DNA of 61,852 nt from assembly GCA_041946735.1 (NCBI GenBank), contig JBHGAY010000030.1, forward strand, positions 1-61,852, written 5' to 3'. Every line of letters starts with the position of its first letter. Within the stretch, counting starts at the first letter, position 1. Origin of the DNA: Candidatus Eiseniibacteriota bacterium (lineage in GTDB: Bacteria > Eisenbacteria > RBG-16-71-46 > CAIMUX01 > VGJL01). The notes under the pieces were generated by a model that was not told the origin of the DNA, searched no databases, and saw nothing but the letters and a program-made list of their open reading frames with translations. The position numbers were made by a program, and so were the translations under genes. Of the stretch, positions 1 through 61,852 are shown in pieces.

Positions 1-1922
1 CGCACGTGCTCACCGGCCGGCAGCGTCCCCTCGAAGAGGCTCGCCACCTTCCGGCCGCCGAGATCGAACACCTCCAGGCGGACGGGTCCGGAGGCTCCCG
101 TCTGCGAGAGGGTGAACGAAATCTGCGTGCGTGGATTGAACGGGTTGGGCTGCGCCGCGTCGATCCGCGAGCCGAAGAGCGGAGCCGCCGCCTCGTCCTC
201 GACACCCGCGGACGGCTGCGGCTCGAGCCAGTCGAGAATCCGCTGGAGCGTCGTTTTCATGTTGTTCGGATCGGGGTTGTTGTCGGCGACATGGAGGGCC
301 GCCGGCATGAAGACGCACTTCCCGCCGTCCGTCACCTGGTTGCGCAGGCAGACGCCGGTGTTCCCCGACGCCGTGAAGCACTTGACCGCCGTCGCCGTCG
401 GCTCCACGGCGTCCCCCTTGTTGAACGCGGGGATCGAGAAGGTCAGGTGCAGGTGGATGCCATTGCCGATCGGGTCTCCCGCCACGCCGTACATGTCGGT
501 GAATCCGACGTCGGTCGTGTAGGAAGCGATCCCGAAGTAGCGCCGCATGAAGTCGGTGACCTCGGTCTTGCTGTTGATGTAGTGCGGGCTGGCAACGAAC
601 ACCGACCCGCCGGCATCCAGGAAGCTCGCGAGGGCCGCCTCGTCGCTCGGAAGCAGGATCGTGTTGTTCAGCATGTCGAAGCCGGTCTGCCAGATCACGT
701 AGTCGTAGCCGCTCATGTTCGCGAAGGTCGGCCCGCTCCCCATGACGTACGCGTCCCAGTCGTCGTGCAGGACTCCGATCGCGTCCAGCGCCGCCAGCCA
801 GGGAACCTCGTCCTGGCGCGCGCGATCGTCGTCCACGAACAGGATCGCCCAGCTTCCGTTGAAGACGCGCATCTCTTCCGCCACCGTCCGCTCGGAAAAC
901 GCGGACGTGACCTGGAAGCTGCCGCTACGGACCTCGACCGCGGAATCCGTGTGCACCCGGATCTGGATGTCGCACGACTCCTCGGGATCGAGGACCACGT
1001 CGAACGGCCCGCTGTGCGGATTCGGATCCCCGCAAACCAGGAAGTCGGTCGTCCAGGAGCCGAACGGCGTGCCCGGTTCGAGCGTCAATGTGTCGGTCGC
1101 ATCGCCGATGTTCGTGACCGTCGCGAGGAAGACGGCGACGCCGTTGCCATCGGGCACCGACGCGATCGTCTTCTGCAGCTCGTAGCTGAAGTCCCCGAAC
1201 GGCACCATCAAGCCCTGGATCATCTGCTTGTTGCCGCTCGTCTGCTGCAGATAGGCGACCACCTTGATGTTGTCGATGTTCCACGACGGGTTGATCGCGA
1301 AGTCATAGCTGACCGTGACCTGGTCCCCCACGTTGGTCAGCGTGATGTTCTCGTCGTAAAGGTCCCGCTCGGTGTGCTCCCAGTAGTCCCCGCTCCACAG
1401 GACATGATCCTCGTAGATCAGAAGGGTGGCGCGAAGGCTCGTGAGAACGACGGGGTCCTCGAGGCGGAAGGTCGCCGTAGCGGAGACTGTGCTGCCCAAG
1501 GGCAGGAAGCTCCCATCGATCGAGACCGGGCTGACGCCGCCCGTCTCCGCCAGCCGATTACTGATGGCGTTGCGATACTGAGTCGCGGCGCCCGAGCAGC
1601 TCCCGGCTCCGATGATCGGGGTCTTGCCGTCGATCCGGACGTCGGGGATCCCGCTCACGCCATACCAGGTGCCTCTCGCCTGGGTCTCGGGATTCTCGAA
1701 GACGTCGTCACCGACGTGGTTCTCCCAGTGGACCATCCGGTCGTAACCCATTTCGTCTTGAACCGTCTGCAGCCCGCACCGGGCATTGGGGCAGTAGCCT
1801 CACCAGGTCGCCCCGAATTCCTCGCAGACGATCACCTTCGGAACGCCCGCCCACGCGGGCGCGATACAGATGCAGCCGAGAATCGTGAGGATCGCCGCCA
1901 CGGCGGCCGTCTTCCTGGACAT
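1..1922 (-). CDS. Secreted Omp28-related thioredoxin-fold selenoprotein (UxxC) with C-terminal FlgD/T9SS-type domain, paralog 1; 3' end runs off the window
   Basis: ATG at 1922 after GGAGGAGG RBS. Signal peptide MSRKTAAVAAILTILGCICIAPAWA, then VPKVIVCEEFGATW-TGA(1800-1802)-GYCPNARCGL. The same frame continues to the window edge (...EGTLPAGEHV) and is colinear with the 2113-4146 paralog. The ORF track shows only 1800-2015. Confidence 0.85.
1772..1784 (-). promoter_or_regulatory. Putative bacterial SECIS hairpin of paralog 1
   Basis: GCCCG-GTG-CGGGC begins 15 nt after the TGA with G first in the apical loop; lower stem CTGC/GCAG; the 13-mer is identical in paralog 2. Confidence 0.6.
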
Positions 1923-2031
1923 GCTGACCTCCTCCGGATGTCGTGATCGGACAACGCGGACGCCCACCTTCCATCGGAGACGGGCGTCAGACAAGCCGAA
2001 CAAAGTATACAGCATACGGGCGATCGGAGAA

Positions 2032-2062
2032 AGGCCCGATCGCCTCTCGGGCGACCGGGCCT
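2032..2062 (-). terminator. Terminator-like hairpin between the two paralogs
   Basis: aggcccgatcgcc-tctcg-ggcgaccgggcct inverted repeat about 50 bp past the stop at 2113, followed by TTCTC on the minus strand. Confidence 0.5.
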
Positions 2063-2112
2063 CGTCTCTTGCGCGACTCTTCTCTCGTCGCCGCGCTCGG
2101 CTGTCCCGCCGA

Positions 2113-4146
2113 TTATTTGAGAAGGATCAGCTTCTGCGAAGCGCGACCGTCGTCGGTCGTCAGCCGCGCGAAGTACACCCCGCTCTCGACCGGCGCGCCG
2201 TTGTCGGCAAGACCGGTCCACGTCTGCACGTGCTCACCGGCCGGCAGCGTCCCCTCGAAGAGGCTCGCGACCTTCCGGCCACCCAGATCGAAGACCTCCA
2301 GGCGGACGGGTCCGGAGGCGCCCGCCTGCGAGAGGGTGAACGAGATCTGGGTGCGAGGATTGAACGGGTTGGGCTGCGCCGCGTCGATCCGAGAGCCGAA
2401 GAGCGGCGCCACCGCGCCGTCCTCGATGCCCGCCGGGACGACCGGCTCGAGCCAGCCGAGAATCCTGTCCAGCGCGCCGGCGATGTTGTTCGGATACGTG
2501 TTGTTGTCGACGACGTGCAGCGCCGCCGCCATGAACACGCACTTCCCGCCGTCCGCCAGCTCGTGGCGCAGGCAGGCGTTGACGTTGTTGGGCGCCGTAA
2601 AGCTGACCGCCGCATCGGCCGTCGGCTGCACGCTGTCCCCCTTGTTGAAGGCGGGGATCGTGAAGGTCATGTTCAGCGTCAGGCCATTGCCGATCGGGTC
2701 GCCCGGCACGCCGTTCATCACGGTGTAGCCGACGTCCTTCGTGAAGGCATTGATCCCGAAGTAGTTTCTCATGAACGGCGTCACGCCGGTCTTGCTGTTG
2801 ATGTAGTGCTGGCTCGAGACGAAGACCGAGCCGCCCGCGTCGAGATAGTCCGCGATGGCCGACTCGTCGCTGTCCAGCAGGATCGTCGTGTTGGTCATAT
2901 CGAAGCCGGTCTGCCAGACGAGGTAGTCGTACTCCTTGATCTGGTTGAAGCCGGGGGTCCCGCCGTTCGCGGTGGCGTCCCAGTGATCGTAGAGGAGTCC
3001 GAGCGTGTTCATCGCGCTGATCCACGGGACTTCGTCGGTCCGACCATGGTCGTCATCCACGAACAGGATCGCGTAGCCGCCGTTGAAGACGCGCATGTCG
3101 ATCGCCATCGTGCGACTCGAGAAGAGAGAGGTGACCTGGAAGCTCCCCGTGCGAGCTTCGATGGCGGAGTTGGTGTGCACGCGGATCTGCACGTCGCAGG
3201 ACTCGTCCGGGTCGAGGACGATGTCGAGCGGGCCGCTGTGAGGATTCGCATCGCCGCAGACCAGGAAGTCGGTCGTCCAATCGCCGAACTGCGAGGCGAC
3301 CTCGAGCGTGAACGTGTCCGGGTCGTCCCCGAGGTTCGTGACGTTTCCGTGGAAGACCGCGGTGCCGTTCCCGTCGGGAATCGACACGAGCTTCTCGTCG
3401 ATCTGGAAGCGGAAGTCTCCGATAGGCACCATCAAGCCCTGGATGATCTGCTTGTTGCCGCTCGTCTGCTGCAGGTACGCGACCACGGAAATGTTGTCGA
3501 CGTTCCAGGTCGGCTGGATGTTGAAGTCGTAGCTGACCGTCACCTCGTCCCCGACATTGGTCAGGGTGATGTTCTGGTCGTAGAGGTCCCGCTCGACATA
3601 ATCCCAGTACTGGCCGACGTGGAGGACGTGGTGTTCGTAGATGAGCAGAGTGGCCCGAAGGCTCGTGAGCACCACCGGGTCTTCGAGGCGGAAGGTCGCC
3701 TGAACCGGGATGGTGCTGCCGGTCGGCATGTAGCTGCCGTCGATGGAGACGGGGCTCATGCCCCCCGTCTCAGCGAGACGCTGATTGATCTGGATCCGGT
3801 AGCGGTTCGCCGCGTTCGCGCAGCCGTCACCACCGCCGACCTCTTCACGGCTGCCGTCAATGCGGACTTTCGGCACTCCGCCGGCACCGTAGAAGTTGTA
3901 GCGAGCGACGCCCTCCGCGTTCTCCAGTCCCTGCGCGGTGTGATACTCCCAGTGAACCATTCCTTCGAAACCCATCTCCTGCTGAACCATCTCGAGCCCG
4001 CACCGGGCATCGGGGCAGTACGGTCAGCTGGGGTACCCGAAGTCCTCGCACACGATGACCTTCGGGACGCCCGCCCCCGCGGGCGCGGCGCACATGCAGC
4101 CGACGATCATGAGGATCGCCGCGAGAGCGGCGGTCTTCCTGGACAT
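2113..4146 (-). CDS. Secreted Omp28-related thioredoxin-fold selenoprotein (UxxC) with C-terminal FlgD/T9SS-type domain, paralog 2 (677 aa with Sec41)
   Basis: ATG 4146 with RBS; MSRKTAALAAILMIVGCMCAAPAGA-GVPKVIVCEDFGYPS-TGA(4024-4026)-PYCPDARCGL is in frame with ORF 2113-3990. Omp28-like YGxGGVPxVRIDG and NISVVAYLQ motifs; C-terminal PNPFNPRTQISFTL...ESGVYFARL. Confidence 0.88.
3996..4008 (-). promoter_or_regulatory. Putative bacterial SECIS hairpin of paralog 2
   Basis: GCCCGGTGCGGGC at the same 15-nt offset from the TGA as in paralog 1. Confidence 0.6.
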
Positions 4147-4311
4147 GCTGACCTCCTCCGGATGTCTTTTCGTCAACGAACTGGACGCCCACCTTCGGAC
4201 ACGGAGACAGGCGTTGTGCAGTACCGTTAGAAATTATACAGGAGGAGGCACCCTTCTCATGCGCATTTCTTCTAGAAGGAGGCGCGCGGCGGCTGGTAGC
4301 CTTCTCCCGCG

Positions 4312-6339
4312 ATGCCAATTCAAGCGAACCGGCGGAAAGACGGCGGACGAAGTCTGCTCGTCCTATACGCGGGCCTTCTCCTCGTCGCCGTCCTCCCTTA
4401 TCTGAACTCCCTGGGCGCGGGCCTCGTCTTCGACGACGTCTGGCTCCTCCTCAAGCATCCGGCCGTGCAAGGTCCATTCGACCCGATGCGGATCCTGACC
4501 GCGCACTATTGGGGAGAGATCCACGAGGCGATGCTCTGGCGCCCGGTGACCACCTTCTCCTTCGCGGTCGATCACCTTATCGCCGGCAACGCCCCGTGGC
4601 TGCCGCACCTCGGGAACCTGCTGCTGCACGCCGCGGCGACGCTGTTCTGGACGGCGCTGCTGCGCCGCCTCTTCCGCAGCGATGCGCTGGCCTTCGCGAC
4701 GGGCGCGCTCTTCGCCGTGCACCCTCTTCATACCGAAGCGGTTACCTGGGTGTCGGGCCGGGCGGAGCTGCTCGCCGCGGTCTTCGGCATCGCGGCGATC
4801 CACCTCGCCCTCGACCCCCGGGCGAAGGTGCGCTGGCTCGCGCCGGTCGCCGTCCTCTTCGCCGTCGGCTCGAAGGAGAGCGCCGCGACGATCCCCGCCG
4901 TCCTGCTCTTTAGCGCCTGGGCGTTCCGCCGCGACCGGCGCGTCCGATTCCCCGTCCCGGTCGGTCTCGCCTGCTTCGCGCCGGTGATCCTCTACGTCCT
5001 CGCCCGTCATGCCGTCCTCGGCGCCTGGGGCGCCCCCGCGACCGATCCGATGGACAACCCGCTCGTCCGCACCTCGCTCGCCGGCAGGCTGCCGACCGTG
5101 CTCGACTCCGCGGGGCGCTACCTCTTCCTCCTCGTCTGGCCGGCGCGGCTGTCCGTCGACTACTCCGCTCCCGTCCTCGGCATCGTGCGGGGACCGACCC
5201 CGTTTCTTGCGCTCGGCCTTCTCGCTCTCGCCGGCCTCATCGTCCTTGCGGTCCGCCGTCCCGCCCGGCCGGAAGGATGGGGAAGCGGCTTCGCGCTCCT
5301 CACCTTCGCGCTCGCCTCGAACCTTCCCGTCGTGATCGGGACGATCTTCGCGGAGCGGCTCTTCTACCTCCCGTCGGCGGGACTGCCGCTCGTCGCCGTC
5401 GCGGGCGGGCTCGCGCTGCTCGCGCGGCGGCCGCAGCTTCGTCCGGCGTTCGTCGCGGCGCTGGCGATCCTGTTGATCGCGGGCGCCGCCCGGAGTTTCG
5501 CGCGCAACCGCGACTACCAGAGCGACCTCACCCTCTACGAGGCGGGGGCGCGAACGCAGCCGAAGAGCCCGAAGATGCGCTACAACCTGGCGCTCGAGCT
5601 CTCCCGCCTGGAACGGTGGCCCGAGGCGCTGCGCGAGGCGACCGAGGCGATCCGACTGAACCCGGCGAGCCGCGAGTCGCGCGAGGTCCTGGCGAAGTCG
5701 CTCGAGAAGATGGGACGCGCCTCCGAGGCGATCGACTTCCTCGAGGGGATGCTCGAGCAGGATCCGCGGGACCGCCAGTCACGCCTGATCCTCGTCCGTC
5801 TCTTGGACGAGGGGGGGCGGCCGGCGCGCGCCGACTCGATCGCCGAGGCGGGGATGCGCGAGGAGCCGGATCACCTCCCTTGGGTCGCGCTCGTCGCGAA
5901 GCGCCGGCAGGATCACGGGGACTACGCAACGGCCATCCCACTCTGGCAGCGAGCGCTCGCCGGCTCCCCCGAGAGCCAGGACGTCCCCCTCCATCTCGGC
6001 TTCTGCCTGCTTCGCGTGGGACGGTTCGCGGAGGCGCGGGACGCCTACGCCGAAGCGGCCCGCCGCGATCCGCGCTCCGCGGCCGCCGCCAACGGCCTCG
6101 CCTGGGCGATCCTCCAGTCCGGCGGGCCGGCGTCCGAGGCCGCGGAGCAGGCGAGCCGCGCGATCGCGCTCGACCCCGCCTCCGCGTCCGCGTACGACAC
6201 GCTCGCCCGAGCCCGGCTGGCGGCGGGCGACCGCGCCGGCGCGCTGGAGGCGGCCCGCAAGGCGGCGGACCTGGCGCCCGCGAACGAGAGCTACCGGCGC
6301 AGTGTGGCGGCGATCGAGGCGGGCGCCTCGCCGCCGTAG
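4312..6339 (+). CDS. TMTC-like membrane protein (DUF1736-type transmembrane region plus C-terminal TPR repeats), putative protein O-glycosyltransferase
   Basis: FDD, WRP, FAVHPLHTEAVTWVSGRAELL and AERLFYLPS motifs; multiple transmembrane segments; TPR-like tail. Confidence 0.85.
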   Translation: MPIQANRRKDGGRSLLVLYAGLLLVAVLPYLNSLGAGLVFDDVWLLLKHPAVQGPFDPMRILTAHYWGEIHEAMLWRPVTTFSFAVDHLIAGNAPWLPHLGNLLLHAAATLFWTALLRRLFRSDALAFATGALFAVHPLHTEAVTWVSGRAELLAAVFGIAAIHLALDPRAKVRWLAPVAVLFAVGSKESAATIPAVLLFSAWAFRRDRRVRFPVPVGLACFAPVILYVLARHAVLGAWGAPATDPMDNPLVRTSLAGRLPTVLDSAGRYLFLLVWPARLSVDYSAPVLGIVRGPTPFLALGLLALAGLIVLAVRRPARPEGWGSGFALLTFALASNLPVVIGTIFAERLFYLPSAGLPLVAVAGGLALLARRPQLRPAFVAALAILLIAGAARSFARNRDYQSDLTLYEAGARTQPKSPKMRYNLALELSRLERWPEALREATEAIRLNPASRESREVLAKSLEKMGRASEAIDFLEGMLEQDPRDRQSRLILVRLLDEGGRPARADSIAEAGMREEPDHLPWVALVAKRRQDHGDYATAIPLWQRALAGSPESQDVPLHLGFCLLRVGRFAEARDAYAEAARRDPRSAAAANGLAWAILQSGGPASEAAEQASRAIALDPASASAYDTLARARLAAGDRAGALEAARKAADLAPANESYRRSVAAIEAGASPP

Positions 6340-6439
6340 ACCTCGAGGGCCCGCGTTCGGGCCGCTGCCCCGGCGCTCCCGAACCTCCACTTCCGCGCTC
6401 CGCGTGCCGCACCGCCGATCCCGGTCGCTGGGGGAGATC

Positions 6440-6969
6440 CGCCGAAACGCGGAAGAGCGAGGCGCGAAGCCTCCGAACCGCTCTCCGGGACGTCGAAGAG
6501 GCGGGGACGATCCCAACGTGTCGCCCTTCGTCGCGTCAGACGCCCGATCCGAGAGTGCGCGGGCGGTCCTCAGACAGATCGAAGTCCGCTTCCCGGGACC
6601 AGGGCCGGAACGTTCGCATGTCGGAGAACGATCCCCAGGGATCGACGGTCAGGATTGCGCGGGCGAGAGGACCGATCCCGGACCTCGACTCCCGCCCTTC
6701 GACATGCGGAACGGCGACTCGGAGAGTCTCGCGGTCCGCTTCACGCGTGTCGAAGACCTGTCCCGAGGGATCGGACGTCGGTCTTCGACATGTCGAAGAT
6801 CCGAGCCGAGACATTCGCGACCGCGCTTCGACGCGCGAAAGCGTGCGATGAGCGCCGGGAGGCGGCTCTTCCACCGGCCGGAGAGTCGGACCGCGACATC
6901 GAATTCGCGGCTTCGACATTCCGAGCGCCGGTTCGGAGCGTTCGTGGTCGCCCCTTCGTCCTCTTGGCG
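6440..6969. repeat. Phased array of about 13 degenerate palindromes (consensus CTTCGACATGTCGAAG), period 42-43 bp
   Basis: Units at 6440, 6483, 6526, 6569, 6611, (6654 weak), 6697, 6740, 6783 (perfect), 6826, 6868, 6911, 6954. Confidence 0.75.
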
Positions 6970-7127
6970 TGCGGCCCCGGCCTACGACATGCCCGTTTAT
7001 TACAGAGCGAACGGGCGACTCCCGATCGTTCCTCCTCGGATCCCACCGAACGGCAAGTTCCACAATCGATTGCCGTGTCGATCCTCGACGCCCGCAAGGC
7101 GGCGAAATGTATCAGGAACCTTTTTTC

Positions 7128-7153
7128 GCAACCTTTCGACCCCCTCGTGCGTA
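7128..7153 (+). promoter_or_regulatory. Possible ECF-sigma promoter
   Basis: GCAAC-N17-CGTA in the AT-richer stretch about 150 bp upstream of 7299. Confidence 0.3.
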
Positions 7154-7298
7154 GGGCTCATGGAAGGCGGAGACCAGCCTGCTTCCGGCATCGCAGATCG
7201 GGGCAATCGAGCCCTCTCCACCTCCCACACATCTCCCAAGGCCGCGCCGGATGGCCGGGTCCCCGGGAGATGGGGGTTCGCCAACCGTGGAGGACGTC

Positions 7299-8114
7299 AT
7301 GTTTACCTTTGCCTACCCGATCCTCCGGTGGATCCAGGAGGCGACGTGGTACCTGATCGGGCGCAGCAGCCCGCACAAGGAGGTCGCCGCGATCGTGGCG
7401 CCGATCGAAGCCGCCTGCCAGGCGGTCGAGGAGGCGGAGAAGCCCTACGCCGTGGCGCGCCGCATCGCCACTGCGGCTCGGGCGATGCGCGACCACGTGG
7501 CCGATACCCTCGATGCCGTGATCCGCGGCTTCGGGCAAGCGGCCCGCGAGCATACCCGCAGCGACTTCCGCGCGATCCCGTACGCGACCTACCTCCCGCA
7601 CGGAACGACCGGGTTGATCGCCGAGAACCCGGCGAACAAGGCCAGGGCCGTGCGCGTCCTGATCGGCAACCTCGAGAACGAGAAGGATCCGACGTTGCGC
7701 AGCTTCCTGGGACCCCTCACCGCCTCGGTGACGGCGCTCGAGGAGGAGGTGCGGAAGGTCGAGGATGCGGTGGCCGCCGAGAAGCTGGCGTGGGCGGACT
7801 TCCGCCAGGCCCGCGCCGAGTGGGTCGCCACCTACAGGGAGATCTACAACAAGGTGCGGGCGTACTTCCGCGCCCGCCCGCGCGATGCGGAGCGGTACTT
7901 CCTGTCGCAGAAGGGCCGGAAGGTGAAGGCCGTCCCGGCCGACGAGACCGAGCCCGGCGCGGGCGAGGAGGAGGCTCCGGACATCGAGGGCGGCGCCGGC
8001 AACGCGGCTCCGGCCGCGCGGGCGGCGATCCTCCTCGGTCCGAAGGCTCCGCAGGCGAATGCGACGACGAGCGCGGAGGGGACGACGAACGAGTCGATGA
8101 ACCCGGCCGCGTAG
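7299..8114 (+). CDS. Hypothetical all-alpha/coiled-coil protein (271 aa)
   Basis: GGAGG RBS at 7289-7293 before ATG 7299; GC3-rich codons; long amphipathic helices around a YLPHG turn, ending in ERYF and a low-complexity tail. Confidence 0.8.
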   Translation: MFTFAYPILRWIQEATWYLIGRSSPHKEVAAIVAPIEAACQAVEEAEKPYAVARRIATAARAMRDHVADTLDAVIRGFGQAAREHTRSDFRAIPYATYLPHGTTGLIAENPANKARAVRVLIGNLENEKDPTLRSFLGPLTASVTALEEEVRKVEDAVAAEKLAWADFRQARAEWVATYREIYNKVRAYFRARPRDAERYFLSQKGRKVKAVPADETEPGAGEEEAPDIEGGAGNAAPAARAAILLGPKAPQANATTSAEGTTNESMNPAA

Positions 8115-8252
8115 CCTCGTGACGCCGGAGCGTCGCGGTCTCGCTCGCCTGGCGGAGGCGAAGAGCCACGTGACCACGGGAGCTTCGTGACCGCGCCGCT
8201 CGTTCGCAGCGCGACAACGACCGGCGCCGGACGGAGCGCCGGGGACGAAGAA

Positions 8253-8286
8253 GGGGCCGCCGGGCCCGAGAAGGCCCGGCGGCCCC
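8253..8286 (-). terminator. Intrinsic terminator-like hairpin between convergent genes
   Basis: Perfect 14-bp stem ggggccgccgggcc/ggcccggcggcccc followed by TTCTTC on the minus strand. Confidence 0.65.
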
Positions 8287-8357
8287 GATGCGCTCGCCGG
8301 CTCGGCGCCGGCGCGATGTCGCAGCCGCTCCTCCGCAGGGGGCGGAGCGCCCGCGCC

Positions 8358-9413
8358 CTACTCCGGCTCCTCTTCGCCCGTCTCAGGAGGCGGCCCGCTC
8401 TCCTCCTGGCCCCGCTCCTCCCCCGCCGGCTTCGGCTCGCGCGGCACCGGGCACCAGGCGAGGAAGCGGTCGAGACGCTCGGGGGCGATGCGAAGGAATC
8501 GGCCGAGGTCCGGGCGTTCCAGCATCCGCAGGCTGAAGGCGGCGAGCGCTAGGTTCACGAAGCGCTCCGGCAGATCGGTGGGACGCCGCTCGTCGGGCTT
8601 GCGCGCGGGCTCGGTCTCGGCCGGCTCCGGCGCTTCGAGGGGCGCCGGCAGATCGAGATCCTCGAGCCTCCTCCAGAGGACGGCCGGCGCCACGTCGAAC
8701 ATCTGCGCTGCGCGCTGCAGCATCTCCTCGTTCGGGACGTCCAGCGCCTCGTGCAGGCCCAACTCCGAGCCGAACTCGCGAATCGACGCGACCGGCAGCA
8801 GCAGCGCGCGCGCGAACCGGTCCGCTCGCCGCTCCTCGATCGCGTCGTTGGGATTCGACAGGTCGCGGCGGTTCCAGCGGCAGAAGCGGCGTTCGTACGG
8901 ATCGACGTCCATCAGCAGGTGTCCGTACTCGTGCGCGAGGACGAAGCTCGCTTCGGGGCTGCCCTGCGCCGCCCCGATCAGCAGTCCCGGCCCCGAATCG
9001 CCGGCGTAGTGGAATCCTCCAGTCAGCCGGCCCGGGAGCTCGGTGCCGCGCGTTCGCCGCAGCACCTTGATCCCCCGCTCCTCGAGGACCTCGTGCAGGC
9101 GCTCGGCCGGGCTCGGCCCGAGCTCGAGCAGCTCCCGCTCCTCCTCCGCGGCCGCCTCCGCCTGCCCCTCGTGCGGCGCAGTCCCCCGATCGAACGCCCC
9201 GAGGTGGACGGGCAGATCGAACAGGATCTCTCCCTGGACGAGCCGCTCGAGGAACGCGTACTGGCGGACGAGCCGCACGAACTCCAGAACCTCCTCCCGC
9301 TCGATCGGAGAGAGCGGAGGATCCGCGAGGAACAGGCCGACCTCCCGCACCGTCCCTTCGAGGTTGAGATCGGCGAACGGGTAGTCGGGACGATTTCGAA
9401 CGCTACGAGCCAT
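8358..9413 (-). CDS. ImmA/IrrE family metallo-endopeptidase (start uncertain, 9413-9503)
   Basis: FVLAHEYGHLL zinc motif and ERRADRFARALLLP motif. Confidence 0.8.
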   Translation of the reverse strand: MARSVRNRPDYPFADLNLEGTVREVGLFLADPPLSPIEREEVLEFVRLVRQYAFLERLVQGEILFDLPVHLGAFDRGTAPHEGQAEAAAEEERELLELGPSPAERLHEVLEERGIKVLRRTRGTELPGRLTGGFHYAGDSGPGLLIGAAQGSPEASFVLAHEYGHLLMDVDPYERRFCRWNRRDLSNPNDAIEERRADRFARALLLPVASIREFGSELGLHEALDVPNEEMLQRAAQMFDVAPAVLWRRLEDLDLPAPLEAPEPAETEPARKPDERRPTDLPERFVNLALAAFSLRMLERPDLGRFLRIAPERLDRFLAWCPVPREPKPAGEERGQEESGPPPETGEEEPE

Positions 9414-9505
9414 GGACTGCCGGTGCTCCCTTGCCGAATCGACCGTCGCGGGCGCGACCGGGCTTGCCGCCGGTCCGTCCCCTGTCTGCATGATAGGCTC
9501 CATGG

Positions 9506-10873
9506 ATGAAACGGCTCCTGGTGATTGCGTACGCCGTTCCGCCCACGCGCGGCGCCAGTCCGGGCCGGGTGGGGCATCTGATCCGCCACCTGCCCGCCCA
9601 CGGATGGGAAGCGGTCGTCCTGACCCCCCGCCATCCGGAACGGGTCGTGACCGCCGAGAAGACGCGCGAGCACCGGAACTACCCGATCCCGCTGCGGCTC
9701 GTCCACGACGGAGGCGGAGTTCCCTACTGGCTGCAGGAGACCGGCTTCCAGGAGCTGTTCGCCGGACTGCGAAAGGCGGCGGGCCCACCGGCCGCCGCAG
9801 AGCAGACGCCCGGCCTCTACGGCAAGCGCGCGATCGATCCCGAAGCGCAGGCGCTCGAGGATCCGCCCGTGCCGAAATGGGCCTGGCAGCGGCTCATCGT
9901 GACTGCGCAATCGAATCCGGACCACCGGGCGGGCTGGGTCGAGCCGGGACTGCAAGCGGCCCGGGCCGTCGCGCAGGCGTTGCGCCTCGATGCGGTCTAC
10001 TCGCTCTCGCCTCCCGTCACCGCTCACAGGATCGCGATGCGGGCCGCCGAGAACCTCGGCATCCCTTGGATCGCCGAGGAGCGCGAGCGCTGGCGCGGCA
10101 GCGGCGTGGCGCTCGTCGACGCCCGGCGCCGCAGCCGGATCCTGCGCGCGGCGCGCGCGATCGGCTGCCTGCATCCCGAGCGGCTCCGCGCGAAGGTCTA
10201 TCGCGGCCGCGCGACGCGGATCCGGCCGAGCTTCGATCCGCGGGACCTCGGCGGCGCCCCCTCCGTCCCGCGCAAGCTGCCGCTCGTCGCGATGCACGCC
10301 GGTCCGACCTCCGTGGGCGGGCGCGACACCGGCATCCTCCTCGAGGCGCTCCGCATGCTGCTCGATTCGGGGACGATCGGGGGCGAGGAGATCCGGGTCC
10401 GCTTGATCGGCTCGCGGGATCCGGGGCTCGCCGCGGCGATCGGATCGCTGCGCCTGGGGGGGATCGTCACGCTGGAGCCGGAGATGCCCTGGCCGCTCTC
10501 GCTCGCGACCCAGCAGGACGCCTCCCTGCTGCTCGCCGCCCTCGGCCCGGGCGACGCCGGGCGCTTCCCCGATCGCTTCCTCGACGCCCTCACGGTCGGC
10601 CGCCGGCTGCTGGCGTTCGGGCCGGCCGATGCCGCAACGGCGAGCTTCCTGCGCGAATCGGGGGTCGGGAGTCACCATCCCGACAGCAGCTCGCTCGCCT
10701 CCGCCCTCGCCGATCGCATCCGCGCCGAGCAGAGCGGCCGGACCGACCAGCCCGAATGGGACGAGGAGGTGATTGCGCCTTTCCGCGCCGAACGGGTCGT
10801 GGCGGAGATCGTGCGCCTGATCGAAGCGGGGCCGGGGAAGCGCGCCGAGGACGGAGCGGGCGTCCGGCTATGA
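9506..10873 (+). CDS. Glycosyltransferase family 4-like protein
   Basis: N-terminal MKRLLVIAYAVPP...LPAHGWEAVVLT, SPPVTAH and PWIAE motifs of a GT-B fold. Confidence 0.75.
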   Translation: MKRLLVIAYAVPPTRGASPGRVGHLIRHLPAHGWEAVVLTPRHPERVVTAEKTREHRNYPIPLRLVHDGGGVPYWLQETGFQELFAGLRKAAGPPAAAEQTPGLYGKRAIDPEAQALEDPPVPKWAWQRLIVTAQSNPDHRAGWVEPGLQAARAVAQALRLDAVYSLSPPVTAHRIAMRAAENLGIPWIAEERERWRGSGVALVDARRRSRILRAARAIGCLHPERLRAKVYRGRATRIRPSFDPRDLGGAPSVPRKLPLVAMHAGPTSVGGRDTGILLEALRMLLDSGTIGGEEIRVRLIGSRDPGLAAAIGSLRLGGIVTLEPEMPWPLSLATQQDASLLLAALGPGDAGRFPDRFLDALTVGRRLLAFGPADAATASFLRESGVGSHHPDSSSLASALADRIRAEQSGRTDQPEWDEEVIAPFRAERVVAEIVRLIEAGPGKRAEDGAGVRL

Positions 10874-11728
10874 CGCCGCGGGCCGGCGCGACGAGGGCAG
10901 GACGATGGCCCGGACGGCGGCCGCGAGCTTGCGCACCCGCTCCGGATCGACCGGCGCTCCGACCCTCCCGTCCCGCTTGAGCCACGTGCCGGCGATGAAG
11001 CCATCGCAGTAGGGAGCGAGGTCGCGCACCGAGTCGGCCGTGACGCCGCTCGCCGCGTAGATCGGCGCGGCGGGGACCGCCGTGCGCACGGCGCGCAGCC
11101 GCTCCAGGTCGACCGGCGCGCCGGTGCGGGGACCGGTGACGAGCAGGACGTCCGCGAGCCCGCGCTCCACCAGATCGAGCGCCTCCTCCTCGACCGGCCG
11201 GGCGGCGACCGGAGCGGCGTGCTTGACGTCAACGTCGGCGAAGATCGCGACGGGACGGCCGAGCGCGCGGCGCAGCCGAAGCGTCTCGTCCGCCCGCCCG
11301 CGGAGGATCCCCTGGTCGGTCACGGCCGCTCCGAGGTGCACGTTCACGCGGATGCACGAGGCGCCGGTGACCGCTGCGATCGAGAGGGCGGCCGCCGCGT
11401 CGTTGCGAAGGACGTTCACGCCGAGGAGAAAGGCGCCGGGCGCCTGCGCCCGCAGCCGCGCCGCCGCCACCGTCATGGCGGCGACGGTCACGGGCGGGAC
11501 TGCATCAGGAAGGAAGGGCGCGTCGCCGAAGTTCTCCACGATCGCGCCATCCGCGCCGCCGCCGACGAGGGCATCGAGGTCGGCGGACGCGGCGCGCAAC
11601 GTCGCTTCGAAGTCCTCCGGGTCGCGTGGACTTCCGGGAAGCGGACCGAGGTGGACCATCCCGAAGAGCAGCGGGCGGCCTGCATCCGCCGGAAACCCGG
11701 CCCGCTCCAGGATCGTCGAAGGAGACAT
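10868..11728 (-). CDS. BtpA/SgcQ family protein
   Basis: GMVHLGPLPGSP, VENFGDAPF, GVNVLRND, ADVDVKHA. Confidence 0.93.
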   Translation of the reverse strand: MSPSTILERAGFPADAGRPLLFGMVHLGPLPGSPRDPEDFEATLRAASADLDALVGGGADGAIVENFGDAPFLPDAVPPVTVAAMTVAAARLRAQAPGAFLLGVNVLRNDAAAALSIAAVTGASCIRVNVHLGAAVTDQGILRGRADETLRLRRALGRPVAIFADVDVKHAAPVAARPVEEEALDLVERGLADVLLVTGPRTGAPVDLERLRAVRTAVPAAPIYAASGVTADSVRDLAPYCDGFIAGTWLKRDGRVGAPVDPERVRKLAAAVRAIVLPSSRRPAAS

Positions 11729-11768
11729 CGCGGCCCCCCTTCCCCTGCGTCCGCTCCCGTACCGCTCG

Positions 11769-12275
11769 CTAGTAACGGAACGTGTATCCGGCCAGCGCCT
11801 TCAGGTCCGGCGTGTCGTCGAGGCCGACCTTCAGCTCGAAGTAGACCGGAGTCGCAGGCTCGAGCGTCAGTCCGCCGAGCAGGTGCAGACCCAGCTCGGT
11901 GTCGGTGTCGTCGAACGGCGCCGGCCGGTCGTACTTGTACCATTGCAGAGCCAGCAAGCCGCCGACGTAGAGGGCGCCCACCCCTTCGACCGGGAAGTAG
12001 TAGGCCACGTCCGGATTGATCGCGAGAAGCGTGATGTCGTCTCCGAAGCCGAGATCGACGTTGGGCTGGAAGCGAAGGTTCGGAGCGAACTCGCCGAGGT
12101 CGAAATGCGCGCCGAAGAAGAACTGATCCGGATCGACCGACAGCCCGATCTGCGGGCCCCAGCCGTGGAACCCGAACGACTCGTCCTGCGCGCGGGCGGG
12201 GACCGCGGCGGCGAGGAAGACGAGGGCGATCGCGATTGCCGCGCACAGACCGGAGCACCGTGAACCCGAAGTCAT
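11769..12275 (-). CDS. Small outer-membrane beta-barrel protein
   Basis: Signal peptide, alternating beta-strands and a C-terminal aromatic (GYTFRY). Confidence 0.75.
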   Translation of the reverse strand: MTSGSRCSGLCAAIAIALVFLAAAVPARAQDESFGFHGWGPQIGLSVDPDQFFFGAHFDLGEFAPNLRFQPNVDLGFGDDITLLAINPDVAYYFPVEGVGALYVGGLLALQWYKYDRPAPFDDTDTELGLHLLGGLTLEPATPVYFELKVGLDDTPDLKALAGYTFRY

Positions 12276-12425
12276 CCGACCCCCTTTTCTGTTTGGATCC
12301 GAATGTGCAGGCGTTCAGATGCGATCATCGATTTCGCGATGCCGCCCCGTCAAGCGGACGAAAGGCCGGGGCGGAGCGCCGCGGAGCCGGGCGAGCGGCC
12401 TTCGACGATCCGGGGACGAAGAAAG

Positions 12426-12449
12426 GGGGCGCTCCCTGGGGAGCGCCCC
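12426..12449 (-). terminator. Terminator of the hsp20 pair
   Basis: 10-bp stem ggggcgctcc-ctgg-ggagcgcccc followed by CTTTCTTC on the minus strand. Confidence 0.6.
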
Positions 12450-12573
12450 GCTGGTTGCGAAGGCCGCCGGGCCGCAGGGTCAAGCCCTCGAACCCGGCAG
12501 CGATCGCGTCTGATCGATTCGGCGCGGACGTGCGACGTTGGTGAACGTCCGGCGACCGCCGTCGCTGCCTTCG

Positions 12574-12975
12574 CTACGAGTTGCGGATGTCGATCCGGCG
12601 AGGCAGGGCGTGCGGCGCCTTCGGCACCCGCACCTGCAGGACTCCGTTCTCGAGCTTCGCCTCGATGCGATCCCGGTCGACCATTTCGCCGAGCGTGAAG
12701 GCGCGGCAGAAGGTGACGGGCCGGCGCTCGCGCAGCAGATAGGTCGGCTTCTCCTCGCCGGCCTTGCGGGCGGCGGTCACGCGGAGCTCGTTGCCCTCCA
12801 CCTGGAGATCGACGTCCTGCATCGCCACGCCGGGGATCTCGATCGCGAGCGCGAAGTGATCGTCGTGCTCGGTGATGTCGGTGCGCGGGCGAACCGCCCA
12901 TTCCCAGCCGCGCGGCTGGTGACCGTTGCCGGTCTTCTGGACCACGTTCTCGTTCTGCGTCTCGGTGTGCATCAT
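12574..12975 (-). CDS. Hsp20/alpha-crystallin small heat-shock protein
   Basis: PRTDITE, EIPGV, FCRAFTL, AKLENGVL. Confidence 0.92.
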   Translation of the reverse strand: MMHTETQNENVVQKTGNGHQPRGWEWAVRPRTDITEHDDHFALAIEIPGVAMQDVDLQVEGNELRVTAARKAGEEKPTYLLRERRPVTFCRAFTLGEMVDRDRIEAKLENGVLQVRVPKAPHALPRRIDIRNS

Positions 12976-13074
12976 CTTCGTTCTACCTCCGCGGGGGGCG
13001 GCGCTCGCGCGCCCGCCGCCCGTCTCTCGTCTGGGTAATGGGTCTCGGGCTCTCTGCCTCGATCGATTCTCTGC

Positions 13075-13551
13075 TCAGGACGCGATCTTGATCTGCTTCG
13101 GCCGGGCTTCCTCGGACTTGGGGACCCAGATCTCCAGGACGCCGTCCTTGTAGGTCGCTTCGACCTTGCTCGCGTCGATCGCGCTCGGGAGGGTCAGCGC
13201 CCGCAGGAAGGTGCCGTGGCGCCGCTCGGTGCGGACGAAGGCGTCCTCCTTCACTTCCTTCTCCTGCTTCTTCTCGCCGCGAATCGTGAGCGTCTCGCCG
13301 TCCAACGTGACCTCGATCTGGTCGCGGCTCATTCCGGGAAGGTCCGCGCGCACGCGGTAGCCGCCGTCTTCGTGGAGAACGTCGACCGGCGGCGTCCAGT
13401 CCGCCGTGAGCATCCCTTCTCCGGAGCCGAACGCGGCGTCGAAGAGGCGGTTCATCTCGGTCTGCAAGTCCTGGAGGCCTCGGAAGCCGGTCCAGGGGCT
13501 CCCCATCCAGGGAGTCATCGATCTCCTCGGTTCCCATCTGACGAGCGCCAT
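13075..13551 (-). CDS. Hsp20/alpha-crystallin small heat-shock protein
   Basis: Start MALVRWEP after GGAGGG; WTPPVDV, ADLPGM, ERRHGTFLR, ATYKDGVLEI. Confidence 0.94.
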   Translation of the reverse strand: MALVRWEPRRSMTPWMGSPWTGFRGLQDLQTEMNRLFDAAFGSGEGMLTADWTPPVDVLHEDGGYRVRADLPGMSRDQIEVTLDGETLTIRGEKKQEKEVKEDAFVRTERRHGTFLRALTLPSAIDASKVEATYKDGVLEIWVPKSEEARPKQIKIAS

Positions 13552-13674
13552 TTCCAACCCTCCTTCTATCGTTCTTCTATCGTTCTCTTCAGGGACCCCG
13601 CTCACAGCTCCGCTTCTGCCGCCGGCGGTCTCGGAGTCCGACTCTCTCGTTCGCTCCTTACGCACCCGGTCTAT

Positions 13675-13690
13675 ATCAAGGCGCGTGCCA
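13675..13690 (-). promoter_or_regulatory. Putative sigma-54 promoter of the hsp20 operon
   Basis: TGGCACGCGCCTTGAT: consensus -24 element and correct spacing, but -12 reads GA instead of GC. Confidence 0.45.
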
Positions 13691-13815
13691 GGCGTGGTTC
13701 GACTTCTGCAACTTGCCGTCGGGGGCATGCTTAGGGAGACGTCGAGCGGGAGGTCACGAAAAGGCCGGCCCCGCGATCGCGCGGAGCCGGCCGGGAACGT
13801 TTCGAATGAGGAACG

Positions 13816-16128
13816 TCAGGCGTTCCGCGCTGCAACATCCTCCTGCGCCCAGGCTCGCCGCACGCGCCGCGCCGCCTCGACCAGGTTCTCGAGCGAGGGG
13901 ATCACCTCTTCGTAACGGCGCGTCTTCAGGCCGCAGTCCGGGTTCGCCCACAGGAGGTCGTGCGGGAGGAGGCGGCCGGAGCGCTCGAGCAACGCGACCA
14001 TCTCCTCGACCGGGGCCACCCTTTCGCTATGGACGTCGTAGACGCCCGGCCCGATCCCACGCGGATAGCGGAAGTGATCGAACGCTTCGAGCAGCTCGCC
14101 GGAGCTTCGCGAGTTCTCGATCGAGAGAACGTCGGCGTCCATCGCCGCGATCCAGGGAAGGATCTCGTTGAACTCGCTGTAGCACATGTGCGTGTGCACC
14201 TGCGTCGAAGGCTGCACCCCCGAGGAAGCGAGCCGGAAGGCGCGCACGGCCCACTCGAGGTACGACTCGCGCTCCGACGCGCGAAGCGGCAGCCCTTCGC
14301 GGAAGGCCGGCTCGTCGATCTGCACGATCCGGATCCCCGCCTTCTCCAGGTCCTGCGTCTCGTCGCGAAGCGCGAGCGCGATCTGGTTGGCGACCTCGGC
14401 GCGCGGCAGGTCGGTCCGCGCGAACGACCAGTTGAGGATCGTGACCGGCCCGGTGAGCATCCCCTTCACCGGCTTCGCGGTGCGCGACTGCGCGTAGCGG
14501 CTCTCGCGCACCGTCATCGGGCTCGGGCGCGAAACGTCCCCGAAGATGATCGGGGGACGGACGCACCTCGTGCCGTACGACTGCACCCAGCCGTTGCCCG
14601 TGATCATCATGCCCTGGAGTTGCTCGGCGAAGAACTCGACCATGTCGGCCCGCTCGAACTCGCCGTGAACGAGGACGTCGAGGCCGATCCGCTCCTGGAG
14701 CGCGATCACCTCGTCGATCTTCGCGTCGAGGAACGCTTCGTACTCTTCGCGCGTCGTCTTGCCGTTGCGCTGGCGGTTGCGCGCCGAGCGGACCTCCGGC
14801 GTCTGTGGGAAGCTTCCGATCGTCGTCGTCGGGAGCAGCGGGAGTCCCAGGCTCTTCTGCTCGGCCCGGCGCGCCTCGAAGGGGGCGCGCTCGAACGCCG
14901 ACGGGCTCAGGCGCGCGAGCCGGTCGCGAACGGCCGGGTCGTTGGAGCGCAGTGACGAGGCGCGGCGCGCGAGCAGCCGCGCGTTGCCGTCCAGCTCGGC
15001 GGCGACGGAGCTGCGCCCTTCGTCGAGTCCGCGGGCGAGGATCGAAAGCTCCTCGAGGCGCTCCTCGGCGAACGCGAGCCAGTCGAGCGCCTCGGCGTGC
15101 GGATGCGCGGCGTCGCCGCGTTCCTCGCGCTCCGCCCGCACGGTGTAGGGAAGATGGAGGAGGCTGCAGCTCGGCCCGATCCAGAGGCGGTCGCCGAGCG
15201 CCTCGCGCGCCTGCTCGAGCGAGGAGAGGATCGCCGAGAGGTCGCTGCGCCAGACGTTGCGCCCGTCCACGACGCCCGCGACGCAGATCTTCCCTTCCGG
15301 GAAGGCGCCGCGCCGCATGAGCAGGTCCCAGCCTTCGGAGCCGCGCACGAGATCGAGACCGATCCCTTCGACCGGCAGGGAGAAGAGGAGATCGCGATGG
15401 GGGCGCACGTCGGCGAAGTAGGTCTGCACGAGGATCCGCGGCCGGTTGCCGCGCGAGGCGAGAAGCGCATAGGCAGCGTCGATCTCCTTGCGCGGGACCG
15501 TCCCGTCGAGGACCAAGGCCGGCTCGTCGAGCGCGACCCACTCCGCCCCCTCCTTCGCGAGGAGCGCGAGCAGCTCGGCATAGAACGGAACGATCCGCGG
15601 CAGCATCGCCGCGACCGTCTCGCCCGCTTCGAGCTTCGCGAGATGGAGGAACGTGTACGGTCCCGGCAGGACCGGCTTCGGATCGAGTCCGAGCGCGCGC
15701 GCCTCCCGGATCCCCTCGAGCATCGCCTCGGGGTGCAGGCGGAAGGCGCCGCGCACCTCGGGGACGATGTAGTGGTAGTTCGTGTCGAACCACTTCGTCA
15801 TCTCGAGCGCCGGGAGGCTCTTCGTCCCGCGGGCCATCGCGAAGTAGACGGCGAGCGATGCCGGCTCGCCGAGGGCCGCGTAGCGATCGGGAATCGCGCC
15901 GAAGGTCACCGCGGCGTCGAGCATCGTGTCGTAGAGGCTGAAATCGCCGGTCGGGACCGGGCGGACGCCGTGCCGCTCCTGCACCTTCCAGTGCGCGGCG
16001 CGCAGCGAAGCCGCCGTCGCCCGAAGTTCCCCTTCGAGCGAGGCATCCTTCCAGAAGGCCTCGATCGCCTTCTTCAACTCGCGATCCTGCCCGATCCTCG
16101 GATAGCCGGGCAGCGTCACCTTCGTCAT
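13816..16128 (-). CDS. metE: Cobalamin-independent methionine synthase
   Basis: GYPRIG, MTKWFDTNYHY, TTIGSFPQT, HTHMCYSEF, NPDCGLKTR; AGGAG RBS before ATG 16128. Confidence 0.97.
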   Translation of the reverse strand: MTKVTLPGYPRIGQDRELKKAIEAFWKDASLEGELRATAASLRAAHWKVQERHGVRPVPTGDFSLYDTMLDAAVTFGAIPDRYAALGEPASLAVYFAMARGTKSLPALEMTKWFDTNYHYIVPEVRGAFRLHPEAMLEGIREARALGLDPKPVLPGPYTFLHLAKLEAGETVAAMLPRIVPFYAELLALLAKEGAEWVALDEPALVLDGTVPRKEIDAAYALLASRGNRPRILVQTYFADVRPHRDLLFSLPVEGIGLDLVRGSEGWDLLMRRGAFPEGKICVAGVVDGRNVWRSDLSAILSSLEQAREALGDRLWIGPSCSLLHLPYTVRAEREERGDAAHPHAEALDWLAFAEERLEELSILARGLDEGRSSVAAELDGNARLLARRASSLRSNDPAVRDRLARLSPSAFERAPFEARRAEQKSLGLPLLPTTTIGSFPQTPEVRSARNRQRNGKTTREEYEAFLDAKIDEVIALQERIGLDVLVHGEFERADMVEFFAEQLQGMMITGNGWVQSYGTRCVRPPIIFGDVSRPSPMTVRESRYAQSRTAKPVKGMLTGPVTILNWSFARTDLPRAEVANQIALALRDETQDLEKAGIRIVQIDEPAFREGLPLRASERESYLEWAVRAFRLASSGVQPSTQVHTHMCYSEFNEILPWIAAMDADVLSIENSRSSGELLEAFDHFRYPRGIGPGVYDVHSERVAPVEEMVALLERSGRLLPHDLLWANPDCGLKTRRYEEVIPSLENLVEAARRVRRAWAQEDVAARNA

Positions 16129-16309
16129 CGTCGCTCCTGTCTCCGGGCGCTCGCAGGCTTCCCTTGTCCCGCGAGGCCACGACACGGTACCCGTCCGGCG
16201 GCCGTTCGCATTGGATTTGCCCGACTGTACGCGGGCGACCCGTAGAGCCTCAAGCCCCGGGCGCTTGCCCCCCTCGACCGGCGGAACCTAGACTGGCCGG
16301 GGAGGGACG

Positions 16310-17452
16310 ATGGCGCTGAATTACTCGCTCGGGGAGGAGATCGACGACGCGGTCCTCGATCTGATCCATCGCGTCGGACGCAATCACAGCCCGCACATCA
16401 TCCGCGAGATCGCGACGACCGCGCTGAAGCTGGTCGAGGACAACGCTTCCCGCGGCGACCTGAAGATCATCAACAGCTCGCTGAAGGAGATGCGCTACGC
16501 CTTCCGGCTCTTCGCGCCGTTTCGCGCCTACCGCAAGGTGAGCATCTTCGGGTCTGCCCGTCTGATGCCCGACAGCGCGGACTATCGTCTCGCCGAAACT
16601 CTGTCCGCCCAGCTCGTCCGCCAAGGGTTCCTCGCCATCACGGGGGCGGGCCCGGGGATCATGGAGGCGGGCAACCGGGGAGCCGGCGAAGGAGGCAGCT
16701 TCGGCCTCGGGATCCGGCTGCCGATGGAGCCCGACTCCAATCCGTTCATCCAGCGCCCCGATCGGCTCATCAACTTCAAATACTTCTTCACGAGGAAGCT
16801 GATCTTCATCAAGGAGTCGGACGCGTTCGTGCTGTTCCCGGGCGGCTTCGGCACGATGGACGAGTGCTTCGAGCTGCTGACGCTGCTGCAGACCGGCAAG
16901 TGCGACCCGCGCCCCGTCGTCCTGATGGACCCGCCGGGGAGCGCGTACTGGCGCGACTGGCATCACTTCGTCCGCACGCGCCTGGCCGATCGCGGATTGA
17001 TCGACCCGCGCGACCTCGCCCTGCTGACCCACACGAGCGACGCCGGCAAGGCGATCGCCGAGATCCGCAGCTTCTACTCGAACTACCACTCCTCGCGCTA
17101 CATCGGCGACCGGCTGCTGATCCGTCTCGAGAACGAGCCGACCGACGAGCAGCTCGCGGAATGGAGCCTGCGTTTCCAGGATCTGATGACGAAGGGGGGC
17201 ATCACGCGCACGCCGCTTCCCGAGGAGGATCGCGAGGATCCGCTCCTGAAGCAGCTGCACGGCGTCCAGCTCCACTTCAACCGCAGGAACTTCGCGCGGC
17301 TTCGCGAGCTGATCGACGCGCTGAACGGCTACACGCGCGAGGGATGGGCGGACCAGGCCGGACGCGAGCCGTCGCTTGCGGCCGGGCTGGAGGACGAGGG
17401 TGGCGACGGCGAGCCGGCCGGGACGGGCGAGACGACGCTGCCGGACGTGTAG
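16310..17452 (+). CDS. LOG family (TIGR00730-type) nucleotide monophosphate nucleosidase
   Basis: VSIFGSAR, TGAGPGIMEAGN, FKYFFTRK, PGGFGTMDE. Confidence 0.92.
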   Translation: MALNYSLGEEIDDAVLDLIHRVGRNHSPHIIREIATTALKLVEDNASRGDLKIINSSLKEMRYAFRLFAPFRAYRKVSIFGSARLMPDSADYRLAETLSAQLVRQGFLAITGAGPGIMEAGNRGAGEGGSFGLGIRLPMEPDSNPFIQRPDRLINFKYFFTRKLIFIKESDAFVLFPGGFGTMDECFELLTLLQTGKCDPRPVVLMDPPGSAYWRDWHHFVRTRLADRGLIDPRDLALLTHTSDAGKAIAEIRSFYSNYHSSRYIGDRLLIRLENEPTDEQLAEWSLRFQDLMTKGGITRTPLPEEDREDPLLKQLHGVQLHFNRRNFARLRELIDALNGYTREGWADQAGREPSLAAGLEDEGGDGEPAGTGETTLPDV

Positions 17453-17533
17453 GGCGAGCGGGCGAAGGTCCGACTTCCGGAGCGCGGGCGGCGCCCGCGG
17501 GACGGGACGATGGGCAAGCGGGAGGGAGCGAGG

Positions 17534-18358
17534 ATGATTCCGCAGGTGCTCAGCATCGCAGGCTCCGACTCGGGAGGGGGAGCCGGAATCCAGGCGGACG
17601 TCAAATCGATCCAGGCCAACGGCGGCTATGCGCTGACGGTCCTGACGTCGATCACGGCGCAGAACACGCGGGCGGTCGTGGCCGCGTTCGACCTTCCCGT
17701 CGATCTGATCACACGCCAGCTCGAGGCGGTCTTCGAGGACTTCGACATCGCGGCCGTGAAGACCGGGATGCTCTCGAGCCCCGAGATCGTCGAGACGGTG
17801 TGCCGCTTCCTGGCCGAGCGCGAGGTCGAGAAGCTCGTGGTCGATCCGGTGATGATCAGCAAGAGCGGCTACCGGCTGCTGCAGGACGCGGCGGTCCGCG
17901 TCGTCCGCGAACGGCTGCTGCCGCTCGCCCTGCTCGTCACGCCGAACCGGCACGAGGCGCAACTGCTCGCCGGGATGGAGATCCATAGCGAGGACGACGT
18001 CCGGGAGGCGGGCTTGCGGATCCTCGAGACCGGATGCCAGGCCGTCCTCTTGAAGGGCGGGCATCTGGAGGGAAGTCTCGCCTGCGTCGACTACCTGGTG
18101 ACGCCTCGAGGACTGGAGGGGGTCTTCCCCGGGGAGCGGATCGAGACGCGGACCACGCACGGAACCGGCTGCACCTACTCGGCCGCGCTCGCGACCTGGC
18201 TCGGAAAGGGAGCGCCGCTCGAGGAGGCGATCGCCGCCTCGAAGCAGTACGTGACCGAGGCGATCCGGCACGGTCTCGAGATCGGGGCGGGACACGGGCC
18301 GACCGATCATTTCTGGTTCCTGCGTGAGGAGCCGCGTGAGGAGCGGGAGAGGAAATGA
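17534..18358 (+). CDS. thiD: Hydroxymethylpyrimidine/phosphomethylpyrimidine kinase
   Basis: IAGSDSGGGAGIQAD, VKTGML, DPVMISKSG, THGTGCT. Confidence 0.96.
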   Translation: MIPQVLSIAGSDSGGGAGIQADVKSIQANGGYALTVLTSITAQNTRAVVAAFDLPVDLITRQLEAVFEDFDIAAVKTGMLSSPEIVETVCRFLAEREVEKLVVDPVMISKSGYRLLQDAAVRVVRERLLPLALLVTPNRHEAQLLAGMEIHSEDDVREAGLRILETGCQAVLLKGGHLEGSLACVDYLVTPRGLEGVFPGERIETRTTHGTGCTYSAALATWLGKGAPLEEAIAASKQYVTEAIRHGLEIGAGHGPTDHFWFLREEPREERERK

Positions 18359-19020
18359 AGATCGGCCGCCTTCACGTCCTGACCGACGCCGAGATCCAGA
18401 CGCGCTTCGACCACGTGGAGATCGCCGAGCGGGCGATCCGCGGGGGCGCCGACGCGATCCAGTACCGGCGCAAGACCGGCTCGACGCGCGAGACGATTCG
18501 CGAGGCCCGGGCGATCCGCTCGCTTTGCCGGCGCGCCGGCATTCCCCTGATCGTCAACGACCGCGTCGACGTGGCTCTCGCGGCGGACGCCGACGGCGTG
18601 CATCTCGGACGGGACGACTTCCCGATCGAGAAGGCGCGCGAGATTCTCGGGCCGCACCGGATCCTGGGCGGTTCCGCGGGGACGGTGGACGAGGCCCGGG
18701 CCGGCCAGCGCGAAGGGGCGGATTACCTGGGCGTCGGACCGGTCTACGCGACGCGGACGAAGCCCGATGCCGGGCCGGCGGCCGGGATCGACCTGGTCGC
18801 CCAGGTGGCGACCGAGCTGACGATCCCGATCCTGGGGATCGGCGGGATCGACGCCGGCAACCTGGCGCCGGTGCTGGAGGCCGGAGCGTTCGGCGTGGCG
18901 ATCGTCTCCGCGATCTGCTGCGACCCGGATCCCGAGGAGGCGACGCGGCGGGTGCAGGCTGCGATCGCCGCCGCTCTGGCGGCCTCGGCGGGCCGGCACG
19001 GACCGACGGAAGGACGATGA
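18355..19020 (+). CDS. thiE: Thiamine-phosphate synthase
   Basis: IVNDRVDVALA, GVHLG, GPVYATRTK, IGGI; ATGA overlap with thiD. Confidence 0.95.
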   Translation: MKIGRLHVLTDAEIQTRFDHVEIAERAIRGGADAIQYRRKTGSTRETIREARAIRSLCRRAGIPLIVNDRVDVALAADADGVHLGRDDFPIEKAREILGPHRILGGSAGTVDEARAGQREGADYLGVGPVYATRTKPDAGPAAGIDLVAQVATELTIPILGIGGIDAGNLAPVLEAGAFGVAIVSAICCDPDPEEATRRVQAAIAAALAASAGRHGPTEGR

Positions 19021-20150
19021 GCGGCCCGGCGCGCCTGGGACCGGGCTGGCGGAGCCCGGCCGGTACCCCGGTCTCGGAGGCCGGGGAGTTCGGGCTGATC
19101 GAGCGGCTGCGCGGGCGCGTGGAGGCGGCCGTGCGGGCGGCGGGCGGGCCGGTGGCGGCGGGCGCGGACCTGGTCCTCGGCATCGGAGACGATGCGGCGG
19201 TCTACCGCCCCGCGCCTGGGCGCGACCTTCTCCTCACCTGCGACGTCCAGGTCCTCGGCCGTCACTTCCGTCCGGAGTGGATCGACCCCCGAACGCTCGG
19301 CCGGCGATGCGCGGCCGTCAACGTCAGCGATATCGGCGCTATGGGTGGATCTTCGAGATTGGCGATCGTCTCCCTGGCCATCGGCCCCCAAATCTCGGTG
19401 GAGGACCTGGAAGCGATCTACGGCGGGATGCTGGAACGCCTCCTCCCGCTCGGGGCCACCATCGCCGGCGGCAACGTCTCCGGCCTCGATTCGGGCCTCG
19501 TCCTGGACGTGACGCTCGTCGGCGAGGTCGAGGCGGGGTGCGCCGTCGGCCGGCGCGGCTCGCGGCCGGGCGACGAGGTCTGGGTCACCGGATTCCCCGG
19601 GGCCGCGGCGGCCGGCCTGGCCTTGCTTGGGATGCCGGAGGGACGGAGGGGCGGCACGGGCGGCGACGAGGCGGGAGCGGAAGCCGCCGTCCTCGCCTAC
19701 CTGGATCCGCCCGCCCGCCCGCGCGAGGGGCTGCGGCTGGGAAGATCGGGAGCCATCCACGCGATGATCGACGTGAGCGACGGCCTCGCGCAGGACTTGG
19801 GGCATCTGGTCGAGGACGGTTCGGCCGGCGCCGTCCTGTGGGAGGAGAGCCTCCCGGTCGGTCCGGCGGTCGCCGCGGCGGCTCAGCGGCTCGGCGTCCC
19901 GCCGCTGGCCCTGGTCCTCTCGGCGAGCGACGACTACGAGCTGCTCTTCACCGTCCCGCCGGAGCGGGCGAGCGAGGCGATCGCCCAGCTTCGATCGGTC
20001 TCCGACGTTCCGGCGCACCGGATCGGCGCGATCGTCGAGGAGCCGCGCGGCGAAGTGCGGGTCGTGAGGCGCGACGGCTCTTCCATCCGTCCCGCCGGAG
20101 CGGGCTGGGATCACTTCCGTCAGGACCGCGGAAGGCGCTCGCCCGGCTGA
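19017..20150 (+). CDS. thiL: Thiamine-monophosphate kinase
   Basis: GEFGLI, GIGDDAA, NVSDIGAMGG, MIDVSDGL, DDYELLFT; ATGA overlap with thiE. Confidence 0.93.
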   Translation: MSGPARLGPGWRSPAGTPVSEAGEFGLIERLRGRVEAAVRAAGGPVAAGADLVLGIGDDAAVYRPAPGRDLLLTCDVQVLGRHFRPEWIDPRTLGRRCAAVNVSDIGAMGGSSRLAIVSLAIGPQISVEDLEAIYGGMLERLLPLGATIAGGNVSGLDSGLVLDVTLVGEVEAGCAVGRRGSRPGDEVWVTGFPGAAAAGLALLGMPEGRRGGTGGDEAGAEAAVLAYLDPPARPREGLRLGRSGAIHAMIDVSDGLAQDLGHLVEDGSAGAVLWEESLPVGPAVAAAAQRLGVPPLALVLSASDDYELLFTVPPERASEAIAQLRSVSDVPAHRIGAIVEEPRGEVRVVRRDGSSIRPAGAGWDHFRQDRGRRSPG

Positions 20151-20240
20151 TCGCAGCGCGGCTCGCCGCCCTACTCCACGCTTCCCCGCAGCCGGCGGCG
20201 CCCGCTATCCTCCCCTCTGCGGGGTTCGGGGAGGGCATCG

Positions 20241-21191
20241 ATGGGACGGCGGGTACCTGCATCGCTCCTGGTCGGCATCTGCCTGGCGGTATCGACCGCT
20301 TCCCCTGCCCTCGCCGCGCGCGAATTCGAGAAGGTCGGGACGGTCGGCGCCCAGTTCCTGAAGATCGGCATCGGCGCCCGCGCGACCGGCATGGCGGGCG
20401 CCTTCGTGGCCGTCGGCGACGATCCTTCCGCCGTCTATTGGAACCCGGCAGGCCTCGCCCGCCTCGACCACGCTTCCCTCTCCTTCAATCACGTCCGCTG
20501 GTTCGCCGGGATCGAGCTGGCGCACGCCGCCTACGTCTTCCACCTCCCGTTCGCGCCGGGGACCTTCGCCGTCCACGCGAGAAGCTTGATGATGGACGAC
20601 ATGCCGGTGCACACCGTCTTCCGCCCGTATGGCGACGGCACGACCTACGATGCGGGCGACCTCTCGATCGGCGTCTCGTATGCGCGGTCCCTGACCGACA
20701 AGTTCTCCACCGGAATCACCTTCCACTACATCGAGTCGACCCTCGCCCAGTGGACGGCGCGCGGCACCGCATTCGACTTCGGCACGCTCTACGACACCGG
20801 ATACCGGTCGCTCAAGATCGGGATGGCGATCCAGGGGATCGGCTCCGACATGGTCTACATCGACGACCCGGTGAAGATGCCGATGATCTTCCGCGTCGGC
20901 ATGGCGATGAACCTGCTCGACCGCTCCGGCCAGCGGCTGACCGCGAGCGGCGAGTTCCAGCATCCGCCCGACAACGAGGAGCGCGCGAACGCGGGGATGG
21001 AGTACGCGCTGGCGGACCGCCTCTTCCTGCGTGGCGGCTGGTTCTTCCGTCACGATCAGGAGCGGTTCTCGGTGGGAGGCGGGGTGCGGATCCCGGGCTG
21101 GTTGGGCCCGGAGGCGCAGGCGGACTACAGCTACACGGAGAACCGCGATCTTCCGGCCGCGCATCGGGTGAGCATCGACTTCCGCTTCTGA
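20241..21191 (+). CDS. PorV/PorQ (UPF0164) family outer-membrane protein
   Basis: FLKIGIGARATGMAGAFVAVGDDPSAVYWNPAGL; C-terminal Phe. Confidence 0.88.
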   Translation: MGRRVPASLLVGICLAVSTASPALAAREFEKVGTVGAQFLKIGIGARATGMAGAFVAVGDDPSAVYWNPAGLARLDHASLSFNHVRWFAGIELAHAAYVFHLPFAPGTFAVHARSLMMDDMPVHTVFRPYGDGTTYDAGDLSIGVSYARSLTDKFSTGITFHYIESTLAQWTARGTAFDFGTLYDTGYRSLKIGMAIQGIGSDMVYIDDPVKMPMIFRVGMAMNLLDRSGQRLTASGEFQHPPDNEERANAGMEYALADRLFLRGGWFFRHDQERFSVGGGVRIPGWLGPEAQADYSYTENRDLPAAHRVSIDFRF

Positions 21192-21271
21192 GCGACCGGA
21201 GGGGCCGGGTCGGACGGGCAGGCGGAGAGGTCGCGCGGGCGGGCAAAACGGACGGACGGGGGGTCTCTTCC

Positions 21272-22105
21272 ATGCGGGTCTTTCTCTCGGTCGATATCGA
21301 AGGGATCTCCGGCGTCGCGACGTGGGATCAAGCGCGCACCGACGGTCCCGACCACGCGCATGCGCGGCGCTGGATGGTCGAGGACGTCAATGCCGCCGTG
21401 CGGGGAGCGATGGAGGGAGGCGCCGGCGAGGTGCTGGTGCGCGACGCGCATGGCCGGGCGCGAAACGTCCTGTTCGATTCCCTGCACCCGCAGGCGCGGC
21501 TGGTGAGTGGATGGGATCCGAAGGTCGACATGCTGCTCGGCCTCGAGGCGGGCTTCGGGACGGTCTTCCTGATCGGCTACCACCCGGGTCCCAGCGTGGC
21601 GAGGGGAGTCCTCTCGCATGCGTTCACGACGCGGATCCTCGAGATGCGGTTGAACGGGCTGCCGTGCAACGAGGCGGTGTTCGCGGCGCTGCAGGCGGGC
21701 ACGCTCGGCGTGCCGGTCGGGCTCGTGACGGGGCAGGAGGAGCTGCGCGAGGAGATCCGCCCCGCGCTGGGCGACGTGCCGTTCGTCTCGACGAAGCGTG
21801 GGCTGGCGGTGCAGGCGGCGATCCTCGAGCCGCGCGATGCGACACACGAGAGGATCGAGGCCGCGTCGAAGGAGGCGGTGCGCGTCGCGGCGACGGGAGG
21901 CGGACCGTCCCCGTTCCGGCCGGACCCGCCGCTGGCGCTCTCGATGGAGCTTGCGAGCGCGGAGGCCGCGCTCGCGATCGAGAACCTCGAGGGGGTGACG
22001 CGGACCGGTGTGCGGACGTGCACGCTCGAGGCGGTCGATGCGCCGCTCCTCGTGCGCCGCTTCTTCGTCGCCCTGCAGCTCCTCTACGCCGTTCGGGAGG
22101 CGTGA
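21272..22105 (+). CDS. M55 family D-aminopeptidase (DppA-like)
   Basis: MRVFLSVDIEGISGV, VRDAHG, IGYH, LSH. Confidence 0.9.
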   Translation: MRVFLSVDIEGISGVATWDQARTDGPDHAHARRWMVEDVNAAVRGAMEGGAGEVLVRDAHGRARNVLFDSLHPQARLVSGWDPKVDMLLGLEAGFGTVFLIGYHPGPSVARGVLSHAFTTRILEMRLNGLPCNEAVFAALQAGTLGVPVGLVTGQEELREEIRPALGDVPFVSTKRGLAVQAAILEPRDATHERIEAASKEAVRVAATGGGPSPFRPDPPLALSMELASAEAALAIENLEGVTRTGVRTCTLEAVDAPLLVRRFFVALQLLYAVREA

Positions 22106-22106
22106 G

Positions 22107-24461
22107 GTGGCGGTGGCGCCTCGCCGGTCGCCTGCCGCCTGCGCCGCTCTCCTGATCCTCGGATTCCTCGCCTCCGCGTTCTTCGCGGCACGGGCGGCCG
22201 ATCCGCCGCCGGTCGCCGCGTTCGACGGGCGCTCCGCCTGGGCGATCGACAGCGTTCTCGCTTCCGCCACGTTCGGAGGACGCCGGTCCGGAACGCCGGA
22301 TGGGCGCGCCGCCGAGGAGTGGATCGCCGCTAACTTCGCCGCCGCCGGCCTCGAGCCGGGCGCCGGCGTGGGGGCGGGGGATGGCGCGGCCGGGCCGGGC
22401 GCTGGCGGCGCCTCCTGGTTCCAGCCGCTCGACGTCTGCGGCCGCACCTCGCGCAAGGCGAGCCTCACGCTGCTCGACGGGCTCCTCGGCGAGGTGCACT
22501 TCGCGCTCGGAGAGGACTTCGTCCCGCTCCTCACTCCCGGCGACGCGAAGGTGACCGCGGAGGCGGTGCTCGCCGGCTATGGGATCGACGTGCCGGAGAA
22601 GGGCCGCGACGACTACGCGGGGATCGACCTGCGGGGGCGGATCGCCGTGATCCTGCGGGGCCGCCCGCAGGACGGGCAGGACTGGGAGCGGGAGTTCTCG
22701 CGGACGCACACCTACGCCGCGGCGAAGAAGCGCGGCGCCGTCGCGGTCCTCTACTGCCAGGAGGGCGGGATGGTGGCCGGCGCCGCTCTCGACCCGGAGG
22801 TCTACGACTCGAGGATTCCGGCGGCGTACGTGTCGGAGCGGATGCTGGGGCTCCTGCTTCGCGAAACCGGATGGACGCTGGAACGGTGGCGGTCCCGCCT
22901 GGAGCAGGGGCCGCAGCCGATCGCAACGTACAAGCGGATCCGCTTCGAGAGCCGCACGCGCGGGCCGGACGTGGCGACCGCGCGCAACGTGCTCGCGCTG
23001 CTGCGCGGCAGCGATCCCGCGCTCGCCGGGGATCTCGTGATCTTCGGCGCCCACCACGACGGGATCGGCGCCGACGCGGCCGGGCGTGTCTATCCCGGCG
23101 CGAACGACAATGCCTCGGGCACGGCGGTGGTGCTGGAGGCGGCGCGGGCGGCTCGCGCGTCCGGATGGAGACCCCGTCGAAGCGTCCTGTTTGTGACGTT
23201 CGCGGCGGAGGAACTGGGGCTGCTCGGGTCGGCGGCGTGCGCGCGGCAGCTTCCGTGGGACTCGACCCGTGTCGTCGCGATGGTGAACGTCGACATGGCC
23301 GGGCATGGGGACGGCGGATTCGGGATCGCGGGCGGATCGCTGCTCGGCCGCGCGTACTTCGCCTGGCGCGAGGGCCTCGACTCGCTCGCGGCCTCGCGCC
23401 TCGAGGAGTACCGGCTCGAGGGCGGACGGAGCGACCACGCCCCGTTCCTCGACCGTGGCATCCGGACGGCGACCGCCTGGTCGCGCGGGGACCATGAGCG
23501 CTACCACGATTACGAGGATCGCGCGGGGTACGTCCGTCCCGAGGTGCTCGAGTCGGCCGGACGGGGCATCTTCTCGCTCGTCGTCGCGCTCGCGGACGAT
23601 CCGCGTCCCGTCGACCTCGCGCGAGGGCGGGAGGCTCGGCTGGCGGCCGACGCGCTCACGATCGACTTCTCGCCGGTCGATCTCGCGGCGCTCCAAGGCG
23701 ATCCGGTGCGAGGGCGCCTCGATGGCGATGGGAGAATGGCCGGGCGCCTCGTCGCTCTCGATCGGTCCCGCAACGGTTCGCTCGATCTGCTCGCTGCGAT
23801 CGGCGAGCTGGACGGGGCGGCGGAGCGGCTCGGCTGGTGCGAGCGCGCGGCGACGATCGAGGAAGCGGCGGGTGCGCGGGATCGGATGACGCTCGCGCTG
23901 CTTCCGGTCGCGCCGGTCGGGACGCTCGACGGGCTGCCCGCCGCGGCGCTCCGGCCACTCCTGCGTGGCGGGCTCGCCGGGGCGATCTGGAGCGGGGCGA
24001 GCGCGGAGTCTTCGCCGCCTCTGCCGTCCGCTTCGCTTTGCGGCGCGCTCGCCGCGGAGCGGCGCTTCCTCCTCGCCGACGGCTCATCCGATTGGCGCGG
24101 ATTGCTCGGCCGGACGCCGGATCTCACGCTTCTCGTGCGGGTCGATCGATCGATGCCCGAGATTCCCGGGCCCCCCGACACGACCGGCGGCGCCGCGTCG
24201 CGCGTGGTCCTCGTCCTCCACGTCGACGGCCTGTCCGATTCCTCGCGGGTGCGCGAGGCGATCGCGCGATGGGGAGGCGATCTCGTGCACCTCGACCTGT
24301 CCTCGGCGCGCGAATCGGGGATCCCGGACACGGAGATCCTGACGTTCCTGCATTGGATGGCGCGGGAGATGAGCGGCGCAGGCGCCCGGGCGGCTGCGTT
24401 GCTGGGCGGCAACCTGCGAGCGATCGCAGAGGACGAAGCGATCGCGGAGGACTCCAACTAG
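22107..24461 (+). CDS. M28 family peptidase with PA domain and a C-terminal extension
   Basis: Signal peptide; GAHHDG, PGANDNASG, FAAEELGLLGS, NVDMAG, SDHAPF, YH. GTG start inferred. Confidence 0.85.
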   Translation: MAVAPRRSPAACAALLILGFLASAFFAARAADPPPVAAFDGRSAWAIDSVLASATFGGRRSGTPDGRAAEEWIAANFAAAGLEPGAGVGAGDGAAGPGAGGASWFQPLDVCGRTSRKASLTLLDGLLGEVHFALGEDFVPLLTPGDAKVTAEAVLAGYGIDVPEKGRDDYAGIDLRGRIAVILRGRPQDGQDWEREFSRTHTYAAAKKRGAVAVLYCQEGGMVAGAALDPEVYDSRIPAAYVSERMLGLLLRETGWTLERWRSRLEQGPQPIATYKRIRFESRTRGPDVATARNVLALLRGSDPALAGDLVIFGAHHDGIGADAAGRVYPGANDNASGTAVVLEAARAARASGWRPRRSVLFVTFAAEELGLLGSAACARQLPWDSTRVVAMVNVDMAGHGDGGFGIAGGSLLGRAYFAWREGLDSLAASRLEEYRLEGGRSDHAPFLDRGIRTATAWSRGDHERYHDYEDRAGYVRPEVLESAGRGIFSLVVALADDPRPVDLARGREARLAADALTIDFSPVDLAALQGDPVRGRLDGDGRMAGRLVALDRSRNGSLDLLAAIGELDGAAERLGWCERAATIEEAAGARDRMTLALLPVAPVGTLDGLPAAALRPLLRGGLAGAIWSGASAESSPPLPSASLCGALAAERRFLLADGSSDWRGLLGRTPDLTLLVRVDRSMPEIPGPPDTTGGAASRVVLVLHVDGLSDSSRVREAIARWGGDLVHLDLSSARESGIPDTEILTFLHWMAREMSGAGARAAALLGGNLRAIAEDEAIAEDSN

Positions 24462-24524
24462 CGGCAGCGCGCCGGCCCGGGCCGCATCTTCACGCGGCTT
24501 CCGGTTCTGATCGCGAGGGTTACG

Positions 24525-24752
24525 CTAGGCGGTCGGAGACTCCTCTTCGTCCTCGCGTCCCGCCTCCGATTCGAGATCGGCGGCGGCGAGATCGGGTTCG
24601 ATGTCGGGTTCGAGTTCGAGCAACCCGGGATCCTCTTCGGGATCGAGATAGTCTTGCCAGTTGGGGCGCTTCTCGATGATCCGGTCGGGCCGCGCGTGAC
24701 TCTTTCTCTTCGGGAATCGCGACCCTTCCCTGAACGACCTGCCGCCTTCCAT
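24525..24752 (-). CDS. Small hypothetical protein (basic N-half, acidic C-half)
   Basis: ATG 24752 after purine-rich AGGAAAGGAAG; fills an intergenic gap; no recognised motif. Confidence 0.45.
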   Translation of the reverse strand: MEGGRSFREGSRFPKRKSHARPDRIIEKRPNWQDYLDPEEDPGLLELEPDIEPDLAAADLESEAGREDEEESPTA

Positions 24753-24968
24753 CTTCCTTTCCTGATCGCCGGTCCGGCCTGGCCGCCGGCTTTCCCGTGG
24801 CGCCTTCCTTTCTCGAGCGTCCCCTTCCGATCGCAGGCAGAGAAGCGAGCGGGGAGAGGCGCGACCCATGCGCGGCCGGTCCGGCGGTCCCTACGAAACC
24901 ACCCTCCGAGTCCGGCGCGAAAACGATAGCATGACGCCCGGCCGGGTCGAAGCGGGAAGGAGGCGGGG

Positions 24969-25931
24969 ATGCGGACGGAGGGATGCCGGATCGGGATCGA
25001 TCTCGGCGGGACCAAGACGGAGGGGGTGCTGCTCGGGAGCGACCCGGTCGCCCCGCTCGCCCGGCGCCGGATCCCGACGCCCCGCGGCTCGGGCTATGCG
25101 TCGATTCTGTCGGCGGTCGTCGACCTCGCCCGGTCCCTGCTCGACGAAGCGGCGGGCGACGTCCCGGGGATCGGCGTGGGGATTCCGGGGACGATCTCGG
25201 GCACCCACCGGCGGGTGAAGAACGCCAACACGACGGAGCTGATCGGCCATCCGCTGGAGGATGATCTCGCCTCCGCCCTCGGGATCGCGGTCCGTTGCGA
25301 GAACGACGCGAACTGCTTCGCCCTCGCCGAGGCGCTCCATGGCGCCGGCCGCGGAGCGCGGTGCGTCTTTGGCGTGATCCTCGGCACCGGCGTGGGGGGC
25401 GGGATCGTTCACGACGGGGTCGTATGGCCGGGAGCGCAGGGGATCGCCGGCGAATGGGGTCACAACCTCCTCGACGCCGGCGGGCCGCCCTGCTACTGCG
25501 GCCGGCGCGGCTGCGTGGAGACCTTCCTCAGCGGGCCCGCCCTGGCTCGCGCCTATCGGGAGGCGGGCGGCGGAACGGGCGGAAGCGCCGATGAAGGCTC
25601 GCGCGAGGGAGGGCGCAACCGCGAGGCGACCGCTCGGGATGTCTTCGAGCGGGAGGCGGAGGGGGATCCGATCGCTCGTGCGGTTCTAGCGGAGTACCGC
25701 AGGCGGTTGGGTCAGGGCCTCGCGCAAGTGGTGAACATCCTCGATCCGGACGTGATCGTCCTCGGAGGGGGCGTCTCCAACGCCCCCGGACTCGCCGAGA
25801 GCGCGCCGGATCTTCTCTTCCCGTTTCTGTTCAACGACGAGAGCACGACCGTCGTGCGCCGCCACGAGCTCGGGGATTCCGCGGGAGTCCTCGGAGCGGC
25901 ATGGCTCGACCCGCGCGAGCGGATTCGCTAA
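24969..25931 (+). CDS. ROK family sugar kinase
   Basis: GIDLGGTK, ENDANCFALAE, GTGVGGG, GEWGH...CYCGRRGCVE. Confidence 0.93.
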   Translation: MRTEGCRIGIDLGGTKTEGVLLGSDPVAPLARRRIPTPRGSGYASILSAVVDLARSLLDEAAGDVPGIGVGIPGTISGTHRRVKNANTTELIGHPLEDDLASALGIAVRCENDANCFALAEALHGAGRGARCVFGVILGTGVGGGIVHDGVVWPGAQGIAGEWGHNLLDAGGPPCYCGRRGCVETFLSGPALARAYREAGGGTGGSADEGSREGGRNREATARDVFEREAEGDPIARAVLAEYRRRLGQGLAQVVNILDPDVIVLGGGVSNAPGLAESAPDLLFPFLFNDESTTVVRRHELGDSAGVLGAAWLDPRERIR

Positions 25932-25969
25932 CGTAGGCGCGGTTCCCGACGTCCGTCCCCCACGGAGGC

Positions 25970-26485
25970 ATGATGAACAAGACCCAGCTTCAGACCGCGA
26001 TCGACGCGGTCCGCACGGCGATCGTGACCGAGATCAAGGGGCTCGAGCTGTACCAGACCGCCGCCGGAAAGGCCGAGGACCCGGAAGTGCGATCGATGTT
26101 CGAAATGCTCGCGGAGGAGGAGCGCCACCACAAGGCGTACCTCGAAGGGCACTATCGCTCCCTGATCGAGTCCGGCGCTTGGGCGAAGACCGAGCTGACC
26201 GTGCCTGATCGCGAGAAGGTCGAGGAGTTCATCCTCGACGATTCGTTCCGCCGTTCGATCCGGCGCGGCACGTTCGAGATGGCGGTGATCGCGATCGCCG
26301 TCGACCTCGAGGCGCGGGCGGTGCAGTTCTACCGCTCGATGGCCGAGACGGCGGACGACGAGGAGACGAGAGGCGTGTTCCAGCAGCTCGTGTCCTGGGA
26401 GGAAGGGCATCACCGCCAGTTCCTGGCGATGGAGAAGGAGGCGCGCGACGCCTATTTCTCCGACCAGCGCTTCTCGCCGATGTAA
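25970..26485 (+). CDS. Ferritin-like/rubrerythrin-family diiron protein
   Basis: Two E...Y...EExH repeats (EERHH, EEGH). Confidence 0.88.
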   Translation: MMNKTQLQTAIDAVRTAIVTEIKGLELYQTAAGKAEDPEVRSMFEMLAEEERHHKAYLEGHYRSLIESGAWAKTELTVPDREKVEEFILDDSFRRSIRRGTFEMAVIAIAVDLEARAVQFYRSMAETADDEETRGVFQQLVSWEEGHHRQFLAMEKEARDAYFSDQRFSPM

Positions 26486-26512
26486 ACCGGCCGCAAGGAG
26501 GATGCGATTCGA

Positions 26513-27238
26513 ATGAGGTTCCATTCGAGGAACAGCCTCGAAAGCCCTATTCGCGCCCATGCCCCTGCGGGGGTCGCCTCATCGGCTCCCGCTCTCGCCT
26601 GCGCCTGCGCGATCGCCGTCCTCGCGCTGGGATTTGCGCTCATGGGCGGCGGGCAAGCGGCGGCGCAGACCTCGGAGCAACAGAAGCAACAGCAAGAGCA
26701 GCAGCAACAGCAGCAGCAACAAGAACAACAACAACAAGAGCAGCAGCAGCAACAACAACAACAGCAGCAACAACAAGAGAGGCAGCAACAACAGCAGCAG
26801 CCTCAGCAGCAGGCACCCGCTCAGGAAGAGAAGCAGCCGGGGTCAGCGCCGCAGGCAGGGCTCGCCGTCGGCGACGGCCGGATCGTCGTGATCGAAGGGA
26901 TCCCGGTCGATGCCCGCTGCTTCGGCGAAACCGGCAAGGTCCAGGGATGCTCACGCCTCCGCGGCGACACCCCCGTCGCGCTCGTGCTGACCGAGGCGAA
27001 CCCGTTGGTCATCGGGACTCCATACGAGATCGGAGAGCCGGACGACACCACGTCCGGCTCGCGCCGGATCTATCCCGCCGTCCTCCTGCTCGCGAAGCCG
27101 GGAACGTTCAAGAACCGCGAGAATCAGAAACTGCGCATCACCGGCTTGAGCGCCTTCCGCGGGTCGGCGGTCGTGCCGAATCTCATCCAGCTTCGCGAGA
27201 AGGACGGGACGCTGAAGGATCTGCAGTTCCGGCCGTAG
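26513..27238 (+). CDS. Secreted hypothetical protein with a polyglutamine tract
   Basis: Signal-like hydrophobic segment, Q-rich tract, then a small beta-rich domain with two Cys; start uncertain. Confidence 0.7.
   Translation: MRFHSRNSLESPIRAHAPAGVASSAPALACACAIAVLALGFALMGGGQAAAQTSEQQKQQQEQQQQQQQQEQQQQEQQQQQQQQQQQQERQQQQQQPQQQAPAQEEKQPGSAPQAGLAVGDGRIVVIEGIPVDARCFGETGKVQGCSRLRGDTPVALVLTEANPLVIGTPYEIGEPDDTTSGSRRIYPAVLLLAKPGTFKNRENQKLRITGLSAFRGSAVVPNLIQLREKDGTLKDLQFRP
26678..26812 (+). repeat. CAG/CAA trinucleotide tract (38 Gln in 45 codons)
   Basis: Directly visible in the sequence. Confidence 0.95.
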
Positions 27239-27283
27239 CAGAGAGGACGCTGCGGGCGCAGGATGCTGTGGCGCCGGCTTCCG

Positions 27284-28132
27284 CTACTCGAGGCCGCGCG
27301 CCTCGAGTTCGTCCTCTTCGAGGCCGAGGTAGTGGCCCAGCTCGTGGTAGAGGGTCATCCGGATCTCGTTGATCAGATCTTCCCTCGTCTGGCAGAGCCG
27401 CTCGAGGTTGCGCTGGTAGATGAAGATCGTCGGCGGTAGCGCGGGCGGATCGAAGACCGACGCCTCCCGGAGATTGCGGCCGACGAACAGCCCGAGGACG
27501 GTGGGGGTGATCGTCTCCCCGCCCGCCTCGACGAGAACGTCGCGGCTCGGCAGGTCTTGCACGACGATCGCGACCTCGGAGAGATGGCGCGTCAGCTCCT
27601 CGGGAAGGCACTCGGCCGCCTCGCGGACGACCTTTTCGAACGCGTCGCGTTGCATGCGGGTCGGAAGCGGATACGATTCCGGATCGGAGCGGAACGCCTC
27701 CTCGTAGAGAGGCTCCGCTTCGGCGTAACGGCCGAGGTGTTCGAGGACCTGCGCGAGCCCGTATTGTACCGGGGCCTTGTCCTCCTCGATTTCGAGAACC
27801 TGGAGGAACAGCTTCTCGGCCTCCTCGAAGCGCGCGAGCTCGAGCATGGTCGAGGCGAGGTAGAAGATGTGGACGTTGGGGCTGTCGACGCGTCCCTCGG
27901 AAGACTGCAGCTCGACGAGCGCCTCCGTCGGATAGCCGCTCTCGAACAGCGCAGCGCCCATGAGGAAGCGGACCTCGGGATGCCCCTCGGTCTCCTCCAT
28001 CAGCTCTTCCGCCTCGGTGGAAGCCAACTCGATCTCGCCGCGCTCGAGCGCGTCCCAGGCATGATCGATCCGATCGAGAACAGAATCGGAAAGTGGCGGG
28101 ATTCGGTTGGATTCGTCCTTCTGTCTTGCCAT
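27284..28132 (-). CDS. TPR-containing zincin-like (Zincin_1) metallopeptidase
   Basis: N-terminal TPRs; LGLFVG...IFIYQRNL...TLYHELGHYLGL. Confidence 0.88.
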   Translation of the reverse strand: MARQKDESNRIPPLSDSVLDRIDHAWDALERGEIELASTEAEELMEETEGHPEVRFLMGAALFESGYPTEALVELQSSEGRVDSPNVHIFYLASTMLELARFEEAEKLFLQVLEIEEDKAPVQYGLAQVLEHLGRYAEAEPLYEEAFRSDPESYPLPTRMQRDAFEKVVREAAECLPEELTRHLSEVAIVVQDLPSRDVLVEAGGETITPTVLGLFVGRNLREASVFDPPALPPTIFIYQRNLERLCQTREDLINEIRMTLYHELGHYLGLEEDELEARGLE

Positions 28133-28250
28133 TCCATCCCCTCGTGTGGCCACGGGCTACCGGGGAAGCATATCCCCGATGCGCCTTTCGGGGAACGCGA
28201 ATGTTGGCTAGTCTCAGGACGCGGCCGCCCGGGGCAGGGAGGAGGAGCGG

Positions 28251-30077
28251 ATGCTCGCGCGAGAAGATGGAATCCGTCATCTCATCTTCGGGTTTCTCTT
28301 GGCCTTGCTCATCGCCGGCGCTCTTTCGGCGATTTCTGGTTCTGGTTCTGCGGGCGGGCAGGCCCCGTCGCCGTCGACGAACGCTCCCGACGAGATGCAA
28401 CGGTTCGCTCTGCGCTTCTTCGACCGGACGGCCGGCGAAGAGACGTTCCTCGTCGGATCCGGCGAGCGCGCTTCGGTTCTCGAAATTCCGGCTCACGTGC
28501 GTGCGGACCTTCCCGGCCGGAGCGTGACGATGGATCAGAAGCTCCAGGTGGACGCTTCCACCCATGCGCTGCGCCAATACGAGCTGACGGCGATCGTGGC
28601 GGGCGCCACGCAAACGATCCGCTGCGAGAGGAAGGGCGACTCGATCCTCGTGTCGATCACGACGCCGACCGGCTCGATCCGCCGCGGCTTCGCCGAAACT
28701 CGCCCCGTCTACGTGCTCGACAACCTGCTCGTCAACCACCTTGCCCTCCTCGCCGAGACGCTTCACGAGCGGGGCTTCCCGGCGGAGACGCTGCGAGTCG
28801 TCGTGCCCCAGGTCGGCGCCGTGATCGACGCGGTCGTCGTTCCGAAGCCGCTCGAGCCCGGCGCCGCGACGCAGGCGGACAGCGCGGCCGTGCGTGACGT
28901 CGATCTGCAGCTCGGCGGCGTGACCGAGACGATGCGGATCGACGCGCGCGGCAGGCTGCTCGAGATGCGCGTCCCGTCCCAGGGGATCGCCTACACGCGC
29001 ATCGGCCCGGGGTCGGAGATCGCGGTCACGCCTCCCGGCGACGGGGCGCGGGGCGTCGTCCCGCCGTCCGGAGGAAGCACGGGACCCGGCGCGATCCCCG
29101 AAGGAACGGCGCCCAACGCGACGCCGCTCTTTCTCGAGCAGCCGGTGCGGATCCCGGCGGGCGGAGAAATCGAGCTGGACGGAGTTCTCACGTTTCCCCA
29201 GGGAGGGCAGCCGATTCCCTACGCCGGTATCGTTCTCGTGCAAGGCTCCGGCCCGCTCGATCGCGACGAGACGGTGGGACCGAACCGGCCGTTCCTCGAT
29301 CTCGCCCGCGGTCTCGCCGTCCAGGGGATTGCGACCCTCCGATTCGACAAGCGCACGCTCGCCGCTCCGCAGACATTCGATCCGGTCAAGGGAACGGTGA
29401 AAGAAGAGGTGATCGATGACGCCGTCGCCGCCCTCCAGTTCTTGCGCTACCAGCCGGAGATCGACGGACGCCGGATCTTCCTGCTCGGACATTCCCTCGG
29501 CGGAGGGCTCGCGGCGACGATCGCGCGGGAGGACCGCCGCGTGGCCGGCCTCGTCATCCTTGCGGGGACGCTCCGCCCGCTCGACGAGGTGCTCCGCGAC
29601 CAGATCGCGTATCTGAACCGCCTCGCCGCGGAACAGGGGACCCTGTCGGCCGAGCAGGAGCGGATGCAGCGCGACCTCGACGCGCGGCTCGACAGCCTGG
29701 CCGCCGGCCAGCTCCGTCCCGACGCGCGCGTCTATGGCATGAGCGCCCACTATCTGCAGGACTATCGATCGCGCGATCTCGAGGGCGACTTCCTCGCCTT
29801 CCCCGGCCCTGTTTTGATCCTCCAGGGCGGGAAGGATTATCAGGTGACCGCGGACAAGGACCTCGCGCTGTGGAAGAGCGTCGTCGGCGCGAGCGGGAAG
29901 AAGAACGTGACGATCCGGGAGTTCCCGAACCTCGGGCATCTCTTCATGCCGATCGAGGGCGTGCCGAGCCCCGCGGCCTATCAGGTGCCCGGGCACGTCG
30001 ATCCGGGAGTGATCGAGGCGATCTCGACGTTCGTCGAGGAGGCCCGCCGGGCCGGCCAGAGCCGCCGGGACCGATAG
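28251..30077 (+). CDS. Secreted alpha/beta hydrolase (esterase-like)
   Basis: GSGPLDRDE, RFDKR, GHSLG nucleophile, QGGKDYQV, LGHLF. Confidence 0.88.
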   Translation: MLAREDGIRHLIFGFLLALLIAGALSAISGSGSAGGQAPSPSTNAPDEMQRFALRFFDRTAGEETFLVGSGERASVLEIPAHVRADLPGRSVTMDQKLQVDASTHALRQYELTAIVAGATQTIRCERKGDSILVSITTPTGSIRRGFAETRPVYVLDNLLVNHLALLAETLHERGFPAETLRVVVPQVGAVIDAVVVPKPLEPGAATQADSAAVRDVDLQLGGVTETMRIDARGRLLEMRVPSQGIAYTRIGPGSEIAVTPPGDGARGVVPPSGGSTGPGAIPEGTAPNATPLFLEQPVRIPAGGEIELDGVLTFPQGGQPIPYAGIVLVQGSGPLDRDETVGPNRPFLDLARGLAVQGIATLRFDKRTLAAPQTFDPVKGTVKEEVIDDAVAALQFLRYQPEIDGRRIFLLGHSLGGGLAATIAREDRRVAGLVILAGTLRPLDEVLRDQIAYLNRLAAEQGTLSAEQERMQRDLDARLDSLAAGQLRPDARVYGMSAHYLQDYRSRDLEGDFLAFPGPVLILQGGKDYQVTADKDLALWKSVVGASGKKNVTIREFPNLGHLFMPIEGVPSPAAYQVPGHVDPGVIEAISTFVEEARRAGQSRRDR

Positions 30078-30100
30078 CCCCGCTCGGTCCGCCCGGAGCC

Positions 30101-30172
30101 GCCCGCGCTGCCCGGGATGCCCGCGATGCCCGCGATGCCCCCGCTGCCGCCGCTGCCCGGGACGCGCGCCGT
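30101..30172. repeat. Intergenic 9-bp tandem repeat (GCCCGCGAT-like, about 8 units)
   Basis: gcccgcgct gcccgggat gcccgcgat gcccgcgat gcccccgct gccgccgct gcccgggac gcgcgccgt. Confidence 0.75.
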
Positions 30173-30293
30173 GCCCCCCGCCATCCCCGAGCTCGCCGGT
30201 CGAGCCGGTTGGGCAGCATATCCTGGATCGCGCCGGGCTCTGCTACGATGTTTGGTCCGCAAAGGGTTTCGCCCAGGAGGAATCATCCTGCCC

Positions 30294-30935
30294 ATGAGCG
30301 TTCGGATCTTCACCGTGGAAGAAGCGAACGCGGTGCTCCCGGAAGTGGAGGCCGCCACCCGTTCGATTCGAGACATCACGAGCCGGCTCAGCGCGGCGCA
30401 AGATCGCCACGCGGTCCTGTCTGTGCTCGGGGCGGAAGCGGCGTCGAGCCCCGAGCATGCGGAGATCCTCGCCGTCGGTCTCGAGATGGAGAAGACCGTC
30501 GAGGAATACAACGCGGTTCTCGCGCAGCTTCAGGCCATCGGAGCCATTCTGAAGGACGCGCAGCACGGTCTCGTCGACTTCTACTCGAGGAGGAACGGCC
30601 GGCTGGTCTTCCTCTGCTGGAGGCTCGGCGAAGCGGTCGTCTCGCACTGGCACGAGATCCAGGGCGGATTCGGCGGGCGGAGACCGATCGAGGAGCTCCA
30701 GAGCGCGGAGACGGGCCGGCGGAAGGAGCCCGGAGAAGACGGCGCAGGCTTCGACGACGATGAAGACATCGACGACGGGGATGAAGACGACGAAGAAGAA
30801 GAGGACGGCGACGAGGACGACGACGAGGGCATCGACTTCGACGATGATGACGACGACGACGACGAGGATGACGAGGATGAGGATGAGGACGACATGGACG
30901 AGGACGAGGACGACGAGGACGAAGAAGAACGCTGA
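30294..30935 (+). CDS. DUF2203 family protein with a long Asp/Glu tail
   Basis: FTVEEANAVLP, LKD...GLVDF, FLCWRLGE...HWH...GFGGRRPI. Confidence 0.88.
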   Translation: MSVRIFTVEEANAVLPEVEAATRSIRDITSRLSAAQDRHAVLSVLGAEAASSPEHAEILAVGLEMEKTVEEYNAVLAQLQAIGAILKDAQHGLVDFYSRRNGRLVFLCWRLGEAVVSHWHEIQGGFGGRRPIEELQSAETGRRKEPGEDGAGFDDDEDIDDGDEDDEEEEDGDEDDDEGIDFDDDDDDDDEDDEDEDEDDMDEDEDDEDEEER

Positions 30936-30962
30936 GGCGAGCTTCGCCGGGAGGAGGATCGG

Positions 30963-32189
30963 ATGACCAGCGAGGCGGAGGGACCTCGCCGCGAGGTTCT
31001 CGAGCGGCGGGAGGCGATGATCGAGCTCCGGCGCGCGATTCACCAGCAACCGGAGCTAGGCATGAAGGAGGAGAGCACCGCCCGCGCGATCCTCGAGATC
31101 TTGAAGCCGGCGTTCCCGCAGGTCCGCGGCTCGGTGGGCGGGACCGGCGTGACCGCCCTGCTGTCCTCGCCCGGCAGCTCGTCGTCTCGCGCGATCCTCT
31201 TGCGAGCCGACATGGACGCGCTCCCGATCCAGGAGGAGACCGCAGCGCCCTACGCCTCGCGGCAGCCCGGCGTGATGCACGCATGCGGCCACGACGGCCA
31301 CGTCGCGATCCTCGCGCAGACCGCCCTCGTCGCCGCCGGCCCGATGGCGAAGCGCTTGCGCCATCCGGTCCGTTTCGTCTTCCAACCGGCGGAGGAAGGG
31401 CCGGGCGGCGCGTTGCCGATGATCCGGGCGGGCGTCCTCTCCGATCCGCCTGTCGAAGCCGCCTTTGGCCTGCACCTGTGGAGCGGCCTCCCTGCGGGAG
31501 TCGTGGCAGTCACCTCCGGGCCGATGATGGCCTCGGCCGACGAGTTCGAGCTGCGGATCGTCGGGCGCGGCGGGCACGGCGCCTCTCCGCACGAGACGGT
31601 CGACGCGGTCGTCGTCGCGAGCCACCTCGTCACCGCGCTCCAGACGCTCGTGTCGCGCAACGTCGACCCGATGCAGACAGCGGTCGTGACCGTCGGGATG
31701 CTCCACGCCGGCGACAACTTCAACATCATCGCGGAGACTGCGAGGCTCCGCGGCACGATCCGCTCGTTCCGCTCGGACGTCCGCGACCTCTTGATCCGGC
31801 GCCTGCGCGAGACGGCGGAGGGAATCTCGGCGACCTTCGGAGCGCGTTGCGAGTTCGTCTTCACCGAACATTACCCGCCGACGGTGAACGATCCGCGAAT
31901 GGCCGACTTCGTCGCGGACGTCGCCGCCGAGGTCGTCGGCCGGGAGAACGTCGTGCGAGATCTGGTCTCGATGGGCGCGGAGGACATGAGCTTCTTCCTG
32001 CAGGAGGTGCCGGGGGCCTACTTCTTCCTCGGCGCCCGGAACGAGTCGAAGGGGATCGTCCACCCGCATCACAGCCCTCACTTCGACATCGACGAAGAGG
32101 CGATGCCGATCGGCGCGGAGATCTTCCTGCGGATCTTGGAGCGCTATCCCGACGCGTTCCCCGAGCCGCCCGGCAAGCCGCGGCGGTAG
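30963..32189 (+). CDS. M20D family amidohydrolase
   Basis: LRADMDALP, MHACGHDGH, FQPAEEG, GRGGHGA, AEDM, HHSPHFD. Confidence 0.93.
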   Translation: MTSEAEGPRREVLERREAMIELRRAIHQQPELGMKEESTARAILEILKPAFPQVRGSVGGTGVTALLSSPGSSSSRAILLRADMDALPIQEETAAPYASRQPGVMHACGHDGHVAILAQTALVAAGPMAKRLRHPVRFVFQPAEEGPGGALPMIRAGVLSDPPVEAAFGLHLWSGLPAGVVAVTSGPMMASADEFELRIVGRGGHGASPHETVDAVVVASHLVTALQTLVSRNVDPMQTAVVTVGMLHAGDNFNIIAETARLRGTIRSFRSDVRDLLIRRLRETAEGISATFGARCEFVFTEHYPPTVNDPRMADFVADVAAEVVGRENVVRDLVSMGAEDMSFFLQEVPGAYFFLGARNESKGIVHPHHSPHFDIDEEAMPIGAEIFLRILERYPDAFPEPPGKPRR

Positions 32190-32229
32190 GGGCGGACGGC
32201 GGGCGCGCGGGCCGGCGGTGGCGTCATCG

Positions 32230-32754
32230 ATGCTCCTCATTCTCGTACGGCATGCGCACGCGAACTCCGCTGCGCCGGGCGAGGACGACGCTTCGCGCTC
32301 GCTATCCGAAGCCGGAGAGCGAGAGGCGGCTGCTGTTGCGGAGAGGCTGCGCGAGGCTCTGGAGGATCTCGGCTCCACCCCTCCGGGGATCCTCGCGAGC
32401 CCGAAGCGGCGCGCGATGGAGACGGCGCGGATCTTGGCGCGGGTGTTGGGGACCGCCGAACCGGCGGAGCACGCGGCCCTCGCGTCGTCCAACGATCCGG
32501 CGCGGCTCTTCGCCGCGCTGCCGGCGCCGCCGAATCCCGCCGCGCGCGGCCGCCAGCCGGCGATCCTGCTGGTCGGTCACGAGCCGGACATGGGACGGGC
32601 GCTCGCTTACCTGCTCGATCCGACCTGGCACGGGGCGATCCCGCTTCGGACCGCCGGCTTCGCGATCGTGGAGACCGAAGCGGTGCCGCCGAACCGGCCG
32701 GGCCGGCTCCGCCGATTCGGGGATGCGGGGAACGGCGCGTTCGCGAGCGGTTGA
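32230..32754 (+). CDS. SixA-like phosphohistidine phosphatase
   Basis: LVRHA, RSL, SPKRRAMETA, LVGHEP. Confidence 0.85.
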   Translation: MLLILVRHAHANSAAPGEDDASRSLSEAGEREAAAVAERLREALEDLGSTPPGILASPKRRAMETARILARVLGTAEPAEHAALASSNDPARLFAALPAPPNPAARGRQPAILLVGHEPDMGRALAYLLDPTWHGAIPLRTAGFAIVETEAVPPNRPGRLRRFGDAGNGAFASG

Positions 32755-32783
32755 AGAGCGACGCGGGCTCGTCCCTGCTCCGG

Positions 32784-33362
32784 TCAGTCTTGCTGCAGGA
32801 TCTCGCGCACCCAGCCGTCCAGAGCGGCTCGCGTCTGCACCTCGAGCAGGCTCGGACCCGGTTGTACCGTGTGGAGGCGCTTGTACTCCCGCCCCTCCTC
32901 GTCGAGGAGGACGAGATCGTCTTTGATGAGATCGTGGCGCTCGGCCACCTTCTCGAACTCATCGTCCTGGAGAATCGGAATCGTAAAGCCCTGATGGATG
33001 GCGTCGATGTTGTCGGCGTTGCGCGTGTTCAGGAACAGGGGCTGGACGGCGAGACCTTCCGTCTGCCAACCGATCGCAAGCAAGCCGAGAGCAGCGAACT
33101 GCTGCTGGCAGAAGCCTCACCCTCCTTCGCCGACGAGCACGACGACGGCTTTGCCGCGGAATGTCTCGATCGCCAGCCGCTCGCCGTAGGTGACCGAGGA
33201 AGGATTCACGTCCTCGAGCACGAAGCTCCAGCCCGAGTCGCCCGGATTGCTCGACTTGTCGTCGCCGCAGGACGCGGCGAATCCTGCCAGAAGGAGGGCC
33301 AGCAGCATCGCGGCCGCCGGCCGGCCCGCATGCCGCAAATCCGCGATTCGCTCGAACGTCAT
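32784..33362 (-). CDS. Thioredoxin-fold lipoprotein selenoprotein (UxxC), selenoprotein P N-domain-like
   Basis: ORFs 33117-33602 and 32784-33083 are in the same frame, joined across TGA 33117-33119: RGKAVVVLVGEGG-U-GFCQQQ. Lipobox-like LLLAGFAASC. Start 33362 (alternative 33308). Confidence 0.82.
33084..33109 (-). promoter_or_regulatory. Putative bacterial SECIS hairpin
   Basis: GCC-AGCAGC-AGTTC-GCTGCT-CTC-GGC; the loop starts after 16 nt downstream of the TGA and has G at its second position. Confidence 0.6.
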
Positions 33363-33600
33363 TGTCGCGCCTTTCCCGGCGGAGTTCGGCCGCCCGAGCA
33401 TCCGCCGCACCGAGTCCGGCAGCGAGGATATCCCAACCGGCCCCGGGCGCAAACGTCTTGCGCCGTGCCCGCCGCGGGCTTGTACGCTTCTGGCTCCGGC
33501 CGGCCAAGGACACGCGAGGCGGGCGAGAGACGGGGCCACGCGAGGCCGGGCGAGGTGTCGCGGGGCGAACGGACACAGGAGAAAGGAAGGCGCGAAGGAC

Positions 33601-34155
33601 ATGCTCTCGAAGGAACGGGCGGTGCTGCTGGTCGTCGACGTGCAGGGGCGGCTGTTGCCGTCGATTCATGACGCCGACGCGACGGTTTCCGCGATCACGC
33701 GCCTGGTGCGCGGCTTCGGGATCGCCGGAGCGCCCGTCGTGGTGACGGAGCAGTACCGCAAGGGTCTGGGTGAGACGGATCCTCGGATCCAGGAGGCGGT
33801 CCGCGAGGTGAGCGGCGGCTCCTTCGATCCGTACGAGAAGATGTCCTTCTCGTGCTGCCGCGACGAGACGTTCCGCGCCGCGATCGAGGCGCTCCGCCGG
33901 TCGCAGGTCGTCCTCTGTGGGATCGAATCGCACGTCTGCGTGCACCAGACCGCCCTCGATCTGCTCGGGGCGGGCTACGAGGTGCAGATCGCGGCGGACG
34001 CCGTGTCGTCCCGCTCGCCCCGCAACCGCGAGATCGCGCTCCAGAGGCTCGCTTCGGAGGGAGCGAAGCTGACGACGGTGGAAACGGCGGTCTTCGAGAT
34101 GCTCGAGGTGTGCGGGACGGACGCCTTCCGGGCCTGGTCGCGCCTGATCCGGTAG
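33601..34155 (+). CDS. Isochorismatase-family cysteine hydrolase
   Basis: LVVDVQGRL, TEQYRKGLG, KMSFSC, GIESHVCVHQT. Confidence 0.92.
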   Translation: MLSKERAVLLVVDVQGRLLPSIHDADATVSAITRLVRGFGIAGAPVVVTEQYRKGLGETDPRIQEAVREVSGGSFDPYEKMSFSCCRDETFRAAIEALRRSQVVLCGIESHVCVHQTALDLLGAGYEVQIAADAVSSRSPRNREIALQRLASEGAKLTTVETAVFEMLEVCGTDAFRAWSRLIR

Positions 34156-34156
34156 G

Positions 34157-35722
34157 CTAGGCCGTCCCTCCTTCCCCGAAGACGTCTTGCCGGGTCTGAT
34201 CGAAGAGGTCCTTGCCGCAGGCGAGCAGGAGCAGGCTCGGGGCGCTCTCCCGCGCGAGGTCGAGGACGTGGCCGATCAGGCGCCGGATGTCCCACTGCGC
34301 ATGGCTGTCCAGGCGCAGGCGCGCCACGTGGTAGAGCTCGCGCGCGTTGACGGTCCACAGGACCCGGCGGCGATGCGCGTTGAGCAGCAGGTACGGCGCC
34401 GCCTCGGCCGTCCCGCTCTCCAGCACGCGGGCGTGCAGCCTTTCCGCCTCCGCTCGAAGCTCCTCGAAGGGGCCATCGAGCCCTGTCGCCACGAACGACG
34501 GCGGGATGGTCACGCCGAGCGACACGTCGTAGTCCTGAGCGGTGAGGGTCGTCATTCGGTGGCGCTTGAGCTGCGCGAAGCAGGCGGCGGACGGCACGAG
34601 CTCGAACGTGAGCGCGGCGACCTCGAACTCGCGTGGCACCGGATCGTGGGGCGAGATCTCCTTCAGAAGATCGCGGAGCAGCTCCTCACGCCCGTTCGCG
34701 CCCAGGGCGGCCGCACGCTCGCGGCATGCCGCCGCGTCCCCGTGCCCATAGCTATGGAGGAGCGCCGCTACGACGAGCAGATCGGCATCCGGTGGCGCGG
34801 CGACGAGCACGGCCTCGGCGACCGGTCCTGCCGCTGAGGCGGCGGACGGCCGGGCGAGCGCCGCCGTCTGCTGGCCCCACCGCCTGGCGGCGGCGGCGCT
34901 GCGCGAGCGGGAGAAGGCCGGCGCCGTGTGCTTGACGATCGAGGGGGCGATCTCTCCGATCGAGGCGTGGAGCTTGCGCGAGAAATCCCGAAGCTCGGAG
35001 AGCGGGTGAGCCGCCGTGCGCGCGATCAAGCGCTCGAGACTCCGCGCGTTCCACGTCGCTCCCATCTGGACGGTCGTCGCGAGCGACAGGCCGTAGCGGG
35101 CGTCCTCCTTCGCGAGTCCCTCGAGAGTGCGCCGGTGCTTCTTCGATCCGGCGATCTCGGGATGGCGTTCGAGGACCCAGGGGAGCAGCGTCTCGTAGGC
35201 GGACCGGTAGAAGGCGTTCTGCCGCGCGATCGCCTCGCGCATCTCCTTCTCGAGGCCGAGCGCGACGATCTCCTCGGGGATCACGAACTCCTCCTCGAGC
35301 AGGATGTAGCGCTGCGACTTCTCCGTGTAGGAGCCGAGGCGCGTGCGCTGCACCTCCTCGACGGCGAGCCTCGAGATGCCGAGGATGTCGAGGTTGAAGA
35401 CGGCGTGCTCCGCGACCGAGGCGTGCCCGAAGCCGAAGATGATCGTCTCGTTGGAGCGGCGGGCCGCCTCGACCTCCTCGCGAGCCGCCGCGCGCAGCTC
35501 GTGGACGGCGCGCGGGTCGCGGCTGATTCGCGCGTAGGCGGCGGAGAGGGTCTCGGGGGTCCAGTTGTCCTTCTCGAGGAGGGCGGCGGCTTCGACGCGC
35601 GCCTCGTCCGCCTCCGCCGACAGTCCCGCCGGCAGATCGCGGACTCTCGCGAGCGCCCGCCGGATCTCGAGCAGCAGATCCCGATCGAGATTGTGTCCGG
35701 CGAGACGGATTTCGAGCGCCAT
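34157..35722 (-). CDS. thyX: FAD-dependent thymidylate synthase, tandem-domain type
   Basis: GHASVAEH, SYTEKSQRY, EDARY, and a second domain with QLKRHRM and HAQWDIR. Confidence 0.88.
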   Translation of the reverse strand: MALEIRLAGHNLDRDLLLEIRRALARVRDLPAGLSAEADEARVEAAALLEKDNWTPETLSAAYARISRDPRAVHELRAAAREEVEAARRSNETIIFGFGHASVAEHAVFNLDILGISRLAVEEVQRTRLGSYTEKSQRYILLEEEFVIPEEIVALGLEKEMREAIARQNAFYRSAYETLLPWVLERHPEIAGSKKHRRTLEGLAKEDARYGLSLATTVQMGATWNARSLERLIARTAAHPLSELRDFSRKLHASIGEIAPSIVKHTAPAFSRSRSAAAARRWGQQTAALARPSAASAAGPVAEAVLVAAPPDADLLVVAALLHSYGHGDAAACRERAAALGANGREELLRDLLKEISPHDPVPREFEVAALTFELVPSAACFAQLKRHRMTTLTAQDYDVSLGVTIPPSFVATGLDGPFEELRAEAERLHARVLESGTAEAAPYLLLNAHRRRVLWTVNARELYHVARLRLDSHAQWDIRRLIGHVLDLARESAPSLLLLACGKDLFDQTRQDVFGEGGTA

Positions 35723-35732
35723 GACGCCCGCC

Positions 35733-36941
35733 CTATCGCATCAGCGATTCGAAGAAGGTGACGACCGGATTGCGCCGCGGCACCGTCCCGGCGGCGACGG
35801 CCGGGCATTCCGCAGCGACGGAATCGCCCACCAGGACCTGCACGCGCCCCAGGGTCCAACCCTTCGCGATCGGCGCGCGTGTGCTCGGCGGCGTCGCGAC
35901 CGCGACGCGGATCTCAGGCGATTGGCCGCGCCGCGGCAAGAGGACAGACACGTCGTCGCCGGCGACCAGACGCACGGAGCCGAGGCGGCCCTCGTGGACG
36001 GCCATGGTCTGGCCCAGGTCCTGACCTTTCGCGACGACCTGCACACGCTGCCACTCGTTGTACACGCGGTCGAGGAGATCGGCCGACTCGGAGAAGCGGC
36101 GGGTGTTCGAGGAGGCGCCGAGGACGACGGAAATCAGGCGCATCCCGCCGCGCTCGGCGGTCGAGACGAGACAGAAGCCGGCCTTGCCGGTGTAGCCGGT
36201 CTTCAAGCCGTCGACTCCCGGGCAGCGGCCGAGGAGACGGTTCGTCGTGTGGATTCTCTGGAAGCCGCGCACCGTCGCGTACTCGGTCTGCGAGATTTCC
36301 AGAGCCTCGGGAATCTCGATCAGCCGGCGGGCGAGGATCGAGAGATCCCAGGCGGTGGTGACGTTCCCCGGCTCGTTCTTGCGGTCGAGGCCGTGAACGT
36401 TGCGGTAGGTGGTGGAGGCCATCCCCAGCTCTCGCGCGCGCTGATTCATCAGCCGGACGCATGCCTCGGGCGACCCGGCGAGCTGGACGGCCAGCGCCGT
36501 CGCCGCGTCGTTGGCGCTGGCGATCGCCGTCGCGTAGAGAAGATCCCGGATCGTGACGATCTCTCCCACCTTCAGACGAACGCGCGACCCGTAGACGCCG
36601 CGGATGTCGGATGGAACGGCGACGCGCTTCTCGAGGTTCAGGTCGCCGCGGCGGAGCGCCTCGAAGGTGAGAAGCTCGAGCATCATCTTGGCGAGACTCG
36701 CCGGGGCTCGCGGCGCATGAATGTCTTTCGCGTAGAGGATGCGCCCGGTCTCCGCCTCCATCACGAGCGCGGAGGCGTAGGTGGGACCGCGCACGATCCG
36801 CGCCGCCCGGTGCGGCGCGCGCTTGCGGGCGGGCCTGCGCTTGCGGGAGGCCGCCTGGGCATCGTGAACGGAAGCGACGAGCGTGAGAAGCGCGAGCAGG
36901 AGGGCGAGCAGGCGAGCGGAGGAGCCGCGGCGCCCGATCAC
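35733..36941 (-). CDS. D-alanyl-D-alanine carboxypeptidase (S11)
   Basis: ASLAK, SAN and KTG motifs; GTG start overlaps the upstream TAG. Confidence 0.9.
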   Translation of the reverse strand: MIGRRGSSARLLALLLALLTLVASVHDAQAASRKRRPARKRAPHRAARIVRGPTYASALVMEAETGRILYAKDIHAPRAPASLAKMMLELLTFEALRRGDLNLEKRVAVPSDIRGVYGSRVRLKVGEIVTIRDLLYATAIASANDAATALAVQLAGSPEACVRLMNQRARELGMASTTYRNVHGLDRKNEPGNVTTAWDLSILARRLIEIPEALEISQTEYATVRGFQRIHTTNRLLGRCPGVDGLKTGYTGKAGFCLVSTAERGGMRLISVVLGASSNTRRFSESADLLDRVYNEWQRVQVVAKGQDLGQTMAVHEGRLGSVRLVAGDDVSVLLPRRGQSPEIRVAVATPPSTRAPIAKGWTLGRVQVLVGDSVAAECPAVAAGTVPRRNPVVTFFESLMR

Positions 36942-38212
36942 TACTTCCTCCCGCCGCTGAACAGCCGGCCGATCCACTGGAACATCGTGGCCCTCCCGAC
37001 GGCCTCCGCGGCGAGCGCGGGGACCGCATACACCTTGCCGTCGGAGTCGTGGACCTCCACCGTCCCGAGCGTGTCGCCCTGATCGATGGGGGCCTTGAGC
37101 CCCTTCCTTGGGACGAGAACGGGCGCGGGAACAGGCGCCCGTTCGGGAAGGACGAGGAACAGAGGCGCCCCCGCCACCGCCGGCACGACCTCTTTCCGGC
37201 CACCCGAGATCCGCACGCCTCCGGGCAACGGCGCGCCCGCCTCGAAGACCGTCACCTTCCGGAGCTGCGCGAAGCCTGCGCCCAGCAGCCTTGCCGATTC
37301 GTCGAAACGCGCGCGGTTCGACTCGGCGCCGAGCACGACCGAAATCAGGCGCAGGCCGTTTCGCTGGGCGGTCGAGCAGAGGCAGAAGCCGGCCTTCTCC
37401 GTGTAGCCGGTCTTGAGTCCGTCGAGACCGGCGAACCGGCCCAGCAGCTTGTTCGTGTTCGTCAGCTTGAACTCGCCGTTGCGGAAATCGGTCTCCTGGA
37501 TGCTCGACCACTCGAGCACGTGAGGCATGGCGACCAAGCGGCACGCGATCGTCGAGATGTCGCGCGCGGTCGTGACGTTCCCTTCGCCCGGCTGGTCGTC
37601 CAGACCATGAACATTCACGTAGCGCGTGTTCTCGAGCCCCAGCTCCTTGGCCCGAATGTTCATCAGGTCGACGAATCCCTCGGAGCTTCCCGCCACGTGC
37701 TCTGCGACGGCGACGCAGGCGTCGTTGGCGGAGTGGATCACGATCGCCTTGAGCAGCTCCTCGAGGGGAAAGACCTCCCCCTGCGCGAGGTAGACTTGCG
37801 AGCCCCCGATCTTGCTCGCCCAGGCGGACACCTGGATCGGCTCCTGGAGGGTCAAGGTCCCCGCCTGGATCTTCTCGAGGACGATCAGCTCGAGCATCAA
37901 CTTGGCGATGCTCGCCGGCGCTCTCGGGAGATCGGCGTTCTGCTCGTAGAGGACTTCGCCGGTGGTCGGCTCGACCAGGATCGAAGCGACGGCGCGAGGC
38001 GGGCTCATCTGGAGCGCCGAAGCCTCGGCGGTCCCAGCGCCGAAGCCTAAGCCGGGGCCGAAGTCGAAGCCGAAGCCGAAGCGGGAGCCGGAGTCGAAGC
38101 CGAAGTCGAAGCCGAGGAAGGATCCGAGGAGGACGAGGAGAGGGACGAGAAGGACGACGACGAAGATGCCCGAACGAGGCGGCTCGCTCCACGGACGCCG
38201 ACCTTGCCGCAA
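36941..38212 (-). CDS. D-alanyl-D-alanine carboxypeptidase (S11); start uncertain
   Basis: ASIAK, SAN and KTG motifs; PBP5-like C-terminal domain. Confidence 0.9.
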   Translation of the reverse strand: MRQGRRPWSEPPRSGIFVVVLLVPLLVLLGSFLGFDFGFDSGSRFGFGFDFGPGLGFGAGTAEASALQMSPPRAVASILVEPTTGEVLYEQNADLPRAPASIAKLMLELIVLEKIQAGTLTLQEPIQVSAWASKIGGSQVYLAQGEVFPLEELLKAIVIHSANDACVAVAEHVAGSSEGFVDLMNIRAKELGLENTRYVNVHGLDDQPGEGNVTTARDISTIACRLVAMPHVLEWSSIQETDFRNGEFKLTNTNKLLGRFAGLDGLKTGYTEKAGFCLCSTAQRNGLRLISVVLGAESNRARFDESARLLGAGFAQLRKVTVFEAGAPLPGGVRISGGRKEVVPAVAGAPLFLVLPERAPVPAPVLVPRKGLKAPIDQGDTLGTVEVHDSDGKVYAVPALAAEAVGRATMFQWIGRLFSGGRK

Positions 38213-38602
38213 TTCCCCTCCCTTCAGGGACCGCGCCGCCTTCGCCCGGCCGCGCCGGCTCTCCCCGTGACGTCGCTGAAACCAAGCTACTCAACGAGTT
38301 AGCCCGAACCCGCTCGCGTCGGCATGCTAACACCCGCCTATTCGCCCGTCAATCGGCGGTGCCCGCGCAACCGCTTGGGGAGACGCAGGTCCGGATCGCC
38401 GGGCGGCCGGCGCCTGTCGGACGAGGCGCCGCGCCCGCCGAATTGGCGCTTGCCTTCCGCAACGTCCTCCTCGCGTCCTGCATCCCGCGCGCGACGGCGC
38501 GCGGCGCCGGCGAGCGCCGCCTCCCCCACTTCATCGGACGCTTTCCGCGGACAGCGCGCACCTTAGAGCGGCGGGCGGCGGAGGCCCGTTTTGCGCCGCC
38601 GG

Positions 38603-38617
38603 TGGCGTCGATCTTGC
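38603..38617 (+). promoter_or_regulatory. Putative sigma-54 promoter
   Basis: TGGCGTCGATCTTGC (GG-N10-GC) about 70 bp upstream of ATG 38686. Confidence 0.4.
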
Positions 38618-38685
38618 GCGGTCGGCCGCGGAGTTCTCCCGGAGCGTGTCGAGGAGCGGGAGCGGCAAATTCCCCGGAGGATCGA

Positions 38686-41600
38686 ATGCGTCGACCGGTC
38701 GCCCTCGCTGCGGCCCTCTTGATCCCGTGCCTGTTTCATCCGGAGTCGAGCCTCGCGAGCGTCGCGCACCATGCCTTCGGTCTCACCGAGGGGACGGCGT
38801 ACGACGTCATGCAGGGGGGCGAGTACGTCGTTCATCAAGTCGTCGCAGGGAGCGCCGGAGACCTGCACTTCCTGGCGCCTCGCAGCTCTCCGACCTCGAT
38901 CTTCCCGAGCAGCGATCCGATCGATCTGATCCCGCCGGCGCGAATCGAGGATCTGTCCGTCGAAGCGACCGGCCCCTCGACGGCGATCCTCCGATGGACC
39001 GCCGTGGGGGACGACGGGCTCTCCGGAAAAGCGGCGTCGTACGATGCGCGGCGCAGCAGCGCTCCGCTCAATGGCGAGGCGAGTTGGGACGCGGCGATCC
39101 GTTTGACGGGCGAGCCGGCGCCGGCGGAGTCCGGCGAGCCCGAGTCGCTCGCCGTCGCGGGGCTGACACCCGGCTCGACGGTCTACTTCGGGATTCGAGC
39201 GAGCGACGAGATGGGGAACGTCTCTCCCCTCTCGAACGTCGCGACGGTCACGATGCCGCCGCCGCCCGACATCATGCCTCCCTCGCGGATCACCGATCTT
39301 CACGCCTCGGGAAGCACCGATTCCACGATCACCCTGCAATGGACGGCGGTCGGCGACGATGGCCTGCGGGGCCGCGCGGCCGGGTACGACCTGCGGATCG
39401 CCGATGCGCCGATCTCGGACGGCAACTGGAGCCAGGCGACGCCCCTCGAAGGCGAGCCGGCGCCGGCCCCTTCCGGCTCGACCGAGACGTTCGTCGCACG
39501 CGCGCTCGATCCCGACCGGGACTATCACTTCGCGATCGAGGCGATCGACGAAGCGGGCAACCGCTCCGGCCTTTCGAACGACGCCGCCGGAGAGACGTTG
39601 CCTCCCTCCGATCCGCCGGTCGAGGAGGACGAGCAGCCGCCGCCGGCGATCTCCGATCTGCGGGCGCTGGAGATCGGAACCGGCTCGATTCTCCTGGCAT
39701 GGACGGCCGTCGCCGACAGCGGCGGGCCGAGCGCGGGCGAGGCGCTCGCCTCGTACGAGGGGCGCTGGAGGACCGAGGGGCCGCTGACCGAAGCGGGATG
39801 GGACGACGCCCACCCCATCGAGAACCTCCCGCAGCCGGGGGCCCCGGGAACGGCGGAGTCGCTGCGCGTCGAGGCGTTGACCCCTGACGTCCTTTACCGG
39901 TTCGGGATTCGCGGCCGCGATCGCGCGGGCAACCTGTCGCCGCTCGGCCAGGTGCTCGAGGTGCGGACGGAGAGTCTGCCGGACACGATCGTGCCCGACA
40001 CGATCGGGCCGGAGGCGGTCGTGGATCTTGCGGTCTCCGAAGACCGAGGCGTTCACAATCTCCTGCTCTCCTGGACCGCTCCCGCCGACCGCCTGCCGGA
40101 AGGGTGCGACGAGGCGCCGGACGTCGCGCGCTATCACATCCGCTTCTCCGCCGCCCCGCTCGACAGCTCCACGTGGGATGGAGCGACGGCGATCGCCGTC
40201 CTCCCGGATCCCGCCGATCCCGGCGCCGCGGAGAGCCTCCGGGTGGAAGGCCTGGACGCCGGCGTCCTGTATCACTTCGGACTGCGAAGCGAGGATGCGC
40301 GCGGCAACCTCTCGCCGCTCTCGAACGTCGCGAGCGGCTCCACGCTCGACGACACTCCCCTTCCCGACGGCGATCCCCCCTCCGGGATCGACGACCTCGC
40401 GGCGATCTCGGTCGCGTGGGACCGCATCTGCCTCGTGTGGACCGCGCCCGGCGACGATGGCGACGCCGGTCGCGCCGACCATTACGAGACGCGGCGGGCC
40501 GACACGCCGATCGAGAGCGAGGAGCAATGGGCGGGCAACGAGCCGTTCGCGCCTCCCATCTCGTGCCGCGAGGGGGGCGAGGCCGAGACGCTCTGGGTCG
40601 CCGGGCTCGAGGCGGAGGCGGTCCACTTCCTCGCGATCCGCGCAATCGACGGGGACGGCAACCGTGGTCCGATCTCCGCATCGCTGCGCGTCGAGATTCC
40701 CGCCGCGCCCGACAGCACGCCGCCGGTGGCGATCGGCGACTTGCAGGCGGCCGATGCCGACACCTCGGCCGTCCTCCTCGTGTGGACGAGCCCCTCGGAC
40801 GATCGAGCGGCGGGCGCCGCCTCGTACGACCTGCGATGGGACACGGCGGCGATCGGCGCGGAGAGCTGGGACGCCGCGCACGCGGTGGACGATCCCCCGG
40901 CGCCGCGCGCGGCCGGCGAGCCGGAGAGCCTGTGGGTCCGCGGCCTCGCGCCCGGGACGACCTATTGCTTCGCGGCTCGCAGCACGGATGCGGCGGGCAA
41001 CGTCTCGGCAATCTCGAATCTCGCCTGGGCGGAGACCGACACGATCCAGGCAGACCCGGACGATCCGGATGACCCGGACGATCCCGATGACCCCGACGAT
41101 CCTGACGACCCCGATGACCCCGACGACCCGGACGACCCAGGGGACAACGTCGCCCCCGCTCGCATCGTCGACCTCTTCGCCCGCCCCGTCGAAGGCGAAG
41201 GCTCCGGCGTTTGGCTGTTCTGGACGGCCCCGGGAGACGACGGCATGGACGGGACGGCGAGCGCCTACGAGCTGCGGCGCTCCTCCGCAGCGATCGATTC
41301 CGCGACCTGGGCGGCCGCGATTCCCGTGGCGATTCCGCTCGTTCCTGCGGCCGCTGGTTCTCCGGAGTCGCTATTCGTGGCCGGTCTACCGAGGGGAGTC
41401 GCGATCCACTTCGCCTTGCGCGCCTCGGACGAGGCGGGGAACCTCTCCCCCGTCTCGACGGACGTTTCGGCCGTCGTGCCGCCGCCATCCGACACGAGTC
41501 CGCCGCTGCCTCCGACCGGGCTGCGCGCGGCGCAGGACGGCGAGCGCGTGCTGCTCTGGTGGACTCCGTCGCCCGATCCGGATCTGGCCGGCTACTTGCT

Positions 41601-42363
41601 GTCGAGAGTCGCGGACGATGCGCCGTCCGACACGATGCGCGTCGCCGGAATCGTGTCGCCGGGCTGGGAGGACAGCACCGTCGCCCCGGGGGAGACGTAT
41701 CGCTATGCCGTCCTCGCCGTCGACAGGGCGGGGAACCGATCGGGACCGGGCAGCGAGGCGCTCGTGCAGACGTCCTGGGAGATGTTCCTTCCCGAGGTCG
41801 ACGGTTTCGCGATCGAGACCGAGGTGCGGCCCGAAGGCGATGCGCGGACGCTTGGCTTGCGATGGACGGCGCGCGGCGTCGCGCGCTTTGCCGGCTTCGC
41901 GGTCGATCGCTCGCCGGACGGCGGCGCGAGCTGGGAGCGCCGGACCGCCGCGACGATTCCGCCGTCCTCCGGGGAGGGGCCGTACCGGTTCGAGGAGACG
42001 CTTCCGCCCGCGCCATTCCTCTATCGCGTCGTCGCGCTCTCGCCGCGGGGCTACGAACTGCCGTTTCCGCCGGTGACCGCAGACGGGCGGCCGGCCGCGC
42101 CTGTCGATCTCGTCGGACCTCTCTATCCCAATCCGACTCGAGGGCCGCTCGCGGTGCGCTACTCGCTCGCCGCCGCCGGGCGCGTCACGATCCGCGTCTA
42201 CGACATGCAGGGACGCCTGTGCGGGAGCTGGATCGACGGCATCGAGCCGGCCGGCGAGCGCACGCGCAATCTCGAAGGGCTGCGTCTGGCAGCCGGGATC
42301 TACGTCGTCCGCATCGAGGCGGGAGGATCGAGCGAGACTCGCAAGCTGACCGTGCGTCGCTAG
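38686..42363 (+). CDS. Large secreted fibronectin type III repeat protein with a T9SS/FlgD-type C-terminal domain
   Basis: GGAGG RBS; signal peptide; seven PPxxIxDL...WTAxGDDG...GNxSxxSN modules; C-terminal YPNP...VYDMQGR...GIYVVRI. Confidence 0.88.
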   Translation: MRRPVALAAALLIPCLFHPESSLASVAHHAFGLTEGTAYDVMQGGEYVVHQVVAGSAGDLHFLAPRSSPTSIFPSSDPIDLIPPARIEDLSVEATGPSTAILRWTAVGDDGLSGKAASYDARRSSAPLNGEASWDAAIRLTGEPAPAESGEPESLAVAGLTPGSTVYFGIRASDEMGNVSPLSNVATVTMPPPPDIMPPSRITDLHASGSTDSTITLQWTAVGDDGLRGRAAGYDLRIADAPISDGNWSQATPLEGEPAPAPSGSTETFVARALDPDRDYHFAIEAIDEAGNRSGLSNDAAGETLPPSDPPVEEDEQPPPAISDLRALEIGTGSILLAWTAVADSGGPSAGEALASYEGRWRTEGPLTEAGWDDAHPIENLPQPGAPGTAESLRVEALTPDVLYRFGIRGRDRAGNLSPLGQVLEVRTESLPDTIVPDTIGPEAVVDLAVSEDRGVHNLLLSWTAPADRLPEGCDEAPDVARYHIRFSAAPLDSSTWDGATAIAVLPDPADPGAAESLRVEGLDAGVLYHFGLRSEDARGNLSPLSNVASGSTLDDTPLPDGDPPSGIDDLAAISVAWDRICLVWTAPGDDGDAGRADHYETRRADTPIESEEQWAGNEPFAPPISCREGGEAETLWVAGLEAEAVHFLAIRAIDGDGNRGPISASLRVEIPAAPDSTPPVAIGDLQAADADTSAVLLVWTSPSDDRAAGAASYDLRWDTAAIGAESWDAAHAVDDPPAPRAAGEPESLWVRGLAPGTTYCFAARSTDAAGNVSAISNLAWAETDTIQADPDDPDDPDDPDDPDDPDDPDDPDDPDDPGDNVAPARIVDLFARPVEGEGSGVWLFWTAPGDDGMDGTASAYELRRSSAAIDSATWAAAIPVAIPLVPAAAGSPESLFVAGLPRGVAIHFALRASDEAGNLSPVSTDVSAVVPPPSDTSPPLPPTGLRAAQDGERVLLWWTPSPDPDLAGYLLSRVADDAPSDTMRVAGIVSPGWEDSTVAPGETYRYAVLAVDRAGNRSGPGSEALVQTSWEMFLPEVDGFAIETEVRPEGDARTLGLRWTARGVARFAGFAVDRSPDGGASWERRTAATIPPSSGEGPYRFEETLPPAPFLYRVVALSPRGYELPFPPVTADGRPAAPVDLVGPLYPNPTRGPLAVRYSLAAAGRVTIRVYDMQGRLCGSWIDGIEPAGERTRNLEGLRLAAGIYVVRIEAGGSSETRKLTVRR
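41053..41139 (+). repeat. 9-bp coding repeat encoding (DPD)n
   Basis: DPDDPDDPDD... linker, about 9 units with synonymous variation. Confidence 0.9.
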
Positions 42364-42878
42364 CCGGCCGCGCGGGAGAGAATCCACTGGTCCATGAGCC
42401 CGTCCTCGGGACAGTCCCGTTGCCCGATCTTCCTGAAGCCGGACTTCTCTAGGACGCGCCGCGACGCGACGTTGTCGACGGAGCTCTCGGCGTAGATCTC
42501 GGTGACGGCGGGATTGCGAAAGGCTTCGGCGAGGACGGCCCGCACGCCCTGCGTCGCGTACCCCTTCCCCCAGCACGACTCCGCCACTCCGTAGCCGATC
42601 TCGACCCTGCCGGAGGCGGGCGGTCCCTTGAAGGCGGCCGAGCCGACGACGAGCCGAGCTTCGGCGTCGACGAAGAGCCAAGGCGCGCACCAGATGGCGG
42701 CGGTTCGGCGAGCGAGGCCGGCCAGCGCGAGATCGAGGAGCGGTTCGGGCGGCGCGGCTCCCTCGATGACCTCGAACGGTCCGAGCGTCCGGGCGCCTTC
42801 GAGAAGGGATCGGATCGTCGCTTCGTCGGCGAGCCTGATCTCGACGATCGTCGGATGCGAGCGGCCAGAGCCGGTCAT
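42360..42878 (-). CDS. GNAT (RimJ/RimL-like) N-acetyltransferase
   Basis: VEIGYGV...WGKGYAT, NVASRRVLEKSGF; ATGA overlap with nhaR. Confidence 0.85.
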   Translation of the reverse strand: MTGSGRSHPTIVEIRLADEATIRSLLEGARTLGPFEVIEGAAPPEPLLDLALAGLARRTAAIWCAPWLFVDAEARLVVGSAAFKGPPASGRVEIGYGVAESCWGKGYATQGVRAVLAEAFRNPAVTEIYAESSVDNVASRRVLEKSGFRKIGQRDCPEDGLMDQWILSRAAG

Positions 42879-43852
42879 TGCGGCACCTCCTTGCGCGATC
42901 GCCGCTTCGCTCCTCCCTTGACGGATCGTTGCCGCCGGCCCCCGCTCGCCGCCGTGCCGAACAACAGCGCGTGGGCTCGCTCCATCAGCCGCAGCACGCC
43001 GGGATGGACGACAGGCCGCTGCAACGAGACGGCGAAGAACTGCTCCCGCACGCGATCCAGCACTCCCACCCGCTGGACTCCGTACTGCCGCTTCACGTCC
43101 TCCTCCACCACCATCGGGACCGCGAACAGCCCGCTTCCCGCCTGTCCGAAGGTCATCGCCAGCGCCGCGTCGTCGAACTCCCCGACGACGAGCGGGCGGA
43201 TCCGATGCCGCTCGAACCACTCCGTCAGGGAGCGGCGAAGGCCGGTCGTCCGTCCCGGAAGGAGGAACGGGGCTCCCTCGAGCCGGGCCGGGAAGCTCGG
43301 GCGATGCCGCCGCGCGAGGGTCGGGGTAGCGAGAACCACGGCTCCCGACTCGCCGAGGAGCTGGCTGAACACCCGCACGCCCGCTTCGGGCCCGGGAGGC
43401 GCATCGAGGAGCAGCACGTCCAGCTCGTGAGCGACGAGTGCCGCGAGGAGCTTCTCCGGGCTGTCCTCGCGGACGATCAAGCGAATCGGATCGGGGGGCT
43501 CGAGGAGCGGCCGGATGAGACGGTACGCCATCGGCTTGGTAACGACGTCGGCGAGGCCGATCGTGACGCGCATCGGACGCCCCGCCGGATGTCGCCGCAG
43601 CGTCCCGACCAGTTCCTCTCCCAGCGTGAAGATCTGATCGGCGTAGTGGAAAGCGATCCTGCCCGTCTCCGTCAGACGAAGCCCGCGCCCCGCCCGCTCG
43701 AACAGCCGCTCTCCGAACGCGGCCTCGAGCCGGCGAATCTGGCCTGTCACGGTCGGCTGTGCGAGCCGGAGCTTCGCGGCGGCCTTCGACACGCTCCCTT
43801 CCCGCGCGGCCAGCCAGAAGTAGAGCAGATGGTTGTAGTTGAGCGGCTGCAT
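42875..43852 (-). CDS. nhaR: LysR family regulator, NhaR-like
   Basis: LNYNHLLYFW...AQPTVTGQI...YADQIFTLGEEL; GEFDDAAL. Confidence 0.88.
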   Translation of the reverse strand: MQPLNYNHLLYFWLAAREGSVSKAAAKLRLAQPTVTGQIRRLEAAFGERLFERAGRGLRLTETGRIAFHYADQIFTLGEELVGTLRRHPAGRPMRVTIGLADVVTKPMAYRLIRPLLEPPDPIRLIVREDSPEKLLAALVAHELDVLLLDAPPGPEAGVRVFSQLLGESGAVVLATPTLARRHRPSFPARLEGAPFLLPGRTTGLRRSLTEWFERHRIRPLVVGEFDDAALAMTFGQAGSGLFAVPMVVEEDVKRQYGVQRVGVLDRVREQFFAVSLQRPVVHPGVLRLMERAHALLFGTAASGGRRQRSVKGGAKRRSRKEVPQ

Positions 43853-43866
43853 CGACTGCCAGCATA

Positions 43867-43883
43867 CATCGACGAAACCGATG
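43867..43883. promoter_or_regulatory. LysR-type binding site in the divergent promoter
   Basis: CATCG-N7-CGATG inverted repeat containing T-N11-A, 15 bp from the nhaR start. Confidence 0.55.
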
Positions 43884-44076
43884 GGTCCTGCACGAACTTC
43901 CTATTTGTCCTATACGAACGAGGCCGGGAACATTCAGAGGGAGACAGGGACGGAAGCGGAAACCGCAGACGCAAGCGGAGTTCGGAGACGCAGGCAAAGC
44001 GGAGATCGTAGAGACCTGCATACCGAACGGCGAGGCTCAGGCTCGAAGACCCCGGCCTGCGGCGAAGGAGGGCACC

Positions 44077-45087
44077 ATGGAAACGAAAGGAATGCCTTGG
44101 GCGATCATCCTCGCGGGGGGGCGAGGAACGCGGTTGAGCGCGCTGACGTCGCAGGGGGACGGCGGCGTGGTTCCGAAGCAGTTCTGCAGCCTCGACGGAG
44201 GCGGCTCGATGCTCCGGGTCACGCTGGCGCGGGCCCTTTCGATCACGCGGCCCGAGCGCGTGCTGATCGTGCTGCTCGAGGAGCATCGGAAGTACTGGAG
44301 CCGCGAGCCGCTCTCGATCCCTCCGGAGAACCTGATCGTGCAGGAGCGCGACCGAGGGACCGGCACCGCCCTGCTTTGCGCCCTCCTGCGTGCCCACGAG
44401 CGCGATCCGAAGGCGCCCGTCTTCCTCCTGCCCAGCGACCACCTCGTCGATTCGGAGCGAAGCCTCCGGCGGACCATCGAGGAGGCGCTGGACGAGTCGG
44501 CGCGAGCGCATGGACGGGTCGTCGTTCTCGCCTCTCCCTCTTCGACCCCGGATCCCTCGTTCGGTTGGCTGATCCCCGGCCGGGCGGCATCCGGACGGGC
44601 CCGGTGGGTCGCGCAGTTCTTCGAGAAGCCGGATCTGACGCTGGCCGCCGAATGCGTGCGGCGGGGCGGGATGCGCCACACGCTGATGCTCGTCGGCCAG
44701 TGCCGGGCGTTCCTCGGTCTCTACTCGATCGCCATCTCGGACCTGCTGGGGCTCCGTCAAGCGGGCCTGAAGTTGCGCCGCCTGCAACCGAGCGCGCTCC
44801 TCGATCTCTACGACACGATCCCGTCGGTCGACATCGGCCGCGACGTCCTCGAGCACACCTCGTCGCGGCTGCTTCTCCTGCCGATGCCGGAGTGCGGATG
44901 GACCGACATCGGGACGGTCGAACGGCTCGAGGACTGGTGGATGGAGCATCCGGCCGCGCTGGCCGAGGTGCGCAGGAGAGGGATCCTGCCGCCCGCAGGG
45001 GAGCGGTCGGAGAAGGGAGGCGCGAGGGGAACGTCTGCCGCCGCGAACGCGGGCGAGGGCAGAAACAGCTCGATCCAGGTGCCCTGA
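44077..45087 (+). CDS. Sugar-phosphate nucleotidyltransferase (mannose-1-phosphate guanylyltransferase-like)
   Basis: ILAGGRGTRL, PKQF, RGTG, LPSDH, FFEKP, GWTDIGT. Confidence 0.85.
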   Translation: METKGMPWAIILAGGRGTRLSALTSQGDGGVVPKQFCSLDGGGSMLRVTLARALSITRPERVLIVLLEEHRKYWSREPLSIPPENLIVQERDRGTGTALLCALLRAHERDPKAPVFLLPSDHLVDSERSLRRTIEEALDESARAHGRVVVLASPSSTPDPSFGWLIPGRAASGRARWVAQFFEKPDLTLAAECVRRGGMRHTLMLVGQCRAFLGLYSIAISDLLGLRQAGLKLRRLQPSALLDLYDTIPSVDIGRDVLEHTSSRLLLLPMPECGWTDIGTVERLEDWWMEHPAALAEVRRRGILPPAGERSEKGGARGTSAAANAGEGRNSSIQVP

Positions 45088-45121
45088 TCCGCCGATCCTT
45101 CGCGGCGCACGCAAGATCCGC

Positions 45122-46360
45122 TCACGGGAGCCTCCGCTCGTCCTGTCGAAAGTGGGGAGCGGCAGGCTCCTTCTCGTCCAGAGGAACCCCCTTCGCATGG
45201 AGCGGGGGCAGCTCCGGCGCCTCGAACGCGGGCGGCGGCCTGCGAAGAAGCAGCGACGGAAGAAGCGTGTTGCCGATCGCGTAGTAGATCAGTCCCCCGA
45301 ACAGCCACGCGGGAGCGTCGAAGCGCTCGCGGAGGATCTGCGCCAGGACGAGCGTGAAGACCAGAGTGGGGAGCAGAGGAATACTCACCGTCCGGCTCGT
45401 GCGGAAGCTCTCGCCCAAGCGAAGGCGGCGGTGCAGGTCGACCAGGAACAGGCGGATCGGAACGAACACCGCGAGGAAGAAGATCCCCGTCTGAGCGGCG
45501 GCAAGCCCCAGGTCGGATCTCTGCAGCCCCTGGCCGGCGTGGAAGAAGTAGAACGGGACGAAGAGCGAGGCGAACGCTTCCACCGCGTGCAGCATGCGCT
45601 CCGAGGCCATCGCGGGGAGGCGTTCCCGCAGCCTCTGCGCGGCGATGCCGACGACGAAAGCCCCGACCAGGTAGTAGACGCCGAGCCGGCGCGTAACGAT
45701 GGCGCAGACAGCGGCGAGAATGATGAGGAATGCGAACTCCGACTTCGGGGCGTGGGGAACGATCACGCGAGCGAAGAGGCGCAGGGCGAGCGGCACGACG
45801 AGCACCAGCGAGAGCAGGATCGCGCTCGACACGACCATTCGTTGGGCGGTGACCGACTGGAGGATGACGAACATCGCGGCGAGAGCGAGCAGCTCGCTCA
45901 CGATCGCTTTCGAACGGATCCAGAAGCGCGAGTCGCGAGGAAGCCCGAGGGAGTCCAGCGACTCGAGGATGAAGCCGGTCGAGGGAGTGAGCAGGGCGAG
46001 GCTCCCGATGGCGGCGACGCGCGCCGGGAGGTCCAGAACGGTCACCCCGAGAATCGCCACGCTTGTGATCGCCCCCGCTCGGATCGCCACGTGCTCCAGC
46101 AGGACCCACTTCTCGCCGGCAAGATCCTCCACCTCCACCTCGAGGCCCGCGAAGAGAAAGAGGGAGACGATCCCGAGGGTGGAGAAGAGGTCGATCGTCG
46201 GATCGTGCGCCTCCCAGCCCAGGCCGGGACCGGCCAGCACGCCGAGACCGAACGACGCGATGGCCGCCGGGATCCGGAATCTCTGGAAGAAGCGCGGAAC
46301 GACGAAGAGACCGAACAGGAGAAGGACGTAGCGGACCTCTCCGCCCAACAGATCCCCCAT
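45122..46360 (-). CDS. Cation:proton antiporter (CPA2-like)
   Basis: About 12 transmembrane segments; LFLFAGLE, LVGAFVVG, FVPFYFFHAG. Confidence 0.85.
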   Translation of the reverse strand: MGDLLGGEVRYVLLLFGLFVVPRFFQRFRIPAAIASFGLGVLAGPGLGWEAHDPTIDLFSTLGIVSLFLFAGLEVEVEDLAGEKWVLLEHVAIRAGAITSVAILGVTVLDLPARVAAIGSLALLTPSTGFILESLDSLGLPRDSRFWIRSKAIVSELLALAAMFVILQSVTAQRMVVSSAILLSLVLVVPLALRLFARVIVPHAPKSEFAFLIILAAVCAIVTRRLGVYYLVGAFVVGIAAQRLRERLPAMASERMLHAVEAFASLFVPFYFFHAGQGLQRSDLGLAAAQTGIFFLAVFVPIRLFLVDLHRRLRLGESFRTSRTVSIPLLPTLVFTLVLAQILRERFDAPAWLFGGLIYYAIGNTLLPSLLLRRPPPAFEAPELPPLHAKGVPLDEKEPAAPHFRQDERRLP

Positions 46361-46621
46361 GAACCTCCCTTCCGTGATCGCGGCGGCGTTGGCGCGTATG
46401 CCAACACGCTGCGGCTTGGCGCGTGCGTGCCCGCGGCGGCGGAGCGCAGCGGAACGCGCGGCTGCAGGTGCGCGACCGTGCGGTGGCGCGCCTCCGTGAA
46501 AGCGCCGCCATGCAGGCGAGCAGGCATGGCCGTCATCCGAAACGGCCCCGACGGGATCGAGGACCGGCCTATCGTAGACGAAACGGCTGGCCGCCGGCCT
46601 CGGAACGGAAGGAGTGAACCC

Positions 46622-47140
46622 ATGAGTCCTCGACGCGCCGCGTTTCGCGATTCCCGGCGCCCTCGGCCGCGCCTCGTGGCGGCTCTGATCCTGCTCGCGG
46701 TTTCGGGCGCGCTGCTCGCGTCCGGCTGCGCGGCCCTGAGGCGCGCGGCGGTCTATCCGTCCGCAAGAGTGGAGGGACTCGGCATCCAGGAGCTGGACGC
46801 GACGGCGATGACGGTGCGGATCGATCTGGCCGTCACCAATCCCTACGGGGTCGCGCTGCCGGTGACCGGACTCGAGATCGGTCTGTCGAGCGACAGCACG
46901 CAGTTCTTCTCCGGCTCTGCCGCCGTCGAAGATCCGATTCCACCGTCCGGCACGCGCACGGTCGCTGTGCCCGTGCGCGTTCCCTGGCTCCAAGTCATCC
47001 AGGCGCTGGGAGCCATCCGGCCCGGCAACGAGCTCGATCTGCGCGCCGATCTCGGCTTGACGCTCCGCACTCCTGTCGCCGGCGACGTCCGGCTCCCGCT
47101 GACCTACTCGCGCCGGGTGACTGTGCCCGAAGTGCGGTGA
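46622..47140 (+). CDS. LEA type 2 family lipoprotein
   Basis: Lipobox LASGC; VTNPYGVALP motif. Confidence 0.8.
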   Translation: MSPRRAAFRDSRRPRPRLVAALILLAVSGALLASGCAALRRAAVYPSARVEGLGIQELDATAMTVRIDLAVTNPYGVALPVTGLEIGLSSDSTQFFSGSAAVEDPIPPSGTRTVAVPVRVPWLQVIQALGAIRPGNELDLRADLGLTLRTPVAGDVRLPLTYSRRVTVPEVR

Positions 47141-47275
47141 GCCGGACGGGAGCCGGGGACCGCGCCCCTCGTGCGCGCCCGTGGTACGCGCCCGTCGTGT
47201 CGCGGCGAGCCTAAAGCGGATAGAATCGGCGCGGTCGTGTCGTGCCGCGTTCTTCACCCGCTACTGGAGAGGGAC

Positions 47276-49780
<2,505 letters not shown>

Positions 49781-49794
49781 CCGCGGCGCGCGCC

Positions 49795-49874
49795 GCTCAG
49801 CCCGGCATCGGCTCGGCGCTCGCCTCAGCCTTGGATCCGCTCGGCGCGCGGCTCAGCCCGGCATCGGCTCGGCG
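49795..49874. repeat. Three 28-bp-period direct repeats between convergent genes
   Basis: gctcagcccggcatcggctcggcg at 49795 and 49851, with a degenerate copy at 49823. Confidence 0.7.
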
Positions 49875-50956
49875 GCGGGTCGGCGGTTCCGCCGCGCGCG
49901 CAGGCGCCCGCGGTAAAGATCCGCGAAGTAGCCGGTGATCTCCGCCTCCATCAGCGATCGCGAGAAGCGGCCGTCCGGCCGGATGGCGAGCCCCTCTCCG
50001 ACGCCAAGCCGCGGAATCCGGAAGCGATCGTCCCCCGGCCCCGCGATCCCCAGATCGGTCGTTGTCGCGGATCGGTAGCCCGCCCGATCGACGAGAGCAA
50101 CGGTCGTCTCGTCGTACCCGCCGCCGGGATAGCAGAAGTGGACCACCGGCGCGCCGATCGCCGCCTCGAGGTCCGCGCGCGATTGTTCGATCTCTCCCCG
50201 CTGGGTCTCGGGCGACTCGGACGGCAGGTACGGGTGGCTGACGGTGTGCGAGCCGATCGTGAAACCCATCGCGTGCAGCTCCCGCGCGTCCGCGGCCGAC
50301 AGGACCGGGGGCGTCTCTTCCTCGGCCTCTTCGCGCGCGACCTCGAGATCGGCTCCGAGCCGGGCGAGAGCGGACTCAATCGCTTCCGCCGGCAGTTTGC
50401 GGAGGCGGCCGATCAGCTTTGCGGTCGCCGCGGCCCGGGCCGCTTCACCGTCCAACGGGAAACGGACGGTGGCGTCGATCGGATCGCCGACGGCGCGCGC
50501 GCGCGTTCGGCGGAGCATGGCGGCGACCGTCTCGGGCCAGAACGGCATCCGCTTGGTGAAACAGGCGGAACTGACGTAGAAGGTTGCGGGCAGGCCGAGG
50601 CGCGCGAGGATCGGAGCGGCGTGGGTCCGGTTGTCGCGATAGCCGTCGTCGAAGGTGAGGACGACGAGGTCCTCGGCCGGCGGCGTGCGACGCCCGTCCT
50701 GCGCGCGGTCGAGGTACTCGTCGAGCGATACCACGCGGCACGCGCGGGCGAGCCATTCCATCTGCGTCTCGAACAGGCGCGCGTCGATCCCCATGCGGTA
50801 GTACGAAGGCGATTCCTCGGGCGGGATCACACGGTGGTAGCGAAGCAGCACGCCGAAGCGACGGTCCCGCCGCCGCCGGGCCGCGTGCCGGGCCGGGAAA
50901 CCGAGCCGCGAGAGGACGCCGGCCGCGAGCCAGCGTGCCGCGCCGCGCGCGATCAT
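49853..50956 (-). CDS. Polysaccharide deacetylase (CE4)
   Basis: LRYHRV, LTFDDGYRDN, GSHTVSHP, FCYPGG. Confidence 0.92.
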   Translation of the reverse strand: MIARGAARWLAAGVLSRLGFPARHAARRRRDRRFGVLLRYHRVIPPEESPSYYRMGIDARLFETQMEWLARACRVVSLDEYLDRAQDGRRTPPAEDLVVLTFDDGYRDNRTHAAPILARLGLPATFYVSSACFTKRMPFWPETVAAMLRRTRARAVGDPIDATVRFPLDGEAARAAATAKLIGRLRKLPAEAIESALARLGADLEVAREEAEEETPPVLSAADARELHAMGFTIGSHTVSHPYLPSESPETQRGEIEQSRADLEAAIGAPVVHFCYPGGGYDETTVALVDRAGYRSATTTDLGIAGPGDDRFRIPRLGVGEGLAIRPDGRFSRSLMEAEITGYFADLYRGRLRARRNRRPAAEPMPG

Positions 50957-52137
50957 CGGAGCGCGATCTCCCGGTAGAGCCGCGCATACGCGGCGGCCAT
51001 CCGGTCGGCCGAGAAACGATCGAGGATGCGCCGGCGCGCCTGCTCCCCGATCGAGGCGCGCCGTGCCGGATCGCGCAGCAGGGCGGCGATCCGCTCCGCG
51101 GCGCCCGCCGCGTCTCCGCGCGCGACCATCTCTCCCGAGACGCCCGGCTCGATCAGCTCGCCCGCTCCTCCCGCATCGGTCGCGACGACCGGCAGGCCGA
51201 GCAGCATCGCCTCCATCACGGAGTTGCTCATCCCTTCGACGTCGGAGAGGCTGAGGAGCAGGTCGCTCGCCGCAAGCGTCTCGCGAGCGCCGGCGACGAG
51301 GCCGAGAAAGCGGACGGCATTCTCGATTCCGCGCTCGGCGATCTGCGAGCGGAACGCGGCCGAAGTCTGCCGGTACTGCCGGTTGCTCGTTTCGTCGCCC
51401 GCGATGAGGACGAGCAGATCGGGGGACGCGCGGCGCACCGCCTCGATCACTTCCGGCAGATGCTCGTAGCCCTTTCCGGGACGGAAGTGCGCGAGATAAG
51501 AGATCGTGGGTCGCGCGCCCGCTTCCAGGGCCCGTCGCGCCGACTCCCGCTCGTCGCGACCGATCGCCGGCTCATTCTCGATCCCGTTGCCGATGACGAC
51601 GATTCGCGCGCGGGAGCCGGGCTCGAGACGGCGCACGCTTTCGGCCACCCTCTCCGCGTTGCCGACGACAACGTCTGCGAACCGTCCCGTCAGGCGCAGG
51701 AGGCGCAGGCGACGCGCGTCGAGCTGATCGTCCACGTTCCGGCGGCTCGTCACGATGCGCACGCCGGGAAGAACGGGCTTCAGGCAGGGGGCGAGGATGT
51801 CGAACGTCGGAAGGAACGTTTGCACGATGTCGATGCGGTGGCGGCGGACGATCCGCGCGACGTCGAGGAGCACGCGAGGAGGCCAGAGGCGGCGTGGCGC
51901 GGCGTGGAGCCGGTCGATCGTCACTCCCGCGCCCCGCAGCTGCTCGGCGGCCGCTGGCGGGAGCTGGAAGCAGGCGAGGCGCGTCACGATACCATGGGCG
52001 GGAAGGCGCGATGCGAGGAGCTGCGCCTGCTTCTCCGCGCCCGCGCGACCGAGGCTGTCGATCAGCAGCAGGACGCGGGGAGAGCCGGAGCTTGCCGCGC
52101 CACGGGGCGCGGCCAGGTCGGCCGGCCGCGCGCTCAT
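50953..52137 (-). CDS. Glycosyltransferase family 4
   Basis: GAEKQ, EGMSNSVMEAM, PVVATDAGG. Confidence 0.9.
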   Translation of the reverse strand: MSARPADLAAPRGAASSGSPRVLLLIDSLGRAGAEKQAQLLASRLPAHGIVTRLACFQLPPAAAEQLRGAGVTIDRLHAAPRRLWPPRVLLDVARIVRRHRIDIVQTFLPTFDILAPCLKPVLPGVRIVTSRRNVDDQLDARRLRLLRLTGRFADVVVGNAERVAESVRRLEPGSRARIVVIGNGIENEPAIGRDERESARRALEAGARPTISYLAHFRPGKGYEHLPEVIEAVRRASPDLLVLIAGDETSNRQYRQTSAAFRSQIAERGIENAVRFLGLVAGARETLAASDLLLSLSDVEGMSNSVMEAMLLGLPVVATDAGGAGELIEPGVSGEMVARGDAAGAAERIAALLRDPARRASIGEQARRRILDRFSADRMAAAYARLYREIALR

Positions 52138-53423
52138 CGCATGCGCAAGCGGCTCTTCACCCATACGGTGCCCCGCTTGCCAAGGACGCCGCGCGCCACT
52201 CGGCCCGCCCGCCGGCGGGTCCACGCGACCACCATCCCGGTCCTGTCGGCGAAGCTGTCGCTGTGAAAGACGATGTCCCATCCCCGCCGTTCCCGCGGCG
52301 CGAGACGCGACTTGTACGGATCCGACCCGCGCAGGAAGTCGAACTCGACCGCTCCTTCCTCGATCGCCCTACGGATCGCCGCCAGCACCATCAGCGTCCC
52401 GACCCCGTAGGCGCGCAGGTCGGGATCATGGCCGAGCTGGTAGTAATGGATCGTCCGGCCTCCGGCGAAACAGAGGATGGCAGCGACCGGCTTCTCGTCG
52501 CAGGTGAGCGCCAGCAGTCGCAACGTCCCGGAGCGAAACGCGCGCCGCGCGTGGAGCCGATGGAACAGGCGAAAGCGCGGGTCGTCGAACACTCCGATCC
52601 GGTCACGCTCGCGCCAGGCTCGGGTGTGCAACCTCTCGAGCACTTCCATCGCGCGATCGACCTCCTCGATCGTCGCCGCCCCGGCGCAGTCGACCGAGAA
52701 GGAATCCTCGAGCTTTCGCCAGCCCAGCTTCACGTTCGATCGCATCTTGCGGGAGAGGCGGGCGAGGAACTCGTCCCAGGTCGGAGGCAGCTCTGCGTAG
52801 GGGCACTGCGTTCTCACGCGATCGAGGACGGTCGCCCCCGTGCCCCGCACGGATTCGAGCAGGGCAGGCGCCGCGCCCGTCGCGCCCGTCGAGCCCGTGG
52901 AGTCCGTGGAGCCCGTGGAGCCCGGCCGATCCCCAGCGTCCTCGGGGCGCAACAGGTCCCGCAGCTCGATCCGATCCCACCTGCCGCGCCGAGCGTGGAG
53001 CGCCGCATGAAGAGCGGCGGCGAACCGCTTCTCCATCCCCGGTTCGCAGGGAAGGGTCAGATGGTCGGGGCAGAGCGGGCCGTCGCCGATCATGTGCAGG
53101 ACGCGGATGCGCGGTCCCAGAGGCATCAGGCGGCGGCGCGAAAGGACGAGCGGCGCGATGCCGATCACGCGGCCGCCGAGCCGGCCGACCGCGACGCGGT
53201 AGGCGGTCGGGTGCGGGCTCCGGCGCGCGTAGGCGACGGTCCACGAACGGATCCAGTCCCACCGGAGGAACGGGAGACGGCAATCCCAGGCGTCGAGATG
53301 CGAATCCCACTCGCGCCCGAAACGGAGGAGGGACGGCAGATCGTCCAGCCATTGGATCTCGACCGCGCCGTCGCCGGCGCCGCCCTCGCGGCGCCCCGCC
53401 CGTGTTTCTGCCTCTCGCGCCAT
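52134..53423 (-). CDS. GNAT acetyltransferase, CelD/BcsL type
   Basis: PFLRWDW, LPPTWDEFL, YYQLGHDP, FDFLRGSDPYK. Confidence 0.85.
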   Translation of the reverse strand: MAREAETRAGRREGGAGDGAVEIQWLDDLPSLLRFGREWDSHLDAWDCRLPFLRWDWIRSWTVAYARRSPHPTAYRVAVGRLGGRVIGIAPLVLSRRRLMPLGPRIRVLHMIGDGPLCPDHLTLPCEPGMEKRFAAALHAALHARRGRWDRIELRDLLRPEDAGDRPGSTGSTDSTGSTGATGAAPALLESVRGTGATVLDRVRTQCPYAELPPTWDEFLARLSRKMRSNVKLGWRKLEDSFSVDCAGAATIEEVDRAMEVLERLHTRAWRERDRIGVFDDPRFRLFHRLHARRAFRSGTLRLLALTCDEKPVAAILCFAGGRTIHYYQLGHDPDLRAYGVGTLMVLAAIRRAIEEGAVEFDFLRGSDPYKSRLAPRERRGWDIVFHSDSFADRTGMVVAWTRRRAGRVARGVLGKRGTVWVKSRLRMR

Positions 53424-53568
53424 GCTCGGATCAGTCTAGCGATTCCGCTGGATCGATCCAGCCGTTCCGGGCCGGACAGCCGTTTGACGCCCGGCGGGCG
53501 CAGAAGGGTGAAGGCGTCGCGCCGGCGGCGGGGCAGGCCGCCGCCGGCACATGAGCGGAGGAGGAGAA

Positions 53569-55722
53569 TCAGTACTGGATTTCGTGCGTTCCTTCGCGAC
53601 CGAAGGCGACGACGAGAGTGTCGCCGGGCGCGCGCGTGATCCGCACCACGTCGGCGCCTTGACTCGGCAGCATGCGGGCCGAAATGTCCGGAGAGCCGAG
53701 CGCGCCGACGCGCAGCACCGTGACGAACGTGAGATCCGTGCCGGTGTTCGGAGCCTCCAGCTCGATCCGCCAGTCCCCCGCTTCATTGCCCGGCATCGTG
53801 TTGCGGGCGTCGATGTCGGGAGCGCTGCAGTACTGGCCGCACGGCGGCCAGTTGCGGTCCTCGACCCAGAACTCGTAGGAGCTGGAAGTGCTGTAGGTCA
53901 GCTCCTCGTCCGGCTCCCAAGTCTGCTTCCAGGGAAGCCCTTGCGCGTTCCCGCCGCCCACGACCCGGACAAGGCCCTGCTGGGCGGAAGGGGTGAGGAA
54001 CAACATCTGGCAGACGCTCTCCCCGCGGTAGACGTGAGCGCTGCGCGTGGTGTCCGCCTCGAAGATGCCGCCGGTCGCCAGGGAGCCCCGGATGACGCGC
54101 ATGGCGCCCGGCACCTCGGGCCGGTCGATCATGTGGAACAGGACCTTCGTCTTGAACGATGGCGAGCTTCGCGTGACCTTGTCGCGGATTACGAAAATGT
54201 CCGGCCGGAAGTAGATGAACTCCCGGATCACCTTCGACGTCTTCGTCGCCGCGTAGGCGTCGGTCGCGTCGGCGCGGACGTAGACATGATCCCCGGTGTC
54301 GGCGAAGTCGGTGATCTCGCCGCGCCAGCCGTAAGCTCCGTCCGCATGCGGCCAGTGCAACTCCCCTTCGTCCACGTCGCTCTTGCACTGCTCCCCGTCG
54401 TTCGGAATGCGGCGCGTCTCGTTCTCGTAGTTGGTGTAGTTGCCCAGATCCTCGTTCGGATCGTCGATCAGAACCGTATTGTGAGCGATGGCGCGCACGT
54501 AGTACGGGTAGTAGTGGTCGTCGAGGTCGCTGTGACGAAGCCCACTGTCGATCAAGAGGTTGTCGCCGCCGCGCGCGATGACGAAGTGATTCTGCGTGTG
54601 GCTCTCGACGAGGTCCGGACCGTTGAAGAACCCCGCGTGGATCGTGTGGGAGTTGGGCGTGAAATCCCAATCGCTTCGCATATAGGTCATTCCCGACCCC
54701 GTGCAATGATACGACAGCGTGTCGGGCGGGAAGTCCTGGGGCACGCTCGGGTCGTACCAGAGGATCAACTGCCAGACGGCCAGCTCGTCCCAAAGCGACC
54801 CGTCCGCGACGAAGCGGTTGGCGAGCGATTGCCAGAGCGGATTCCGGAACGCGCTTCCGAAGTAGGAGAAGTAGACCGCCTTGTTCGAGTTCTCCATGTT
54901 CCACTTGCCTGGATTCCGGATGTAGTTCAGATCGCCACGCAGGCGCGCCATCCAGAAGTCCCCCGAGTTGCGGACGAAGCTGCTACGGGTCGCCCAGTCC
55001 TCGCCAAGCGCGGAACGGAGCACCTCCGCGAAGACGAACATGAACTCCGTGCGCACGCCGCCATAGCCGTCGACCGATCCGTAGGTGCCGATCTCGTCCA
55101 TCGCCGGGACGTAGCGTTCCGTGAACCTGCGGTAGCAGATGTCGAATCCGTCCGCCGCGTCGGCATTGGCGTAGCCGTCCCCATAGATCGCCAGCGCGTA
55201 GTCGTAGTAGTTGTCCAGCGGCAGCCAGGGATAACGATCCTCGAAGGCCGGCTTGTCGTCTCGCACGGTCGGAGCAAGGGCGTTGCCGATCGTCGCTCGC
55301 TGCTGGCTCGTCATGCTGTTGTAGAGCCAGTCGTAGGCGAGCGCGACGCTCGAGAGCCGGCCGACCGCGGAACCCTCCCAGTCGGTCTCGTTGCCGTTCT
55401 GCGCGTTCCAGATCGTCGCTTGGATCGCGTAGTCGCGGTAGCGCGTGTCCTGGGTCATGAGCCAGACGAAAGCGAAGTCATCGACGTAGCGGGCGTCCTT
55501 GCGGCCTTCGTCCATGCGCCGGTCGACGAGATCGCGCAGCTTCATGAACATCGCTCGATGCGTCGTCTGGCATCTCTGCCGGAGGACCGGCAGCAGCTCC
55601 GGGGTCAACAAGAGACGCGGGTGCGAGGTGCGCACCGTGTAGGCATGGCTTGCGGCGGGGAACAAGACGAGGAGGGTGGCGACGAACAGAAACACGGCGG
55701 CCAGGGATCGGCGTTGCATCAT
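53569..55722 (-). CDS. Secreted heparinase II/III-like (DUF4962-type) polysaccharide lyase
   Basis: Signal peptide; HPRLLLT; ALAYDWLY; MRSDW; H...NHFVI...LLIDSG; AHNTVLI. Confidence 0.75.
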   Translation of the reverse strand: MMQRRSLAAVFLFVATLLVLFPAASHAYTVRTSHPRLLLTPELLPVLRQRCQTTHRAMFMKLRDLVDRRMDEGRKDARYVDDFAFVWLMTQDTRYRDYAIQATIWNAQNGNETDWEGSAVGRLSSVALAYDWLYNSMTSQQRATIGNALAPTVRDDKPAFEDRYPWLPLDNYYDYALAIYGDGYANADAADGFDICYRRFTERYVPAMDEIGTYGSVDGYGGVRTEFMFVFAEVLRSALGEDWATRSSFVRNSGDFWMARLRGDLNYIRNPGKWNMENSNKAVYFSYFGSAFRNPLWQSLANRFVADGSLWDELAVWQLILWYDPSVPQDFPPDTLSYHCTGSGMTYMRSDWDFTPNSHTIHAGFFNGPDLVESHTQNHFVIARGGDNLLIDSGLRHSDLDDHYYPYYVRAIAHNTVLIDDPNEDLGNYTNYENETRRIPNDGEQCKSDVDEGELHWPHADGAYGWRGEITDFADTGDHVYVRADATDAYAATKTSKVIREFIYFRPDIFVIRDKVTRSSPSFKTKVLFHMIDRPEVPGAMRVIRGSLATGGIFEADTTRSAHVYRGESVCQMLFLTPSAQQGLVRVVGGGNAQGLPWKQTWEPDEELTYSTSSSYEFWVEDRNWPPCGQYCSAPDIDARNTMPGNEAGDWRIELEAPNTGTDLTFVTVLRVGALGSPDISARMLPSQGADVVRITRAPGDTLVVAFGREGTHEIQY

Positions 55723-55740
55723 GCGACTCCTGAAGGGCCC

Positions 55741-56826
55741 CTAGAACCGTTGGCCGGACCTCGCCCGGAAGACGAGGCCGAACGTGTAGGAGTAGGCCTT
55801 CCTCCAATTCCCTCGGCAGGCATGGATGAAGGCTGCATGAAGAATGTAGACAAGCAGCCTCGGATACTCCAACAAGTAGTAGCGGAGTGCATAGATCCGG
55901 CCGCCACGAACGAGTTCCCTGTCCCATTTCCGCCAATGTCGCAGGATGCGGGATGCGTCTGGATGGGGGAGAGGTCCGCCTTGACCGGGCAGGAGCAGCG
56001 GCGTGCGATTCGCACGTATCGTCCCTGTAGCGTCGATTTCCGCATCGAGCAGGATGCCGATCCTCCGGCTCCTCCTTCCCACAATCGTGCGGATCTCCCC
56101 TTGATAGGCGTCGAAGAGGAAATCGCCCAATCCAGCGGCAGCGAGACGGCCCTCGTGCAAGTACGCGCCGGCCGGCACATGCGCGTGTGCGCAGAGGACG
56201 AGACCGGCGCCGGCCTGCAGTAGCCGCAGGCAGGCGGCGCGATGCTCCGGAGAGGGGCGGCGCAGGTACATCCGGCCGAGATGGAGGGCCACGATCACGA
56301 AGCGGCCCTCGGCGCGCAGGGCAACGATCTGCTCCTGGGCCTCGACCACGCGGAAGGGGGCGGAGCCTGGGCTGGTCGCCGTCGCATTCGCCCGGCATCG
56401 CATCGAGTAGCCGACGAGCGCGAGCCGATGCGGGCCGTCGATCCGCACCGGCCGCCGGGCTTCCTCCTCGTCGGCCCCCGCGCCGAAGGGAACGATCCCG
56501 GCCTCCCGCAACCGCTCGATCGTGAAGGCGAGCCCCTCCGGTCCCATATCCATCACGTGATTGTTCGCGAGCGAGAGGTGCGTGAATCCCCAGGATCGCA
56601 GAAGCTGCGCGGATTGCGGGGGGGCGCAGCCGGTCGCAGGCGCCGGCGCCCGTCCCTCCGGGCCGGTCTTGGATGGGGCGCCGAGGGGGATCTCGAGATT
56701 GCCGAGGACGACTTCCGCGCCGCGCAAGAGCGCGCGCGTCGGACCGAGAAGCGACTCCGGATCGCGGAGCGCCGTGTCCGCGTGCCGGCCATGGATCCCG
56801 ATGTCGCCGACCGCAACGATCCGCAT
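55741..56826 (-). CDS. CapA (PGA_cap) family metallophosphoesterase-fold protein
   Basis: VGDI, GNLE, SLANNHVMDMG, HAHV, LGDFLF. Confidence 0.87.
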   Translation of the reverse strand: MRIVAVGDIGIHGRHADTALRDPESLLGPTRALLRGAEVVLGNLEIPLGAPSKTGPEGRAPAPATGCAPPQSAQLLRSWGFTHLSLANNHVMDMGPEGLAFTIERLREAGIVPFGAGADEEEARRPVRIDGPHRLALVGYSMRCRANATATSPGSAPFRVVEAQEQIVALRAEGRFVIVALHLGRMYLRRPSPEHRAACLRLLQAGAGLVLCAHAHVPAGAYLHEGRLAAAGLGDFLFDAYQGEIRTIVGRRSRRIGILLDAEIDATGTIRANRTPLLLPGQGGPLPHPDASRILRHWRKWDRELVRGGRIYALRYYLLEYPRLLVYILHAAFIHACRGNWRKAYSYTFGLVFRARSGQRF

Positions 56827-56862
56827 GCCGCTCCCGCTTTCCTCCAGGGTCCTGGTCCTCAG

Positions 56863-56978
56863 GCGTCGACTCCGGCTCGGGGGCCGACGCCGGATTAGCG
56901 TCGATTCCGGCTCAGGTGTCGACCCCGGCTCTGCGTCGACTCCGGCTCTGCGTCGACTCCGGCTCTGCGTCGACTCCG
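56863..56978. repeat. 17/18-bp tandem repeat (GCGTCGACTCCGGCTCT)
   Basis: Units at 56863, 56898, 56916, 56933, 56950, 56967, overlapping the 3' end of the glycosyltransferase gene. Confidence 0.85.
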
Positions 56979-58102
56979 TCGTCTACTGCGCGCCGCGCGC
57001 CCCCTCGCCTCCGGTCGAGGGCGGCCCGATAGTCCTCCTCGATTCGCGCCGCCTCCTCGTCGAGAGAGAATCGCGCCTTCACGACCTCGGAGGCGCGTTC
57101 CACGATCGGCCGCCGATCCTCGGGCGAGGAGAGTAGCCGCCCGAGCGCGGCGACGAGCCCGGGGATCTCTCCGGGCGGAACGAGAATCCCCGCCTCCCCG
57201 CCGGCGAGCATGTCGGGGATCGCGCCGACCGCCGACGCGACGACTGCGGTTTCCGCCGCCATGGCTTCGAGGATGGACAGCGGCATCGCCTCGCGATGCG
57301 ACGGCAGAACGAACACCGTCGCCTCCCAGAGGAAGGGCCGGACGTCCTGCTGCACGCCTGCGAACCGCACGCTGCCATCGATCCCCCGCTCGCGGGCGAC
57401 GCGTTCGAGATCGGCGCGAAGCGGCCCATCCCCGACCAGGGTCAGGCGCGCGGCGGGATGGCGCCGGGCGATCTCCTGCCACGCCTCGAGCAGCCCAGCG
57501 TGATTCTTCACCGGCGTCAAGCTCGCGACGCAGACGACGGCCTGCGGATCCCGGCGAAGAGCATCGGGCGGCCGGTAGCGCTCGATGCGAATGCCGTTGG
57601 GAAGCAGTCGCAGAACCGTCCGCGGGACATGGTGGCGGTTGCGCAGGAGATTCGCCAGATCCTCGCTGACCGCGTAGACCACGTCGCACCGCCGGAACAG
57701 AATCCGGTCGATCCAGATCCGGTGCGCCTTCTGCGCGATCTTCCGCCCGCTATGATCGTGGCAGGCAAGGACCAGACGTGGATGCGCAAGCGCGATCGTG
57801 CGGGCCCAGGTGTTCGCCTCGAAGTTGTGGGAGTGCAGCACGTCGGGTCGAAAGGAGCGGATCGCTCCGTCAAGAAACGGAAGGATGCGGGGGCTCAGCC
57901 GGCTGCGCCGGTCGAGCGCGCGCATCTGCATGCCGGCCGGCGCCTCGCGCTCGAACAAGGGGCCGTTCGCGCGGTTCGCGAGGAGCAGGACTTCGTGGCC
58001 GCGGCGGGCGAGCGCGGCGGAAAGCTCGAAGCCGAACGTCTCCGCCCCCCCGATCACCGTCTGCGACACGAGCTGGACGATGCGCAGCCGGCGCTCGCTC
58101 AA
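56912..58102 (-). CDS. Glycosyltransferase family 4
   Basis: IGGAE, KNHAGL, LVGDG, EAMPLSILEAMA; TTG start overlaps the upstream TGA. Confidence 0.88.
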   Translation of the reverse strand: MSERRLRIVQLVSQTVIGGAETFGFELSAALARRGHEVLLLANRANGPLFEREAPAGMQMRALDRRSRLSPRILPFLDGAIRSFRPDVLHSHNFEANTWARTIALAHPRLVLACHDHSGRKIAQKAHRIWIDRILFRRCDVVYAVSEDLANLLRNRHHVPRTVLRLLPNGIRIERYRPPDALRRDPQAVVCVASLTPVKNHAGLLEAWQEIARRHPAARLTLVGDGPLRADLERVARERGIDGSVRFAGVQQDVRPFLWEATVFVLPSHREAMPLSILEAMAAETAVVASAVGAIPDMLAGGEAGILVPPGEIPGLVAALGRLLSSPEDRRPIVERASEVVKARFSLDEEAARIEEDYRAALDRRRGGARRAVDDGVDAEPESTQSRSRRRAGVDT

Positions 58103-59571
58103 CGCGGCGCCTCCGCCGAGGCCCCGCCCGGCGGGGTGGCGCCGATCGCCGCGACGTTGCGCAATCCCGCCGGGATGCTGTTCACCTGATAGCGCACCTT
58201 CCCCGCCCGCGTTCGCGGGAGCTCGGGGACGAGCTGCACCTCGACCTGCATGCGGTCGGTGAAGATCCGCCGGATCCTCGTCCGCACCTCCTCCTCCCAC
58301 GCCGGACCGTATCCTTCGCTCGGCACGACCCGCACGATCAGGCGGTCGAGCGCTGTCTGCTCGAGCTGCGATTCGCGCACGCCGCCGATGCCCTTGAAGA
58401 TCCCGTCGAGACGGGTCTGCACGCGGCCGTCCGGAGTGACGAGGTTGTCGTCCAGCCGCCCGATCACCCGCGTGACGGTCGGGAAGCGGAGGCCGCAAGC
58501 GCACGGCTCGGCGTCGCGCGGCCCGACGATCGCCTGGTCCCGGGTGCGGTAGCGCAGCAACGGCATAGCCCGGTTGAGGAATCCCGTCGAGACGATCTCC
58601 CGCACCTCCCCTTCGTCGTCGTAGGGGGTGGCGCCGAGGTCGGTGCGGCTGGGAAGCAGCTCGGTGTAGCCGTAGTCGGGACGGACGTGGTGCCGTCCCT
58701 CCGGACATTCGAAAATCCACGCCACGTTCTCGGCGAGCCCGTAGACGTTCACGACCTTCGCGCCCATCGCCGTCGCGATCCGCTCGCGCTGCCAATCGAA
58801 GAGGGTCTCCGAGAGAGCGAAGACAGCGTGCACGCCGGTGAGCTGCACGCCACGCCGCACCATATGTTCTGCGAGGACGGTCAGCGCGGACGGGAAGCAG
58901 ACGACTTCCTCCGGCTTCCATTCGAGAAGCTTCTCGACGTACGAAGGAAGGAACTCCTCCGAGAGATGGAAGAGGGAGAAATAGACATTGTTTTCGGCAG
59001 GCTCGAAGCGCCAGAACGGCAGCTTCCGCTGTCGCGTGGGGACGACCATCCGCGTGCCGAACGTGGCGCGGCGCATCCCCATCCGGACTCCGTGCAGCTC
59101 CTTTGTCGCCTGGTAGTGCGCCCAGTTACGCTGGTAGGACTCCGCCGTCTTCATCGTGCGCAGCGGGCGCCCCGTCGTCCCGCTCGTGTTGCCATAGATC
59201 GGCTTGCCGCCCGGGCTGCTCGAATGGAAGCGGGCGGGATCGGCGTTGATCGTCTTCTTCTCGAGTGGAGGCAGGATCTCGATCTCCGAGGGATCGCGGA
59301 GCGAGCGGGCGAGCTTCGCGAGAGGCTCGAGCCGCTCTGCCTCCCGCCAGTAGGGTACGTGCGCGACCGCCTCGGCGAGGATCGCGCGCATCCGTTCCAC
59401 CTGCACGGCGCGCATCGACGCCGCGTCCATGCGGTCGCCGGCGCGGATTCGCTCGCGCTCGTCGTCATGGAACCCGCCGAAGCGCATTCGATGGAGCTTG
59501 CGCCCGTAATACGAGACGATCGCCTGCTGCGCCGAGATCGGCAACCGCTCGTAGATTGCCATCGTGTTCAC
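58099..59571 (-). CDS. Phenylacetate-CoA ligase/CapK-like adenylate-forming protein
   Basis: TSGTTGRP, YGLAE, MPLLRYRTRD, GRLDD, GKVR; GTGA overlap with the upstream gene. Confidence 0.88.
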   Translation of the reverse strand: MNTMAIYERLPISAQQAIVSYYGRKLHRMRFGGFHDDERERIRAGDRMDAASMRAVQVERMRAILAEAVAHVPYWREAERLEPLAKLARSLRDPSEIEILPPLEKKTINADPARFHSSSPGGKPIYGNTSGTTGRPLRTMKTAESYQRNWAHYQATKELHGVRMGMRRATFGTRMVVPTRQRKLPFWRFEPAENNVYFSLFHLSEEFLPSYVEKLLEWKPEEVVCFPSALTVLAEHMVRRGVQLTGVHAVFALSETLFDWQRERIATAMGAKVVNVYGLAENVAWIFECPEGRHHVRPDYGYTELLPSRTDLGATPYDDEGEVREIVSTGFLNRAMPLLRYRTRDQAIVGPRDAEPCACGLRFPTVTRVIGRLDDNLVTPDGRVQTRLDGIFKGIGGVRESQLEQTALDRLIVRVVPSEGYGPAWEEEVRTRIRRIFTDRMQVEVQLVPELPRTRAGKVRYQVNSIPAGLRNVAAIGATPPGGASAEAPR

Positions 59572-61016
59572 GACGACCTCCCCGCCGGCGCGGTTCGTGC
59601 CCGCGCCTCGCCACCTCGACCGCCCGCCTGCGCCTGCCCGCCGCCCTGCTGCTCCGGCTCCCGCTCCTGCTCCTGCTCCCGTTCCCGTGCCTGCTCCCGT
59701 TCCCCTGCCTGCTGTCGTTCCCGTGCCTGCTCCCGTGCATGCAGCCCCTCGCCGCCGCGCGCGTCGCCGCCCTCGTGAAGCTCCACGAAGAGCCGATGCA
59801 GGCGATCCATGGCCGGTCCCCTCCCGTACTCCGCGCGAGCCTTCTCGATCGCCGCGCTCCCCAGCCGCCGGCGCAGCTCCGGATCGGCGGCGAGCGTCTC
59901 GATCGCGGCGGCCAGCGCCGTCGCGTCGCCGGGCGGCACCAGCAGGCCGGTCCTTTCGTGCTCGATCGCCTCGGGGATCGAGACGACCCGCGATCCGACG
60001 ACGGCAAGCCCGCTCGCCATCGCCTCGAGCACGACGTTCGGCAGTCCGTCGCGGCTCCCCTTCGGCCCGATCACGCTGGGCATGACGAAGAGGTCGGCCG
60101 CGGCATAGAGGTCCGGGAGGGCAGGATGGTCGACGTGCCCGAGGAAGTCGACCCTGCCGCCGATCCCCGACTCGCGCGCCCGCCGCTCCAGGGCCTGACG
60201 CGCGCCGCCGTCCCCCGCGATCGTGCAGCGAAACGGCGTCCCGTGCTGCTCGAGAAGCGTGCAGGCGTCGAGCAGGACGTCGAACCCCTTCGCCGCGGAC
60301 AGGCGGCCGACCGCGAGGATCGCGAGCGGCGAACCGCTGCTGCCCCGAGACAGGTGCGATCCCGTTCGCGGCGCGAAGCGCTCCACATCGACTCCATGCG
60401 TGAGCAGGAAAACCTTCGCGAGGATCTCCGGACCGGCGAGGCTCGCGAACGTTTCGAGGTTCGCCCGGTTGCACGTCAGGACGAGGCGCGCCGACCGCAG
60501 GCGCGATCGCAGCGCCGCCGGCGTCTGATGGTTGCGGTTGTAGATGTCGCCCCCGGCGTGCGCCCAGGTCGTGTATGGGATGCCGGAGGCGACCGACATC
60601 GCCTCGGCCCCGAGCGCCGGCAGGCTGGCCCAGTAGGCGTGCAGGAGCGTGATCTTTCGCCGCCGGGCGACAGAGCCGAAGTGGAGGGCCTTCGGCAGAA
60701 TCCCGAGCGACTTGACGAGGATGCGGGGAGAGCCGGCCGCATCATGAACGACTCGCCCGAAGAGCCGCGCGACCGCGGCCGGATGGCGCAGGCCAGCAGC
60801 CGCGCAGTCGGCGAGAAGCCGGCCGGAAAGCAGGTAGCCGCTGCGGTGCACGGGGAATCGCGCCGCGATCCGCCGCGCCTCGTCCGTCAGCGCCGGCTTG
60901 CCCCGCAGGACGAACAGCTCGATCTCCACGCCGCGCGCGCGCATCTCGTCCAGCTCCGCGTTGGGGAACATGCCCGCGATCTGCGGAACCTCGGTGAAGA
61001 CGTAGCCGATCTTCAC
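59568..61016 (-). CDS. Glycosyltransferase family 4 (WcaL-like) with a repetitive C-terminal tail
   Basis: VGRLSAAKG, DGLPNVVLEAMASG; tail of REQARE-type 18-bp repeats. Confidence 0.9.
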   Translation of the reverse strand: MKIGYVFTEVPQIAGMFPNAELDEMRARGVEIELFVLRGKPALTDEARRIAARFPVHRSGYLLSGRLLADCAAAGLRHPAAVARLFGRVVHDAAGSPRILVKSLGILPKALHFGSVARRRKITLLHAYWASLPALGAEAMSVASGIPYTTWAHAGGDIYNRNHQTPAALRSRLRSARLVLTCNRANLETFASLAGPEILAKVFLLTHGVDVERFAPRTGSHLSRGSSGSPLAILAVGRLSAAKGFDVLLDACTLLEQHGTPFRCTIAGDGGARQALERRARESGIGGRVDFLGHVDHPALPDLYAAADLFVMPSVIGPKGSRDGLPNVVLEAMASGLAVVGSRVVSIPEAIEHERTGLLVPPGDATALAAAIETLAADPELRRRLGSAAIEKARAEYGRGPAMDRLHRLFVELHEGGDARGGEGLHAREQARERQQAGEREQAREREQEQEREPEQQGGGQAQAGGRGGEARARTAPAGRSS

Positions 61017-61852
61017 GCCCGCCCCTCGAGGCGCCCGCTCGGCCGCAGCTCGGCCACGCGCGTGCCGGTCGCCTCCAGGATCGCGTCGAGGAGCGACGCG
61101 AAGTGCGCGTCGCGGTCGAACTCGGCCACCGCCATCCGGCGCGCGTTATGCCGCATCGCGGCCAGCCGCGCCGGATCCGCTGCGAGCGACTCGATCGCCG
61201 AGGCGAACTCGGCCGGATCGTCGGTCTCCTCGGCGACCCCCGCCTCGTAGCGCCGCAGGAGTTCCGCCTTCCAGCCGCCGTAGTTCATCAGGCACGGGAG
61301 CCCGGCCGCAGCGTAGTCGAAGAACTTGTTCGCGGAGTTCATCTCGAGGATCGGAATTCTCTTAATGATCATCAAGCCGAGGTCCGCGGCGGCGAGCCAC
61401 TCCGGCATCTGGGACTTCGGCACCGGATCGTGAAAATGGAGGTTCGTGAGAGCCGCCTCGCGTGCCCGCGCCTCGAGCCTGACACGCTGCCCGCCATCGC
61501 CGACGAGGTAGAGCATGGCGCGCGGCAGGGTCGCTTGCAGCCGCTGGCATACCGGAATCAGGCAATCGAGCCCGTTGACGATCCCCATGGCGCCGGTGTG
61601 GACGATCAGGAACGCGTCGGGCGCGAGCCCGAGACGCTCGCGGAGCCGGGAGCCATCCACGTCGGGGCGAAAGAGATCGAGATCGGAGCCGTTGGGAATC
61701 ACGAGGACGCGATCGGGCGGGATCCCGTAGCGAAGGATGCCGTCGCGCATTCCCGACGAGAGGGCGATGATGCGCGCGCTCGCTCGATAGGTCGTCCGCG
61801 CGAGGCCGCGCGCGAGACCGAGGAGGAGCCGGCTCCGCAGGATCCCCATACC
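61013..61852 (-). CDS. Glycosyltransferase family 4 (WbuB-like), 5' end outside the window
   Basis: IPNG, HTGAMGIVNGL, VGDG, NKFFDYAAAG. Confidence 0.88.
   Translation of the reverse strand, partial: GMGILRSRLLLGLARGLARTTYRASARIIALSSGMRDGILRYGIPPDRVLVIPNGSDLDLFRPDVDGSRLRERLGLAPDAFLIVHTGAMGIVNGLDCLIPVCQRLQATLPRAMLYLVGDGGQRVRLEARAREAALTNLHFHDPVPKSQMPEWLAAADLGLMIIKRIPILEMNSANKFFDYAAAGLPCLMNYGGWKAELLRRYEAGVAEETDDPAEFASAIESLAADPARLAAMRHNARRMAVAEFDRDAHFASLLDAILEATGTRVAELRPSGRLEGRA

Follow-up and report, generated by a model that had tools for sequence, protein, structure and literature searches.

A predicted lipoprotein selenoprotein with a thioredoxin fold, probably a divergent branch of the TUGYCR family and indirectly related to selenoprotein P

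The window, a 61,852-nucleotide stretch of a Candidatus Eiseniibacteriota contig, holds a minus-strand gene at 32787..33362 that encodes a 192-residue protein when an in-frame TGA is read as selenocysteine (Sec, U). We consider this protein very probably to be an exported, membrane-anchored oxidoreductase of the thioredoxin fold, with Sec as the first residue of a U-x-x-C motif, and a divergent branch of the TUGYCR proteins. Its likeness to animal selenoprotein P, proposed in a sequence-only reading of the same DNA, is partly supported: judged from sequence comparison, it appears to be real but indirect.

One reading frame across a selenocysteine codon

The list of open reading frames gives two minus-strand ORFs at this place, 33117..33602, stopping at the in-frame TGA, and 32784..33083. 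When TGA 33117-33119 is read as U or C, the region becomes a single frame of 192 codons (33362..32787, minus strand) that starts at ATG 33360-33362 and is closed by a terminal TGA at 32784-32786, just beyond the coding range. Below, "the protein" denotes this read-through translation, with the TGA translated as U82. The sequence-only reading had joined the two ORFs at the same codon, and every string that it quoted is present in the translation: the lipobox Cys32, FRGKAVVVLVGEGG-U82-GFCQQQFAAL, FLN, IPILQDD and KDDLVLLDEEGR. The feature is real at these coordinates on the minus strand. The join is not due to chance, because homologues align with the protein across both halves (residues 1-192), the TGA column holds U or C, and the TGA is kept in all seven members of the clade to which the protein belongs.

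The UGA codon of U82 (33117..33119, minus strand) encodes the first residue of the redox motif U-G-F-C, and the codon of the resolving Cys85 lies at 33108..33110 on the same strand. Cys85 is invariant in the 70 aligned homologues. In related frames from the query genome and 19 related genomes, the redox column is U in 14 of 20 cases and C in the other 6; all seven clade members have U, and the Cys homologues have C. This column remains TGA across the seven clade species despite protein identities of 30-44%, and the same column keeps its TGA in 19 aligned TUGYCR-type genes. Across 206 genomes of the phylum, 45 of the 59 family matches at E<=1e-10 carry one in-frame TGA. A search with a DNA pattern that includes the TGA returned 11 stretches, five of which encode clade members; the remaining six are chance matches (no blastp match to the protein at 1e-3). 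The query genome encodes SelA, SelB, SelD and tRNA-Sec, and its SelD has a TGA of its own.

Just past the Sec codon lies a bacterial SECIS hairpin (33090..33106, minus strand) with a 6-bp stem, AGCAGC/GCUGCU, and an apical loop, AGUUC, that begins 16 nt past the UGA. Unaided, RNAalifold predicts this hairpin as the consensus structure. Stem cells are paired in 97.6% of cases over the seven clade sequences and in 96.8% over 26 Sec-containing relatives, compared with at most 61.9% and 52.6%, respectively, in controls at slid positions. Five of the six stem pairs show compensatory changes, and the covariation score of the stem was matched by none of 500 shuffles. A hairpin with an AGUUY loop occupies the same columns in the seven clade genes and the 19 TUGYCR-type genes.

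Section 5 of PMC13188914 describes a bSECIS model with a loop of 3-9 nt, a stem of 4-16 bp, a spacing of 16-37 nt, a G within the first two loop positions and an energy of -7.5 kcal/mol or lower. The hairpin agrees with the model as given in that section: the loop is 5 nt, the stem 6 bp, the spacing 16 nt (the lower limit) and the energy -9.0 kcal/mol, and the loop has G at position 2 followed by U. Shuffled versions of the 76 nt downstream of the UGA fold just as well as the native sequence (z 0.22), so the case for the SECIS rests on conservation and covariation and not on energy.

Together, the Sec/Cys pairs at the TGA column, the covarying hairpin and the Sec machinery of the genome indicate that the in-frame TGA is a true selenocysteine codon. 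The earlier call of a selenoprotein had been made to depend on Cys/Sec conservation at this column, and that conservation is present. It is hardly credible that the locus is a pseudogene or two small genes parted by a true stop codon: gene callers do give two ORFs, and public protein sets keep the halves apart (as P0004 and P0005, the latter beginning at ATG 33360-33362), but the half downstream of the TGA is conserved and still in frame, and the TGA retained in the clade and in the TUGYCR-type genes, the covariation and the Sec machinery all speak against such a split.

An Rfam search (E<=1) gave only a chance sRNA match. A scan for promoters and terminators found nothing resembling a promoter and a single terminator-like site, which is on the opposite strand and no more than is found in shuffles.

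Lipoprotein signal, fold and family placement

Residues 1-32 (33267..33362, minus strand) read as a signal peptide with a lipobox (...LLLAGFAAS-C32). By eye, the N-terminus consists of basic residues, a hydrophobic stretch and then A-A-S-C32, with Ala at position -3 of the lipobox. Cys32 is the predicted lipid-attachment site, and at least 90% of the 70 aligned homologues share the Cys of this column, in keeping with the lipoprotein that had been suggested earlier.

Three further motifs are found in the mature part. Upstream of the redox site, D51-V-N-P-S-S56 (33195..33212, minus strand) carries the family signature D-x-N/Q-P-x-S, which is seen in all clades; the 70-sequence alignment has S56 in every row and D51 in at least 90% of them. 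Downstream, I128-P-I-L-Q-D133 (32964..32981, minus strand) contains the P-x-L-Q-D that is common to the whole family, with P129, Q132 and D133 each shared by at least 90% of the 70 sequences. Finally, K147-D-D149 (32916..32924, minus strand) stands at the proline column of generic TlpA/ResA-type proteins. The proline that precedes the last central strand of the thioredoxin fold is known as the cis-proline. Over 35 alignment rows, three of which are generic TlpA-like, the motif table has P[ST] at this column in 3 of 3 generic rows and P in 0 of the 32 others: rows from the query clade and those matching the Pfam family SelP_N have KDD, and TUGYCR rows have [YW]RD.

The AlphaFold2 model of the protein has a mean pLDDT of 85.6. 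Its top Foldseek matches are ResA (3c73_A, E 3.9e-9), DsbE/TlpA-like proteins (among them the DsbE-like 3gl3), Sco1 and the pneumococcal lipoprotein Etrx2, with probability 1.00 and target-normalised TM-scores of up to 0.81. An HMM search of PDB sequences likewise gave matches to 2yp6 and ResA among the best 60 of 287; the PDB copy searched contains no structure of the query branch. Accordingly, the predicted structure has a confident TlpA/ResA-like thioredoxin fold, and the redoxin part of the earlier reading agrees with the model. We rejected a Sco-like copper chaperone, suggested by the presence of Sco1 in the Foldseek results, as the motif is U-x-x-C and not C-x-x-x-C.

The protein resembles the TlpA/ResA/CcmG (DsbE)/Etrx proteins (cd02966 group) in fold, in its predicted membrane tethering and in the position of the redox motif, and differs from them in having Sec for Cys and KDD where the generic rows have P[ST]. 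Sequence scores between generic TlpA proteins and the query clade are weak (AhpC-TSA 15.5 bits for the protein, with a cut-off of 26; hhalign 108). With this column proline-less, the chemistry may differ from that of TlpA/ResA.

Among curated families, NCBIfam NF053656 (redoxin_TUGYCR, "TUGYCR motif thioredoxin fold (seleno)protein") matches the protein best, with E 2.9e-16 and a score of 59.7 bits, where the cut-off is 100; in the six-frame search the same model gives 52.3 bits. The closest Cys relative (P0006) exceeds this cut-off with 104.8 bits. By hhalign, the subclade of the protein scores 220 against TUGYCR, the top score of six groups, and in the tree the protein adjoins the curated TUGYCR selenoproteins. 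Its own genome also contains a full NF053656 member with a TGA (G000:C30, 196.7 bits).

Several features are common to the protein and the NF053656 family, including the putative lipoprotein signal, D-V-N-P-x-S, P-x-L-Q-D, Sec as the leading residue of U-x-x-C and the 6-bp AGUUY hairpin in the same columns. The differences are equally clear: besides falling below the family cut-off, the protein is only 28% identical to its TUGYCR paralogue, has KDD in place of the [YW]RD that precedes the last strand, and carries the motif G-U-G-F-C-Q, in which only the U, G and C of T-U-G-Y-C-R are retained. Its clade is present in just 7 of the 206 genomes. Since the SECIS hairpin is common to both, we take the protein to be a divergent branch of this known, curated selenoprotein family; in this analysis the branch was seen solely in Candidatus Eisenbacteria-type genomes. 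As the Sec codon and its hairpin occur in both branches, they were most likely inherited together.

Our literature search found no paper that uses the name TUGYCR. In the table of a selenoprotein review, as excerpted, thioredoxin-fold UxxC selenoproteins are predicted from Sec/Cys alignment together with SECIS elements, and these belong to the same general class as the protein described here. The names NF053656, TUGYCR and selenoprotein P do not occur as whole words in the portion of the review text searched, so that portion names neither the query branch nor its SelP_N neighbourhood.

Relation to selenoprotein P

Selenoprotein P (SELENOP) is a secreted plasma protein. The sequence-only reading had likened the bacterial protein to its N-terminal domain and proposed comparing it with SelP_N (PF04592) and AhpC-TSA. 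On that comparison the direct link was not borne out: the only Pfam matches of the protein are to AhpC-TSA, with E 0.017, and to GSHPx, with E 0.079, and it gives no match to Redoxin and none to SelP_N at E<=10 (gathering cut-off 23.2 bits). The likeness is nonetheless visible among its homologues, and we regard the chances as even that the SELENOP N-domain has a specific prokaryotic relative in this protein. In this form, the defensible one of the earlier proposal, the TUGYCR-type Sec lipoproteins, the query clade and the SelP_N-positive bacterial lipoproteins would make up one branch, which would lie nearer to SELENOP than ordinary TlpA/ResA proteins do.

The case for such a relationship is built on the family. 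SelP_N is matched at E<=1 by 48 of 70 aligned homologues, and 56 of 114 database homologues exceed its cut-off of 23.2 bits, with a top score of 61.3 bits, 43 of these 56 having SelP_N as their top family. The model is selective, since 0 of 10 homologues with more than 70 bits on AhpC-TSA match it at E<=1e-5 and no control genome has a match over the cut-off. By hhalign, the query subclade scores 186 against the SelP_N-positive group and 108 against generic TlpA. The SelP_N-positive proteins also have NF053656 as their best NCBIfam match (55-70 bits), as does the protein itself. Both SelP_N and the bacterial lipoproteins that pass it have U/CxxC at the same fold position as the protein, and the motifs IPxLQD and KDDxxxxD (in the bacterial group P-x-L/F-Q-D and KDD-x-x-x-x-D-x-x-G) are common to the protein and the SelP_N-positive group.

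Several results weigh on the other side. Beyond the missing match in the protein itself, six-frame searches with SelP_N gave no match in the query genome at E<=1 and 0 matches at E<=0.001 in the 206 genomes of the phylum. Among ten relatives from related genomes, only two show SelP_N (E 0.29 and 0.31), while all ten show AhpC-TSA. In a tree from a quick search, the SelP_N-positive rows form a clade (SH-aLRT 99) and the protein falls outside it. The link to the animal protein runs through the Pfam model, and the motif correspondence with human SELENOP is a presumed one. The SelP_N-positive bacterial rows that we examined all have Cys and none has Sec.

Searches seeded from this neighbourhood returned nothing named selenoprotein P. 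All matches were metagenome-derived (JGI, ENA, Logan and metaclust): three with P0120, four with a 35-row SelP_N-positive alignment and seven with residues 85-180 of P0012 (E<=10). In PDB sequences, no selenoprotein P chain was found among the best 60 of 287 matches to the family profile, or in the 25 matches to the SelP_N-positive profile.

As early as 2008, a published paper related the SelP N-domain to bacterial redoxins of the TlpA/ResA type (PMC2397514). In excerpted text, the published wording on the origin of the redox domain is "distantly related to bacterial thiol oxidoreductases". Among the matches listed for SelP_N, PF04592 and SelP-like proteins, as far as their excerpted texts go, only PMC2397514 touches bacteria.

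What stands of the earlier likeness is therefore its family-level part, carried by the homologues that pass SelP_N, the hhalign scores and the common motifs; what does not stand is a SelP_N match in the protein, its genome or its phylum, or a place inside the SelP_N-positive clade. Our reading is that the likeness reflects the position of the protein in a wider proline-less TlpA-like branch that includes the SelP_N-passing bacterial proteins.

Strict membership in SelP_N, which would make this a bacterial selenoprotein P, is very improbable. The position of UxxC in the thioredoxin fold and the family-level matches would suit it, but the family model does not recognise the protein, and the tree places it outside the SelP_N-positive clade. 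In addition, the protein ends after its 192-residue redox domain and has neither a His-rich nor a Sec-rich C-terminal part. It also differs from the animal protein in using a bacterial SECIS within the coding sequence and in being a predicted membrane lipoprotein.

Proposed function and implications

We propose that SelB with Sec-tRNA decodes UGA82, aided by the hairpin, and that the product, once exported, would carry a lipid at Cys32 and be tethered to the cytoplasmic membrane on its outer face. There, U82 and C85 would alternate between the selenol/thiol and selenenylsulfide states. The site may be kept reduced via a membrane electron carrier, DsbD/CcdA, which is encoded in the genome (a DsbD_TM match is present), with the homologue on contig C12. 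The protein would in turn reduce a substrate outside the cytoplasm, either disulfides or, possibly, peroxides or sulfoxides. Because none of the gene neighbours is conserved across the seven clade loci, the substrate and the electron donor named here are guesses.

A peroxidase or another non-disulfide reductase, similar to peroxiredoxins or GPx, is an unlikely alternative to a disulfide reductase. The weak Pfam matches to AhpC-TSA and GSHPx would agree with it, as would the peroxidase activity reported for the N-domain of SELENOP. One clade member (G002) has a same-strand peroxiredoxin gene (AhpC-TSA, 145.9 bits) whose end lies 36 nt upstream, but such a neighbour is found in only one of the seven loci, and the best structural matches of the protein are ResA/TlpA-type reductases. 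In the excerpted review table, Sec peroxiredoxins and GPx carry T-x-x-U or U-x-x-T; going by that excerpt, the U-x-x-C with an invariant second Cys found here is of the thioredoxin type.

For annotation, this gene and its relatives, which public protein sets divide into two "hypothetical" ORFs, should each be joined into a single selenoprotein. The protein adds a distinct branch, with GGUxFC and KDD, to the curated TUGYCR family. This Sec family adjoins bacterial proteins recognised by SelP_N, a modest but testable observation, and in both the query clade and the SelP_N-positive proteins KDD replaces the usual thioredoxin-fold proline.

These proteins provide a concrete prokaryotic sequence set for testing the origin of the selenoprotein P redox domain. 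We tentatively suggest, as a possibility with the balance still against it, that the Sec-containing TUGYCR-type lipoproteins, the query clade among them, and the Cys-containing SelP_N-passing bacterial lipoproteins form one proline-less TlpA-like branch that is the prokaryotic stem group of the SelP N-domain. If so, the UxxC domain of the animal selenium-transport protein would descend from redox lipoproteins of the bacterial cell surface, and the ancestral lipoprotein lineage would already have used selenocysteine at that very position.

Reading frame and decoding of the in-frame UGA

The ORF listing splits the query gene into two minus-strand ORFs, 33117..33602 and 32784..33083, which the sequence-only reading had joined through the TGA at 33117-33119. 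We confirm this joining: with TGA translated as a residue, 33362..32787 (minus strand) is a single 192-residue frame whose sole internal TGA (33117-33119) is residue 82 and which is terminated by a second TGA at 32784-32786, and all strings quoted in that reading are found in the translation. In public protein sets the query exists only as two halves (P0004 and P0005). Six more database matches from a phmmer search (P0048, P0051, P0075, P0054, P0069 and P0117) are half-length fragments that stop at query residue 80-81 or begin at residue 88. Judged from sequence, these halves and fragments have the appearance of miscalled selenoproteins.

Searched at the protein level (E ≤ 0.001), 34 of 61 genomes, comprising that of the window and 60 related to it, hold a match to the query, and 28 of the 40 listed places have exactly one in-frame TGA. 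The Cys/Sec pairing at the TGA column that had been proposed as a check is present: among 20 related frames cut out, 14 have U and 6 have C at the redox position, always within U/C-x-x-C. Using a profile of the query clade (relatives with a GGUxFC-type site) on all 206 genomes of the phylum (E ≤ 1e-10), we found 59 places in 46 genomes, 45 of them with TGA, its position being confirmed in the aligned frames only.

The 4.89-Mb genome encodes SelA, SelB and SelD as well as tRNA-Sec. Its selD (G000:C2:108941-109867, locus L066; 388 bits) itself has one in-frame TGA, and SelD is probably likewise a selenoprotein. On another contig lies a full gene of the TUGYCR selenoprotein family (G000:C30:35886-36323, locus L003; 196.7 bits, one TGA), with only 28% identity to the query. 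With this full-scoring TUGYCR paralogue in addition to the query, the organism keeps two Sec lipoproteins of the superfamily.

Downstream of the UGA, all seven members of the query clade carry a 6-bp stem with an AGUUY loop, and RNAalifold, unaided, predicts exactly the same helix. In these seven sequences 97.6% of cells are paired, with compensatory changes in 3 of the 6 pairs; the covariation score is reached by none of 500 shuffles, and slid controls pair at most 61.9%. The helix recurs at matching columns of 19 TUGYCR-type genes. Over all 26 sequences 96.8% of cells are paired (slid controls, at most 52.6%), and compensatory changes, in 47 cells, affect 5 of the 6 pairs.

The bacterial SECIS model, as given in a 2026 review (PMC13188914), has a loop of 3-9 nt, a stem of 4-16 bp, a distance of 16-37 nt from the UGA, an energy of -7.5 kcal/mol or lower and, at loop position 1 or 2, a G with G or U after it. 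The query element satisfies it (5-nt loop, 6 bp, A-G-U, 16 nt from the UGA, -9.0 kcal/mol). Two observations count against a SECIS: the 16-nt spacing is the model's lower limit, and the 76 nt past the UGA, taken whole, show no folding advantage over shuffles (z 0.22).

Since four independent lines agree, namely Sec/Cys pairing, the covarying SECIS hairpin, the Sec machinery and the fragmented public annotation, we conclude that the query TGA is a selenocysteine codon, as the sequence-only reading had claimed.

The codons that make up the SECIS loop, CAG-UUY, encode a Gln-Phe pair six and seven residues past Sec. This pair is invariant in all 26 aligned Sec forms, and Cys forms vary at the site (QM, EM, QY, NL, QW). 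Because Gln-Phe is fixed in the former and variable in the latter, the comparison suggests that the RNA element constrains the protein sequence here.

Gene surroundings and predicted role

The query gene stands alone, with convergent and divergent neighbours: an M20 peptidase (30963-32186, +), a histidine phosphatase (32218-32751, +), an isochorismatase-family gene (33601-34152, +) and a two-domain ThyX (34160-35722, -). The M20 and isochorismatase neighbours recur in same-family genomes only; other clade loci adjoin citrate synthase and a MobA-like gene, a protein kinase, or DinB and a TPR gene, and no partner gene is conserved among the seven clade loci. In genome G002, a peroxiredoxin gene (L027:871-1479, +; AhpC-TSA, 145.9 bits) lies upstream of the orthologue (L027:1516-2073) on the same strand, 36 nt separating the two, an arrangement seen in one of the seven loci. 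The ThyX neighbour, at 521 residues about twice as long as a single-domain ThyX, matches the ThyX domain in two places (Thy1, 207 bits) and looks like a tandem fusion.

Residues 1-32 read as a signal peptide with terminal A-A-S-C32, and at least 90% of the 70 homologues aligned keep this Cys. An AlphaFold2 model built on this alignment has a mean pLDDT of 85.6, the low-confidence part being the signal peptide and linker. Foldseek against the PDB returned ResA (3c73_A, E 3.9e-9), DsbE/TlpA-like proteins, Sco1 and the pneumococcal surface lipoprotein Etrx2, which bears out the earlier redoxin assignment, and a profile search of PDB sequences gave Etrx (2yp6), ResA and TlpA.

Starting from the single frame, conserved UGA, hairpin, Sec machinery and fold found for the query, we envisage SelB-dependent Sec insertion at UGA82, followed by export and lipidation at C32. 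The protein would then reduce some extracytoplasmic substrate through a U82/C85 selenenylsulfide cycle at the outer face of the membrane, with DsbD/CcdA keeping the pair reduced; the genome encodes a DsbD-type membrane electron carrier at another locus. The main functional rival to this scheme is a peroxidase-type role.

Two relatives have other architectures. A long frame in G015 (G015:C15:79235-82795, L049) contains at least four tandem copies of the redoxin domain and the start of another, with Sec in the first copy only (A-T-U-P-T-C) and degenerate later sites such as A-T-Q-T-R-D and A-T-D-x-A-C; further matches lie at G015:C15:78947-81295. For this contig the clade profile lists five matches, two with TGA and three without. 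A 365-residue lipoprotein in G008 (L025:871-1965) has a long N-terminal extension before a redoxin domain of the query's family, whose site is S-T-U-P-S-C and which is without the TUGYCR Q-F-G residues, yet keeps the hairpin columns.

Family placement and the relation to selenoprotein P

Among curated families the query matches NCBIfam NF053656 (redoxin_TUGYCR) best (E 2.9e-16), scoring 59.7 bits where the cut-off is 100; the Cys homologue P0006 passes this cut-off (104.8 bits). The query is a genuine, unannotated selenoprotein and a divergent member of a known family. Its clade profile exceeds 150 bits in seven places, in 7 of the 206 phylum genomes. Scanning a single genome of each prokaryotic species with a DNA pattern that includes the TGA yielded 11 stretches: 5 encode clade members (four titled Candidatus Eisenbacteria, one 'uncultured bacterium') and 6 are without similarity to the query. 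Clade members are 30-44% identical to the query. As the scan finds only genes keeping the exact motif, the clade may be wider.

The sequence-only reading had likened the query to the N-terminal domain of animal selenoprotein P (SelP_N, PF04592), a link to be dropped should that model stay silent and generic AhpC-TSA match best. For the query protein the link fails: Pfam gives AhpC-TSA (E 0.017, 15.5 bits) and GSHPx alone, both sub-threshold, and SelP_N does not match it at E ≤ 10. Nor does SelP_N match the six frames of its genome at E ≤ 1 or the 206 phylum genomes at E ≤ 0.001, control genomes being silent too. Ten relatives from related genomes all match AhpC-TSA and only two match SelP_N (E 0.29 and 0.31). 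We treat the correspondence of motifs with human SELENOP as an assumption.

For the wider family the idea holds in part. In an exhaustive phmmer search, 122 of 1.84 billion representatives match the query (E ≤ 0.001), and 114 of these, the two own halves and six fragments being omitted, were scanned against Pfam. The SelP_N cut-off (23.2 bits) is passed by 56 of the 114 (10/16 in one batch, 46/98 in the other), with a highest score of 61.3 bits; 43 of the 56 score higher on SelP_N than on any other family, and the matches span model positions about 7-125, the entire redox domain. The proteins concerned are CxxC lipoproteins of prokaryotic type, one of them on a 4.6-Mb contig, which their sources label 'thiol-disulfide isomerase/thioredoxin'. 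The model is selective: none of the 10 matches exceeding 70 bits on AhpC-TSA reaches E ≤ 1e-5 on SelP_N and nothing in control genomes exceeds its cut-off. No selenoprotein P chain is among the matches listed from two PDB sequence profile searches (query family and SelP_N-positive proteins).

The SelP N-domain has been described as distantly related to bacterial thiol oxidoreductases, TlpA and ResA being named (PMC2397514); among the papers listed we found no others on bacterial SelP_N relatives, a point that work on SELENOP evolution may treat. In its available text, the 2026 review includes UxxC selenoproteins of TlpA-like and Prx-like type, leaves SelP out of the families shared with eukaryotes, and lacks 'NF053656', 'TUGYCR' and 'selenoprotein P' as whole words (PMC13188914). 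The term 'TUGYCR' appears in none of the literature searched.

A quick IQ-TREE analysis covered 107 hand-picked rows (33 locus frames, 42 SelP_N-positive, 12 labelled generic, 20 others), omitting multi-domain and fragment matches and rooted on three generic TlpA-like rows. The SelP_N-positive rows group as a single clade (SH-aLRT 99). The remaining half of the tree, which has weak support (86), includes the query along with TUGYCR genes, P0006 and a group of Cys-only lipoproteins. The seven clade members divide into four with P0006 (98) and three (100), two groups that are not joined. With hhalign, the query's group (the four and P0006) gave 220 with TUGYCR, 202 with the Cys-only group, 186 with SelP_N-positive proteins, 184 with the group of three, 155 with the 'KWY' group and 108 with generic TlpA. 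The best NCBIfam match of SelP_N-positive proteins is, as for the query, NF053656 (55-70 bits).

A P[ST] column is present in 3 of 3 generic TlpA-like rows, whereas none of the 32 other rows shown has its proline, which we take to be the cis-proline of thioredoxin folds; in its place the query clade and SelP_N-positive rows have KDD and TUGYCR rows have [YW]RD. All three share P-x-L-Q-D. We place the query in a proline-less branch of TlpA-like lipoproteins, to which a curated selenoprotein family and the bacterial proteins recognised by SelP_N also belong.
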